Numbered from the stretch's first letter, positions 1-64,000 are shown. The stretch: 64,000 bases of DNA from Nibricoccus sp. (GCA_047602425.1 JASGHG010000001.1:384001-448000), one strand, 5' to 3'. Notes: generated by a model not told the origin, from the sequence alone. Translations and numbers: made by a program.

Positions 1-750
1 GCCAAGGACGTCGATGCCTTGCTCATTTGCACGTGCACCGGTTATCTCTGCCCAGGGGTGACAAGCTACGTGGCCCAGCAACTCGGCCTGCGCAGCGATA
101 CGTTTCTCCAGGATCTGGCGGGGCTGGGTTGCGGCGCGGCAATCCCGAGCCTGCGGGCTGCGCATGCGCTTCTTGCCGCCCAACCCGACGCTGTAGTGGC
201 CCTCGTGGCGGTAGAGATATGTTCGTCAGCCTTCTATATCGACGACGACCAAGGTGTGCTGGTCAGCGCCTGCTTGTTTGGCGACGGCGCCGCCGCCACA
301 ATTCTGCGTTCAACGCCGGGCAGCCGAGGTCTGAGATGCGGCTATTTTTCCACGATGCATCAGCCGGAAAATCGTGATCGCATCAGATTCGAGATGAGGG
401 AGGGAAAACTGCGTAATTTACTCCATTCCTCGGTGCCCGAATTGGCCGCAGCAGCGGTAAAACAGCTGCTCACGGCCGAACGTTCCCGTCCGGGAGCTCG
501 CTCGATCTCGCGCATCGTCGCCCACACCGGTGGTCGCGATGTGCTGGACGCGATCGAACAAAACTGCGCCGAATGCGATCTCTCCGCGAGCCGCGAGGTG
601 CTGCGCGCGTGCGGCAACATGAGCAGCCCGTCAGTGCTTTTCGTTTTGGAGAAAATGCTGCGCGATGATGCGCCGAATGAAAAAAACGACTGGTGGATGA
701 CGAGTTTTGGCGCGGGCTTCGGCGCCCATGGTTGTCGGATCGGGCTTTGA
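1..750 (+). CDS. Type III polyketide synthase (chalcone/stilbene synthase family), 5'-truncated by window edge
   Basis: Open frame from base 1; GLGC (catalytic Cys), LFGDGAAA, HTGG and GNMSSPSV motifs, SFGAGF C-terminus. Confidence 0.9.
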   Translation, partial: AKDVDALLICTCTGYLCPGVTSYVAQQLGLRSDTFLQDLAGLGCGAAIPSLRAAHALLAAQPDAVVALVAVEICSSAFYIDDDQGVLVSACLFGDGAAATILRSTPGSRGLRCGYFSTMHQPENRDRIRFEMREGKLRNLLHSSVPELAAAAVKQLLTAERSRPGARSISRIVAHTGGRDVLDAIEQNCAECDLSASREVLRACGNMSSPSVLFVLEKMLRDDAPNEKNDWWMTSFGAGFGAHGCRIGL

Positions 751-896
751 AAAACAACCTCAGAACACTTTCGGCGATGGCTCGGACGTCCGGCCGCATT
801 TCCAATGGAAACCTCATACGCCTCTGAAAAGCACCGATCCTTGCCGTAGCACTAATCCCGATGGTTGGAACTTGGGTTTTGCGCTAAAATTTCCGC

Positions 897-1310
897 GTGA
901 AAACGCACAAATTTCGCATTTCAACGATTGCCGGGAGCGCGGCGCTCTTTTCCATTCTCACTGGAAACGCCCACGCAACTTCGTTTCCAACCCGAGATAT
1001 GTTGATCTCCGCCAGTCACTGGACCGCTCGATACGATAGTCCCAGCGTCGCTGAAAGGACGGTTGTGATCTATATCGACGATCAGCCCAGGCTGTGTGTT
1101 TGTCCGGCCGAGATTTATCCCGTAGGCACAGCTCAAGGCTACGATCTAGCGAAGATCGACGGCGTGGCACCGGCCAGCAACCTCCCGACGTCGACGGCAA
1201 CCGAAATATCCAATACCGTCACCCCTGTACCGGACCATGGATTTACCGCCGCGTTCGTGGGCTTCGCTCTGATGGGTTTGGCTTTCGTGCGCAAGCGGCT
1301 CGCCGTTTGA
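897..1310 (+). CDS. Secreted protein with VPDSG-CTERM-type (PEP-CTERM variant) sorting signal
   Basis: Signal peptide ending NAHA; C-terminal VPDHG + hydrophobic helix + RKR. Confidence 0.75.
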   Translation: MKTHKFRISTIAGSAALFSILTGNAHATSFPTRDMLISASHWTARYDSPSVAERTVVIYIDDQPRLCVCPAEIYPVGTAQGYDLAKIDGVAPASNLPTSTATEISNTVTPVPDHGFTAAFVGFALMGLAFVRKRLAV

Positions 1311-1380
1311 GAGGTCTCCGTCGGACGAACTATTCACCATCGCTACGATTGAAATCGAATGCCTGAGCACCATCTAAATC

Positions 1381-2442
1381 TTAGTAGGCACAGGAAAGCG
1401 TAACGGACCCGAACGAATCGTATTTGTCTCGCTGGGATTTGAATTCTCGCGTCCGCCATACCTGCGTATAGGTAACCTGCCAGCGTCCGGGAACCAGTCC
1501 AACGCCAGCGCTAAGATCGGCCACGAAGCGTTTTTTCTCCACTGAACGACTGTCGCGAAAAGTATTTCCATCGAGAAAAATATCGCGGGCAACCGCGCGA
1601 CCGTCGGCAGCGCCGAAAATGAACAGACTGAAATTGCGGCGCACCGATACTCGAGGATCCAGATCATCGGTGGGAGTTTCGCCCACACTGCCCGGACGGG
1701 CAAGCTGCACGCCGAAGTCGCTGGGTAGATTAAATCCGAGCCGTATCGTACCGCCGGCGTTGGCATAAGTCTGGACGTTACCGAGACTCGCGCCGGCGTG
1801 AGGAACGAGGTCGACGCCGAGAATGCGCGACAGGGCGCGTCCATAAAGGCGCCAACGCCGTTCGAAAATGACATTGAGACCGAATTCGTCGCGGAGTTGA
1901 TAGTCCCAACCACGTGGTTCGGCACTGGCGGTCCAACGGTGCACAATCCGCTGCGAATCCTCAGCCATGCTGTGCGGCCCGACCACACCCGCTTGTATCG
2001 AAAGGATATCGGCAATCGACGGCGTCTTGCTCACAAACGCCATTTCCAGATAAGTCCAGCCGGCAAACGGCCTGTCGGTCGGATCCGGATTCCTCGCCTC
2101 GACATCGCGTGGGGCATAAATGTTCTGTCCCAGAGCGAGCCCGAAATTCTTCTGACCCTCGGGTCGATTCACGAAAGGAAGCATCCCGACCAGCGTTTTC
2201 CGCCAGCCTTCCTGTCCCCACCCGGCAAGATCCGCTGAAAGCCACGAAAATTTCAGGCCATTGGTGTAGTGCTGATCGGTTCCGGTGAAAAGATCGTTCT
2301 CAAAATACACGGTGAGAACCGGCGCCGAACGAGCTCGATCCGTCGCAGGAACAGCTTCCTCACTCGATCGCGCTGGGCAACCACAACCTATCGCCAGCGC
2401 GAGACCGACGATTTTTAAAATTGATAATTTCGAATGATTCAT
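1381..2442 (-). CDS. Lipid A deacylase LpxR family (DUF2219) outer-membrane protein
   Basis: FENDLF..TDQHYTNG, DRPFAGW, RDIFLDGNTF motifs; signal peptide; aromatic C-terminus. Confidence 0.8.
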   Translation of the reverse strand: MNHSKLSILKIVGLALAIGCGCPARSSEEAVPATDRARSAPVLTVYFENDLFTGTDQHYTNGLKFSWLSADLAGWGQEGWRKTLVGMLPFVNRPEGQKNFGLALGQNIYAPRDVEARNPDPTDRPFAGWTYLEMAFVSKTPSIADILSIQAGVVGPHSMAEDSQRIVHRWTASAEPRGWDYQLRDEFGLNVIFERRWRLYGRALSRILGVDLVPHAGASLGNVQTYANAGGTIRLGFNLPSDFGVQLARPGSVGETPTDDLDPRVSVRRNFSLFIFGAADGRAVARDIFLDGNTFRDSRSVEKKRFVADLSAGVGLVPGRWQVTYTQVWRTREFKSQRDKYDSFGSVTLSCAY

Positions 2443-2648
2443 TGTCCGGGAAAAATACTAGCGGAAGGTGTGAGTTGCTGTGACTCCGCTCTTGGCGAAG
2501 AGCACAAATTGAATGCGTAACTATGCCTCCTAACCTGTCGCCATGCCATGGGGCGGTTCACCATGCGCACGCTCTGCTGTTTGTTGCGAAGCCGATTCGC
2601 TGACGGACGACTCCTGTTGTCCGGCGAAAAACCGATCATTCAAACGCG

Positions 2649-2960
2649 TCACCGTGAGTGGCGCTTGAAATACAGCCGTGTGCCTTGTAGGGCGGTAAAA
2701 GCAAGCGGTCCCCAGCGCCAGGCCAGACGTAGAATTCTCAATGGCCGCAAAGCTCGCTTGAGCATAAAACCCAAAGGCAAGGCGGCGACGATGGCGAGTG
2801 GCGTGAGCCTCAACCGGAGCGCAAGTGCCCTGTCGATCCATCGGAGAGGTTGAGTCACGCGGCGCGCGGTGGCTGCGCAGAGCGCGCGTTCGTGAGCGAT
2901 GTCACGCAACAGGTCGGTTTTGTATGCCGACAGCCGATTCAACTCTCGCTGCGGATACAT
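2649..2960 (-). CDS. YqjK-like small protein (103 aa)
   Basis: ATG at 2960 overlapping the end of the YqjE-like gene; position in a yqjD-E-K-like order. Confidence 0.55.
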   Translation of the reverse strand: MYPQRELNRLSAYKTDLLRDIAHERALCAATARRVTQPLRWIDRALALRLRLTPLAIVAALPLGFMLKRALRPLRILRLAWRWGPLAFTALQGTRLYFKRHSR

Positions 2961-3328
2961 GTACGGTCCTTCTCCAGTTCCCCACGCGTACCGGAAAACG
3001 GCCGGGGCTGCCGCGCGAGGAAGCGACGTAACGCAACGATAATCGCGATCAGCAGGCCGGCATAGAACAATGTGAGTCCCGCCAGCACCGCCACCCGCGC
3101 GCTTTCCCAAAAAAGATAGACGAGGGTTAGACTGGCGAAGGACACGGCCATCATGCCCATAAAAACGGCGGCGGTGATCCAAATAAACGTAAGAATCAGC
3201 CGGTATTTTTCCTCCTGCAACTCGACCGAAAGGAGTTCGAGCCGGTCATGAGCCATGGCCAACAAGCCATCACCAAGCGACCGGAGTGCGCTCAAAAGGC
3301 CCGCCGGGCTGGATCTGGCTGTTTCCAT
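2939..3328 (-). CDS. YqjE / phage-holin-like membrane protein
   Basis: RLELLSVELQEEK motif, two TM helices, T..EL.KD end. Confidence 0.8.
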   Translation of the reverse strand: METARSSPAGLLSALRSLGDGLLAMAHDRLELLSVELQEEKYRLILTFIWITAAVFMGMMAVSFASLTLVYLFWESARVAVLAGLTLFYAGLLIAIIVALRRFLARQPRPFSGTRGELEKDRTCIRSES

Positions 3329-3339
3329 GGTATGGTTCG

Positions 3340-3657
3340 TTACGTGCCCCTGCGACACAGGAGCACACCGGCAAGTAAACCGGCGCCCGCGGCGATGGCT
3401 AACGCTTGATAAGGTTTTTCGCGGATGGCGGCGTCGGCGCATTCCGCACCGGCGACGACCTTGCGACGCAGACCACCGTATAGTTCCGCCAGGCGATCGT
3501 AAGTTTTCTCGAACCGCGCGCGAAGTGCACCGACCGCCTCGGCCGTGTATTCGGACACGGAATCGGCTGCCATCTGTTCGGCTTCCGCGACGAGCGCGCG
3601 GAGTTCGTCAAGAAGTTCCCCGGGAGTCTGGGCCGTTTGAGCATTTGTGTGTTTCAT
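3340..3657 (-). CDS. DUF883 / ElaB-YqjD tail-anchored protein
   Basis: C-terminal IREKPYQALAIAAGAGLLAGVLLCRR signature. Confidence 0.85.
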   Translation of the reverse strand: MKHTNAQTAQTPGELLDELRALVAEAEQMAADSVSEYTAEAVGALRARFEKTYDRLAELYGGLRRKVVAGAECADAAIREKPYQALAIAAGAGLLAGVLLCRRGT

Positions 3658-3694
3658 AGTTATGGAGATAGTTTTTGGTTTAGAAATAATTCGG

Positions 3695-3802
3695 CTAAGT
3701 CAATGACCTGAAGATCAACACGGCAGTACTGGCGATGACGCCAAATCCCAAAATACCCGCCATTAAAATGACGAGCAGAAGAATAATGGCGTACGCCAGC
3801 AT
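3695..3802 (-). CDS. DUF1328-like small membrane protein (35 aa, possibly C-terminally truncated); not in ORF track
   Basis: Manual translation MLAYAIILLLVILMAGILGFGVIASTAVLIFRSLT; LGFG motif. Confidence 0.55.
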   Translation of the reverse strand: MLAYAIILLLVILMAGILGFGVIASTAVLIFRSLT

Positions 3803-3816
3803 AGGTGTATCGCACC

Positions 3817-4023
3817 TCAGGGAATCTTTGACCCCCGCATCAGACCGGCCAATCCGATCAGCGTGGCCACCGCGCCGCCAATGAGCAGCCAGATGGTTTT
3901 GTCGGTCGGAGATCCGGTGAAAAACCGGGAGAAGCCCGAAGCCACGGAGTCGGACGCCATGGCGCCGTAAACGAGGAGCGTGATACCGCAGACGAGCAGT
4001 ACGACTGAGATCATTTTATTCAT
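3817..4023 (-). CDS. DUF3185 family small membrane protein
   Basis: SRFFTGSPTDKTIWLLIGG motif between two TM helices. Confidence 0.8.
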   Translation of the reverse strand: MNKMISVVLLVCGITLLVYGAMASDSVASGFSRFFTGSPTDKTIWLLIGGAVATLIGLAGLMRGSKIP

Positions 4024-4051
4024 AGTATTGTGTATTATTGATTGGTTTGGC

Positions 4052-4627
4052 TTAAGCGGAAGCCTCGTCGCTGTTTTCCAGCTGTGCGCGCAGCATCCAT
4101 GCGATTTTTTCGTGTTTTTCCATGAGCGCGGTGAGGAAGTCCGCAGTGCCGGCATCGTTGAATTTTTTTGCGCAGGCACTGCTGTCGGTGCGGAGTTGCA
4201 CGATCAATTCCTCGTGCAGAGCCAGCAGCTCCGAAAGCATATGCTCGGCCGGAGTATCGTTAGTGGGATCAGGCGTGCAGCGTGCGGCGCTCGCCAGATC
4301 ATACCAATTTCCCCGGGCCCGTACACCGATGGCCCGCGTTCGTTCGGCGACTTGGTCGATCCATTCCGCAATCTGCTCATACTGTGCTTCGAATTGCTTG
4401 TGCAGGGCATAGAAGGCAGGTCCAGTCACATTCCAGTGATAGTTTCGCGTGGTCACGTAGATCACATATTCGTCCGCGAGGAGCAAATTGAGCATCTGGC
4501 CCACTTCCAGCCGCGCTTCCTCACGAAGACCGATATTTGTTAGCATGGTGGAGTCAGTTGAAGACGAACCGGTTGGTTTGGACCAAAGATTTTTCTCGGG
4601 GTCATGGCCGATGTTGATGGGGTACAT
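4052..4627 (-). CDS. dps: Dps family DNA protection during starvation protein
   Basis: NYHWNVTGPAFYALHKQFE, DQVAER, HEKIAWML motifs. Confidence 0.92.
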   Translation of the reverse strand: MYPINIGHDPEKNLWSKPTGSSSTDSTMLTNIGLREEARLEVGQMLNLLLADEYVIYVTTRNYHWNVTGPAFYALHKQFEAQYEQIAEWIDQVAERTRAIGVRARGNWYDLASAARCTPDPTNDTPAEHMLSELLALHEELIVQLRTDSSACAKKFNDAGTADFLTALMEKHEKIAWMLRAQLENSDEASA

Positions 4628-4716
4628 ATTGGCTTCCTGGATCGTCTGATTTTTTTATTTCGGGCAAAAGGGGCGCGCGACCAACCCGATTTGGCCGCGC
4701 GGTTACGCTAACAAAT

Positions 4717-5473
4717 TCACATGCTCGCCATTTCCCTCACGGTCATGTTGTTTTTCACCGATGTGACGCCGCGGACGCTCTCCGCGAGTTTGGAGACGAG
4801 CGATTTCTCAGCGTCGTTGGAGGCTTCGCCGGTGATCATCACGACACCGTTTTCGGTCGAAACCCTCGTCTTGAGAGCACTGGTTGCCTTGTTGTTGAGC
4901 AACGCGAATTTCACCTGGCTGGTGATGGAAGCGTCGTCAATTTTTTCGCCGACGGTTTGCGCGGTCGCGGGCCGCTCCCTGACGACGATGTCGTTCTTGA
5001 CCGATTTTACCTGATCAATCTCCTTGGCATAAATTTCGGTGAGTTCCTTTTGCGCGAGATTTTCGGCCGTACCGCTTAGAGTAACGTTGCCATCGTTGAC
5101 GGCGACTTTCGTGTGCGCCGCGCTCACATTCGCTTTTACCAGAAGACGCGTGCGGATTTTGAGCGCAATCCAGGCGTCGGAACGCTCCGCGTAGGGCGAT
5201 TCGACTTTGATTTCGTTTTTCACGCTCACGACGCCGGGGAGGTTTTCCACCGTGTCGGACCGCGAGATCTTTCAGGTCCTTGTCCGCCACGGTGCCGGTC
5301 AGGGTGACGACGCCGTCTTCGGCTTTCACCTTCACGTGATTTTCAAGAACCGTTTGATAATTGTACGACGCCTTGGCCGCATCTTCGATTTTCCGGTCGG
5401 TGGAAGGCGAAGCGAACAGCGCGATCGGGCCTGCGAGAAACGCGACGAAGAGGGATAGATTTTTTATTTTCAT
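4717..5473 (-). pseudogene. Triple-BON (OsmY-like) secreted protein with a +1 frameshift near 5260
   Basis: N-part MKIKNLSLF..DKDLKDLAV joins DTVENLPGVVSVKN.. if one C in gtcc-gac is removed; DASITSQVK BON motif; likely sequencing indel. Confidence 0.8.
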
Positions 5474-5607
5474 AAGACGGTGATGTGGGGGAAACATATC
5501 CCATCTCCACAGTCGCCGATATCGGGGGTTGCCCCACCCGATCAACCCGTTCCTCCCTATGGATGCGGCCGAAAAAAACCGACTGTGGCGCACGCGTTAA
5601 AAGCCGC

Positions 5608-5763
5608 TCAGATCCGATCGGTGATCATCAACACAAGCACGACAATGAACAGCACGCCGAAACTCCGGCTCGGGAAATAACTCCATTCACGGCTATGCGG
5701 CCAGGCTGGAAGCGAGCCGAGCGCGAGTAAAAACATGAGAATTAAGAGAAATACCCCAAGCAT
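5608..5763 (-). CDS. DUF3309 family small membrane protein (51 aa); not in ORF track
   Basis: Manual translation MLGVFLLILMFLLALGSLPAWPHSREWSYFPSRSFGVLFIVVLVLMITDRI; LP.WPHSR.W.Y.PS signature. Confidence 0.8.
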   Translation of the reverse strand: MLGVFLLILMFLLALGSLPAWPHSREWSYFPSRSFGVLFIVVLVLMITDRI

Positions 5764-6223
5764 GTAAAACCTTTCAATATAGATAAAACAGACCTATGAG
5801 CAGGCCGCGATTGGCCCGCCGCGTCTTGCGCTTCCGGGCTGGAAGTCGTGGCGGCCTTCTACTTGCCCAGCGAAGAATACTACTGGAAGCCCACATTGCC
5901 GCTATGGGGTGTAACCCGACCACGGCAATGCGTGAGCTAATCGTGGAATGACGAGGCCGCAGACGCGCTTCGATACGCAAGGAAGCGACGGCAAAATCGG
6001 ACCGTGAATATAGAGGTTATATAACAATATTACTCGAGTCCGTGCCTGCCTCGGAAAACGCCACCATATCATACAACTAATGTTCTCCCATAGATTTGAA
6101 CCACCCGCTGCTATATCCTACGGAATCGCCACTCTCCACCGCTCTAGCGACGACATTTGACTGGCACATGCCGTCTGCGTCGCACCGCTGAGCTTCACAA
6201 AAAATCCGCCAAATCTCGACGCC

Positions 6224-7522
6224 ATGTCTTTCTCTCCTCTCACCGGTTCCTGCGCTCCAGTCCGCAATCTCGTCTCACGCACTTCAGCCCGTTCGGTCCG
6301 AACGGCATTGCGCCGGAGCGAGCCCTCCCTTGCTCAATCGGCCGCTCCGCTGGTGGCCTTTTGTCATCTCGGGTGGAACGGTGTCTGGCAGAGGCCGCAG
6401 CAATTTCTTTCGCGGTTCTCCCTCACGAGACCCGTGCTGTTCGTCGAAACTTACTGCAGCGACGTAGCCTCCAGTCGTCTGAAGATTCGAAATCCCGCGG
6501 CGTACGCGAACGTCACTGTTTTGGAAATGCACCTGCCGTCCTGTCGCTGGGCGGACGGTACTTTCATCGATCTCGAACGCCGTCGGATGTTGCGCAAATT
6601 TCGAGCGGCGGACGAAGGCCGTTTCGACCATCCCGTGCTTTGGTTTAACGATCCGATGGCCGTGACGGCTTTCGCCGGCCACTGCGACGAAATCGCCATC
6701 GTCTACGACTGCATGGATGAACTTTCTCAATTCAAGGACGCGCCCCCTCAACTCATCGAGCGCGAACGCGAGCTCATCCGGGTTGCAGACGTGGTCTTCT
6801 GCGGCGGTCGAAAAATGCGGGACAAGCGCCTTCCTTTAAACGCCAATACCCACTTCTACGGCACGGGAGTCGATTGCGCGCACTTCGGCGGTACCCGGTC
6901 GCCGACGCTAGCCGTCCATCCAGACATCGCCAAACTTCCCGGGAAAGTGCTCGGCTATTTCGGCGTGATCGACGAGCGCATTGACTACGAATTGCTGGCA
7001 AAACTCGCCGATGCGAATCCTCGTTGGAGCATTGCGATGGTTGGTCCCGCCGCAAAGGTCGATCCGGCCGATTTCCCCCGGCGGAAAAATCTCCACTGGC
7101 TCGGCGGCCGTTCTTATCAGGAACTTCCAGCCATCACCAAAGGTTTTGCCGTTTGCCTGATGCCTTTCGCGATCAATGCCGCGACGGAGTACATCAACCC
7201 CACAAAAGCGTTGGAGTATATGGCGGCGGGACGCCCGATCGTGTCGACCGCACTCGATGAAGTTAAATCGAACTTCAGCTCAGTCGCGCGCGTCGCGAAC
7301 TCGCACACTGAGTTCATCAAGCAATGCGTGGAAGAAAGCGCCAAACCGGATGTATCCCGCATAGTCCGCGGCATCGATCTCGCTTCGCAGAACACTTGGG
7401 AGGCGATCGTGGAAAAAATGGATGCGCACATGCGCAAGGCGATTGCCACGCGGTTGGTGCAAAGAAACGCCGCTCCTCGTTCCCATCGGCTCATCCTCAA
7501 CGGACAATATAATCATGTTTGA
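6224..7522 (+). CDS. GT-B glycosyltransferase (glf-associated type)
   Basis: HLGWNGVWQRPQQ, VYDCMDELS, GYFGVIDER, INPTKALEYMAAGRPIVST motifs. Confidence 0.88.
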   Translation: MSFSPLTGSCAPVRNLVSRTSARSVRTALRRSEPSLAQSAAPLVAFCHLGWNGVWQRPQQFLSRFSLTRPVLFVETYCSDVASSRLKIRNPAAYANVTVLEMHLPSCRWADGTFIDLERRRMLRKFRAADEGRFDHPVLWFNDPMAVTAFAGHCDEIAIVYDCMDELSQFKDAPPQLIERERELIRVADVVFCGGRKMRDKRLPLNANTHFYGTGVDCAHFGGTRSPTLAVHPDIAKLPGKVLGYFGVIDERIDYELLAKLADANPRWSIAMVGPAAKVDPADFPRRKNLHWLGGRSYQELPAITKGFAVCLMPFAINAATEYINPTKALEYMAAGRPIVSTALDEVKSNFSSVARVANSHTEFIKQCVEESAKPDVSRIVRGIDLASQNTWEAIVEKMDAHMRKAIATRLVQRNAAPRSHRLILNGQYNHV

Positions 7523-8636
7523 CTATCTTATCGTCGGCGCCGGCTTCGCCGGCAGCGTGCTGGCCGAAAGGCTGGCGCGAGGTCTCAACAAAAAAGTTCT
7601 TATCGTCGATCGCCGCCCCCACATCGGAGGCAATGCTTATGACTGTTACGACCAGCATGGCATTTTGATCCACAAGTACGGGCCTCACATTTTCCACACC
7701 AATTCGGAAGAAATTTTTGCCTACCTCAGTCGGTTCACGGAATGGCGGCAATATCAGCATCGCGTGCGCGCGTCGGTGGACGGACGCCTTCTGCCGATTC
7801 CAATCAATCTCGATACCATCAACGAAATGTATGGCCTGCATTTGGAGGGCGCGCAGGAAATGAAGGCCTATCTGGCTGCAGTCGCCGAGAGGCGCCAGGA
7901 CATTTTGACCTCAGAAGATGTCGTTGTGAACAGCGTCGGCCGCGAACTCTATGAGAAATTTTTTCGAGGCTATACGCGCAAGCAATGGGGTTTGGATCCC
8001 TGCGAGCTCGACGCTCAAGTCACCGCACGGGTCCCTGTACGCCTCAATCGCGACGATCGCTATTTCCTCGATAAGTTTCAGGCGATGCCGGCGCGCGGTT
8101 TTACGCACATGTTTGGAAACATGCTCGATCATCCGAACATCAAAATCATGCTCAACTGCGACTATTCCGAGGTCGAAAAAGAAGTCGCCTATGAGTCGCT
8201 GATTTTTACCGGGCAGATCGACCAGTATTTTGACTATCGCTTCGGTGAACTCCCTTACCGTTGTCTGGAGTTTAAACACGAGACACACCACAAGCCCGTT
8301 TTCCAATCGGCGCCGGTCGTGAACTATCCCAACGAATATGCGTACACCCGCATCACGGAATTCAAATACCTGACGGGACAGGAACACCCGCTGACCAGTA
8401 TCGTCTATGAATTCCCGAAAGCAGAAGGAGACCCATACTACCCAATCCCGCGTGCTGATAACACGGCGCTGTATAAAAAATATCAGGAGCTCGCCGCCGA
8501 AACGCCCAATGTGTACTTCGTCGGCCGGCTTGCCACCTATAAATATTATAATATGGACCAGGTCGTCGGGCAGGCTCTCGCCACATTCTCGCGGTTGAGC
8601 GGCGTCAGACGCGCCCCGGCGGCGGCTCTGGTTTGA
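7515..8636 (+). CDS. glf: UDP-galactopyranose mutase
   Basis: IVGAGFAG FAD motif, HKYGPHIFHT, GRLATYKYYNMDQ; ATG at 7515 overlaps GT end. Confidence 0.96.
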   Translation: MFDYLIVGAGFAGSVLAERLARGLNKKVLIVDRRPHIGGNAYDCYDQHGILIHKYGPHIFHTNSEEIFAYLSRFTEWRQYQHRVRASVDGRLLPIPINLDTINEMYGLHLEGAQEMKAYLAAVAERRQDILTSEDVVVNSVGRELYEKFFRGYTRKQWGLDPCELDAQVTARVPVRLNRDDRYFLDKFQAMPARGFTHMFGNMLDHPNIKIMLNCDYSEVEKEVAYESLIFTGQIDQYFDYRFGELPYRCLEFKHETHHKPVFQSAPVVNYPNEYAYTRITEFKYLTGQEHPLTSIVYEFPKAEGDPYYPIPRADNTALYKKYQELAAETPNVYFVGRLATYKYYNMDQVVGQALATFSRLSGVRRAPAAALV

Positions 8637-8654
8637 GGTTTTGTTTCATTCACA

Positions 8655-11462
8655 ATGCTCTTATCGCCGATACCGCGACCAGAGTACCCGCGTCCCGACC
8701 GCCAGCGCGGTTTGGTCGAAGGCATCGATTGGCTCAATCTAAATGGACCCTGGCAGTTTCGCTTCGATCCGTTGCGCCGGGGCGTCGAAGAGCAATGGTT
8801 CGCTCCGGGCGGCGAGTGGCGCGAACAAATTATCGTGCCGTTTTGCTGGGAATCGCTGGCGGCGTGGGGCGAAGGCACCGCTGCCGGGAACGAGAATTAT
8901 TATTCCACCCGCGCCTTCATCGATCCGATTTCCGTCACGAGTGAAAACTACCGCAGCGCCCCGCGCCATGAAGTGGGCTGGTATCGCCGCGTGATCGATA
9001 TCCCCGAATCCGGAGCGTGGTCAGGCAAACGCGTTTTTCTCACGATCGGCGCGGCGGATTTCTTTACCGAGGTTTGGTGCAATGGCATTTCCGTCGGAAA
9101 ACACGAAGGCGGTTACGTGCCGATCGAGTTCGATCTCACTGAAGCGCTGGCGAAATCTGGCGACCGGCGCGCGCTTCTCGTCGTGCGCGTCGAAGATCCC
9201 ATGGACAATCACGAGCAACCCGTCGGGAAACAATGGGGCTGGTACACCCCGACGAGTGGTATCTGGCAAACGGTTTTCCTCGAACCGCGCGGGCAGGCCA
9301 GCATCGATTATTTTCGTATCATTCCCGACATCGACACCCGCACGGCGACATTCGAAATCTTCTGCGTCGGCTGCGGTGACACCGCCAAAGTGATTGCTGA
9401 GATTTCACCGCCCGAAGCGCCGCGTTTCGATGAGAGTTTCTCCCTCGTAAATGGCGTGGCCCGCCGCGAAATAAAGATCGATCCTTTGTCCCTGTGGGAT
9501 ACTTCGGCACCCCGCCTCTACCATGTGATTTTTCGCTTGCACGACGACGGACGCGAGCAGGACGTCGTCCGAAGCTATTTCGGAATGCGAAAAATACACA
9601 CGGCCCCCGCTGAGCTGGCCGAAAAATCTCCGGCGCGCCTCTGTCTCAACAATCAACCGATTTACCTGCGCGGGGCGTTGTATCAATCTTATCATCCCGA
9701 CGGGGTCTATACAGCGCGAGATGCAGCGACACTTCGCAATGATATTAGTTTTGCGCGCAATGCCGGCTTCGATTTCTTGCGCGTGCATATCAAACTCGAT
9801 GACCCGCTTGTGCTCTACTATGCGGATACGCTGGGGATGATGCTCATGCAGGACTTCCCCAACTTTGGCGAAGGTGGCGATACGCCACTGGGGCGACAAC
9901 GTTTCGAACAAATGATGCGCCTCGGGTTCAAACGCGATTTTAATCACCCTTCGATCATCGCCTGGTGTTTGTTCAATGAAACCTGGGGCTTCGGCGGGCA
10001 GACGGAGCTAATGCGTTTTATCGCGCCCAAGCTCGGTCCAAAGGAAAGACGCGACGTCGCCAACAAGATGGCCAACACGCCTTCGTTCCGCTGGGTGCAC
10101 GAAATGTGGCAAGTGGCAAAATCGATCGATTCCACCCGGCTGATCGAAGACATGAGCGTCGTGGTCTGGGAGCACCTTGCCGCGTACGGCCATATCGATA
10201 CCGACATAAACTCGTGGCATTTCTATATAGACGACTACGCACGCGCAAAATCTCACATTGAAAACGTCGTGGCCAATACCTACCGCGGGTCGACGTTTAA
10301 TTATATAGAAGGCAGTCTGCAAAAAGATGCACCGCTCATCAACAGCGAGTATGGTGGCGTTGGCGCGCTCGATGGAGATCGCGACATCAGCTGGACCTTC
10401 AAATTCCTAACCAATGAATTGAGGCGTCATGGTCAGCTCTCGGCATATATTTTCACGCAATTGACCGATGTCGAATGGGAATACAATGGCCTGCTCAACT
10501 ACGATCGTACTCCAAAGCAGCTTGGTTACGCGCCCACCCTCATCAATCAAGGTGATGTGTTGCCGATCAACGCCGCGCCGATCTCGCAAATTGCCCCAGG
10601 TGACTCTCTCGATGTCGAAGTGTATTCTTCGCATTTCTCGCGGCGGCCCCGGAGCGGAGTGACCTTGCAGTGGCATTATACGGGAATCGACGATCTCGGA
10701 TTAATGCATCCAGATTTGGGCCGGGGGTGGGAGCAAATTCCCTTTACTCAAAATCGTGTGGAGTTGGCCCAGCGCATCACGATAAAAGCGCCTTCGGAGC
10801 CGATGGTCTGCACGCTTTGGGTGACGGCGATTTGCGACCGAGGCGATACGGTGGCGGCGAATTTCATTCAGCATTTTATCTCCGCCGGAGAGCCCTTGCG
10901 GCGCGAGGAGCGGGACAGCCGTGTTATCCTCCGTCGGCGTCCCGACGAATGGGCGGCGGCCGCGTGGAGCGGCGGGTATTGCACCCGCGAGGAGGCCCGT
11001 GCCGCTCGCTGCGCCTACGGACGAGGCACGGGGTTTTTTGAATGGCATTTCTCGGACGAAGCCATTGGGCAACTCGGCGAAGCCCGCCGCGTGCGCATTT
11101 TGTGCGAAATGTCCTCACGTAGAAACAACACGCCACAAACCGACCCGCACGTGTATGCGTCGGCCATCGATTTGCTCGTCAATGGCCTTCCCGTCCATCG
11201 CGGAATGCTGCCGGATCATCCTCACGATTCGCGCGGCTCGCTCAGCTATTTGCGCGGAGGCCGCGGGGCATACGGCTACATGATCTCTGTCACACTGGAG
11301 GACGAACTGCTTCGCCGCGTCATAAACGCTTCGACAGAGCCAAATCTCCTACGAATGCAATGTGCCGTGCCTCGAAGATCGGAGGCACGCGGCGGACTCA
11401 CGGTCTATGACTACGACTGCGGCCGCTTTCCCATTTGTCCGACGGTCGTGATCGAAACCTGA
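8655..11462 (+). CDS. Glycoside hydrolase family 2, no evident signal peptide
   Basis: PRPEYPRP start, SGIWQTVFLE, RDFNHPSIIAWCLFNETWG acid/base, NSEYGG nucleophile. Confidence 0.88.
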   Translation: MLLSPIPRPEYPRPDRQRGLVEGIDWLNLNGPWQFRFDPLRRGVEEQWFAPGGEWREQIIVPFCWESLAAWGEGTAAGNENYYSTRAFIDPISVTSENYRSAPRHEVGWYRRVIDIPESGAWSGKRVFLTIGAADFFTEVWCNGISVGKHEGGYVPIEFDLTEALAKSGDRRALLVVRVEDPMDNHEQPVGKQWGWYTPTSGIWQTVFLEPRGQASIDYFRIIPDIDTRTATFEIFCVGCGDTAKVIAEISPPEAPRFDESFSLVNGVARREIKIDPLSLWDTSAPRLYHVIFRLHDDGREQDVVRSYFGMRKIHTAPAELAEKSPARLCLNNQPIYLRGALYQSYHPDGVYTARDAATLRNDISFARNAGFDFLRVHIKLDDPLVLYYADTLGMMLMQDFPNFGEGGDTPLGRQRFEQMMRLGFKRDFNHPSIIAWCLFNETWGFGGQTELMRFIAPKLGPKERRDVANKMANTPSFRWVHEMWQVAKSIDSTRLIEDMSVVVWEHLAAYGHIDTDINSWHFYIDDYARAKSHIENVVANTYRGSTFNYIEGSLQKDAPLINSEYGGVGALDGDRDISWTFKFLTNELRRHGQLSAYIFTQLTDVEWEYNGLLNYDRTPKQLGYAPTLINQGDVLPINAAPISQIAPGDSLDVEVYSSHFSRRPRSGVTLQWHYTGIDDLGLMHPDLGRGWEQIPFTQNRVELAQRITIKAPSEPMVCTLWVTAICDRGDTVAANFIQHFISAGEPLRREERDSRVILRRRPDEWAAAAWSGGYCTREEARAARCAYGRGTGFFEWHFSDEAIGQLGEARRVRILCEMSSRRNNTPQTDPHVYASAIDLLVNGLPVHRGMLPDHPHDSRGSLSYLRGGRGAYGYMISVTLEDELLRRVINASTEPNLLRMQCAVPRRSEARGGLTVYDYDCGRFPICPTVVIET

Positions 11463-11487
11463 GTCAGAAAAACCACAACCATGCCTA

Positions 11488-13410
11488 ATGAATTTCTTCC
11501 GCTCCCATGTTTTACCGCCCTTGGAAATCTGGGGTGGAGTCGAATGTTCCTTCGTCCGTCTGCAGAACCATTGCAACGACCAACTGGCCCACACGGGCCA
11601 CGCCGACCGCCTCGACGACCTTGACCGTTTCGCCGCGCTTGGCCTGCGCACGCTACGCTATCCGATCCTGTGGGAACGCCACGCGGGAAATCCCATCGAT
11701 TGGCGCTGGGCGGACGAACGTTTGAATCGGCTGCGCGAACTCGGAATCCGGCCGATTGTTGGCCTGCTGCATCACGGCTGCGGCCCGCTCGCCGATGGTT
11801 TTCTCGATCCCGATTTCATCGGCGGCTTCACGCAATTTGCGCGCGCCGTAGCCGAACGATTTCCATGGGTCGATGCCTATACGCCCATTAACGAACCACT
11901 CACCACCGCCCGATTTAGCGGAATGTACGGGCTTTGGCATCCGCTGCGGTGCGATCTGCCGTCATTCGCGCGGATCTTGCTCAACCAATGCAAAGCGATA
12001 CGGGCCGCGATGGCAGCGATCCGCGAAATCAATCCGACAGCACAGCTCATCCAAACCGAAGATGTTGGAAAAACACACAGCACGCCGCTGTTGGCGTACC
12101 AAGCCGATTTAGAGAATGAGCGTCGCTGGCTCAGCTTCGATTTTCTCTGCGGTCGCCTTCGCGCAGGTTCCCCGATGTTCGAGCATTTGCTCAACGCCGG
12201 GCTGGAATATGAAGAACTGGAGTCTTTCGCCGAAAATCCGTGCCGGCCCGATCTGATAGGGATGAATCACTACGTCACTAGCGAACGTCTCCTCGACGAA
12301 AACCAAGGTCGATACCCACGCGCTTTTCACGGCGGCAACGAGCAACATGCCTATGCGGACGTTCCGGCGGTCCGTGCCCGCGCCGAGGGAGCGGTGGGTC
12401 CGGCGCAGTTGCTTCGCGAAGTCTGGAAACGCTACCAAATCCCCATCGCCATCACGGAAGCCCAACTTGCCTGCACGCGCGAAGAACAACTGCGCTGGCT
12501 CCAAGAGATGTGGGCGGCGGCGGAAGCCGCTCGGGCGGCCGGCATGGAAGTTCGCGCCGTCACCGCGTGGGCACTGCTCGGAGCCTACGATTGGGACTCC
12601 CTCCTCCTCGAAACCAACGGGCATTATGAGAACGGCGCTTTTGACGTGCATGATGGTTCGCCTCGGATCACCGCGGTCGGTCAAGCCATTCGCAGTCTCG
12701 CTGCAAATGGCCGCTTCGAACATCCCGCGGCAACTGGACCTGGCTGGTGGAGACGGCCTGTGCGGTTAATTTTTCCGCGCATTTCCTGTCCACGCACGGG
12801 TCACGGCACGGCCGCGTCCGAGTCCCAGTTCCCCGCGGCACAATGCCCGCTCCTTATCGTTGGCGCAACCGAACGCTTGCAGGAGCTTCTTCGGCGCGCC
12901 TGCCGAATCCGCGGCTTGTCCGCCGTCTTCCTCGCCGATGATGCGATCGATTTCGCCGATCCCACGAGTCGCGACCGCCAATTCCGCCGCTACCACCCGT
13001 GGGCGGTTCTAGTAGTGATACCGAACCACTCCAACGATACCGCGCCGTCTTCTCCCCTAGCCGATGCGGCGTTGGTCGAGCATCTTCGCGTCGTGTCAGA
13101 AAGTGCGCGCATTGGGGTCGGTATTTTTTCGGAGGAACCCGTTCTGGTGGACGACGAGGGATGGAGTTTTCTGACCACGCGAGGAAGCTGGGACGTGCTG
13201 GGGCCGGATCAATCCGGAAGCCTTGAATCGGCCATCAATATTCGCGCCGGCGCCCGCCCCGTCCGTCGCGAAAACCGCCCGCCCGATGCCACGGCGGAAA
13301 TATATTTCCCAACGCGAATCGATGCCGCGCTCAACATTCTGATCGATGACTACGGCAGCGGCGGCTTGGTCTTTGTGCCAATGGGAGAAATGCAACTGCT
13401 ATCGTCTTAG
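11488..13410 (+). CDS. GH1-like glycosidase with degenerate C-terminal RmlD-like segment
   Basis: IWGGVEC, TPINEP and ITE catalytic motifs; C-terminal PLLIVGAT..PWAV remnant Rossmann start. Confidence 0.78.
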   Translation: MNFFRSHVLPPLEIWGGVECSFVRLQNHCNDQLAHTGHADRLDDLDRFAALGLRTLRYPILWERHAGNPIDWRWADERLNRLRELGIRPIVGLLHHGCGPLADGFLDPDFIGGFTQFARAVAERFPWVDAYTPINEPLTTARFSGMYGLWHPLRCDLPSFARILLNQCKAIRAAMAAIREINPTAQLIQTEDVGKTHSTPLLAYQADLENERRWLSFDFLCGRLRAGSPMFEHLLNAGLEYEELESFAENPCRPDLIGMNHYVTSERLLDENQGRYPRAFHGGNEQHAYADVPAVRARAEGAVGPAQLLREVWKRYQIPIAITEAQLACTREEQLRWLQEMWAAAEAARAAGMEVRAVTAWALLGAYDWDSLLLETNGHYENGAFDVHDGSPRITAVGQAIRSLAANGRFEHPAATGPGWWRRPVRLIFPRISCPRTGHGTAASESQFPAAQCPLLIVGATERLQELLRRACRIRGLSAVFLADDAIDFADPTSRDRQFRRYHPWAVLVVIPNHSNDTAPSSPLADAALVEHLRVVSESARIGVGIFSEEPVLVDDEGWSFLTTRGSWDVLGPDQSGSLESAINIRAGARPVRRENRPPDATAEIYFPTRIDAALNILIDDYGSGGLVFVPMGEMQLLSS

Positions 13411-13525
13411 CGCATTTTAAATCGGGCGCAGTCGTAACGTTCGAAGTCAACATCCGCTCAAGGGCGAACATCGAGAAGGCGCGGCTTGCGTAGGGCCTGA
13501 GCTTGCTTGGTTCGCAATTCAACCC

Positions 13526-13559
13526 TTGCCAAACAATAAACCGTTACGTAACGTTTTAT
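13526..13559 (+). promoter_or_regulatory. Sigma70-type promoter (TTGCCA-17 bp-TAACGT) overlapped by a 24-bp palindromic operator; predicted leaderless start at 13561
   Basis: -35 13526-13531, -10 13549-13554; ATAAA-C-CGTTACGTAACG-T-TTTAT dyad 13536-13559. Confidence 0.7.
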
Positions 13560-13560
13560 C

Positions 13561-14109
13561 ATGCCATACGAAGCTTTAAACCAAGGGCGAATCACCCAGG
13601 CGCTGCGCCGCTTGGGCGAGCTTGCCCGCGATCAAGGCGTGACGCTGGAAGTTTCACTGTACGGCGGTGCCACCTTTACGCTGGTGTACGGTTCACGCGA
13701 CGCGACCAAGGATGTTGATGCACTGGTCCAACCCGCAGCCGTCGCGCAGAAGCTGGCAAAAAAAGTCGCGACGGAACTCGATCTGCCGGAGGACTGGCTG
13801 AACGATAACGTGAAGCAATTTCTCGCCGAGAAAGAGGCCAAGCGCGAATTAGCCGGCGACGAATTCGGTGAAGGACTGCGGATCAGTGTTCCCACCGCGC
13901 AATATCTGCTCGCGATGAAACTCCGCGCCTGCCGCCCTCCTCTGCCGGGCTACGCCGGTGACTACGCCGACATCCGTTTTCTGGTCACAAAGATGAACCT
14001 CAAATCAGTGGACGCCGCCGAAGCCATTCACGACAAATTCTTCCCGCACGACGCGCTCTCGAAAGCGGCCAAAGAGGTCGTCGCATCCGCGCTGAAACCG
14101 TCAAAATGA
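13561..14109 (+). CDS. Pol-beta-superfamily nucleotidyltransferase (DUF6036/AbiEii-like)
   Basis: YGGA..GSRDATKDVD motif, WLND, LLAMKL, D..DI. Confidence 0.8.
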   Translation: MPYEALNQGRITQALRRLGELARDQGVTLEVSLYGGATFTLVYGSRDATKDVDALVQPAAVAQKLAKKVATELDLPEDWLNDNVKQFLAEKEAKRELAGDEFGEGLRISVPTAQYLLAMKLRACRPPLPGYAGDYADIRFLVTKMNLKSVDAAEAIHDKFFPHDALSKAAKEVVASALKPSK

Positions 14110-14631
14110 ACCAACGCCCATCCACGCTCAAAGCCGTCGCCGAACAATCGGAGTCACTTGCTGACTTCGGACGGCACCTGCGTGACTGGCTCCACGAGTT
14201 GCGACTTGTCTCGTCACGTCGCGGTGCCGCCATTGCAGTCGCTGAGGAACCGCCACGCTTGAGCCGCAAGTTCGCCCAAGGAAAAGTCGCCGACGCCTGG
14301 CTCACCGCCTATGCAGAACACCTGGCGGTAAAAGCGGGTATCCAGCCACCCAACTGGGTCTTCGCTTCCTCACGCGTCCTCGCCGAACCAACCTTTAACG
14401 AGCAAAACGAAAGCCCCGCATTGCGAGCGCTCGCGCTTGCTCATGCCCCGCTGGCCTTCAAGCGCCGCAACATATACACGTCGTCAGTGGATCTGCCGCT
14501 TTCGCTGCATGCAGCGTCGCCCCCGCAAATCAGCGGCCGAAAAACGCCAAACCAATGCCGAACGCCAGCGCCGATTCAGGGAAAAGCGCGCTGCAGAGTT
14601 CAAAGCGCTGCGCAAGCTGTTGCGGAAATAA
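14106..14631 (+). CDS. Partner (antitoxin-like) protein; likely true C-terminus lies in the +1 frame ending 14631 (in-frame ORF ends 14648)
   Basis: ATGA overlap with NTase; AYAEHLA..PPNWV..AFKRRNIY domain; basic helical tail in +1 frame after ~14514. Confidence 0.65.
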
Positions 14632-14842
14632 TCATAGCAGCGTGGTAGAGGCTGCCAGGCGAGTTTCGGCCACCGGTGCCCGGAGCAACAGATGCCACAA
14701 GTGGAATGGGAATCCGCAATGCTCGCTAATGCGCGATTTACTTTTGCTTTAGTGGTCAGCGTCAGGTGGGGGTCAACTACTGACGCAGCCAGTCTTTCAG
14801 AGCCTTTTTCGCAAGCCGCTGATTCTATCATATTTAGATACG

Positions 14843-14875
14843 AAAAAACCGCCGGATCTTAGTCCGGCGGTTTTT
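14843..14875. terminator. Intrinsic terminator downstream of tRNA-Gly (potentially bidirectional)
   Basis: AAAAAACCGCCGGA-tcttag-TCCGGCGGTTTTT. Confidence 0.85.
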
Positions 14876-14881
14876 CCAAAA

Positions 14882-14957
<76 letters not shown>

Positions 14958-15009
14958 AAAAGCGTGTGAGGGGGATGAGAAGTAAGGTTCGCTGCGCGCT
15001 CGTCAACAG

Positions 15010-17211
15010 CTATTTTTTAGGAATTGGCGGACGGCTCGCCCCACCCTTTTCCGCATAAGCAATCTTCTCTTCGCGCGGCTCCTTGTTTCCCGAGGAGGAA
15101 CGGGGTTTTTCCGAGCGATTCGGCCGGTTGCTGTAGTACGAATAATTTTGCGTGTAGTAACCGTAATCTTCGCCGGAATTTTGCGGCACGCGGTTAAGGA
15201 CGACACCGACGAGATGCTTGTTGTTGAGACTTTCGATGATCTGCTGCGCGCGCAGGACCATGCTTTGCGGATTGCGGCGGTGTTGGATAAGGAGCGCGGT
15301 GTCGTCGACCACGCTGGCCAGAACGGAGGCATCGCTCACACCGATCACGGGCGGAGCATCGAAAACGATGCGGTCGTAACTGCCGCGCAGTTCCTTCAGG
15401 AGGGCTTTCAGGCGGTCAACGTAGAGAAGACTCAAGGTGAAGCCGCTCGTCGCGCCGGAAGGGATGAAATCGAGGTTCTTGGCCACGCCGACTTGGATAA
15501 CCGTTTTCAGGTCGGCTTTCCCCAAGAGGAGTTCAGTCAGGCCGGGTTCTTTTTTCCAGCCGGAGAGTTGGTGCTGCGTGGGGCGACGAAGGTCGGAATC
15601 GATGAATAGCACGCGTTCGCCGGCCTCGGCCATGGCGCGTACCAGCCGGAGCAGCGTGGTGGATTTGCCCTCGCCGGGCCCGGCCGAAAGCATGACGAGA
15701 CTGCGGCCACGCTCGTTGGTTTTCAACGCGAGGTTGAGGTTTGTGTGGAGTACGCGGAAAGGTTCGGTATCGGCCGGATCTTCCTCGCCGGGTTTGTCTT
15801 TGAACGGATCTTCGCTGAAAGGAATCACCCCGAGCACGGGACGCTGGATGCGGCTTTCAACTTCGGAGACGTTGCGGAAGCTGGTGTCGAAATACTCGAC
15901 TAGCACGGCGGTGCCAACGCCCAGGACCGTGCCGAAGAGGAGCGCGAAGATAAAATTGAGCGTCCAACTGGGTTTTTTGGGATAACGGGCAGGTTCGGCT
16001 TGGTTGAGGATTTCGGTGGTGCGCTTCGGCACTTGGAAATCGATTTCGCGCTGGCGTAGGGTGACTTTGAGCGAAGACAGAATGCGGGTTTCGTCATCGA
16101 GTTTTTGAGCGGCTTCCTCGAAGGGACGCATCCGGTCACGCGCAGAAAGAATCTGGTCAACCTTGGCTTGGGAGAGTTGGTTCTTGAGTTCGGCCACGCG
16201 GGCCTCGGCTTCCTTGTACGCGATTTCGAGACCATTCTCGTAACCGCGAAGCTGGGCGTCGAGTTGCTCGCGGATTTTCGCACGATTATCGACTGCGGCG
16301 ACTAGATCGGGATGCGCTTCGCCGAGGCGGGAACGAAGCTTGGTGACGTTCTGGTCGGCGAGGAGATAGGCCTGGAGGAGGTTTTGGATGTTGGGATCCT
16401 GAATGAGCTCGGAGTTGACGAGGTTGACGCGTTCTTCGGGGGGAATGCTCTTGAAGCGTTCGTAGCGGGTTTTGCGGCCGATGGTGTCGACGCTGAGGGC
16501 GATCAGCGAATTTTGCATCTGGCGAAGGGTTTCGATTTCGATGTCGCTGTAGCGCGCATTGAGATCGACGCCGGAAATGTTGAGGTCCTTGCGGAGTTTT
16601 TCGACGAGATCGCGCTGGGCGGAGACGTTGCGCTCCTGTGACTCAAGTTCCTTGCGAAGCTGGGAGAGGCCCTCGCGCTGCGAGGAAGTGGCGAAATTAA
16701 TGCGGTCGTCGGAGTACACGCGGCCGATTTCATTCGCGATCTCGGCGGCAAGGCGGGGATCCTGGGCGAGCACGGCGATCTCGATCACGGAGGAACCGCG
16801 GGACGACAGGTCGACCCGGAGCATTTTCCGGCGGAGGTAATCGATGGTGATGTCGGTTGGCAACGAACCACTGGCGCCGTACGGTGCGGCGAGTTTTTCG
16901 TTGAGGCCCAGTTTTTGAATGACGGGGTAAAGAATTTTGGCCTCCTGCATGATCTTCATTTGATCCTGCAAGAAGTTTGGATCGTAGTAGCCACTCTGCT
17001 GCGTTTGAAAGAGCTTCACCTCGCCCTCGGGTTTTTCCACGCGGACATTGGTCTTCGATTCATACCAGCGGGGCATGAAGGCGGTGACGGCCAAGGTCGT
17101 CGTCAATACGAGGCCTACAATCAGAAAGATCAGGGCCTTGCGCAGACGCAGCAGTGAAAAGAATTCGGCGAGTGAGGCGCCATCTTTTCCGAGGTGATGG
17201 GTATGAACCAT
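15010..17211 (-). CDS. Wzc/GumC-type polysaccharide co-polymerase with tyrosine kinase domain
   Basis: Two TMs around coiled coil, Walker A GPGEGKST, IDSDLRRP, FDAPP, C-terminal Tyr cluster YGYYTQNYSYY. Confidence 0.92.
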   Translation of the reverse strand: MVHTHHLGKDGASLAEFFSLLRLRKALIFLIVGLVLTTTLAVTAFMPRWYESKTNVRVEKPEGEVKLFQTQQSGYYDPNFLQDQMKIMQEAKILYPVIQKLGLNEKLAAPYGASGSLPTDITIDYLRRKMLRVDLSSRGSSVIEIAVLAQDPRLAAEIANEIGRVYSDDRINFATSSQREGLSQLRKELESQERNVSAQRDLVEKLRKDLNISGVDLNARYSDIEIETLRQMQNSLIALSVDTIGRKTRYERFKSIPPEERVNLVNSELIQDPNIQNLLQAYLLADQNVTKLRSRLGEAHPDLVAAVDNRAKIREQLDAQLRGYENGLEIAYKEAEARVAELKNQLSQAKVDQILSARDRMRPFEEAAQKLDDETRILSSLKVTLRQREIDFQVPKRTTEILNQAEPARYPKKPSWTLNFIFALLFGTVLGVGTAVLVEYFDTSFRNVSEVESRIQRPVLGVIPFSEDPFKDKPGEEDPADTEPFRVLHTNLNLALKTNERGRSLVMLSAGPGEGKSTTLLRLVRAMAEAGERVLFIDSDLRRPTQHQLSGWKKEPGLTELLLGKADLKTVIQVGVAKNLDFIPSGATSGFTLSLLYVDRLKALLKELRGSYDRIVFDAPPVIGVSDASVLASVVDDTALLIQHRRNPQSMVLRAQQIIESLNNKHLVGVVLNRVPQNSGEDYGYYTQNYSYYSNRPNRSEKPRSSSGNKEPREEKIAYAEKGGASRPPIPKK

Positions 17212-17366
17212 GAAGCGTATCTAAGAAATCGTTCTGTGACCGGGCTCAGCAAGCACTTTGTTACAGGTATTTGTGCGAACACCTTGCGTGAAGAAGTTGT
17301 TTTTAGCAACGGGCAAGCCCTCAAAGCGACGCCGGGGCCGCAAATGGGTTACGCGACGCGGCCCGG

Positions 17367-18551
17367 CTAGAAAACGTATTTCGTGCTCAGGCCAGCGCGG
17401 GTGCGTTTGAGCGCGCGGTCCCGATCGTCAGACGAGATGCGATCGTAATCGACCGTGAGCGAGACCGACCAGCGTCGCGTCGGCCGGTAAACAAAAGCAC
17501 CGCCGAGTTGGGTGTTGGTTTCGCTTTGATCGGGACGCACGCCCTGCCGACCGTGCAGACGTGACGGCTCCCAGGTGAGCGAGCCCGTCAGGGCGAATTT
17601 CGGCGTGAGCATCTGCTGCAGATTGAGAAAACAGCGGTTCACACTCATGTCCGTGTACAGTTCGGTGTTTGAAGTTTCCTCGACCGAGTAACCGTATCCA
17701 ACCGAAACATACGAGCCTTGGCCGTAGTCCAGTTTCAAACCGAGTTCAGCATAAGGCAGGGTATCGCTGCGCTCGCTGGCGCGGCGACGTTGTTCGACAC
17801 CAAGCCGCCCACTGACGGAAAAACGGGCATTGAGCGCACGATCGAGACCCAGCAGGAAAAAATCCGAGCGTTTGTTTTTCGTGCGGCCTTCGGTGTCATA
17901 ACGAATATCGAGATGGCGGTACTCCAGCATTGTCTGTAACAAAGGCAGCACTGTCTGGCTCGCCGTGACACCGACAAGCAATTCGGAGCGGTCGAGACTG
18001 TCCGCCAACACGTCGTCGGCAAAAGCGTAGCGCGTGTGGCGTCCTTTAAAAGTGAGCCCCGTGCGTTTGGTCAGGCTCATGGCAAAGCGCGAATCGAACT
18101 GGTTGCGACTAAACGACTGATCGGTGTTCACCACCGTGGCCAAGCCGGGCAGAAGCGATTCGGGATTTTTCGCGATCTGATACGTATCGCTAAAATCCAA
18201 TTCCATTTGCGGAGTGAAGGTATGCGCCAGGCGCGCCATGAATTCATGACTATCGAGCGACTTTTTCCCCGGTCGGTCGGGCATGTAGTCGTACGAAAGC
18301 CGGTAAGCCGCCGAGGCCAGCGTGCGGCCATCAATCGAGGCATTGAACGCAATATTCGGATTCAACTGATAGACGTAGCTGCTGACTTCATTCACCGAAC
18401 CACCAAATATGTTCGAATCGTAGAAAACCCCGGTGGACAAATAAACCGTGAGCGCCTTCCCCTGCTCCACCTCGGGAATCGGCGCGTAAACCGCGCCCAG
18501 GCGCAAGACGGGCAGAAGGCAGAAAGCAAAAATGATTCGCAGGGCACGCAT
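17367..18551 (-). CDS. Outer-membrane beta-barrel protein (EPS export associated)
   Basis: Signal peptide, YDSNI motif, alternating beta pattern, terminal YVF; upstream of wzc-like gene. Confidence 0.75.
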   Translation of the reverse strand: MRALRIIFAFCLLPVLRLGAVYAPIPEVEQGKALTVYLSTGVFYDSNIFGGSVNEVSSYVYQLNPNIAFNASIDGRTLASAAYRLSYDYMPDRPGKKSLDSHEFMARLAHTFTPQMELDFSDTYQIAKNPESLLPGLATVVNTDQSFSRNQFDSRFAMSLTKRTGLTFKGRHTRYAFADDVLADSLDRSELLVGVTASQTVLPLLQTMLEYRHLDIRYDTEGRTKNKRSDFFLLGLDRALNARFSVSGRLGVEQRRRASERSDTLPYAELGLKLDYGQGSYVSVGYGYSVEETSNTELYTDMSVNRCFLNLQQMLTPKFALTGSLTWEPSRLHGRQGVRPDQSETNTQLGGAFVYRPTRRWSVSLTVDYDRISSDDRDRALKRTRAGLSTKYVF

Positions 18552-18575
18552 GGAATTAAGAATCGTTGGCGATAG

Positions 18576-20342
18576 CTACTTTCCCGGCGCCGTGTTGGCA
18601 TACACCGCCCGTGGATCGAACAGAACGTAGAGGTCGTCCGTGAATTTCTGCGCGACGGTCAACGGAAAGCGAGGTGGCGGCCGGTTCGTCACCAACCACG
18701 TATAGACCTGAGCCCATTCGCCCAGGCGGCTCGGGTCGCTGCCGATCCGATTGAGACCACCAAAAAAAGGCCGGCTGAGCGTTTTCGGGCCCAGCACCAA
18801 CGCGTACGGCGGTTGATCGACCCCGATTTCATAAAACTCCCGCAGCGTCGCCGGCTGCGACCACACGCACTGGCCGCTATACCATGCGGCGCCCGCCGGC
18901 ACGTCGGCCATCCAGGCAGCTCCACCGCGCCGGTTGGAATCGTCGCGCATGCCGCAGTAAATATTAGGATAATACGGCGGATAACTAAAATGGCCGCGAT
19001 AGGGCTCCAGAACGTCATGTGCCAGCGGCAATGCCTGCAAACCCAGCAACGCCGCGGCCAGCCAGCGTCCAGCGAGCGCAAATTTTTCGTTGCTCGCGAC
19101 CAGCACGGCGAAAAAGCCCGCGCCAAACACGGTCACGATCGGCACCGCGTAAAATGCCGGGAAACGCTCTCCTTCTCCCGAATCGAGAAAGGCAAACGAG
19201 ACAACCAATACCACTAAAATTGCGAGCAGCGCCCACCGCATCCGGTTCACCAGCGAGGAACGGAAACGGTAAAGGAGGCTGACAACGAAAAGCGCGGTGA
19301 AGAGCAGCCCACCCGCCCAGATTTGCCCGCCCAGCGCAACCTGCAAAGCCGTCAGGCCCTTGTTGCCGATCTTGTTCAGGAGAATGGCCGGGCTTTCCGC
19401 GGAGAGTGTGTTGCGCACGATTTCGGGCTCGGCCGTCGGGTCGCCCGCCTTCAAGGCGACGCTCTGCCCTCCCAGCCCAAAAGGGTTGTCGGTCAGTCCG
19501 ACGTTGCGCGACATCCAGGGATAGACGACCAGGATAAAACCAATCGCCACGCCTAAGATCGCCGCCATGCGGGCTCCACCGCGGCAACGCAGTCCGGCGT
19601 AGGCCAGCACCGGAAGCACCACAAGGCAGGCGGTGTAATCGCAAAGACACATCAGGCCGCAAGTCACGCCCGCCATGAAAAACCAGGGACGCAGCGGCTT
19701 GCCTGTCGCAGCCGCACCATCGCCCCGCACCAAAAAATGTGCCAGCCCCAGAAGCAACAGCATCATGAGCGGCGTTCCGTTGACCGCCACGGTCTGCGCC
19801 CAGATCGTGGAACAAAGCAACAAGCCCAACATCGCCAAAAGGCCTACGTTCGCGTCGAACAACTTGCGTCCCAACAACCAGGTCAGCACCGCCGCGATCC
19901 ATAGCAGGACCACATTCAAAACGAGTAAAAGGTAGTCCGCGCGGAAGCCGTCGATGCCTTGCGGCGCGTTTTGAAACAATGCATGCCGCATCCTCGCCGG
20001 CAGAATGGAGAGCGCCCCGCCGATCACTGTCGGATAGAGCGGCGCCTGGTGCAATTCGGGCCACGCCCGCTCGAAATCGGGTTTATGTCCGCGCGCGCGC
20101 AGCACCGCGAGCGACTGGGGATAGCGCACCAGCGTTGTGAAACCCTCGCCCGCCGCGACCTGTCGGCCCACCACCGCCTGGGCGAGTGTCGTCTCTGTGC
20201 GCGGGCCGCGGAATTGCGTGTATCCAATCCGCAATGACAACAGCAGGACGCCCACCAGCAACGCCGCAATCCGGATCCAGCGCGCGCCCGGACCGATCTC
20301 CAACCAGTGCACCCATTCTTGTGGCGAACGTGAAGTTTTCAC
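18576..20342 (-). CDS. Multi-TM GT-C (ArnT/PMT-like) glycosyltransferase
   Basis: QVAAGEGFTT, PLYP, W..RN...T.NPFG motifs; many TM helices; GTG start overlaps RR stop. Confidence 0.6.
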   Translation of the reverse strand: MKTSRSPQEWVHWLEIGPGARWIRIAALLVGVLLLSLRIGYTQFRGPRTETTLAQAVVGRQVAAGEGFTTLVRYPQSLAVLRARGHKPDFERAWPELHQAPLYPTVIGGALSILPARMRHALFQNAPQGIDGFRADYLLLVLNVVLLWIAAVLTWLLGRKLFDANVGLLAMLGLLLCSTIWAQTVAVNGTPLMMLLLLGLAHFLVRGDGAAATGKPLRPWFFMAGVTCGLMCLCDYTACLVVLPVLAYAGLRCRGGARMAAILGVAIGFILVVYPWMSRNVGLTDNPFGLGGQSVALKAGDPTAEPEIVRNTLSAESPAILLNKIGNKGLTALQVALGGQIWAGGLLFTALFVVSLLYRFRSSLVNRMRWALLAILVVLVVSFAFLDSGEGERFPAFYAVPIVTVFGAGFFAVLVASNEKFALAGRWLAAALLGLQALPLAHDVLEPYRGHFSYPPYYPNIYCGMRDDSNRRGGAAWMADVPAGAAWYSGQCVWSQPATLREFYEIGVDQPPYALVLGPKTLSRPFFGGLNRIGSDPSRLGEWAQVYTWLVTNRPPPRFPLTVAQKFTDDLYVLFDPRAVYANTAPGK

Positions 20343-21760
20343 CGGTCAATCACGTCGAGTTCGGGCCATTGTGAAATCTTGCGGTGCAGCGTGCGACGGC
20401 TGATCCCCATGAGCTCCGCCGCCTTCGTGCGATTGCCACGCGCCTTGTGCAAGGCTTCGCGCAATAGGCGTTTTTCGTTGTCCTCCACCAGAAGCGAGGA
20501 ACCGGCAGCCGAACTATTGGCCGGAGCCACAGCACCATCGTCCGCAACCGGCGGCGTGGCGCTTCCGGCGGCGAGCACGGGCGTTTCGCCGCGGAATTTG
20601 GGTTCCAGTTCGAACTCGGTGAGCCGCCCGCCGCGATGCAGCACGACAGCGTTTTCGACAAAGTTGCGCAGCTCGCGGATGTTGCCCGGCCACGAATAAG
20701 TCTGCAGGTGCTTCATCGCACCCGGCTCGATCGTCAGCGGCTGGACGCCGTTTTCGTCGCTGAAGAGCTTGTTGAAATGCGCGAGCAAAAGCGGGATGTC
20801 GTCGGTGCGCTCGCGCAGTGGCGGCATCGCGATGCGCACGACGTTGAGCCGGAAAAAAAGGTCTTCGCGGAATTTCCCAGTGCGCACCATCTGTTCGAGG
20901 CTGCGGTTGGTCGCGGCCACGAGGCGCACGTCAAGTTGAAGCGGCTTCGAACCGCCGACACGCTCAATCGATTTCGTTTCGAGAAAACGCAGCAGCTTCA
21001 CCTGCGTGGATTGGGAAATCTCGCCGATTTCGTCGAGGAAAAGCGTGCCGCCGTCTGCCGCTTCAAAACGGCCGATTCGCCGCTCCATCGCGCCAGTGAA
21101 AGCGCCGCGTTCGTGGCCGAAGATTTCGCTTTCGAGCAGATTTTCCGAAAGCGCCGCGCAATGCACCGCCACAAATGGCGCACGCGCACGCGGACTCGCC
21201 TGGTGAATAGCCTGTGCAATAAGTTCCTTGCCCGTGCCCGACTCGCCTTCGATCAGGATCGTGGCTTTGGAGGGAGCGACGAGTTTTACCCGGCCGAGCA
21301 TGTCCTGCAATTTTTCCGAATGGCCCACGATGCCGGTGCCGGAGATGTTGAACTTTTCGTCGAGGCGTTCGTGCAACTGCTTCACTTCGACTTCGAGTGT
21401 CTTGGATTTCAACGCGCGCTGGATGAGCACTTCGAGTCGCTCGATGTTGACGGGCTTCGTCAAAAAATCCACGGCACCGCGTTTCATCGCTTCGACCGCG
21501 GTCTCGATGTTGCCGTAAGCGGTCATCATCAGGACGGCTGGGTGGTTCGGCAACGTGAGCGCCTTGTCGATCACTTTAAGTCCGGATTTCCCCGGCATAC
21601 GGAGATCGGTCAGGATGACATCGAACTCCTGCGCATCGAAAAGGTTGAATGCCTCATCGGCGCTGCTGGCCACGGTGACGTCATAGTTGTCTTCCAAGGC
21701 CTGTTGCAGGCCCTCGCGGGTATGCTTCTCGTCGTCGACTATGAGTACGCTCGGAACCAT
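20339..21760 (-). CDS. Sigma54-dependent response regulator (NtrC/AtoC family)
   Basis: REC (VDDE, DLRMP), [22 protein letters not shown], Fis-type HTH. Confidence 0.95.
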
Positions 21761-21859
21761 GCCCTAAGTCACACGCTGGAAAGCCCTCACGTCAAGCACT
21801 GCGCAACTTTGGCACAGTCGGTGATTCGAACATTGAGTTCGATCCAGCCGATCTCGTGG

Positions 21860-22321
21860 TCGACACTTTTTCGGTTCAATCCAACACTCACTCCATTGAA
21901 GCCGACACTCTTCCAACCGGTACCGACGTCGAATCACTCTAGGCCAACGGTATTTCAACCGGCGCCAACACTTGAAGTGAGCAAATGGACACTTCGCGTG
22001 CCCAAGCCGACATCTCAGGTGCCCACTTGCTCGGTCAAAGTGTCGACGCCGACATTTGGAGTAAGAAAGCCGACATTCAGAGTGCTCAATTCAATAATTC
22101 GACTGAGCAAAAGCGCACTCGGCGTGTTCAAGCCAGCACTTCAGATGCGCAAGCCGATGCAAAAACCATCGGCTCCGACACTCAAACTGTCGACTTGCAT
22201 GCAAAAACCATCGGCGCGCTCACTTAAAGTGTCGGCTTACGCATAAAAACCGTCGGCTTGGATACTCAGAGCGATAAAGCCGACACTCCGTTTGCCGAAC
22301 TTCTCCTCGCGGGTGCCAAAT
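21860..22321. repeat. Tandem array of ~22 degenerate 21-bp units (consensus ~CCGACACTynnAGTGyCsAAG)
   Basis: CCRAC cores in exact 21-bp register at 21881, 21902, 21923, 21944, 21965, 22007, 22049, 22070, 22175, 22280. Confidence 0.85.
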
Positions 22322-22371
22322 TTGCCATCCGCGACCCAAATTCCCCTCGGGAATCATAAAAAGGCACAGCC

Positions 22372-23562
22372 TCACTCCCCGCCGCTCAGCATCCGCACCC
22401 GGCGGTTTTTTTGCGGGAATTGCAATGTCACGATTGTGCCGACGCCTTCCTTGCTTTCGATGCCGACCTGGCCGCCGTGTTCGCGCATGATGCGCTGCAC
22501 GATCATCAGGCCGAGGCCGTGGCCGCCGGGTTTGGTGGTATGATACGGTTGGAATAGCCTGACCAGATCCTCCTGCTTGATGCCCGCGCCGGTGTCCCCG
22601 AAGAGCAGATAAACGTTGTCGTCGTCGACCCGCGTCTTGATGCGCAGGCTGCCGCCGGGCTCCATCGCCTCCATCGCATTTTTCACGAGGTTGAAAAATA
22701 CCTGTTTGATCTGGTTTCGGTCGGCCATCACCAACGGCAGGTTGGCCGGGATTTCAGCCTCCACGGTCACGCTGCGATCCGCGATTTCCTGTTGCTGAAA
22801 ACGCAGGACTTCGTCGAGTAGCTCCGCGAGGTTGGTGTCGGCGAGATCGGGGGGCTGCGGGCGGATCGCGTCGAGAAAATTGCTGATGATACCGTCGAGG
22901 CGCCGCACTTCGTCCTGACAAACCTTGATCGAATCGGCCAGCGCGTCCGAGTCTTTGGATTTGGCGGCTTTGAGTTTTTTCAACCGCCGTTCGATCAGCT
23001 GCAGGTGAATGGTCAGCGAATTAAGCGGGTTGCCCAATTCATGCGCCACGCCAGCTGCAAGCAGGAGAATCGAGGACGTTTTTTCGTTCTCAATGCGCTC
23101 CTCAGTCGTCTGTTTGTCGCGGGTAATGTCGCTCAGGATCACCGCGAAACGCCGCTCGGCGCCCTGCCCTTCGTTTTGGAACGGCACCATGTATAAACGC
23201 ACCGATTTTGGCTCCGGATAGGACAGTTCGATCTCGCGCGCTACCACCGGCAGCGTCGGCACGGAATCGTCGTCCAAGGCGGCTTCCAGCGAAGGCCGCA
23301 GCCCCGGAACCAGTCGCCAGAGGATCGCACCGCTTAATTCATCCTCGCGCAGGCCGATAATACGGTGAGCAGCATGATTCGCATATTCGATCACCCCGCC
23401 CGCGCTGATCACCAGCACGCCCTCCTGCAGGGTGTTGAAAATGTTTTCGAACAATCCGCGTTCGCGTGCGAGACGCTGGACAAGGTTGGTCAGATTGACC
23501 GTATCGAGCGTGTCGATACGCCCAAGCACGCGATCAAGCGAGGAGTGTTTCTTGACTGCCAT
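22372..23562 (-). CDS. PAS-domain sensor histidine kinase (NtrB-like, cytoplasmic)
   Basis: AHELGNPL H-box, NLVKNA, DTGAGI, GHGLGL. Confidence 0.93.
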
Positions 23563-23638
23563 GTGCACAGGAAAACAAACCTGCGGCGCGTTGCAACCCG
23601 TCGTCTCGCCATCTCGCAGGAAACTGAAAAACGAAATA

Positions 23639-23800
23639 GTTACACAGAGAACACGGAGGAAAAACCGGAGGTCACAGAGGCGTTCCGGTTCATCCCGAAT
23701 CTACTCCGCATTCCTGCCCTTTTGGCTCTAAGCCGTGTATGGGGATTTTCTTTTCAACTCTCTGTGACCTCCGTGTCTCCTCTCGTGCCCTCTGTGTAAC
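23639..23800. repeat. MITE/REP-like inverted-repeat element built from CAC(A/G)GAG units
   Basis: GTTACACAGAG..GGAGGTCACAGAG pairs with CTCTGTGACCTCC..CTCTGTGTAAC. Confidence 0.8.
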
Positions 23801-23878
23801 AACTGCTCATTCATCCTAAAACCAACCGCCTGCAACAAAGCTTGTTCAACCTCCAAAACCTTCCTACCCTCCCCAACC

Positions 23879-24966
23879 ATGAACCCCGAACGTATTGGCA
23901 TTCTTACCGGTGGCGGCGATTGCCCCGGCCTTAACGCAGTCATTCGCGCGGTCGTCAAAGCCGCCTCGCGGCTCGGTTGGGAAACCCTCGGTTTCCTCGG
24001 TGGCTATGAAGGTCTGCTTTCCCCCGTTGCCTACCGCTCGCTCGACCATCGCGAAATGGGCGCGCTGCTCACCGCCGGCGGCACGGTGCTCGGCACCACC
24101 AATCGCGGGCGTTTCGCCGCCAAGACCGGCCATGGCGAAAAAGCTCAAATCCCGCGCGACGTTCTCGATCAGGCCAAACTCAATTTCGAAAGCCTCGGCC
24201 TGCGCGCACTCATCTGCGTCGGCGGCGATGGATCGCTAACCATTGCCCAGACCCTTTTCGAACACGGCATCCCCGTCGTCGGCGTGCCCAAGACGATCGA
24301 CAACGACCTCGAAGCCACAACCATTACCTTTGGTTTCGACTCCGCCGTGGCCTGCGCGACCGATGCGCTCGATCGCCTGCACACCACTGCCGCCAGCCAC
24401 AACCGCGTGATGGTCCTCGAAGTCATGGGCCGCTACGCCGGATGGATTGCCGCTCACGCCGGAATCGCGGGCGGCGGCGACATCATTTTGATCCCGGAGA
24501 TCCCGTTCAACTACGAATCGATCTGCAAAAAAATCGCCGAACGCGAAGCGATGGGCCGGCTTTTCACCTTGATCGTGGTTGCGGAAGGTGCACGCGAGGC
24601 CGGCCATGATTTCGTTTCGCAAGAACCCAACGCCAAAGATCGCGAGGCCCGCCTTGGCGGCATCGGCGCCGTCGTCGCCTATGAAGTCGGCAAACGCACC
24701 GGCAAGGAATGCCGCACCGTCGTCCTCGGCCACTCCAACGCGGTGGCGGTCCTACGACGTTCGACCGCTTGCTCTGCACCCGCTTCGGCGTGAAAGCCGT
24801 GCAATTAGTCCAGGAAGGCCGGTTCGGCCAAATGGTGGCCCTGCGCCCACCCGACACTGTCGCCGTCCCCATCACCGAAGCCATCGGCCGCCTCCGCACC
24901 GTCCCGCCCGACGGTGATATTGTCCGGACCGCAAGAGCGCTGGGGATCAGTTTTGGGGCGGAGTGA
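23879..24966 (+). pseudogene. pfkA: 6-phosphofructokinase with single-base deletion near 24733
   Basis: TGGGDCPGLN, GGDGS, PKTIDND, EVMGR; LGH-LQRGG split across frames (cac-tccaa vs cac-ctc-caa); likely sequencing indel. Confidence 0.88.
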
Positions 24967-25031
24967 GTATGACGATTCTTTGGCCATGGTTGTCTCAATG
25001 ATCTCCTGCACCGCTAAATTCTAAATTTTCG

Positions 25032-25460
25032 ATGACAGAAATAACAATTGCTCTGCTTTCATTACTCAGCGCCGCAATAAGCGCTTTTCTCGCCTATATT
25101 TTCACAACTCGGGCAACGCGGACTGAAGCAATGCTTCGATTCAAAGAGGAGAAATACGCAAAGTTGTTGGTAAAACTACAAGGATTTGTAGGCGTTACGA
25201 CTTCAGCCCAGTTGAAAAAAGAATTCTTCGAGGAACAATATCAGGCGTGGCTCTACGCATCAGATGAAGTCATCCAAGCTCTAAACAGGATGGTCCGTTT
25301 GGTCATCGAAAGCAAAGGAGTTGAACCAAGCCCCGAAGCCGGGCACAAAGCGGTTGGAGACATCGTGGTCGCAATGCGCCGAGATCTCCTTGGCAAAACC
25401 ACCCTCGACCATACGGCATTTAAGTACATCGATGTTATTGAAAGAACAAAAGGTCATTGA
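25032..25460 (+). CDS. Hypothetical protein with N-terminal TM, lower GC than neighbours
   Basis: 142-aa ORF, WLYASDEVI..AMRRDL segment, AT-richer codons. Confidence 0.7.
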   Translation: MTEITIALLSLLSAAISAFLAYIFTTRATRTEAMLRFKEEKYAKLLVKLQGFVGVTTSAQLKKEFFEEQYQAWLYASDEVIQALNRMVRLVIESKGVEPSPEAGHKAVGDIVVAMRRDLLGKTTLDHTAFKYIDVIERTKGH

Positions 25461-25476
25461 TCCGTAAGGCAGCAAA

Positions 25477-26409
25477 CTACTTCCCCTCCCCCAATAACTC
25501 CTTCACATCTTTCTGTTTTGGATACTTGGGGCGCTTCGGGTTGGGGTTGACTTGGTGAATCCAGACGCCGGCGATGCGGTCGGGATATTTGGTCAGAATG
25601 GTGTGGTAAATCTCGGGGTCACGTTCTCCGTCGTCGCCAAAGAGGAAGAATTTCAGCTGCGGAAATTCGGCCAGAATCGTCTCGATGCGACGGAGTTTGT
25701 AATTCTCGTGTTCGCCCATCGAGTCGCCCGAACCAGAACCTATCTCTTTCAACTGCAGCACGCCCCGGGGAAAACCGTTGAGTTGGAGAAAGCGCCGGAG
25801 ATTGTCCGTCAGCTGGCGGGGCGATGAAGAAACATAAAAGACCGCGGAGGCCTCGGGCGCGGGGTTGCTTTTCAGCATGCGCGCATAAAGCGCGGCCATG
25901 CCCGGCACGGCTTGGCGCAACTCCGGAGGCACGGCGAGGCTGTTTTTAAGGAGCGTCGTCGTGCTCAGCACCTCACTGACCAGAATCGTGTCGTCGATGT
26001 CGGAGATAAGACCGACGGTATTGCCAGGATCGGCGACTAAAAAACCGGCCTGACTGCTGGCGGCTGGTTCGGCTTCGATGTCATACCAGCCGGGTTTCAA
26101 GTCGAGCGACTGGCTGGCGGCGATCGCCCAGTAACCCTTGTCGCCGACGCGCAGCGACCAGCCGTAACCCGGTATCCGCCAGGCCACGATACCATTCTCA
26201 CCACTGGTAAGCAGCAGCCTCGTGTTGCGATAAATGGATTGAAGCGAACCGCTGTTTTTATCCGGACCGTGATGCACTTCCGTTAAACGCCCGGAAAAAT
26301 GATAACCTTTTGCTCCCTGCCAGGCGTCGTCCATGACGGTCTGCAGAGCTTCTTCGCCATGCAGCGGAAGCGAAAGCAAAGCGACGAAAAGAAGCGCGCA
26401 AAATTTCAT
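25477..26409 (-). CDS. App1-like (DUF2183) HAD phosphatidate phosphatase with signal peptide
   Basis: ISDIDDT, FYVSSSP, GFPRG, GDDGERDPEIY motifs. Confidence 0.82.
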   Translation of the reverse strand: MKFCALLFVALLSLPLHGEEALQTVMDDAWQGAKGYHFSGRLTEVHHGPDKNSGSLQSIYRNTRLLLTSGENGIVAWRIPGYGWSLRVGDKGYWAIAASQSLDLKPGWYDIEAEPAASSQAGFLVADPGNTVGLISDIDDTILVSEVLSTTTLLKNSLAVPPELRQAVPGMAALYARMLKSNPAPEASAVFYVSSSPRQLTDNLRRFLQLNGFPRGVLQLKEIGSGSGDSMGEHENYKLRRIETILAEFPQLKFFLFGDDGERDPEIYHTILTKYPDRIAGVWIHQVNPNPKRPKYPKQKDVKELLGEGK

Positions 26410-27557
26410 CGCGCGGTTTTGGCCAAAGTTTCGACCAGCATCGAGGCAATTTCCCGCGCCGCAAACGGCTTGGCGATCGCCTGCGCGGCAGCGGACATGC
26501 GCCTGATGCGGACCGGATCGGCCAGCCAGCGTCGCAGATAATACGCGGCGTCGGCGGTATCGTAGAGTCGCACAGCAGCGCCTTCCTCAAGGAGATATTC
26601 GGCGTTGCGTTGTTCCTGGCCGGGGATCGGCGCGACCAGCGCGAGAGGCTTTCCTTTGGCGAGCACTTCCATCGTGGTGAGGCCGCCGGGCTTCGTTACT
26701 ACAAGGTCGGCAGCATCCATGAGTTCGTGCATGTTGTTCACGAAGCCGTAGACCTTCGCGGGAACGGGCAAATTTTCAGCGACGACGCGGCATTCCTTTT
26801 CGAGTGTGGAATTTTTCCCCGCGACAACGACCAACGAAAGCTCATCGCGGCAATCGGCAAACGACGCGAGCATCTGCTTCATCGGTCCCACGCCGAAACC
26901 ACCCGAAAGAAGTAAGATTGTCGGCTTTTCCAAAAGGCCGAGTTTGGCACGCGCTTCGGGGCCAGGCGTGCGGTTGGCGAAGATCGGATCGACCGGGATG
27001 CCCGTGACGCTGATGCGCTCCGGTGGTACACCTTTGCGGAGGAGTTCGCGCGCCGCGGCGGGCGTGGCCACGTGATAGTGCTCAATATGAGGATAAATCC
27101 AAAATGCATGCGGGCTCACATCGGTCACGACGGCATGCACAGGCATCGAAAGTTTTTTTCGCCCTTTGAGATCGGAAAGCAATTCGAGCGGCAGAAAATG
27201 CGTGCACAGGATCACGCGGGGCTCCACTTCGTCGATGCATTTGCGAAAAGAGCGGCTGTTGAGCTTGTCAAAAGCCAGACGTGCGCGGGCGCGTTTGCTG
27301 GCAGGCGACACCACCACGTCAGAACGATCATAGAAATATCCCCAAAGCTCGGGCGCTTTTTGTACGAGCGAAATATAAGATTTCACGTACATGCGGCGAA
27401 AAAACGCAGTCGTGCATTCGAGCGTATCGACCACGCGATGGTCCTGATTGGTGGCTTGGAGTGCGGCTGAAATCGCCTCCGCCGCGCGTTTGTGGCCAGC
27501 GCCGGCCGTAGCATGGAGAATCAGAATCGGAGAGCCTGCGGGCCTGGGATTTTTCAT
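26406..27557 (-). CDS. MGDG synthase / UgtP-like GT28 diacylglycerol glycosyltransferase
   Basis: GAGHKRAA, THFLP, VVTD, TGIPV, TKPGGLT, PGQEQRN. Confidence 0.88.
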   Translation of the reverse strand: MKNPRPAGSPILILHATAGAGHKRAAEAISAALQATNQDHRVVDTLECTTAFFRRMYVKSYISLVQKAPELWGYFYDRSDVVVSPASKRARARLAFDKLNSRSFRKCIDEVEPRVILCTHFLPLELLSDLKGRKKLSMPVHAVVTDVSPHAFWIYPHIEHYHVATPAAARELLRKGVPPERISVTGIPVDPIFANRTPGPEARAKLGLLEKPTILLLSGGFGVGPMKQMLASFADCRDELSLVVVAGKNSTLEKECRVVAENLPVPAKVYGFVNNMHELMDAADLVVTKPGGLTTMEVLAKGKPLALVAPIPGQEQRNAEYLLEEGAAVRLYDTADAAYYLRRWLADPVRIRRMSAAAQAIAKPFAAREIASMLVETLAKTAR

Positions 27558-27728
27558 CGGGGAAACAGGGCCGCACTCTGGCAGGAACAAACCGCGTGAG
27601 GCAAGCCATTGGAGCACGTTAAAACCTAAGCAGTGGCCATGTGCTCAGATCTAGCGATTTGTTTTCGAGACGCGTGATGCGCCGCTAGAACCAAACACCG
27701 CGTTGAGGTCAACGCGGTCCACCGTTTG

Positions 27729-28895
27729 TCAGCCGCGCTTGATCTGCGTGCCGCGCACGATGGCCGAACCACCTCGCTGCGCCTTCAAGGAGTCGACCGC
27801 ATTCGCGAGGCGTTTTCGCTTTTCGTCCGAAGCGCCAAACATCTCCAATTGTTCCGGCCGGTCGTCGACGCTGGAAAACCGCACACTCACGAGGCGCAGC
27901 GGACGTTTTTTCAACCACGCCTTTTTCAACAAAGGCGCGACCCACGGATAAAAAGGCGTCTCCAAATCGGTCGCCACGTCGAGACTATGCCCGGCCGACA
28001 TCTGCTCAAAATCGGGATAACGCACCTTCAACGTCAGTGTGCGCACGCGTTTCCCGTCGGCCCGGATCTTCGGCATCAGGTCATCGATCATGCCTTTGGC
28101 GATACGCTCTATTTCGGTAAAATCCGAAATATCGGTGAAAAACGTTTCCTGCTGCGAATAGGATTTTGCGTCTTCGAAGTCGGTCTCCACCACGCCGTCG
28201 TCCTCGCCGCGCGCCATGCGCAGCATGTCAGCCCAGCCGTTGCCGAAGGCGGCTTTGGCCTGCGTTTCAGACAAAGCCAGAATATCGGCCACGCGTTTCA
28301 GCCCGCGGGCATTGAGCGCCTCCTCGGTTTTCGTGCCGATGCCCGGGAGCTTACCGATGGAAAGCGGTTCAAGAAATGTTCGTTCCGCGCCGGGAATCAC
28401 GACGGTAAAGCCGCGCGGCTTGTTGAGCTTGCTGGCGATGGCCGAGACGAGCTTGTTGGACGCGAGTCCGAAGGAAACCGTGATTTGCAGATCGTTCCAA
28501 ATGCAGGCCTGCAAGCGCCGGATCGCGGCTTCGACCTCTGCGACGGTCTTGAAGCCGCATGGCCCAACATCGAGAAAACCTTCGTCGACCGAACGCCGTT
28601 CGACCAATGGCGTGATGGTTTCACAGAGGTCGAAAAGCTTGCGCGAATATTCGCCGTAACGTCCGCCCGAGTGCGAAACGAGAATCAAATCCGGACACAC
28701 CTTCAGCGCCCGTTGCGACGGCATCGGCGTGTAGACGCCACAGGCCCGCGCCTCGTAGCTCGCCGACGATATGATCCCGCGTTCACGACCGCCCACCGCA
28801 ACTTTCTTTCCGCGCAGCGACGGATCGAGCGCCTGCTCAACCGACACGAAAAACGCGTCGGCATCGAGGTGAACGATCGTGGGCAGCGTGCGCAT
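27729..28895 (-). CDS. dinB: DNA polymerase IV
   Basis: HLDADAFFVSVE, SYEAR, SVDEGFLD, C-terminal clamp motif QLEMF. Confidence 0.93.
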   Translation of the reverse strand: MRTLPTIVHLDADAFFVSVEQALDPSLRGKKVAVGGRERGIISSASYEARACGVYTPMPSQRALKVCPDLILVSHSGGRYGEYSRKLFDLCETITPLVERRSVDEGFLDVGPCGFKTVAEVEAAIRRLQACIWNDLQITVSFGLASNKLVSAIASKLNKPRGFTVVIPGAERTFLEPLSIGKLPGIGTKTEEALNARGLKRVADILALSETQAKAAFGNGWADMLRMARGEDDGVVETDFEDAKSYSQQETFFTDISDFTEIERIAKGMIDDLMPKIRADGKRVRTLTLKVRYPDFEQMSAGHSLDVATDLETPFYPWVAPLLKKAWLKKRPLRLVSVRFSSVDDRPEQLEMFGASDEKRKRLANAVDSLKAQRGGSAIVRGTQIKRG

Positions 28896-29029
28896 GCACC
28901 TAGCTGAATCAGCCCTGTTCACGCGTCAATCCACCGACACATTCCGCCTGACAGTCATTTTTACCGAATAGCGCGTTGCCGGGCTGCGGCCGTTGGCGTC
29001 TATTTCAAGACCAACTTCCCGCGCCCTCC

Positions 29030-31402
29030 ATGAAATTCCGCCCACTTCTTCTCTGCGTCGTTTGCCTCTGTTCCGCTCTGCTCGCCGTCGGCCGTGAGCC
29101 ACCGACCTCCGCTCGAAAAACCCACTCGTTCGATGCGACGTGGCAATTTCTCAAGAGCGATGCTGCCGGGGCTGAAAAGCCAGAGTTCGACGACGCCAGT
29201 TGGCGCACGCTCAATCTCCCGCACGATTGGAGCATCGAAGGGCCTTTCGACGAAAAAAATCCCACGGGTGGCGCGGGTGGATTTCTGCCCTCGGGCGTCG
29301 CGTGGTATCGCAAGCAGTTCAAACTCGACGACCTATCCGCAAACTCCCGCTATTTTATCGAGTTCGATGGCGTGATGGAAAATAGCGACGTCTGGATCAA
29401 CGGAATCCATCTCGGCAAACGGCCCAATGGTTACGTGAGTTTCCGCTACGAACTGACGGAGCATTTGAAAAAAGGCATGAACATCATCGCGGTCCGCGCC
29501 GACACTTCCGCTCAGCCTGCGTCGCGTTGGTACAGCGGCGCTGGCATCTATCGCCATGTTCGGCTGATTGAGATGCCGAAGGTGAGCCTGGTTTTAGGCG
29601 AAACCCAGATCGTCACTTCCGAAATTTCCGAGAAATCGGCCATGATTACGGTACACGCAAAGGCGACGAACCAGAGCGGCAAAGAAGCAGTCGTTTCCAG
29701 TGTACTAAAGATTCGCGACCCTGCCCAAACCGATCTCGCAACACAAAAGCTAGACGATATCCGCGTCAAAGCAGGTGAATCGGTCGATTTGAATTTCAAG
29801 GTTACCCTGAAAAATCCCGCGCTCTGGAGCATCGAGCAGCCCCATCTTTTAACCGCTGTCGTCACCTGCAACACCGACCGCGAAACGGTTCGCTTCGGCG
29901 TACGCGACGCTCGCTTCGAAGCTGACACCGGCTTCTGGCTCAATGGGAAAAACCTCAAAATCAAAGGCGTCTGCCTGCATCACGACGCTGGGGCCTTTGG
30001 TGCCGCCGTGCCGCTGGAAATTTGGCGGGAGCGGTTGGCTCGGCTGAAGTCACTCGGCGTGAATGCGATTCGCACCGCCCACCATCCGATGGCCCCGGAA
30101 TTCCTCGATCTCTGCGATCAGATGGGCTTCCTCGTGATGGACGAATTTTTTGACTGCTGGACGGTCGCTAAAAATCCCCACGACTACAGCAAAAGCTTCA
30201 AAGATTGGTGGGAGCGCGATCTGCGCGACACCGTGCTGCGCGACCGCAACCACCCGAGCATCATCCTCTACAGTGCGGGCAATGAAATCAAAGATACGCC
30301 GCAGGAAAAACTCGCGTACGGCATTCTTTCCGACCTCGTCGCCGCCTACCACAAATACGATCCGACACGCCCCGTCACGCAGGCGCTTTTTCGCCCAAAT
30401 CACAGTCACGACTTTGACAATGGCCTCGCCGACCTGCTCGATGTGATCGGCACCAACTACCGCGACGTCGAACTCCTCGCCGCGCAGAAAGCCAAGCCGA
30501 CCCGCAAGATCATCGGCACCGAACAGTCCCACGACCGCAAGGTTTGGCTCCGCTGCCGTGACAATCCGCAGCACGCTGGCCAGTTTCTCTGGACGGGCAT
30601 CGACTACGTCGGCGAGTCCCGCAAATGGCCAATCATGGCAAGTGGTTCGGGTTTGCTCGACAAAACCGGCACCATTCGCGCCATGGCCTGGGAACGCGCC
30701 TCGTGGTGGAGCGACCAGCCCGTATTGAAAATCGTGCGCCGCAAGGGTGAATGGAAATTCGCGCCCGCCGATCCTGGCTTCACGCCGCTTGATCGTTCGC
30801 AGGTTGTCTTTGCGGATTGGACGTCGCGCAACGCCGAACCGCATGAGGAAACCGTGGAAATCTATAGCAATTGCGAAACTGTCGAACTATTCCTCAACGA
30901 CAAATCGCTCGGCGCACAGAACCTCCCGGCCGACGCGTCTCCTCGTGCTTGGAAAGTCGCTTACGCGCCCGGTACGCTCAAGGCCATCGGTCGCAACGGA
31001 AACAAGATCGTCGCCAACGACGAACTCCGCACGGCGGGTCCCGCCGCCGCGATCCAACTCACAACCCATCGCGCAAAACTCACGCCGGGTTTCGACAACG
31101 TTGCCATCGTCACCGCCACCGTAGTCGATGCCAACGGCGTCCGCGTGCCAGATGCCACGCCGCTCGTCCAATTCAACGCCGAGGGCCCGGGTAAAATCGT
31201 GGCCGTCGACAATGCCGATATCACCAGTCACGAGCCGTACCAGTCCACCCAGTACAAAGCCTTCGAAGGCACTTGCGTCGCTTACGTGCGTGCCACCGAC
31301 AGCAAGGGTGCCATCACAATCAAGGCTGAAGCCGAGGGCCTCAAGGCCGGCTCGATTCAGATCGAGACGGCGCGTCCAGCAATCTTCCAACTCAAACCGT
31401 AG
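29030..31402 (+). CDS. Secreted GH2 beta-galactosidase-like enzyme
   Basis: Signal peptide, LPHDWSIEG, SRWYSGAGIYR, RDRNHPSIILYSAGNE, WTGIDY. Confidence 0.9.
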   Translation: MKFRPLLLCVVCLCSALLAVGREPPTSARKTHSFDATWQFLKSDAAGAEKPEFDDASWRTLNLPHDWSIEGPFDEKNPTGGAGGFLPSGVAWYRKQFKLDDLSANSRYFIEFDGVMENSDVWINGIHLGKRPNGYVSFRYELTEHLKKGMNIIAVRADTSAQPASRWYSGAGIYRHVRLIEMPKVSLVLGETQIVTSEISEKSAMITVHAKATNQSGKEAVVSSVLKIRDPAQTDLATQKLDDIRVKAGESVDLNFKVTLKNPALWSIEQPHLLTAVVTCNTDRETVRFGVRDARFEADTGFWLNGKNLKIKGVCLHHDAGAFGAAVPLEIWRERLARLKSLGVNAIRTAHHPMAPEFLDLCDQMGFLVMDEFFDCWTVAKNPHDYSKSFKDWWERDLRDTVLRDRNHPSIILYSAGNEIKDTPQEKLAYGILSDLVAAYHKYDPTRPVTQALFRPNHSHDFDNGLADLLDVIGTNYRDVELLAAQKAKPTRKIIGTEQSHDRKVWLRCRDNPQHAGQFLWTGIDYVGESRKWPIMASGSGLLDKTGTIRAMAWERASWWSDQPVLKIVRRKGEWKFAPADPGFTPLDRSQVVFADWTSRNAEPHEETVEIYSNCETVELFLNDKSLGAQNLPADASPRAWKVAYAPGTLKAIGRNGNKIVANDELRTAGPAAAIQLTTHRAKLTPGFDNVAIVTATVVDANGVRVPDATPLVQFNAEGPGKIVAVDNADITSHEPYQSTQYKAFEGTCVAYVRATDSKGAITIKAEAEGLKAGSIQIETARPAIFQLKP

Positions 31403-32075
31403 CGCCGCCGTTTTTCTTGATCTCGTCGTTGTGGCGAATATCGCGCGCTTGGAAGAGAAAAACCATTTCCTCGGCGATGTTCGTCGCATGATCGGCAATA
31501 CGCTCGATTGATTTGGAGATAAACATCAGTTCGATTGCGCGTGAAATCGTGCCCGGGCTCTCGACCATGAAACTGGTGAGCTCGCGATAGAGTTGCTTGT
31601 TGATCGCATCGACCTCGGCATCGCGCTGGACCACTGCCACGGCCTTCGCGGCGTCGCCGTTTAGGAAACAGTCGAGGGCATCGCGCAGCATTTCCAGGGC
31701 AATTTCCGCCATGCGGGGAACGTCGACGTAGGGCTTAAGCTGTGGTTCGGCCGCCAGGCGCACCGCGCGCCGGGCAATGGACGTTGCTTCGTCCCCCACC
31801 CGCTCCAGATCGTGCGAGGCTTTCATGCCGACGATCACCAGCCGGAGATCGGTGGCAATCGGAGCGCGCAGGTTCATATATCGCACGGCTTCGTCGTCGA
31901 TTTCGACCTCAAGCCGGTCGAGTTCGTCGTCAGCCGCGATGACCTGATCGGCCAAAGAAATGTCTGCATCGACCAGGGCTTTGAGTGCACGACGGACCTG
32001 TTCCATCGACTTTTCGCCCATCAGGACGAGGTGTGAACGAAAAGTTTCCAGTTCAACGTCAAAGAAGCGTTTCAT
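31392..32075 (-). CDS. phoU: Phosphate signalling protein PhoU
   Basis: PIATDLR, DLERVGD, ERIADHATNIAE. Confidence 0.95.
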   Translation of the reverse strand: MKRFFDVELETFRSHLVLMGEKSMEQVRRALKALVDADISLADQVIAADDELDRLEVEIDDEAVRYMNLRAPIATDLRLVIVGMKASHDLERVGDEATSIARRAVRLAAEPQLKPYVDVPRMAEIALEMLRDALDCFLNGDAAKAVAVVQRDAEVDAINKQLYRELTSFMVESPGTISRAIELMFISKSIERIADHATNIAEEMVFLFQARDIRHNDEIKKNGGATV

Positions 32076-32081
32076 GTGTAG

Positions 32082-32187
32082 AAAATCTCAAATATCAAAA
32101 TTCCAAACGCCAAAGAGGCAGCTTGGTTTTGGTGAAAGTTGTATTTTGAATATTCTTTGGATTTTGAGCAGTTGGGATTTGCGTTTC
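32082..32187. repeat. AT-rich inverted arrays of ~7-bp units between pstB and phoU
   Basis: AAATCTC-AAATATC-AAAATTCC-AAACGCC-AAA versus TTTGGAT-TTTGAGC-AGTTGGGA-TTTGCGT. Confidence 0.6.
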
Positions 32188-32190
32188 GGC

Positions 32191-33056
32191 TCAGCCGAAA
32201 CGTCCTGAGACATAGGCCTCAGTCTGCGGATTGGAGGGATTCATAAAGATCGTGCGAGTGTCGGCGTATTCGACGAGACGGCCGAGGTAGAAAAAGGCGG
32301 TTTTGTCAGAGCAACGCGCCGCCTGCTGCATGCTGTGAGTGACGATGATGATCGTATAACGTTCCTTGAGCTCGTGAATGAGCTCCTCCACCTTGGCGGT
32401 GGCAATAGGATCAAGCGCGGAGCAGGGCTCATCCATCAAAATAATCTCAGGCTCGACCGCGATGGTCCGGGCAATACAGAGACGCTGCTGCTGCCCGCCG
32501 GAAAGGCCGAGGCCGCTTTCGTGGAGGCGGTCTTTTACTTCATCCCACAAGGCGGCGCCGCGCAGGCTTTTTTCCACGGCTTCATCGAGCCGGGCTTTGT
32601 TTTTAACGCCCTGAATGCGCAAACCGTAAGTGATGTTTTCGTAAATGGACTTAGGAAACGGATTGGACTTTTGAAAGACCATACCGACGCGTTTGCGAAG
32701 CTCGATCGGATCAACGTCGCGGCGGGAAATATCAATGTCGTTGATCTTGATCGATCCGCGGCGAACGGCGGTGCCGTCGATCAGGTCGTTCATGCGATTG
32801 AGACAGCGCAGTAGCGTGGATTTGCCGCAACCGGACGGACCGATGAAGGCGGTGACCCGCTTGGCGTCCAGCTTGAGATTGATATCCGTGAGGGCCTGTT
32901 TTTCGCCGTAGAAAAAATCGAGATTTTGGATATCGATAATGGTGCGGGTGCTGCCAGGTGCGAAATGGCGGGCAGGCGGCACGAGCGGAGCCCGGGTCGA
33001 GGGAGTGGCGGGAGCAGGAACAGACAAATTGTCCATAGTCGCGGTGGTGTTGGCGG

Positions 33057-33063
<7 letters not shown>
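32191..33063 (-). CDS. pstB: Phosphate ABC transporter ATPase
   Basis: [38 protein letters not shown]. Confidence 0.97.
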
Positions 33064-34202
<1,139 letters not shown>

Positions 34203-34206
34203 GCGG

Positions 34207-35817
34207 TCAGCCGATCGAAATTTTATAGCGCCGCACGATGCCCTGCGCGGCGTAGTTGATCGCGAGTGCAAGGAAGAAAAGCACGACGCCCACCATAAAG
34301 AGCGCGCGGTAGTGGATGCTGCCATTGGGCACCTCGCCCATTTCCTGCGCAATAATGCCAGTCATAGTGTGTACTGGCTGGGTGAATACACCAAGGCCCG
34401 CGGTGAAATCCGGAATGGCGATGCGGTTGCCCGCGCAAAGCAATACCACCATCGTCTCCCCCATCACACGGCCAAAGCCGAGCAACACCGCTGAGATGAT
34501 GCCGGAGAGACCGGCCGGCACCACAATCTTCACGATCGTCTGCAGACGGCTGGCGCCCAGCGCAAAGGAAGCTTCCTTAAAGGCACGCGGGACGTTGTTG
34601 ATCGCGTCCTCCGCAAGGGTGAAAATTGTCGGTACGGAAAGCAGCGCGAGCAGGCAACCGGCCGTGAGGGCGTTGAGCCGTTCGCTCATCGGAAAACCCG
34701 GCACCCATGAAAGCCAGGACACCTGCGACACGGAGCGAAGCAACGTGCCGAGTATCGCGATGCCGAAGAAACCGAGTACAACCGAAGGGATCGCCGAGAT
34801 AAACTCGATGCAGGGCTTGATCAACTTCTGCTCCGCCGTCGTCGCGATTTGATTGACGTAAATGGCGGCGGCGACGCCAAGCGGAACGGCAATGACAAGG
34901 GCGATAATCGAAACCAACAGCGAACCAGTAAAAAGAGGCAGGACGCCATACCAGTCCTGCCAGAAACTGGCGGTCAGCCATTGGCGTCCAAAAATAAAAC
35001 CTGAGAAAGACGCGGAAAACGGCACCGGCTCCAGGTAGTTCCATTGCTCCAGCTTGTGTTCCACGGCGGGAAATTGCCCGAGGTGTTCGCGAGCCAGCTG
35101 CTTGAAACGAGTCAGACGCTGCTCCAACTCGGGCGTGGGGAGCGAAGGCGATGCGGTGAGCGCCGCTTCGAGCCGCTCGGAAACGGTTTTGGTCGTTTCC
35201 TTGTATTCCGCGAAACGGCCTATGACTGGCTGAAGACCGGTTTTGAAATCCACTTCATCAACCACGACTTTCGCGGCGTCTTCCGTTCTTCCGGCTGCAA
35301 GGAGTTGCTCGCGCTCCGTGTGCTTGTCGCTGGCCACGGCGAACTTTTCCTTAAGCTCGACGGACGCCTGCGAGAGTTCCCCAATGAAACTGCGCAAAGG
35401 ATCAAGCGCATCGCCGTAATTGGCCGCAAAATCGTCGAAGGCGGAAAGCCGGGCGTTGGCCAGGGCGAGGGGAAGATTTTCCTTCAGCAAATAGTGATTG
35501 AGCGCACGAAGACGTAGGTCTGAAAGGTAACGCGTGAGTGCGGCGTGGTCGGTTTCCTGCTGCCGGATGATATCGACGTATTCCAAGCCGGCGCGGCGGT
35601 AGACCGTGAGGTTGTGGTGGTTTTGCGCGAAGAATTGATAGCCCTCGCGGAAAAGGAAAATCGTGATCAAAGCGAGCACGACCACGGCGACCAAAGCGTT
35701 ACCGCCAAAAAAAGTCTCAATGCACTCGTCTTTGGTCAGCCCGAAGAAACGCGTGCGGGCTTTGACGATCGCAAAGCCTGGCGTGGTGGCGGAAACTGTG
35801 GTGGAAGCGTGGGACAT
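34207..35817 (-). CDS. pstC: Phosphate ABC transporter permease PstC with large periplasmic helical insert
   Basis: AIPSVVLGFFG, EASFALGAS, GETMVV. Confidence 0.93.
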   Translation of the reverse strand: MSHASTTVSATTPGFAIVKARTRFFGLTKDECIETFFGGNALVAVVVLALITIFLFREGYQFFAQNHHNLTVYRRAGLEYVDIIRQQETDHAALTRYLSDLRLRALNHYLLKENLPLALANARLSAFDDFAANYGDALDPLRSFIGELSQASVELKEKFAVASDKHTEREQLLAAGRTEDAAKVVVDEVDFKTGLQPVIGRFAEYKETTKTVSERLEAALTASPSLPTPELEQRLTRFKQLAREHLGQFPAVEHKLEQWNYLEPVPFSASFSGFIFGRQWLTASFWQDWYGVLPLFTGSLLVSIIALVIAVPLGVAAAIYVNQIATTAEQKLIKPCIEFISAIPSVVLGFFGIAILGTLLRSVSQVSWLSWVPGFPMSERLNALTAGCLLALLSVPTIFTLAEDAINNVPRAFKEASFALGASRLQTIVKIVVPAGLSGIISAVLLGFGRVMGETMVVLLCAGNRIAIPDFTAGLGVFTQPVHTMTGIIAQEMGEVPNGSIHYRALFMVGVVLFFLALAINYAAQGIVRRYKISIG

Positions 35818-35913
35818 TTAGAGTAAAACGCGCGCTTACAAAAAGTCAGAGGTCCACCCGCATTCGACAAGTGGACCTCTGTTACATTCACGAAACAAAC
35901 ACACACAAAGTAG

Positions 35914-36723
35914 TTAGCGGACCGGAACGAAACCGACCTTCTCAACGATTTTCTGCCCCTCGTCGCTCAAAGTGAAATCGACGAACTTGGCGGCTTCACC
36001 GGAAGGTTCTCCGTTCGTGTAGTAGAACGTGGGGCGGGCGTACGGATATTTTTTGGAAACGACTGAGTCCTTGTCCGGCGTGGTGCCATCGATCGGGATG
36101 ACTTTGATGCCGTCGGCATGGATGTAGGCGAGCCCCACATAACCGATACCATTGGGATTCTTGGCCACTTCGGAAACGATCTGTTCGTTGCCCGCCATCT
36201 TTTGCGAAGACGGAGCGTAATCGAGTTTGTCCATGGCGAGTTCTTTCCAATCCGAATAGGTGCCCGACGAAGTGTTGCGGGTATAGACCGAGATCTTGCC
36301 CGGCGCGCCGCCGATGGCGGACCAGTCGGTGACGGTGCCGGTGAAGACCTGTTTTACCTGGCGTTTGGTTAGCGCGGTGATCGGACTGTTGGCATTCACG
36401 ATGACTGCCATGCCGTCGTAGGCGACGACGCAGGGCTTCATGTTCACGCCCTTGGCTTGCGCGGCGGACATTTCGGTGGGTTTGGCACGGCGGGAAGACA
36501 TGCCAATCTGCGCGGTGCCATCAATGATCGCAGTGATACCGGTGGTCGAACCTTCGGCGGCAATCTCGAAGGAGGTACCGGGATTCTTGGCCTTGTATTC
36601 TTCCGCAAGTTGCGGGACGAGCTTGGCGCCAAGCGTGTCGGAGCCCTTGATCACGAGCTTTTCGGCGCGGATCAGACCAGTGGTGGCGAGCGCGGCCGCG
36701 AGAAGGAGGAAAGATTTTTTCAT
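35914..36723 (-). CDS. pstS: Phosphate-binding protein PstS
   Basis: Signal peptide, GSDT, GSTTG, SSR, SGT, IGYVG. Confidence 0.93.
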   Translation of the reverse strand: MKKSFLLLAAALATTGLIRAEKLVIKGSDTLGAKLVPQLAEEYKAKNPGTSFEIAAEGSTTGITAIIDGTAQIGMSSRRAKPTEMSAAQAKGVNMKPCVVAYDGMAVIVNANSPITALTKRQVKQVFTGTVTDWSAIGGAPGKISVYTRNTSSGTYSDWKELAMDKLDYAPSSQKMAGNEQIVSEVAKNPNGIGYVGLAYIHADGIKVIPIDGTTPDKDSVVSKKYPYARPTFYYTNGEPSGEAAKFVDFTLSDEGQKIVEKVGFVPVR

Positions 36724-36749
36724 GGAGTTTTATTGGTTATGCTAAGCGG

Positions 36750-38090
36750 TTAGAATTTCACGACGACGTCGGCCTGAAGCAGCCAGTATTTGTCGAGGTT
36801 GTTGTTGGAGCCGATGTCGCCCGCGCCGGGAGCGATGATGGAGTCTTCGATGCGCTTCGCCTGGGCAGCCGTAAGCGTGAAGAGCGTCGCACCTCCCACC
36901 GCGTAGTCGAAGCCGGCCACGACGCCGCGCATGTTCGTGCGACTGTCGAAGACGTCAGAATCCACGAGATTCGGATCGAGCGCGAAAGCCTGAACCGATT
37001 GATATGCTACACGGGCAGCCCAATCCCCTTTGTTAACTGCTTTGCCATACTGAAAACCGACGGTGAACGCTTTGTTTTCGCTATCGAGATCGGAGCGACC
37101 GAATTTGAGAGCGCGATCCTTGGCATCGAGGTTGATCGCAACGTCGGCGTAGGTGCGAAACGGAACGCCGCCCATGACCCAGTTATATTCGAATGGGATT
37201 TCAACGACGGTCAGATTGTTGACCGCAGTTTGATTTGCGGTTGCGGAAAAACCGTCACGGAAGGCTGCAGCGTTTTGCGATGAACGCACGTAGGTATAAA
37301 GCGTCGGCGTGATCAGGAAGTAATTTGTCGCGCCCTCGACGTAGAGTTTATATCCGGCCTGCCACGCGAGAAGACCCATGTCCTTCACATTGGCTCCTGT
37401 GCCGAAGGAATTCTGCGTGTTCGCGGCGCTGTAGAGGAATTGTCCGAACACAGCGGAGAACTCGTTGCTGCCCGTGCGGTATTTGAATTGTTCGGCAAAG
37501 CCCTCGGGATTGATGTCGCCGTCCCAAACCATTGACGTGGTGTTAAGCGGATTCGGCATGCGACCGACCGTGATGTTGAAGAGCGGGCTCGGCGCGTAAT
37601 TGACATAAATCTGGCCGATATAGATGCCGTCGCTCGCCTTATGGAAAGGCGCGGTGTTGGCGGCGGAATCGTCACCCATCGTGACGTTGCTGGAACGGCT
37701 GCCGTTCGCAGTTTCAAGGCGTGCACCAAACGACCAGTTATTCAGCACCTTGCCGGTGATGCTGGTGCGGAAACGATAACGGAAACGATCGCGCTCCAGG
37801 TGATCGCCGGAAGGAAGCGCGCCCGAGCGGCTTTCGAAACGCGCACGCACGTCGCCCGACAAACGAAGCTCGGTCAACGTGGAAGATAGGTTCAGTTTAC
37901 CAGCTGCGGTATTGGCCGCGAAATCCTTCACGAGTTCAGCGCGGAGATTTTCCGCCTCTTGATCGTTGATCACGCCTTTCTTGACGAGCAGGTCGAGCAG
38001 CGGACCGCTGTCTTGGGCAAAGGCCGCGGAGGCGGCGCTGATGACTGCGCTGGCGATCAGCGCCAGCCATTTTGTACGAGTTGTAGCCAT
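36750..38090 (-). CDS. Putative porin heading the pst operon
   Basis: Signal peptide, LLDLLVKKGVI, RFRYRFR, WDGDINPEG, terminal F. Confidence 0.8.
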   Translation of the reverse strand: MATTRTKWLALIASAVISAASAAFAQDSGPLLDLLVKKGVINDQEAENLRAELVKDFAANTAAGKLNLSSTLTELRLSGDVRARFESRSGALPSGDHLERDRFRYRFRTSITGKVLNNWSFGARLETANGSRSSNVTMGDDSAANTAPFHKASDGIYIGQIYVNYAPSPLFNITVGRMPNPLNTTSMVWDGDINPEGFAEQFKYRTGSNEFSAVFGQFLYSAANTQNSFGTGANVKDMGLLAWQAGYKLYVEGATNYFLITPTLYTYVRSSQNAAAFRDGFSATANQTAVNNLTVVEIPFEYNWVMGGVPFRTYADVAINLDAKDRALKFGRSDLDSENKAFTVGFQYGKAVNKGDWAARVAYQSVQAFALDPNLVDSDVFDSRTNMRGVVAGFDYAVGGATLFTLTAAQAKRIEDSIIAPGAGDIGSNNNLDKYWLLQADVVVKF

Positions 38091-38181
38091 ACGGATGTGT
38101 GGTGTTTTACGTTGGATGAAACGCCGGCAACTTGCCGACGGACCACACGATGCCTGCGCCTTGCTACGAACTTGTGGCAGC

Positions 38182-38203
38182 CGCGTTACGAACGCGTGAA
38201 CTT
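38182..38203 (-). promoter_or_regulatory. Candidate Pho-box-like 11-bp direct repeat
   Basis: CGCGTTACGAA/CGCGTGAACTT ~90 bp upstream of porin-pst operon. Confidence 0.35.
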
Positions 38204-38288
38204 CGCCATCTTTTGGAAAAAAGTGTCAGTCGGCCTCGCTGGATGCGCACCCAGCCGTAAGCGACAACCTGTCCACCCGCTCGGAAAC

Positions 38289-40961
38289 TCAGATTGTCGG
38301 CGTTTCCGGCTCCACCACCTGAGCAGTCGTGAGCTGAATGAGGCTTTGCAACGAATTGAAATGCTGACTGAGGTCGAAGTCGCCCTCGACGCCACCGATC
38401 AGCTTGTCGAACAAATCCTTCTTCGAAGCCTTGAGCGCCTGGATGCGCTCCTCGATCGTGCCCGCGGTAACCATGCGGTAGACGAACACGGTATTCGTTT
38501 GTCCAATACGGTGAACGCGATCGACGGCCTGTGCCTCCACCGCCGGGTTCCACCAGGGGTCGAGCAGGAAAACGTAATCGGCCGCGTGCAGGGTGATGCC
38601 GGTGCCGGCGGCCTTGAGGGAGACGAGCATAACAGCGGCGCCCTGGGCGTTTTGAAAACCTTGCACAGGCTTCTGCCGATCCAGCGTCATACCGGTAAGT
38701 TCGTAGCGTGGAAGATCCGGAAACTGCGTGGACAGCGCCTCGCGCACACGATCGAGCAACATCACGAACTGCGAGAAAATGACGGCCTTGTGACCACTGC
38801 TGATGACCTCGGCGAGTTTTTCGACGAGCAGGTTGATCTTTCCCGAATCGGTCAGCGGCGCCTTCATCCAAGGCAGCATGTCGGGATCGCAACAAACTTG
38901 GCGCAGACGCGTAAGGAGCGCGAGGAAACCAAAACTCTTTTCCCTCATCGCGGCGCCCACATCATCGCCGAGACGGTTCAGGCCCTCGGTGCAAATCTTC
39001 GCGTACTCGGCGCGTTGCACATCGGTCAGCGGGCAGAATAACTCCATCTCGACCTTGGGCGGCAGCTCCTTGGCAACTTCGTTCTTCGTGCGGCGTAGAA
39101 TGAATGGTGCCAGTTGTGCGCGCAGGCGACCCAGCGTAGCGATGCGATCGGCGTTAAGCGCAGACTCAAAACCCGAACGAGAACCAAGCAATCCCGGCAA
39201 GAGATAGCGGAAGATGGACCACAGATCGAGCTGGCGGTTTTCCAGCGGCGTACCGGTTAGCACCAGGCGGTGTTTCGCGCGCACGGCGAAGCAGGTCTGG
39301 GTGATTTTCGCGTCGGGATTCTTGATGAACTGGCCTTCATCGAGAATCGCGTAGCCAAATTCGTGCGCGTCGAGCAACGCCTTGTGCTTGCGCAGCTGCG
39401 TATAACTGGCGAGCCAGACGACGGGATCTTTGCGCGAGGTGAAATCGTGGCCCGTCTTGAGCACGTCCACCGCGAGTTGCGGGGCGAACCGCGCCAATTC
39501 CTCGCGCCAAACCGGCACCACGCTCGCCGGACAAACCACGAGCGTCGGCTTTTCGTCGCACGGCCGCATCGAAAGCAGGGAAATCACCTGGAGGGTCTTG
39601 CCCAAACCCATTTCGTCCGCGAGCAAACCATGACAGCCCACATCGCACAGGTGGTGGAGCCACTCGACACCGCGCCGTTGATAGGGACGGAGGATTTCGG
39701 GAAATGGTTTTTCAACCGAAGTCGTCTCAACCACACTCGACCGCCAAGCTTCCAGCTCGGGCGACAGCGTCAGTTTGAAACGTGCATCGCTGAAAAGCGA
39801 AAAAATGAGATATGGCGAGAGCGAACCATCCGCATGCGTCTCAGCAACGTTGCGCTGCCAGGCTTTGATCGATTCGAGCCGGTCCGTGGGAAGCGTGACG
39901 ATGCCGACCGTCGGTAAAAGCACCGGATTCGTGCCCCGCTTGAGCAACAGATCGACCTCCTCCTCCGTGAGGAGTCGTTCACCAGCCTTGAAAATCCAGC
40001 GCAGGTCGAGGCCTTGCCCGTTGCGCCGCGACTGCGCGACCGCTTCGATCTCCAGTGTGCGCGGTCCCTTGAGAAGGTTGGACGCATTTTCGTCGAGTTC
40101 GACGGAAAAGAGCCGTTTCCAAGCGGGCAGCGTGACCTTTAGGAAATTCGGGATTTCTACAACCGACTCCATGAGGTAAACGCCGGTCGTCTGGTTGTAG
40201 GAAAAATGCGCCTTGCGCGCATAGGCGGCGAGGCCGATAAGTTTTGCGCGTTCGCTGGAGGTGACATGCGCGATACCGGGCGCGTGCGAGGCCTGACCGA
40301 GAGCAGGAATGCGGCTTCTGCCATTTTGCCAAAAGGCCTGAAAATGCAGGCCCTCCGCCTTTGTTTCGAAAACCAGTAGCAACGTCCTTGTGGCTGTGTT
40401 TCGCGCGGGACTCGAAGCTGCGGAGGCGCTGCCTGAGGCGGCCGGAGCGGCGGCATGCCCGTTGCCATTGCCATTTCCAGGAGCGGTCGCCGGCCGTGCG
40501 GCAGGTGCGGTTTGCGCATGGCCGTTGCTGTTCGGGGCTCCGTTCTTGGGGACTACGTTTTTGGTTGCACCGTTTTCCGAAGCATCCGGAAGCGCGGAAA
40601 TCTCGTCACAGACGAGCTCTTCGATCTCATGCAAACCAGCTACAGCAAGCGCATGGGCGAGCTCGCGATTGGTCGAAGACGAGCGGACTGAAAGTGTTCC
40701 ATTATCCCATTCAATGACCGCGTACTCATCTTTTTTTTCCACGCGGCGATGGATAATTGCATCATTTGGAGTAAGTTCCAATTCCCGAACTTCGCCGTCG
40801 CGATAGATGCGGCGCCCCTCTTCAAGCTGAGACGTCGAAAAGCTTTCCTCCCAGTCACGTTCCAGTTTTCCGAACCAGAATTCGAGCGACTGCGGGGTGT
40901 AGACGCGTTTCGGGCCGTGGGCTTGCATCAATCTAAAAGAGGGCACGCTAGGCTCCGACAA
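38289..40961 (-). CDS. SNF2-family helicase/ATPase
   Basis: LADEMGLGKT, DEGQ, TGTPLEN, FSQF, DPWWNPAVE, RVHRIGQ. Confidence 0.93.
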   Translation of the reverse strand: MSEPSVPSFRLMQAHGPKRVYTPQSLEFWFGKLERDWEESFSTSQLEEGRRIYRDGEVRELELTPNDAIIHRRVEKKDEYAVIEWDNGTLSVRSSSTNRELAHALAVAGLHEIEELVCDEISALPDASENGATKNVVPKNGAPNSNGHAQTAPAARPATAPGNGNGNGHAAAPAASGSASAASSPARNTATRTLLLVFETKAEGLHFQAFWQNGRSRIPALGQASHAPGIAHVTSSERAKLIGLAAYARKAHFSYNQTTGVYLMESVVEIPNFLKVTLPAWKRLFSVELDENASNLLKGPRTLEIEAVAQSRRNGQGLDLRWIFKAGERLLTEEEVDLLLKRGTNPVLLPTVGIVTLPTDRLESIKAWQRNVAETHADGSLSPYLIFSLFSDARFKLTLSPELEAWRSSVVETTSVEKPFPEILRPYQRRGVEWLHHLCDVGCHGLLADEMGLGKTLQVISLLSMRPCDEKPTLVVCPASVVPVWREELARFAPQLAVDVLKTGHDFTSRKDPVVWLASYTQLRKHKALLDAHEFGYAILDEGQFIKNPDAKITQTCFAVRAKHRLVLTGTPLENRQLDLWSIFRYLLPGLLGSRSGFESALNADRIATLGRLRAQLAPFILRRTKNEVAKELPPKVEMELFCPLTDVQRAEYAKICTEGLNRLGDDVGAAMREKSFGFLALLTRLRQVCCDPDMLPWMKAPLTDSGKINLLVEKLAEVISSGHKAVIFSQFVMLLDRVREALSTQFPDLPRYELTGMTLDRQKPVQGFQNAQGAAVMLVSLKAAGTGITLHAADYVFLLDPWWNPAVEAQAVDRVHRIGQTNTVFVYRMVTAGTIEERIQALKASKKDLFDKLIGGVEGDFDLSQHFNSLQSLIQLTTAQVVEPETPTI

Positions 40962-41202
40962 GGGCTGGGCAATCTCTTTTTACGGTCAAACGGCTGGCCT
41001 GCGGAAAATCTTGGAAAATCCTCGCGCAACCCTATGCGAGCCGTGGACATGGCACGCAAAAAAATGTTTTTGAAAACGGGCTTCCATCGCATCCGCGCGC
41101 ACGAATTCGCCAGCTCGATATCGCATGCGACGAGCCTTCGACCGCGCCGAAAAAATTTCCATTGAGGTTTTCCGCGGCACCAATATTTCGATTGTGGCAA
41201 CC

Positions 41203-42780
41203 ATGACTAAGGTTGCATCACCCGCCACTCATCCGGCCGACGCCACATTCTATCTTTCGGCCGATCAATTCTTCCCGGCCAGCCTGCCGACCGCTCTGAC
41301 CTTCGACGACGTCTCGCTCGCCACGCTCTACTCGGAAATCCTCCCGAAAGACGCCGATTGCTCCACCGCCCTGTCCGAAACGCTTCGCCTTCCGATTCCG
41401 ATCGTTTCGTCCGACATGGACACCGTTACTGAGTCCCGCATGGCCATCGCCATGGCACTCAACGGCGGGCTCGGTCTCATCCACTATAATATGACGCCGA
41501 AGGATCAGGTAAAGGAGATCGCCCGCGTCAAACGCCACATCCACGGCCTCATTCAAGACCCGATCACCGTCGCCCTCGACGCTTCCGTCGCCGATGTGCT
41601 CTCGATGATCGAGCAGAAGAAATTCGCTTTCTCGACTTTCCCTGTCGTCGACCGTGAAGGAAAATTGGCCGGCCTGCTCTCGGGCAATGTCGTCAAGGAA
41701 CGTTATAAGTCCAAGAAAGTTTCCGAGGTCATGACCGCTCGCGCGCAACTCGTCACCGAGTACGAGCGCAACGTCGCCAAGGACCCAATCAAGGCCGCCG
41801 ACGCTTTCTTTAACGAACACATTGGTATCAACAAAATGCTCGTGCTCGACGACACCGGCCGGCTCCGCGGCCTCGTGACCAGCTCCGACGTCGAACGCAT
41901 CACCAGTGAAGCCAAATCCCGCCGCAAGCCCGCCCGCGACGCCAACTTCCGCCTCATTGTCGGTGCCGCCCTCGCGCCTGTCCGCAAACCTTCCGGCGAT
42001 CTCGACCGCGATAAAATTGTCAGTCATGTCGGCGCATTGATGGACGAGTCCATTGACGCCGTCGCCATTTCCACCGCCCACGGCCATACCGCTGGTGTGG
42101 GTGAAATGGTTAAGATGGTCCGCAGTGCCTTCCCTTCCCTCACAATCATCGCGGGCAACGTCACCAGCGCTTCCGGGGTCGAATACCTCGCCGATTGCGG
42201 CGCCGACGCGATCAAGGTCGGCCAGGGTCCCGGCTCGATCTGTACCACGCGCATCGTCGCCGGCGTCGGCATTCCGCAACTCACCGCCCTTTACGCCGCC
42301 AGTAAAGGCGCCGCCGCCAAGGGCGTGCGCATCATTGCCGACGGCGGCATCACCAAATCCGGCGATATCGTAAAGGCCCTCACGCTCGCCGACTCCGTCA
42401 TCCTCGGCGGCCTGCTCGCCGGTTGCCGCGAAGCTCCTGGTGAAATCATGGAGATCAATGGCAAACTCTATAAACAATACCGCGGCATGGGTAGCCTCTC
42501 CGCGATGAAAGCCGGCTCCGCCGCCCGCTACGGTCACGACAAAACCGACAACACCCGCAAGCTCACCGCCGAAGGCATCGAGGCGTTGAAGGAAGTTTCC
42601 GGTTATGCCGATGACGTCCTCGCCAACCTCATCGGTGGTCTGCAAAGCGGCATGGGCTATCTCGGCGCCAAAAATCTCACCGAGCTCCGCACCCGAGCCC
42701 GCTACATTCGCGTCAGCTCCGCCGGCATGAAAGAAGCCGCGCCGCACGACGTGATCGAGGTCGCAACGCGGAAGAGCTGA
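41203..42780 (+). CDS. guaB: IMP dehydrogenase with CBS pair
   Basis: [27 protein letters not shown]. Confidence 0.93.
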
Positions 42781-42948
42781 CGATCTTTCGTCGGGCTCAT
42801 CCGTGTCCCATGGCCGTTTTCGTTTTCGCAAGTGATCGGCTCTAGACCAGCCGATCCTTTGCCAAAATCGTCGCGCACTTTCCCTGTCTTGCGCTGTCGA
42901 CAACGCCGTGAATTTCCTTCCACATTCCGCACGCCTCGTTTGCTCCGC

Positions 42949-43659
42949 ATGAAAATCCCCGTCCTGCTCTGTCTCCTTTGTGCCCTTCTGGGCGGCTGTG
43001 CGCGCAAATCGGAACTGGAGAAAACCCGCGCCCAACTCGCCGAGGCTCAGCGCAAAATCGAACAGCTCGAAAATGAACGCGTGCCGCGGGCCCAATATGA
43101 CATCGCCCGCGCTTCGCTGCGCATCGCCGACGAACGGATTAGTACGCTCGAAAAGAACCTGAATGCCGCCTACGACTTGATGGCCGAGCAACAAATCACG
43201 CCGCCAACAGAACTCGCCTCAGCCAACAGTTCGCCGACCTCCGGCACGCCCGCGACCCCACCGACAAATTTTCACCTCGCGAACGGCGGTTACATTGTCA
43301 CCAACGACACTCACGTCTACAGCGCGGACTCGGAACTGGCTCTTGGAAAAAACTTAAAAGTCTCTTCTCCCACCGGCCTCATGGTGACCGACACCGAGCA
43401 GCGCATCGTCGGCGGCGACCTCGCCATTAAAGCCAAGGGCGTCACCATGGCGTCCGAAGACGGCCTGCTCATGACCAATGCCGACGGCACGGTGAAATTC
43501 ACCGGTTCGAACCTCACCATGAAATTTGACGAAAAGAAGGAGACGCCGAACCAGCCCGCGGAGGCACTCGCCTTGCCGCCTCAGTCCGAGCGCGCTCCCC
43601 TTCCCAGCTCCTCTCAGACGACGTCGGGATCCTCCCAAGTCGCCACGGGCAACCAGTAG
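42949..43659 (+). CDS. Putative lipoprotein (coiled coil + beta-rich C-domain)
   Basis: MK-hydrophobic-LGGC lipobox. Confidence 0.7.
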   Translation: MKIPVLLCLLCALLGGCARKSELEKTRAQLAEAQRKIEQLENERVPRAQYDIARASLRIADERISTLEKNLNAAYDLMAEQQITPPTELASANSSPTSGTPATPPTNFHLANGGYIVTNDTHVYSADSELALGKNLKVSSPTGLMVTDTEQRIVGGDLAIKAKGVTMASEDGLLMTNADGTVKFTGSNLTMKFDEKKETPNQPAEALALPPQSERAPLPSSSQTTSGSSQVATGNQ

Positions 43660-43931
43660 TAACCCGCCCTTTAGTGTGAGGTGATCATGGCTCGCCTCGG
43701 AAGCGCTTGGTCGGCGGTGTCGACCAAAACGAATCAGTTTCGAGATAACCATTTGGTTTAAGGAAACTGTCGCGCCCGCTTGGGGAGATGAAAGCTGGCA
43801 TCGCTCGCTCGTGTCCTGAGCGAAGACGACCTTTGGCACGTTCATCGAGGCAACCAAAATCCTCCGCAAAGTCTCTCCGTGTCCCTCGGAAAACCGATCC
43901 AACCGCAACCTTTCTCTCGTCTGACACATTC

Positions 43932-43947
43932 TGGCACAGGCCGTGCT
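43932..43947 (+). promoter_or_regulatory. Sigma54 promoter for amtB1-glnK1
   Basis: TGGCAC-AGGCC-GTGCT; GG-N10-GC. Confidence 0.65.
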
Positions 43948-44026
43948 CATGGAACCTCACGCTTGCCTGTCTTCCAGACCAGACCCTCAAGCAAAACTTC
44001 AACTCCTAACCACTGATTATATACGT

Positions 44027-45882
<1,856 letters not shown>

Positions 45883-45903
45883 CCTAAACCATCTCGTAGC
45901 ACC

Positions 45904-45942
45904 AAGGCCGGCGCCGCGCCTCCGCGGTAGTCGGCCTTTTTT
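45904..45942 (+). terminator. Intrinsic terminator after glnK1
   Basis: AAGGCCG..CGGCCTTTTTT. Confidence 0.7.
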
Positions 45943-46111
45943 GTTGTGGTCCCCGCTATGCCTCCTTTCACCGGCGTTACGTGCCGATCCACCTCAAATC
46001 TCCCTCAGTGGACAAAATCGACCGGTCTAACCAATAAACCTCATTTTATTAATTCATTACCAGCAAATGACTTATTTATTTCACCAATGAAAGTTAAATG
46101 AATTTCATGCA

Positions 46112-46127
46112 TGGCATTCATTTTGCT
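46112..46127 (+). promoter_or_regulatory. Sigma54 promoter for amtB2-glnK2
   Basis: TGGCAT-TCATT-TTGCT, near consensus, preceded by AT-rich tract 46030-46110. Confidence 0.75.
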
Positions 46128-46143
46128 CATGGGGCTTGTGCCT

Positions 46144-48002
<1,859 letters not shown>

Positions 48003-48054
48003 TCGAGAACCGCCACGCCGCTCCTTGAGCGGTGTGACGTTAAAATTTCAGGCC

Positions 48055-48086
48055 AAAGGCCGGCTCCGGAAAGAGCCGGCCTTTTT
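48055..48086 (+). terminator. Intrinsic terminator after glnK2
   Basis: AAAGGCCGGCTC-cggaaa-GAGCCGGCCTTTTT. Confidence 0.85.
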
Positions 48087-48152
48087 GTTGCAAAAAACAG
48101 GGCGCGTTATCCTCACAGCAAGTTGTATTCAAAGATATAAACGCGGCTTGTC

Positions 48153-48235
48153 GGTAGGGACGCCTCTCCGAGGCGGCCGCCGCGCCGTCGAAGGATCTGC
48201 AATATTGACGGACGACTCGGAGAGCCGTCCCTACC
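48153..48235. repeat. Inverted pair of GTAG-type REP elements
   Basis: GGTAGGGACGCCTCTCCGAGGCGGCC ... GGACGACTCGGAGAGCCGTCCCTACC. Confidence 0.8.
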
Positions 48236-48315
48236 AATAATCTACCGACAACGCCGTTGGCATTGCTTTGCTATTTTTGGGTGCAGCTTGTTTTAGTTTA
48301 TACAAAATTCCGCAC

Positions 48316-48347
48316 AAAAAAAGGCGCCCGGAAAACCGGGCGCCTTT
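48316..48347 (-). terminator. rpsA intrinsic terminator
   Basis: AAAAAAAGGCGCCCGG-aaaa-CCGGGCGCCTTT. Confidence 0.88.
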
Positions 48348-48378
48348 GAATTTTGTATCCGACTAACGGTTATGCTGA

Positions 48379-50049
48379 TTACTCCTTCTTGGAGGCCTCG
48401 TCGAGGATGTCGCCGAGGTTCATCATGTCGTTGCCGGCATTGCGGTTGAGCGCCTCGTAGGTGGCGGTCTCAGCGGCGAGCTGCTCGGAGCTGTAGTTGG
48501 CGGCCTTGATCGAGAGACCGAGGCGGCGTTCGTCGCGGTCGATCTTGATGACGCGGGCCGTGACTTCCTGGCCGGGCTTGAGCACGTCTTTAACCTTCTC
48601 GATGCGCTCTTCGCTGATCTGCGAGATGTGCACGAGGCCGTCGATGCCGTCCTTGAGCTCCACGAAGGCGCCGAAGGAGGTGATTTTGGTGACGGTGCCC
48701 TTGACGACGTCGCCGATCTTGAAGTGGCTGTCGATGTCGGACCACGGATCGGTCGCGAGCTGCTTCATGCCAAGGCTGATGCGCTGCTGGGAAGGATCGA
48801 CGTCGAGCACGATCGCGTCGACTTCGTCGGCCTTCTTGAGCATTTCGCTCGGGTGATTGACCTTGCGGGTCCAGCTCATGTCGGAGACGTGAACCATGCC
48901 ATCGATGCCCTCTTCGAGTTCGATGAAGGCGCCGTAGGTGGTCATGTTGCGAACCTTGCCGCGAACACGAGCGCCGATCGGGTAGTTGTGGCGAACCATG
49001 TCCCAAGGATTTGGTTCGAGCTGGCGCAGGCCGAGCGAGATCTTCTGCTCTTCCTTCTGGATGCCGAGGACAACCGCATCGAGCTCCTGGCCGACTTTGA
49101 GAACTTCGGAGGGCTTCGAAATGCGCTTCGTCCAGGACATCTCGGTGATGTGCACGAGACCTTCGACGCCGGGTTCGATTTCGATGAACGCACCGTAGGG
49201 AACCAGGTTGACGACCTTGCCGCGAACTTTGGCGCCGACAGGGAACTTGTGTTCGATGTCGTCCCAAGGATTCTTGGTGGTCTGCTTGAGACCGAGGGAA
49301 ACGCGCTCTTTTTCGCGGTTAACCTCGATGATCATGACCTGGATTTCCTCACCCTGTTTGAGCATTTCGCTCGGGTGCGTGATGCGGCCCCAGCTCATGT
49401 CGGTGATGTGGAGAAGGCCGTCCATACCGTCGAGATCGATGAACGCACCGAAGTCGGTGATGTTCTTCACGACGCCCTTGCGGACCTGGCCGGGCTGGAT
49501 CGTATCCAACAAAGCACGACGTTTGTCGGTGCGCTGTTGTTCGATTAGTTCGCGGCGGGAAAGAACGATGTTCTTACGGTCGAGATTGATTTTGAGAACC
49601 TTGAAATCGTAGGTCTGGCCGACGTACTGGTCGAGGTTCTTGGGAGGCTGCACATCGATGTGCGAAGCCGGGAGGAAGGAATCGACGCCGATCGAAACGA
49701 TCAGGCCGCCCTTGACCTTGGCCTTCACGCGACCCGCGGCGATGGAGCCTTCCGGGAACTTCGTGAGGATGTTGTCCCAATTTTTCTTCTGTTCGGCTTT
49801 GTCGAACGAGAGGATGGGAGCGCCGCTCTTGTCTTCGAGTTTCTCGACATAAACGTCGATCGAAGAGCCGATCTGAAGATCGCCGAGATCGATGAACTCG
49901 TTGGCGGGAATGACGCCTTCGGATTTACCGCCGATGTCGACGACAACTTCATTCTGGCGGATTTCGGTGATGGTACCGGGGACGATGGAGCCTTCTTTAA
50001 GTTTATCGAAGGCGGACTGCGCGAGCAGTTCTTGCATTACTGAACTCAT
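48379..50049 (-). CDS. rpsA: 30S ribosomal protein S1
   Basis: Six S1 domains (DGLLHITDMSW, EGLVHITEMSW etc.). Confidence 0.97.
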   Translation of the reverse strand: MSSVMQELLAQSAFDKLKEGSIVPGTITEIRQNEVVVDIGGKSEGVIPANEFIDLGDLQIGSSIDVYVEKLEDKSGAPILSFDKAEQKKNWDNILTKFPEGSIAAGRVKAKVKGGLIVSIGVDSFLPASHIDVQPPKNLDQYVGQTYDFKVLKINLDRKNIVLSRRELIEQQRTDKRRALLDTIQPGQVRKGVVKNITDFGAFIDLDGMDGLLHITDMSWGRITHPSEMLKQGEEIQVMIIEVNREKERVSLGLKQTTKNPWDDIEHKFPVGAKVRGKVVNLVPYGAFIEIEPGVEGLVHITEMSWTKRISKPSEVLKVGQELDAVVLGIQKEEQKISLGLRQLEPNPWDMVRHNYPIGARVRGKVRNMTTYGAFIELEEGIDGMVHVSDMSWTRKVNHPSEMLKKADEVDAIVLDVDPSQQRISLGMKQLATDPWSDIDSHFKIGDVVKGTVTKITSFGAFVELKDGIDGLVHISQISEERIEKVKDVLKPGQEVTARVIKIDRDERRLGLSIKAANYSSEQLAAETATYEALNRNAGNDMMNLGDILDEASKKE

Positions 50050-50344
50050 GTGAACGATGCGAAACGCCGCCGCCCTTGCTCCTTGGCACCGGCCTTCCGC
50101 GCTGACCCGTGAGGGTCGTGGGTTGAAGGTTTGACTGACGTGTAGGACCAACGGGAGCAATGCGGCGCGTTGGCCTGAATCGAAAGAACAGCCGCAAACC
50201 GCCAGACTCTCGAAGCCCCCTGCCCTCCGCAAGAGGAAAAACCGGGATTTTCATTTATGAAAACTCCTACTTCGACGGGCGTGCTGGATGTGCTTACACC
50301 GCGCGTTCAAATACTTCCGCAACAAACCTCCGCACGTTGCCGCT

Positions 50345-50773
50345 TTAACCGCCCGTGGCGCGGACCACCAGAATCGGAATTGCGGTGTTGTGGCGCACTT
50401 TTTCGATCGTGCTGCCGTGGATCAAATCGCCGATCAATTTGTGGCCGTGTGAGGTCATCGCGATCAGATCGCAGCCGTGCGTGACACTCACCTTCAGGAT
50501 TTCCTGCGGCGGGTTTCCCATCGCAAGCGCGGTCTGCACACTGAGGCCTTTTTCCCGCAACTGCGTCGCTCTCGTTTCCAGATAGGCGCGGTCGGCTTTG
50601 ATTTCTTCGGACTCCGCAAGTTTCAACTGATCGAAATTCCGCGCCGCCCAACCATCTGCCACATGTAAAAGTAATAATTCCGCGCCGACGATTGTTGCCA
50701 ACTGGGCCACATGTGGAAGCAGCGAAGTGTCGGCCTTGTCGTTTTCCAGCGCTACGAGAATTTTGCGGTACAT
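50345..50773 (-). CDS. Universal stress protein
   Basis: MYRKILVAL, DLIAMTSHGH, GST, IPILVV. Confidence 0.9.
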   Translation of the reverse strand: MYRKILVALENDKADTSLLPHVAQLATIVGAELLLLHVADGWAARNFDQLKLAESEEIKADRAYLETRATQLREKGLSVQTALAMGNPPQEILKVSVTHGCDLIAMTSHGHKLIGDLIHGSTIEKVRHNTAIPILVVRATGG

Positions 50774-50789
50774 AGCGTAAAGCTTCAGG

Positions 50790-52190
50790 TTACTTCGACG
50801 CCGAAAAGAAATCGATCAGGAGTTTTGTATTCAGTCCCACGATAACCACAGTCGTGATCCATGCGAGAACCTTGATCCAAACCGGATTCACGAATTGCCC
50901 CATCATCTTGCGATTGCTGGTGAACATGACGAGCGGGATCACCGCAAACGGCAGCTGCAAGCTCAATATAACCTGACTCAACACCAGAAGCTTCGCCGTG
51001 CCACCCTCGCCGTAGAGCGCCGTGCAAATCACCGCCGGCACGATCGCGATCAATCGCGTGATCAGTCGCCGCAACCACGGCCTCAGCCGCAAATTCAGGA
51101 AGCCTTCCATCACAATCTGTCCTGCAAGCGTGCCGGTCAGCGTCGAGTTTTGTCCCGAGGCCAGCAGCGCGAGCGCAAAAAGCGTGCTCGCAACGCCGAC
51201 GCCGAGCATGGGCGAAAGCAATTGATACGCGTCCTGAATTTCCGCCACATCGTGACGCCCCTGTGTGTGAAACGTCGCCGCCGCCACGATCAAGATGCCA
51301 CCGTTGATGAAGAGCGCCATCATCAGCGCGATCGTGGAATCGAGCGTGGCAAACTTGATCGCCTCGGCCTTGCCCGCCGTATTCTGTTCGTATTTGCGCG
51401 TCTGCACAATCGACGAGTGCAAATAGAGATTATGCGGCATCACCGTCGCACCGAGAATGCCGATGGCCACGTAGAGCATCGCGGGATTTTTCACGATTTC
51501 CGCCGAAGGCACAAAGCCTCCGAGCACAGCCATAACCTCTGGCTTGGAGAAAAGAATTTCCAAGCCAAAGCAGACAGCGATGACCGCCATGAGCGCGATG
51601 ACCATGGATTCCAAAACGCGAAAACCTTTATGCGCGAGGTAAAGCACAAGCATCACGTCGAGCGCCGTGAGACACACGCCCCACACGAGCGGAATGCCAA
51701 ACAACAGGTTCAACGCAATCGCCGTGCCGATCACTTCCGCCAGATCGCAGGCGCAAATCGCGATTTCACACAACACCCACAACGCCATCGAAACAGGCTT
51801 CGAGTAATGATCCCTGCAAGCCTGAGCCAGATCGCGCCCCGTCACGATGCCAAGCTTCGCGCATAGCGACTGAAGGAGGATCGCCATCAGGTTCGAAATC
51901 AAAATGACGCTCAACAAAGTGTAACCGAACTGCGAACCACCGGCAAGATCGGTGGCCCAGTTGCCGGGATCCATGTAGCCAACCGCCACGAGGTACCCCG
52001 GGCCCGAAAAGGCCAGGAGCTTCCGCCAAAAGCCGATCGCCTTCGACACCTCCACCGTGCGGTGAACTTCTGGCAGCGAACGATCCTCGTGAACGAGCGG
52101 TGCGGGCATGGCCGTCGCCGTTGCGGCCGACACGGCTCCGGCACCTTGTCTATCTTCCGGTATATTCAGGTCAGGTTTTTCTAGCTTCAT
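50790..52190 (-). CDS. mntH: NRAMP Mn2+/H+ transporter
   Basis: [28 protein letters not shown]. Confidence 0.96.
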
Positions 52191-52198
52191 CTTAACTT

Positions 52199-52214
52199 TG
52201 TAGCATAAGCTACA
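52199..52214. promoter_or_regulatory. MntR operator candidate
   Basis: Perfect dyad TGTAGC-ATAA-GCTACA between divergent mntH and mntR; TAGC-N4-GCTA core as in the enterobacterial MntR box. Confidence 0.75.
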
Positions 52215-52266
52215 TTTTGATTTCTGCTATTGTCAAGTCTGCCGGCGTTACATTTTCATTCCCTCG

Positions 52267-52728
52267 ATGCCCCGCCCTCCGTCCAAGCCCGCCGCCGCCA
52301 GCGCCAAGCTCATTCCGAGCGACCCGGCACGCACGCGTAATGAGCATGCGCAGGAAACGGCTCAGGATTACGTCGAGATGATCGCCAAACTCATTGACGA
52401 AACGGGCGAGGCCCGGGTGACCGATCTGGCGCGCCAACTCGGCGTGACACACGTCACGGTCAATCGCACGATTCAGCGATTGCGACGCGACGGGCTTGTC
52501 ACCGCCCTGCCCTATCGCTCGATTTTTTTGACCGAGATCGGGCGCAAACTTTCCGACGAATCACGTCAGCGCCACGAAATCGTCGGCGCATTTCTTGAGT
52601 CACTCGGCGTTCCTGCGGAGATTGCACAAGCCGATGCCGAGGGCATCGAGCATCACGTAAGCAAGGAGACATTGAAAGCCTTTGTCCGCCATCTGAAGCG
52701 CACTGACTCCACGTCGCGTCCGAAGTGA
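52267..52728 (+). CDS. mntR: Mn-dependent DtxR-family regulator
   Basis: DYVEMI, wHTH, RHEIV, DAEGIEHHVS. Confidence 0.93.
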   Translation: MPRPPSKPAAASAKLIPSDPARTRNEHAQETAQDYVEMIAKLIDETGEARVTDLARQLGVTHVTVNRTIQRLRRDGLVTALPYRSIFLTEIGRKLSDESRQRHEIVGAFLESLGVPAEIAQADAEGIEHHVSKETLKAFVRHLKRTDSTSRPK

Positions 52729-52985
52729 CTTCGGTAGCGGCGTGGTTTGGTTCGCGGTGTTGAGGGTGCCAATCGCTGTGGCTGTCTGCGGAGCGTGGGT
52801 TTCAAATAGGATAGTGGGATCGCGCCTCACGACGGGGGCAGATTTCCCTCGCAAGCTCGACTTGGTCGGGCCGTTTTACGGGCGGTGGTCGCTACATTTT
52901 CCGCAGACCACTCCGCACGCATTCCCTCAATCGCTCTGTCGCGATAGAGCGTTTTTAAAAATGTCATAGCCGCACAACTCCGGCT

Positions 52986-53056
52986 GTAGGGGCGCAGTCT
53001 TGCTGCGCCCGGTTTGGCTTTGCCACAGAAAGGGCGCAGCAAGACTGCGCCCCTAC
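52986..53056. repeat. Perfect inverted pair of 25-bp GTAG-type REP elements
   Basis: GTAGGGGCGCAGTCTTGCTGCGCCC (52986-53010) and exact reverse complement (53032-53056). Confidence 0.88.
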
Positions 53057-53134
53057 GAAGACAGCTCGGTTTGTAACACCGATTTACGGCTACAGTTTTA
53101 TTGTGTGTGCTCTAGGTTCAGTTTATAAAATACA

Positions 53135-53218
53135 GCAGCCGGGCTTTTCAGCCCGGCTGCCACATATACTAACCACCCACTAGCCTTTGTTTCGTCCACC
53201 CACAGCGGACGAAACAAA
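53135..53218 (-). terminator. Two hairpins downstream of TBDR gene; distal one likely terminator
   Basis: GCAGCCGGGCT-tttc-AGCCCGGCTGC (53135-53160); TTTGTTTCGTCC-9-GGACGAAACAAA (53186-53218). Confidence 0.65.
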
Positions 53219-53236
53219 CGGTCTTTCGACCAAGTC

Positions 53237-55714
53237 TCAGAAAGTATATGAAATCGTGCTCTTAAAGGTGCGCGGAGTGCCGACCACGAGCGAACCACGG
53301 CTGCCGGCGGCGAGGATATATTCCTTGTCGGTCAGGTTCATGATCGTGACCGAAGCGGCCCAATGCGCGATCTTATAGGAGAAGCCAAGGTTAGCGAGCG
53401 TACGCGCGCCGACCACGAAGGAAGGTTTGACCGGCATCGGGGTGTGGCCGCGGGCCACGATGAAACCGGTGGCATTTTCGCCAGCAACGTCTCCCTTGTA
53501 ATCAATACCGAAGTTGATGCCGAACCCTTTCATAGCTCCATCGACGAATTTGTAGTCGACGTAGCCGCCGTAGGCGAGATCGGGCATGCCGCGCACGCGG
53601 GTATTGGTGATGGGCTGGCGGACTTTGTAATCGGTGATGTTGCCAACGACGGTCAGGCCTTTGCGCATCGAATAGGTAGCCTCGAACTCCCATCCTTTGG
53701 AGGTGAGATCGAGATAGAGGGGCGTTAGCGCATTGGCAGCAGCGATGTCGCCGAGCGAGATCAGGCGGTAGTATTCGCTGTTGGTCGTGGCGACGTTTTG
53801 CTGCGCGATATCGAAGTAGGCAAACGACGTGGTCAGCCGGCCGTCGAGGAAATTGGTTTTGAAACCGTATTCCTTCTGGCTGCCCACGGCAAGCGGTAGG
53901 CCGGGGGTCGTATTGCCGGCTTGGAGCGAACCTGGCATGGCGGCACCCGTCGTATTGCGACTGAAAAATAGCGATACCTGCTTGATCGGCTTCACGACGA
54001 TGCCAAAGGAGGTGGCGTTGCTGGTGGCATTGAACGCGGGATTGGTGAGCGTCTGGGGTGCGGTGGGGTTGTTCACCGGATGGTATCCCGGGTTCGGTAT
54101 GGTGAAACTGACTGTACCGTTGTTATCATCGCGGGTGAGTTCGCCGAAATAGCGCGAGACACCACCGGAGACTTGGATACGGTCCTGCCAAACACTGAGC
54201 GTTTCATAAACAAATGTCTGGAGATCCTTCAAAACACCGGTCTTGTCCGTGCCGAAGCCCTGCGTGCTGGTGCCAGGGCGGATGTCGGCGTAGTTGTAAG
54301 CCGGATACGTGATGCTGGCCAGATTGTTGGCCGGGACCGCTGGACGCCCAGCCGGTGCCCAGGATTGGAAACGCACACGAGAGGCATTCGCAGTGAGGCC
54401 GGCGATTGTTGTGGACTTGAAATTTTTGCCGCCGAATTTCGCAGCGTAGTCGTTTTTCAAGTGGGCCTCAGTGTAGTCGAGATCGACTTTGCCGTTGTTG
54501 CGGGTGTAAACCCAAGTCGATGGATCGGTGATCGGAACGGGCGTGCCGGTCAAGACCACGGTACCTGTCAGGTCGTTATTGAAAGCGTTCGTATTCCAGT
54601 TGACGCCGGGCTCATATTCGCCGGTCAGAGGATTGACGCTGCCGCCGCCCGACTGGGTGAGGCCGGCCGCAGTGCCACCGACATCGTGGCGGTGCACGTG
54701 ATCAACCATGAACAGGAGGCGCGAGCTGACGTTCTGGTTGAGCTCGGAAATTAACTCGGCGCTGAGGCGCTGCGTGGTGCGTTTGCGGCTGTCGATATCA
54801 TTGCCAAACTGCCAATCGCGGGGAAGGCCGCGGGCAATCTGAGCCACACCACCATAACCAATACTAGGATCTATCGGCAGGCCGCCGAGGTTAGTCTCGC
54901 GGTTGAGGACAACATCGGCCTTGACCGTGAGTTTGCTGGCAGGCGAAACCTGATAGGAGAACGACGGTGAAATCTCGTAGCCCTTGCGGAAATGGTCCTT
55001 GATGTAGAATTCGCTATTCCAGTAGGCGGCGACGAGGCGGGCGGCCATCTTGCCGTCCTTGGTAAGGACACGGTTGACGTCGAACCAGACGTCACGCCCC
55101 ATATTGGGCGAGTAGTCAATGGTCACGCTCGCGGCGTTTTTGGACAGTGGGGCTTTTGTGATCGGATTGATCACACCACCGGGACTGCCACCGGGAACGA
55201 GAATGGAATTAGGACCCTTGATGACTTCGAGGCGCTCGATGTTGTAGGGCGCTTGCGACATGCTGTAACCGTCCGCGCCAGAGATCATGGTACCGTCGAT
55301 AAACTCGGCCGAAACCATGAAGCCACGAATCGAGTAACGGTCGCCGCCGAAGGGAAGCGTGGATTCCTGCACCGGCGTGACGTACTTGGCTGTATCCAGC
55401 ATTCGGTTACCTTTCGTGTCTTCCATTAGTTCCTTTGGAATAACCGAAATAGTCTGGGGAATATCCACGATAGCCGTGGCAATACGCGAAGCGGAGAGCG
55501 CTTGTTGCGATTGATAGCGGTTGCCGCTCTCGGCGGTGATTTCAAACTTTGGCAATTCCACGGCCTGATCTTCGTTCAGCGTTGCAGTGGTGCTCGTGCC
55601 TGGAGTCGTCACGGCCGTCTGGCCGTAAGCTAAACAACCCGCGCCACAAATAACAGCGAGGGAGAATCCGCGCAGAATGGCGCGTGCATGTGTAGTAGGG
55701 TTTGTCGGTGTCAT
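53237..55714 (-). CDS. TonB-dependent receptor
   Basis: Signal peptide, DIPQTISVI, IRGF, NIERLEVIKGP plug motif, terminal YTF. Confidence 0.92.
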   Translation of the reverse strand: MTPTNPTTHARAILRGFSLAVICGAGCLAYGQTAVTTPGTSTTATLNEDQAVELPKFEITAESGNRYQSQQALSASRIATAIVDIPQTISVIPKELMEDTKGNRMLDTAKYVTPVQESTLPFGGDRYSIRGFMVSAEFIDGTMISGADGYSMSQAPYNIERLEVIKGPNSILVPGGSPGGVINPITKAPLSKNAASVTIDYSPNMGRDVWFDVNRVLTKDGKMAARLVAAYWNSEFYIKDHFRKGYEISPSFSYQVSPASKLTVKADVVLNRETNLGGLPIDPSIGYGGVAQIARGLPRDWQFGNDIDSRKRTTQRLSAELISELNQNVSSRLLFMVDHVHRHDVGGTAAGLTQSGGGSVNPLTGEYEPGVNWNTNAFNNDLTGTVVLTGTPVPITDPSTWVYTRNNGKVDLDYTEAHLKNDYAAKFGGKNFKSTTIAGLTANASRVRFQSWAPAGRPAVPANNLASITYPAYNYADIRPGTSTQGFGTDKTGVLKDLQTFVYETLSVWQDRIQVSGGVSRYFGELTRDDNNGTVSFTIPNPGYHPVNNPTAPQTLTNPAFNATSNATSFGIVVKPIKQVSLFFSRNTTGAAMPGSLQAGNTTPGLPLAVGSQKEYGFKTNFLDGRLTTSFAYFDIAQQNVATTNSEYYRLISLGDIAAANALTPLYLDLTSKGWEFEATYSMRKGLTVVGNITDYKVRQPITNTRVRGMPDLAYGGYVDYKFVDGAMKGFGINFGIDYKGDVAGENATGFIVARGHTPMPVKPSFVVGARTLANLGFSYKIAHWAASVTIMNLTDKEYILAAGSRGSLVVGTPRTFKSTISYTF

Positions 55715-55939
55715 GGGATTTCGGTAGGGAAATTGCTCGGTCCTGATTTGGATCTTTGGGTAAAAAATTATGCGGACAGAGCCTCGTTCTTGGCATGTGC
55801 GTGCGGGGAACCGGCAGGCAGGGAAAACATCTTGAGGGGCGGTCGCACTTTTTGTGGAGCGAGGGAGGGGTGTGGTGATTTGAGTAAGAAAAATGATTGC
55901 GTTCGTTTCGCGACTGCTTGGACTGCCGAACAGTTCGGC

Positions 55940-56995
55940 ATGCCCCGCCCTCCCACCATTCGTTCTCTCGCCAATGAGTTGAAACTTTCGCCCACGACGG
56001 TGTCCGACGCTCTGCGCGGGCACGGTCGTGTCGATCCCGCCACCGCGCGCAAGGTCATCGCGGCGGCCGAGCGCGTGGGCTACAAACTCAATCCGCTCAC
56101 CAGCGTTTTGATGTCGGGTTTGCGTCGTTCGCAAGGCGCCACGTTTCGCGGCACGCTCGCGGCGATCGATATCAGCGAACCGCAGCAGCCGCATGGGCCA
56201 TTCCCCCGGCAAATCATGGCTGGCGCACGCAAGCGCGGCGCGGAGTTGGGCTTTTCCATCGAGGAATACCTCGTGGGTGTCGGCGCGTTGTCGTACCAGC
56301 GTCTAGAGACAATTCTAAAATCGCGCGGCACGCGGGGCGTCATGATTCTGCCGGCGTGGGAGGCGCCCGACCTTTCGACACTCGATTGGCCGAGCTTCGC
56401 CGGCATCTACACGGACTGCGTGATCGAACACCCTCCCCTGCACGCCATTTGTCCCGATCACTATCGTTCGATGACCGACTTGCTGGAGCGTTTGCTCGCG
56501 CGAGGTTACAAGCGGCCGGGACTCGTTTTGGAAAAGGGCCGCGACGACCGATTGAAGCTTCGGCATAGCGCCGCCTTTCGCGCCTTCGTCGTCAGCCGTA
56601 ATCTCCCCAATCCGGTTCCCGTGCTCTTCGCCGACCACTATGTGAAGGAGGAATTTTGTCCGTGGTTCAGGGAGCACAAACCCGATGTCGTGCTCGGCCA
56701 CTACGACATCGCGATGGACTGGATGGAGTCCTGCGGCGCGCGCATCCCCGACAAACATGGCTTCGTGTGCCTCAACCTGTTGAATCTTTCGCGTCCCTGC
56801 GCGGCGATCGACTTGCAACCGCAGGTGCTCGGTTCGCGCGCGGTCGAGCTTTTGATCGGCCAGTTGCAACGCAACGAATACGGCTGCCCGGACTGGCCGA
56901 CCACCACGACATTGCATGCGCGCTGGGTCGAGGGACCCTCGGTGCGGTTGACGGTGGAACCTGCAACCACCGCCAAACCGAAACGCTCACGGTAA
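55940..56995 (+). CDS. LacI-family transcriptional regulator, divergent from TBDR
   Basis: [32 protein letters not shown] hinge, GYKRPG. Confidence 0.9.
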
Positions 56996-57823
56996 CCAGG
57001 GGAACTTGCGCGCCTCGGGGCGGCGTTTCTCCCGCTGGGCGCGGTGAAATTCCTTGGCTTCGTCCGTCATGTAATAAAGCAGCGTGGCGTTGCCGGCGAG
57101 TTCCTGCAGGCCGGACTGGCCGTCGACATCGGCGTTGAACGCGCTCTTGAGACAGCGGATGGCCAGCGGACTGTGCCCGAGGATTTCGCGGGCCCACTTT
57201 ACACCTTCGGCTTCGAGTTCGCCGACGGGCACGACGGTGTTGACCAAGCCCATCTCGAGCGCCTCGCGGGCGTTGTATTGGCGGCACAAATACCAGATTT
57301 CGCGCGCCTTCTTTTGACCGACGATCCGCGCTAAATAGCTAGAACCAAAACCGCCGTCGAAGCTGCCCATTTTCGGACCGACCTGGCCGAAGATGCCGTT
57401 ATCGGCTGTGATCGAAAGATCGCACACGAGATGCAACACGTGTCCGCCGCCGATGGCGTAACCAGCGACTAGCGCAATCACGACCTTCGGCATCGAGCGG
57501 ATGAGTTTTTGCACATCGAGGATGTTGAGGCGCGGAACGCCGTCCTTGCCGACGTAGCCGGCATGACCGCGCACGCTCTGGTCTCCGCCCGCGCAAAAGG
57601 CGTACTTGCCGTCGGTGTGCGGACCGGCGCCGGTCAAAAGCACCACACCGATCGATGCATCCTCACGCGCATCCACCAGTGCGGCATAGAGTTCAAACGC
57701 TGTCTCGGGGCGGAAGGCGTTGCGCTTTTCCGGCCGGTTGATGGTGATCTTCGCAATGCCGTCGGCCTTGTGATAGAGTATGTCCGTGTAGTTGCCCGTG
57801 CTTTTCCATTGAGGGAGACTCAT
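56987..57823 (-). CDS. menB: 1,4-dihydroxy-2-naphthoyl-CoA synthase
   Basis: [38 protein letters not shown]. Confidence 0.96.
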
Positions 57824-57940
57824 GATGACAGCAGCGGAAAAGGCGGCCGGGACCGACGCAAGCCTGCATTGCAACCAATTTTTTTCGACCGCGACAAAGG
57901 GCTTGGACTAATCGCTCAGACTGCGAAACTCCCGTTTTTC

Positions 57941-59824
57941 ATGTCCGCACCCACCGACTCCTCAAAGAAGCCCGCGCACTTGGCTCTGACCCTGGCCGCG
58001 CTGGGCGTGGTCTTTGGCGACATCGGCACGAGTCCGTTGTACACGATCACGGAGTGCCTTCGGCATGCGACGTCGAGCCGCGCGGAAAGTGTGCTCGGCG
58101 TCCTGTCGCTCATTTTTTGGGCGCTGATGTTCGAGGTCAGTTTCAAATATCTTCTCTTCGTCATGCGCGCAGACAATCGCGGTGAAGGTGGAATCTTCGC
58201 CCTGCTCGCGCTCGCCATGCCAAAGCTCGACGGCAAACGCACCGGGGTTGGCCTGACGACTCTGATCATTCTCACCGGCGCCGCCTTGCTCTATGGCGAC
58301 GGCGTGATCACTCCGGCGATTTCCGTTCTCGGCGCCGCGGAGGGCTTCGCCAGTCTCAATCCTAATTTCAAAGATTTCGTGCTGCCCGTCGCCGTGGCGG
58401 TCCTCGCGGGGCTTTTTCTTTTTCAGAAACAGGGCACGCACAATATCGGACGCGTTTTCGGCCCCGCAATGTTAGTGTGGTTCGCCGTGCTCGGTGCATT
58501 GGGCGTCTGGCACATTATTCAAGCACCGGAGGTGGTTCGGGCGGTAAATCCCCTTTTGGGTTTCAATTTCCTCGTGTCGAATCCCGGCCACGCGACGGCC
58601 ATTGTCGGTTCGCTCGTGTTGTGTATCACCGGCGCGGAAGCCCTGTATGCGGACATGGGCCACTTCGGGCGGCGTTACATCAGCCGCGCGTGGATCTTTG
58701 TGGTCTGCCCCGGCCTCGTGCTTAATTATTTCGGCCAGGGCGCCTACGTGCTCAACCATCCAGAGGATCTTGCCAACCCGTTCTTCGAACTTGCTCCGGT
58801 CGGCCCCATGCGCGTCGGCCTCGTGATCCTCTCCATTATCGCCGCAGTGATTGCCAGCCAGGCTTTGATCTCGGGCACGTTTTCGCTCACCCGCCAAGCC
58901 ATCCAACTCGGTTATTTTCCCCGCCTGAAAATTTCCCATACCAACGCCGAACATGCGGGGCAGATCTATCTTCCCTTTATCAACTGGGCCCTCGCTCTTT
59001 GCACGCTCTGGGTGGTCGTTGCCTTCAAATCCGTCGCCGGACTCGCCGCGGCCTACGGCATCGCTGTCACCGGCACCATGGCCATCACTTCCTTCGCATT
59101 CTACCGGGTGACCCGCATCTGTTGGAAGTGGGCGCTTTGGAAATCGCTCCTGCTCGTCACGGCTTTCCTGATTTTCGATCTGACCCTCTTCTGCGCCAAC
59201 GTTCACAAAATTCCCGGTGGCGGCTGGCTCCCGATCGCCATCGGCGCGGCTGTGCTCGCGATCATGCACACCTGGAAAGTCGGCAAAAACGAAATCGTGA
59301 AACGCGTCTATGGTAATGAGGTCACTGAAGTCGAACTTGTTTCGATCGCCAAAAGCCAGCGTGTCGTCCGCGTCGCCGGCAGCGCCGTTTTCATGGCTGG
59401 CAATCCGCGCGGCACTCCCCTCGCGCTTCTTCATCACGTGAAGGCCAACAAGTGTCTTCAGCAGACCGTCGTGCTTCTCAGCGTCACCACCGAGGAAGTC
59501 CCCATGCTCGCCGATTCCGAACGCCTCACCCTCACCGACATCGGCGAAGGCCTCTGGCGCGCGATCGGTCGTTACGGCTACATGGAGTCGCCCGACGTCG
59601 ACCGACTGATGGAACTGATTCGCGAACGCGGCGTGCAACTCAAACCCCGCGAAACCACTTACTATTTCAATCGCGAGATGGTCGTCAGCGGAGGCGAAGC
59701 CCACATGTGGGAATGGCAAAAAGGCTTCTACGCCTTCCTCAGCCGCAACGCCCGCCCGGCCACCGACTACTACAAGATCCCGCCAACACAGATCATCGAG
59801 CTCGGCCTGCCGATCCAGCTCTAA
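57941..59824 (+). CDS. kup: KUP/HAK/KT potassium transporter
   Basis: GVVFGDIGTSPLY, ADNRGEGG, YADMGHFG, AYGIAV. Confidence 0.96.
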   Translation: MSAPTDSSKKPAHLALTLAALGVVFGDIGTSPLYTITECLRHATSSRAESVLGVLSLIFWALMFEVSFKYLLFVMRADNRGEGGIFALLALAMPKLDGKRTGVGLTTLIILTGAALLYGDGVITPAISVLGAAEGFASLNPNFKDFVLPVAVAVLAGLFLFQKQGTHNIGRVFGPAMLVWFAVLGALGVWHIIQAPEVVRAVNPLLGFNFLVSNPGHATAIVGSLVLCITGAEALYADMGHFGRRYISRAWIFVVCPGLVLNYFGQGAYVLNHPEDLANPFFELAPVGPMRVGLVILSIIAAVIASQALISGTFSLTRQAIQLGYFPRLKISHTNAEHAGQIYLPFINWALALCTLWVVVAFKSVAGLAAAYGIAVTGTMAITSFAFYRVTRICWKWALWKSLLLVTAFLIFDLTLFCANVHKIPGGGWLPIAIGAAVLAIMHTWKVGKNEIVKRVYGNEVTEVELVSIAKSQRVVRVAGSAVFMAGNPRGTPLALLHHVKANKCLQQTVVLLSVTTEEVPMLADSERLTLTDIGEGLWRAIGRYGYMESPDVDRLMELIRERGVQLKPRETTYYFNREMVVSGGEAHMWEWQKGFYAFLSRNARPATDYYKIPPTQIIELGLPIQL

Positions 59825-59853
59825 AGTCCAAAGACCGCCGCGCAATTTGCGAC

Positions 59854-60315
59854 ATGAAAAACTTCGCCCTGCGCCCGCTGACCCTCGCCGACTACGATGA
59901 AGCTTACGCGCTCTGGCAACGCACCGAAGGCATGGGCCTCGGCGCCTCCGACACTCGCGAAGCCATCGCCTTCTTTCTGGACCGCAATCCCGGCCTGAGC
60001 CTGGTCGCCTGCGATGCAACCGGCCGCCTCATCGGCACCGTGCTCTGCGGCCACGACGGCCGCCGCGGCTATCTGCACCACCTCGCCGTGGAAAAAACTT
60101 CGCGCAAACAAGGCATAGGCCGCGCCCTCGTCGATGCCTGCCTGAACCGGCTCGCTGCGCTTAAAATCGCGAAGTGCAATCTCTTCATTTTCGCCGACAA
60201 CACCGAAGGCCGAACCTTCTGGACGCACCAGGGCTGGACCACCCGCGAAGACATCGTGCTTGTTCAAACGGAGATCAATCCTGAACGGAAGAAGATCTGC
60301 GGTTGCGACTGCTGA
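59854..60315 (+). CDS. GNAT acetyltransferase (YpeA-like)
   Basis: GHDGRRGYLHHLAV, RKQGIG, FW...GW. Confidence 0.88.
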   Translation: MKNFALRPLTLADYDEAYALWQRTEGMGLGASDTREAIAFFLDRNPGLSLVACDATGRLIGTVLCGHDGRRGYLHHLAVEKTSRKQGIGRALVDACLNRLAALKIAKCNLFIFADNTEGRTFWTHQGWTTREDIVLVQTEINPERKKICGCDC

Positions 60316-62541
60316 TCACGTCCGCTGCTCCAAAAGCGGTTCATCTTCCCGCCGTGAAGCGCCGGTGCGGGAAATCGCAAGGCGGAGCCTCTCCATTTCG
60401 ATGGGTTTTGTCAGGTGTTCCGAGAATCCAGCTTCGCGACATGCGCTGAGGTCGTGCTCCATGCCATAACCGCTGACACAGATACCAAGAAGGTTGGGCC
60501 GGAGGGCACGTAGCTGGCGCATGAGCTCGATCCCGCTTTCATCAGGCAGACCCAAGTCGGAAATCAGCAGATCGAACCAGGCACCCTGGAAGAGACGCCG
60601 TGCCTCCGCCGCGGTGCGTGCGTGCTCCACGTGGTAACCGGAAATGCGCAGCAGCTTGGAGACGACCCGGGCGGTATCGCCATGGTCCTCGACCAGCAAA
60701 ATACGCAGAGGGGCGCCAACGGGTTTCGCGCAATGCAAACGATCATTCGTGGGCAATGTCCGGGGAGCTTCCGCCGCAGGCAGCAGGACGGTGAAGGTCG
60801 ATCCTTTGCCGATACCGGATGATTCGGCTCGAATCGTGCCGCCGTGGATCTCGATAATGGCGTTGGCAATCGCCAACCCAAGGCCGAGGCCTCCGTCCCC
60901 GTGCCGGTGTTTGCCCACGCTGGCCACTTGTTCGAAGGGGCGGAAAATACGTTCGAGGTCCGCCGCCGAGATGCCCACACCGTGGTCGCTGATCGAAACC
61001 GAAAGGAGCTGCGATTCGGCGATCAGAGTGGGACGAGATACGCGGATCGTCGCACCCTCCGGGCTGTAGCGCACCGCGTTTTTCAACAGATTCCAAAACA
61101 CTTGGTGGAGGCGGGCCGGATCGCCTTTGACCCAGAATCCCCCGTCAACGGGTTCTTCGCACAAAATCGTTTGGTGCTTCTCCTGCGCCTCGGGCCGAAC
61201 GATGGCGACGGCCTCCTTGAGCAAGAGACGAAGGTCAATGAGCTTCGGATTCACGTCGAGTTTGCCGCGGGCGATTTTTGTCAGGTCGAGGAGGTCGTCC
61301 ACGAGGCGGCTCTGGATGTCGACATTGCGCCTGATCATCGCGAGATCGTCGCGGACGTCGGCCGGGAGCCGCGAGTCGTTTTCCAATTCGCTGGCGGTGG
61401 CGAGCACCGGCGTAAGTGGCGTGCGCAGCTCGTGCGAGAGCATGGCGAGAAAATCGTCCTTGGCACGGCTGGCCTTTTCAATTTCACGGGTCCGCTCCTG
61501 CATTGCCCCTTGGAGGCGGTTCGACTCCAGCACGAGCGCGCATTGCGCGGCGGTCCACTCCAACAATTGGAATTGATCCTGCGTCCAATCGCTCACATGC
61601 GAACTCACCGCGGCAAGGATCCCCCTGACAGAGCCGGCAAATGTGATCGGCGCCGCGATGACCGATCTCACGGGACCGTCGGAGCCGAAAGGCGCGGAGA
61701 GATCCGGCTCCTCGCGCAGGTCGGAAATGTAAGCCGTTTTTTTCTGTTCGCACACCACACCCGCGATCGACCCCTGCCGCGGCCAGACAACGGGTGAAAT
61801 CGGGGCACCGGAGTCCGAGCATTGCGCAGCGATTTCCAACGAACCATCGCGCAGCACCAAAATCGCGACCGCCTCCGCCGGCGCACCCAGGCTGGCGAGA
61901 GTATGCCTGCACACGCCGTCGAGGGCGCCCTGCCTTTCGTCAGAGGCGCGCGCCGCCGTCAGCAAGCCCGCGAGCAGCTCCTCGCGACGCTCCAGGCGAT
62001 CCGACGTCTCTTTCAGTTCTTCGTTTTGGCGCTGCAATTCCTCCGATTGCGCCTCGATCTGTTCGTTCTGCTGGGTGAGCTCCTCCGACTGGCTTTTTAG
62101 TTCCTCGTTTTGCTGGGCGAGCTCCTCGGATTGCGCCTCCAACTCGGATTGTTGCTCCGACAACGTTTCGTTCTGCAGGGTCAGGAGGTTATTTTGTTGT
62201 TCCAGTTTCAGTCGCAAGCGCAGGGTCGCGTAAATGATGGCCGCGCCGACAAAAATGTTGACCAAAGTGACGCCCATGAGCACCGACCGTTCCTGCACCT
62301 CGATGACGTTTTCCGGGAGAACGTGGTAATATTTTACGAACGCGATAACGACAAATGCGACCACCATCGTTAGGAGCTGCCAGACACGCCGCGTCCAGAT
62401 ACAAAGCATCAATGGCAGCACGAAGGTCAGTGGAGCGATGATGGTGGGGAAAAGAATCAGGCGAATATACGCCCAAAGCAGCAGCAACAGCACCACGCAC
62501 AGCGTACTCAAGAAGGTGGAAGGCTGGTTGGACGGTTTCAT
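60316..62541 (-). CDS. Membrane hybrid histidine kinase (TMs - coiled coil - GAF - HisKA/HATPase - REC)
   Basis: SHELRTPL, NLLKNA, GLGLGL, LLVED/SDLGLP/KP receiver. Confidence 0.93.
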   Translation of the reverse strand: MKPSNQPSTFLSTLCVVLLLLLWAYIRLILFPTIIAPLTFVLPLMLCIWTRRVWQLLTMVVAFVVIAFVKYYHVLPENVIEVQERSVLMGVTLVNIFVGAAIIYATLRLRLKLEQQNNLLTLQNETLSEQQSELEAQSEELAQQNEELKSQSEELTQQNEQIEAQSEELQRQNEELKETSDRLERREELLAGLLTAARASDERQGALDGVCRHTLASLGAPAEAVAILVLRDGSLEIAAQCSDSGAPISPVVWPRQGSIAGVVCEQKKTAYISDLREEPDLSAPFGSDGPVRSVIAAPITFAGSVRGILAAVSSHVSDWTQDQFQLLEWTAAQCALVLESNRLQGAMQERTREIEKASRAKDDFLAMLSHELRTPLTPVLATASELENDSRLPADVRDDLAMIRRNVDIQSRLVDDLLDLTKIARGKLDVNPKLIDLRLLLKEAVAIVRPEAQEKHQTILCEEPVDGGFWVKGDPARLHQVFWNLLKNAVRYSPEGATIRVSRPTLIAESQLLSVSISDHGVGISAADLERIFRPFEQVASVGKHRHGDGGLGLGLAIANAIIEIHGGTIRAESSGIGKGSTFTVLLPAAEAPRTLPTNDRLHCAKPVGAPLRILLVEDHGDTARVVSKLLRISGYHVEHARTAAEARRLFQGAWFDLLISDLGLPDESGIELMRQLRALRPNLLGICVSGYGMEHDLSACREAGFSEHLTKPIEMERLRLAISRTGASRREDEPLLEQRT

Positions 62542-63401
62542 AGGGGTGGTTTTTGGTAGATACAGCGCGAGCGACGAATCAGGGGAAGATCAGCCGGAGG
62601 AAAATCCGCCTTCCCTCCTACGATGTAGCCTCCAGGGGCGAGTTGTTGAAAAAGAGCATGCCACAGTTTTGCGGCGATGGGCGCATCGAGATAAATGGCC
62701 ATATTTCGCCACAAGATCAGATGCCAGGGCCCGGGTTCTGCACCGGCCAACAAATCGGTTTTTCGCCAGGTTATGCAGTCACGCAGGAAGGGATTAATTT
62801 CCACGCTAGTCTTGGAGGCCCGCGCTTGGTGTCCACGATTCGCCAAACACTCGGCTTCAGTCCTCAGATAGACGCCCGCGGCGGCCCGCGTAATCGCCGA
62901 CCCGCGGCAATCGGTGCCAACCAGTTCCGCACGCCCCAAGCCCCCCAGATCGTCGAGCAGCATCGCCACCGAATAGAGTTCCTGCCCCGCTGAACAAGCC
63001 GAGCTCCAGATTCGAATTCGTCCAGCCCCTTTGAGAAGCCTCGGCAAAACCGAGTGCTCCAGCGCGTCGAACACCGACGCATCCCGAAAAAATCCGCTCA
63101 CACCCAAAAGAACCACATCGAGCAATTCGTAAGCTTGAGCGGGCCGCTCGAATATTTTGCGACAGGCCTCTTGCTCCGTCGCGACGCGGAGACGACGCAA
63201 GCAAGCAGGCACGCGTCGCTGAAAGGCCGGCAAGCGATAGCGATCGAGCGACAGCTGCGTGAGGGAAAAGATCAACGGCAGCAACTGCCCTGCGTCGGCC
63301 ACCGGTCCCGCCTTGGCGGCAGGCCAATGTTCCGCAACCGGAGGAATCTCCCGGCGCACCTGTTTCGCTGTCCCTTGGAAAAAGAGATGAGTATGTACCA
63401 T
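62538..63401 (-). CDS. CheR-type protein-glutamate methyltransferase
   Basis: VSGFFRD, RIWSSACSAGQELYS, GTD, RNMAIY, LAPGG; ATGA overlap with kinase. Confidence 0.85.
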   Translation of the reverse strand: MVHTHLFFQGTAKQVRREIPPVAEHWPAAKAGPVADAGQLLPLIFSLTQLSLDRYRLPAFQRRVPACLRRLRVATEQEACRKIFERPAQAYELLDVVLLGVSGFFRDASVFDALEHSVLPRLLKGAGRIRIWSSACSAGQELYSVAMLLDDLGGLGRAELVGTDCRGSAITRAAAGVYLRTEAECLANRGHQARASKTSVEINPFLRDCITWRKTDLLAGAEPGPWHLILWRNMAIYLDAPIAAKLWHALFQQLAPGGYIVGGKADFPPADLPLIRRSRCIYQKPPL

Positions 63402-63763
63402 CGCTCGACGTGATGTAGAGGACCGACTTGCCCCAATACCAAGCCCCAAAGCGCCGGAATTTCAACCTACCCCCATGCGAAGCAAGGATTTTTTCCGACC
63501 CTGCGTCCCTGACCAACCCCTATGGTAGCGATGAAACTTTAGTTCGCTGAACGGTGGCTTTTGGGAACGAAGACATCGCCTCATCCGAAAAGAGCCTGGA
63601 TCGAAGCCACGTGCGGCGGCTCTCCGCCTTCGAAGCAAAAATCCAGCACGTGGGTGTATCAACCACCGTCAGGAAGCAAATCGCCCGTGAACTCTTCAGG
63701 CCACGGCCCTGAATCGCTAGCGATCACGTTCCGGCAGAAAATGGCGAAGCTGATCGAAACGCG

Positions 63764-64000
63764 TTAGCCCTGCGAAAAGAAATCCTTAACCGTCGCCAGC
63801 ACTTGGTCGCGGGGGATTTCTTGTTCGGAGCGGTTCGTCAGATCGCGGATTTTTACCACGCCTTTGGCGATTTCGTCGCCGCCGTAGATCAAGGCCAGTT
63901 TCGCACCGGATTCCGCCGCGGCTTTGAATTGTTTGCCGAAGGCCACTTCCTTCATTGGATAATCGACTTTGTAGCCCGCGGACCGCAACGCATGGATATC
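63764..64000 (-). CDS. hisS: Histidyl-tRNA synthetase C-terminal anticodon-binding domain (partial)
   Basis: KQFKAAAESGAKLALIYGGDE..GVVKIRDL. Confidence 0.85.
   Translation of the reverse strand, partial: DIHALRSAGYKVDYPMKEVAFGKQFKAAAESGAKLALIYGGDEIAKGVVKIRDLTNRSEQEIPRDQVLATVKDFFSQG

Follow-up and report, generated by a model that had tools for sequence, protein, structure and literature searches.

A predicted leaderless two-gene operon with a palindrome over its promoter

The window analysed here, a 64,000-nt stretch of Nibricoccus sp. DNA, carries a compact two-gene module in which a nucleotidyltransferase (NTase) gene is followed by a partner gene, with a predicted promoter and a dyad directly in front of the first start codon (Table 1). 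The carbohydrate genes that precede the module (7422-13410), among them a GH2 and a GH1 hydrolase and what we take to be a UDP-galactopyranose mutase, appear to be unrelated to it. Beyond the tRNA-Gly gene on its other side lie a gene for a Wzc-like polysaccharide chain-length kinase and its neighbours (15010-18551, minus strand). A tRNA gene was present in the fetched stretch of only 10 of 156 related loci. In locus L048, what seems by eye to be a second small antitoxin-toxin pair (PIN-like) follows the partner gene.

Table 1 Features of the NTase-partner module in the window, with the neighbouring tRNA gene.
Feature	Position	Strand	Basis or remark
Predicted -35 hexamer, TTGCCA	13526..13531	+	Sequence; in 106 of 115 related loci, TTG precedes the -10 by 16-18 nt
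Predicted operator, 24-bp dyad ATAAACCGTTACGTAACGTTTTAT	13536..13559	.	11 of 12 pairs match
Dyad core CGTTACGTAACG	13542-13553		Two GTAAC half-sites flanking a central CG; AT arms outside
Predicted -10 hexamer, TAACGT	13549..13554	+	Overlaps the right half-site; 17-nt spacer to TTGCCA
Nucleotidyltransferase, 182 aa, MenT/AbiEii/DUF6036-like group, putative toxin	13561..14109	+	Model, fold matches, motifs
Partner helical core, about 136 aa, putative antitoxin	14106..14514	+	No family match; DUF6036 fusion relative
Single extra base cutting the tail off the partner	14515 (about)	+	Alignment with same-genus locus L002
Out-of-frame tail: (G)RP arm, basic helix, one hydrophobic heptad	14518..14631	+	+1 frame
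Basic helix NAERQRRFR	14554-14580	+	Within the +1-frame tail
tRNA-Gly(GCC), 3' end facing the module; possible insertion site	14882..14957	-	Context

The NTase model (pLDDT 91) has a Pol-beta-type nucleotidyltransferase fold, with the G-G and D-x-D motifs and the later K and D motifs in place. Its fold matches included 5UVD (Z 8.1), MenT1 (Z 7.9; 154 aligned residues, rmsd 4.6), ANT(2'') (Z 7.4), TglT (Z 7.3) and MenT4 (Z 7.2); these Z values are middling, and all ten matches above Z 5 were nucleotidyltransferase folds. Among 145 full-length homologues, with 11 short ones excluded, the GG, TxDxD, K and DxxD motifs were kept in 139-145. The window protein itself missed the Pfam cut-offs for AbiEii (15.4 bits, cut-off 22.5) and DUF6036 (13.3 bits, cut-off 23.6), and the best member of its family matched DUF6036 at E 7e-5. 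A second NTase paralogue in the same genome (L022; G000:C1:1368903-1369424, minus strand), 39% identical and with degenerate GG and DxD motifs, has neither a partner match nor a dyad and is probably catalytically dead.

The first-pass annotation had proposed a TTGCCA-17-TAACGT promoter, a 24-bp dyad covering its -10 and a start on the ATG that directly follows, and each of these was found: the hexamers span 13526-13554, the dyad is conserved among relatives, and the ATG at 13561 stands 6 nt downstream of the -10. A consensus promoter scan did not call this promoter, which matches at 8 of 12 positions. Across the 115 related loci that bear the dyad, the spacing of the two hexamers is kept in most, the start codon falls 6-7 nt past the -10 in 91, and an SD-like word occurs in none. 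The start is predicted to be leaderless, and this architecture appears to be conserved among the relatives.

Within the 5.16-Mb genome, CGTTACGTAACG occurs once and TTACGTAA 20 times, and equally good 24-bp dyads are found in 18 places; by itself, the dyad is only moderately rare within one genome, and the evidence from that single genome is modest. It is more than a chance palindrome because it is conserved in relatives. In the promoter spacer, the left half-site and the two AT arms show a conservation of 0.83-0.99, versus 0.3-0.5 upstream of the -35, and of 575 arm positions in the related dyad loci, 472 are mirror-matched. Part of the conservation of the right half-site is explained by its second role as the -10.

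The partner gene and its displaced tail

As proposed in the first-pass annotation, the two genes are coupled by an ATGA overlap (14106-14109), and the same overlap is present in 83 of 156 related loci. The partner has no significant Pfam, NCBIfam, PADLOC or PHROGs family, and its core gave no fold match by Foldseek or VIA-align (best VIA Z 4.7), from which fold novelty does not follow; in none of the family or fold searches did it resemble an AbiEi/MenA-type antitoxin. By hhalign, the core is related (probability 97.6%) to that half of a mycobacterial DUF6036 fusion which is not the NTase. A partner profile retrieved 1,555 representatives at E 0.001 or better, and the gene is present in 150 of 401 genomes of the family and 26 of 301 of the phylum, the named relatives being Opitutaceae.

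The partner had been credited with a basic tail read in the +1 frame. That sequence is indeed present in the +1 frame; the assembled partner, which continues to 14648 in an unrelated frame, carries no helix and ends in an unrelated C-terminus, because an extra base at about 14515 shifts the frame. In the window genome, tblastn finds the partner in two pieces. Nearly all of 119 other homologues carry the tail in frame, with the pattern AGRPxKSxxEKRxxNAERQRRFR, and a few are truncated or tail-less; an intact same-genus partner (P0005) was modelled as a helical core with a long C-terminal helix (residues 143-173, pLDDT 90). Set beside these homologues, the window copy is broken, or mis-assembled, just before the helix. 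In this genome the displaced helix predicts a loss of autorepression, with the partner core and the NTase intact.

Alternatively, this strain may still produce the tail: the extra base could be an error of assembly, or +1 slippage could occur at the CCC-C run directly behind it. Apart from this base, neither the dyad nor either gene shows damage, and they are at least 90% identical to relatives where aligned, as an error or a very recent change would leave them. A search of sequencing runs listed 13, each containing under 0.1 of the sequence words, with no RNA run among those listed. Against this, the extra base lies outside any homopolymer, the assembly is 99.97% complete by markers, and the tail has been lost naturally in other lineages too; slippage, moreover, is not a conserved feature, close relatives having a continuous frame. 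We give continued production of the tail somewhat less than an even chance. Programmed frameshifting was considered separately and judged unlikely because the relatives are in frame.

The window genome showed no further copy of the tail, and so nothing that would indicate a wider regulon. Two fragments came from a search for short stand-alone tails, and an Atlas search with the tail returned unnamed clusters alone (0.83-0.85), which we treat as leads only.

A likely toxin-antitoxin pair

The fold of the NTase, the gene order, the overlap, the patchy presence and the existence of fusions together suggest that the pair consists of a likely toxin and a likely antitoxin. With the MenT/AbiEii (DUF1814-like) and DUF6036 systems it shares the NTase fold and catalytic motifs, as well as the kinship of the partner core to one half of the DUF6036 fusion. 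It differs from MenT/AbiEii in that the toxin gene comes first and that autoregulation would be exerted by a basic helix instead of a winged HTH.

The helix could also bind DNA in a pair that is not a toxin-antitoxin or defence system, with the NTase tuning the repressor by modifying either the partner or a small molecule, or with some other role in a mobile element. Such a role would sit well with a partner unlike known antitoxin families or folds, with non-toxin NTases such as ANT(2'') among the top fold neighbours, with weak PADLOC matches, and with the many partners that persist in loci devoid of an NTase match. Yet a small overlapping two-gene operon of patchy presence is typical of toxin-antitoxin loci, MenT1, MenT3 and MenT4 are among the nearest folds, NTase-partner fusions exist, and a DNA-binding tail that can be exchanged for an HTH is again typical of toxin-antitoxin systems. 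We consider a role of this other kind unlikely and retain the toxin-antitoxin reading.

Several variants of the partner core were seen in the course of these searches (L723, L724; proteins P0164, P0260, P0269; L738:1165-2244): a C-terminal HTH in place of the helix, fusion to the NTase in either order, and fusion to a HAD hydrolase.

The tail and the dyad co-occur and change together

Partner matches were found in 235 loci, of which 156 were scored, all of them non-duplicates in which the NTase start was visible (40 lacked an NTase match, 17 lacked the NTase start, 16 were duplicates and 6 had short upstream sequence). Scored with the pattern CGTTAnnTAACG, which was derived from the same 156 loci, the dyad core matched at 8/10 or better in 101 of the 103 loci with N..R (N..FR) tails, and its centre was CG in 96 of these 101. 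These class A tails carry N-x7-R, with a few T, S or D substitutions for N. The dyad was likewise present in all 14 loci with N..Q/H tails, where the centre was GC in 11 and GA, TC and CG in one each. All five loci with RQRAYR tails have the half-sites in reverse order (CRTAACGTTAYG). None of the 14 loci with Asn-less KAxLRQ-type tails (L210 being a misfit) reached 9/10; all 14 retain one CGTAACG (6/7 or better), in most cases 7 nt more distant from the start codon, where it is unlikely to be the -10. Among tail-less loci, with the window and one broken partner set aside, 0 of 18 reached 9/10 and two reached 8/10; with those two included, 2 of 20 reached 9/10, namely the window and the broken partner.

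The first-pass annotation had predicted that tailed partners would share the upstream dyad and that HTH-fused ones would not, and both expectations were borne out, the second in two HTH-tailed loci without a dyad (L723 and L724) from a later phylum search whose loci took no part in defining the tail classes. The same search produced tail-less, NTase-linked loci without the dyad (L725-L727, L729, L733) and RQxAYR tails accompanied by the reversed site, clear in L717 and partial in L714, L715 and L719. Substitutions in the tail track changes in the site.

In a tree of the related loci (quick method, 87 rows), Gln tails make up a single clade inside the Arg group, apart from L138, an R-to-Q member that stands separately and has kept CG, and the other classes form one group each; on this tree, each covariation inside the operon family would essentially be one event. 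A tree built from the partner core only contains six changes of tail state, at least three of which are forced by well-supported branches, with the window and the broken partner included.

We consider it probable that the partner represses its own leaderless operon through the dyad. In outline, a MenT-like NTase (likely toxin) would be co-transcribed with a helical partner (likely antitoxin). Where relatives have the partner intact, its C-terminal basic helix would bind the GTAAC half-sites over the -10 and so repress the operon. By analogy with Pap1 and HapX, this helix would enter the major groove and make contacts via N(0), Q(+4), F(+7) and R(+8), and the GRP arm would follow the minor groove along the AT tract beside it. 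Two partner tails would occupy the dyad and block the -10, helped by at most one heptad of zipper.

Noting that no long leucine zipper follows the helix, the first-pass annotation had assigned dimerisation to the N-terminal domain or to the NTase. A long zipper is indeed absent; the NTase is probably dispensable for recognition, since three partners with no NTase match in their locus (L016, L169, L211) still have the site immediately upstream. In two further partners of this kind the site is more distant, at 105 and 210 nt, and no dyad was seen near nine tailed orphans. Separately, several genomes of the family retain a tail-less partner clade (L015, L201-L209) with neither an NTase match nor a dyad.

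The same helix accompanies site arrays in phages

Viral contigs were searched for DNA coding for NAERQxR[FY]R, with the flanks unconstrained, which gave 87 loci, 75 of them distinct by local protein sequence and representing fewer than 75 independent cases, as several families recur. The motif was masked before 6-mers were counted, and expectations were taken from dinucleotide shuffles. The two top-ranked 6-mers were GTAACG (337 observed versus 20.2 expected) and CGTAAC (250 versus 20.8). Three or more overlapping sites, one CGTAACG counting twice, were present in 61 of the 75 loci compared with 2.6 in the shuffles, and in 0 of 27 chance-match loci, which served as the control after a reversed-motif search had yielded a single locus, too few for the purpose. 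The sites occur in several frames and on both strands, 42 of them outside the helix ORF, which points to a constraint at the DNA level.

Site arrays were found within replication initiators of several PHROG families (in a scan of 19 of the 75 loci) and in a terminase small subunit locus (43 viral proteins scanned), and full CGTTACGTAACG dyads precede small viral genes in L258, L263, L292, L296, L303, L306 and L309. The spacing of the viral sites is varied, with direct repeats at 12 nt and inverted ones at 4, 6, 7 and other distances. Because both spacing and orientation vary, these arrays suggest that one helix reads a single (c)GTAACG unit and that a fixed zipper-type dimer may not be needed. 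Some motif-bearing loci have no sites, notably L278 and L313, both apparently RHH-fused by eye, and 035JT001 gp62.

The tail is not confined to the NTase-partner pair for which the first-pass annotation had described it: the same helix is widespread and mobile and occurs in many phage proteins unrelated to one another. It would be best described as a portable module, found in the replication initiators and small proteins of phages as well as in a terminase small subunit, almost always beside GTAACG arrays, with other helix words going with other sites.

Individual viral genes provide several further observations. In L323 (2-619, minus strand), an Sf6-type terminase small subunit has the helix, together with a GTAACG array, fused to its front. 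A 37-aa gene in L246 (676-789, minus strand; MTNAERQKLFR..) encodes almost nothing except the helix and starts 11 nt past a palindrome, on a contig whose neighbouring genes we presume to be microvirus-like. ORF10 of Ralstonia phage RSS1 (L736:600-1351), annotated as hypothetical, reads GRGRPRK..NAERQAAFR, and the 60 nt leading up to its start contain four GTAAC-type sites. In Pseudomonas phage 42-1, DAERARRYR goes with GTGAC/GTCAC dyads instead.

Helix words pair with different sites

Two predictions preceded the code scans, namely that Gln at +8 relaxes the G of GTAAC and that AERKRxQR pairs with GTCAC, the latter based on initiator sequences. Only 2 of 29 distinct NAERQxRxQ loci were genuine helices (FQ or YQ); both have CTAAC sites, mixed with GTAAC in one of them. 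By our own protein-side rule for what is genuine, 43 of 78 distinct AERKRxQR loci (80 taken from more than 120) and 9 of 78 AERVRxHR loci were genuine-like. GTCACG was seen 108 times versus 28 expected, and GTAACG 5 times versus 10 expected, at the genuine-like AERKRxQR loci; at the genuine-like AERVRxHR loci, GTAACG was seen 32 times versus 3 expected, mostly preceded by T. Of the Asn-less AxERQxAYR loci, 11 of 64 have at least three sites, a mixture of GTCAC, GTAAC and ATAAC with many chance matches.

Many phage replisome organisers and O-like initiators carry the helix just upstream of in-gene origin repeats. Nine Phage_rep_org_N-type initiators, hand-picked among 30 listed of 159 matches, were compared by repeat counts pooled from two counting windows of different extent. 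Four RK-x-KQR initiators have 4-5 GTCAC and at most one GTAAC each, four RQ-xx-YR or RV-A-RHR initiators have 5-7 GTAAC and no GTCAC, and the ninth has neither repeat, so that eight of the nine bear the repeat that goes with their helix word. The four RK initiators keep Asn yet differ in their repeat, and so +4 and +7 matter too.

The sites might be real operators and iterons and still be read by something else, be it a host regulator, the partner core or the winged helix of the initiators, with the basic helix adding non-specific contacts to DNA or partner. In phage initiators, an N-terminal winged-helix-type domain is usually credited with in-gene iteron binding; basic helices are common, and the helix was nearby in only 1 of 11 viral loci picked by palindrome. 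A host regulon site, by contrast, would hardly be a 12-mer with a single occurrence in the genome, and partners that keep the core and lack the tail also lack the site, which speaks against reading by the core. The agreement between repeat and helix word in the initiator family, and the start of the 37-aa, nearly helix-only viral protein directly after a palindrome, further argue for the basic helix as the reader. We judge another reader of the sites to be improbable.

The in-gene repeats of annotated phage replication initiators (L739-L749) were seen to track the helix word. The epsilon15 initiator combines DADRKRNVR with GCGGAC repeats, which suggests that there are further code words.

Relation to bZIP basic regions and to RptR

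In the first-pass annotation, the helix was called bZIP-like. Passages available from the Pap1 literature list Asn86, Ala89, Gln90, Phe93 and Arg94 as contacts to a TTAC half-site, with the signature NxxAQxxFR (PMC7261193), and those available for HapX place its KPGRK arm in an AT-rich minor groove (10.1101/2021.07.15.452465). The likeness to Pap1, Yap and HapX extends to an N-x7-R helix with Q at +4 and F at +7, which NAERQRRFR in the +1 frame of the window displays, to TTAC half-sites with a TTACGTAA core, and to a GR-containing arm before the helix that faces the AT tract; with HapX, hydrophobic residues at +7 and +10 are shared in register. The helix positions that covary with the site (0, +4, +7 and +8) are contact positions of Pap1, and TTAC and TGAC are the half-sites of bZIP proteins.

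The differences are equally plain. Of the full NxxAQxxFR signature, N, Q, F and R are present, and +3 is a near-invariant Arg in place of Ala. A multi-heptad leucine zipper is absent: hydrophobic residues are found solely at +7 (0.87), +10 (0.90) and +13 (0.71), which makes one heptad, and class A tails have a median of 19 residues from R+8 to the C-terminus. The single-site class is without a hydrophobic heptad, and the reversed-site class has another pattern. The arm stands 3 residues nearer the Asn, the phage sites are single in many spacings, and the helix is fused to unrelated prokaryotic domains. Skn-1 of C. elegans may also be likened to the tail: its basic helix has no zipper, is preceded by a GR arm and, as a monomer, reads one half-site with its AT flank; it differs in having a helical support segment and another half-site.

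Pfam bZIP had no match in 10 partners or 43 viral proteins, and a wide fold search barely covered the tail. The only PDB match to the tail was the HapX bZIP (7AW7), which spans the arm, the basic region and the first heptad and, at E 0.099, is not significant. Judged by the absent zipper, the Arg at +3 and the lack of a significant profile match, the helix is not a member of the bZIP family. True homology with bZIP we regard as rather doubtful.

The likeness might instead be a coincidence of composition and the dyad merely promoter sequence, in keeping with the lack of a significant Pfam bZIP or PDB match and with a right half-site that is also the -10. The strong conservation of the left half-site and AT arms, set against the poorly conserved sequence upstream of the -35, is at odds with this, and neither the viral enrichment nor the dependence on the helix word can stem from a -10. 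Coincidence is largely refuted by these three observations, and we consider it highly improbable.

A DNA-reading basic helix is the interpretation we keep. The operon appears to be an undescribed NTase-partner member, present in the 150 family genomes counted above, and its tail one case of a widespread, apparently undescribed prokaryotic DNA-reading helix. Literature searches outside subscription journals and supplements returned no description of the helix, its sites or DUF6036; a tabulation of Pfam bZIP matches in prokaryotic genomes leaves the module unmentioned in the passages available (PMC7017128). Such a helix would add a DNA-binding module of about 25 residues outside Pfam coverage, would allow operators and phage origin repeats to be predicted from protein sequence, and would point to an origin-recognising element in a common class of phage initiators. 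With bZIP signature positions and TTAC/TGAC half-sites in a widespread prokaryotic helix, an origin of the bZIP basic region would become directly testable. More speculatively, bacteria and their phages may share a large, so far unrecognised family of single-helix DNA readers with a transferable code, in which Q+4/F+7 reads TTAC, K+4/Q+7 reads TGAC and R+8 reads the central CG, a family homologous to the bZIP basic region, forming its source pool, and recognising the origin in place of the winged helix in many temperate phages; taken as a whole, we find this extension somewhat unlikely.

A bacterial parallel is RptR of enteropathogenic E. coli (PDB 9R2Z), an autorepressor of a defence operon according to the available passages of its description (PMC12255303). 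There, RptR is a stand-alone four-helix dimer, with modelled contacts at Thr57-Lys61, that binds a short palindrome, TAGCTA (TTTAGCTAA repeats), over the -10 with two splayed helices, an arrangement which its authors liken to bZIP (PMC12255303). The same passages contain neither a portable motif nor a cross-phage code (PMC12255303), and RptR was not among the matches of the partner profile in the PDB sequence set or among the listed fold matches. In the light of these passages, the bZIP-like binding mode has a bacterial precedent in RptR. A short palindrome overlapping the -10 of its own operon, the feature on which the module was compared with the RptR family, is present in the window as well, and the operator of the Gln clade shares the TTAGCTAA core with that of RptR.
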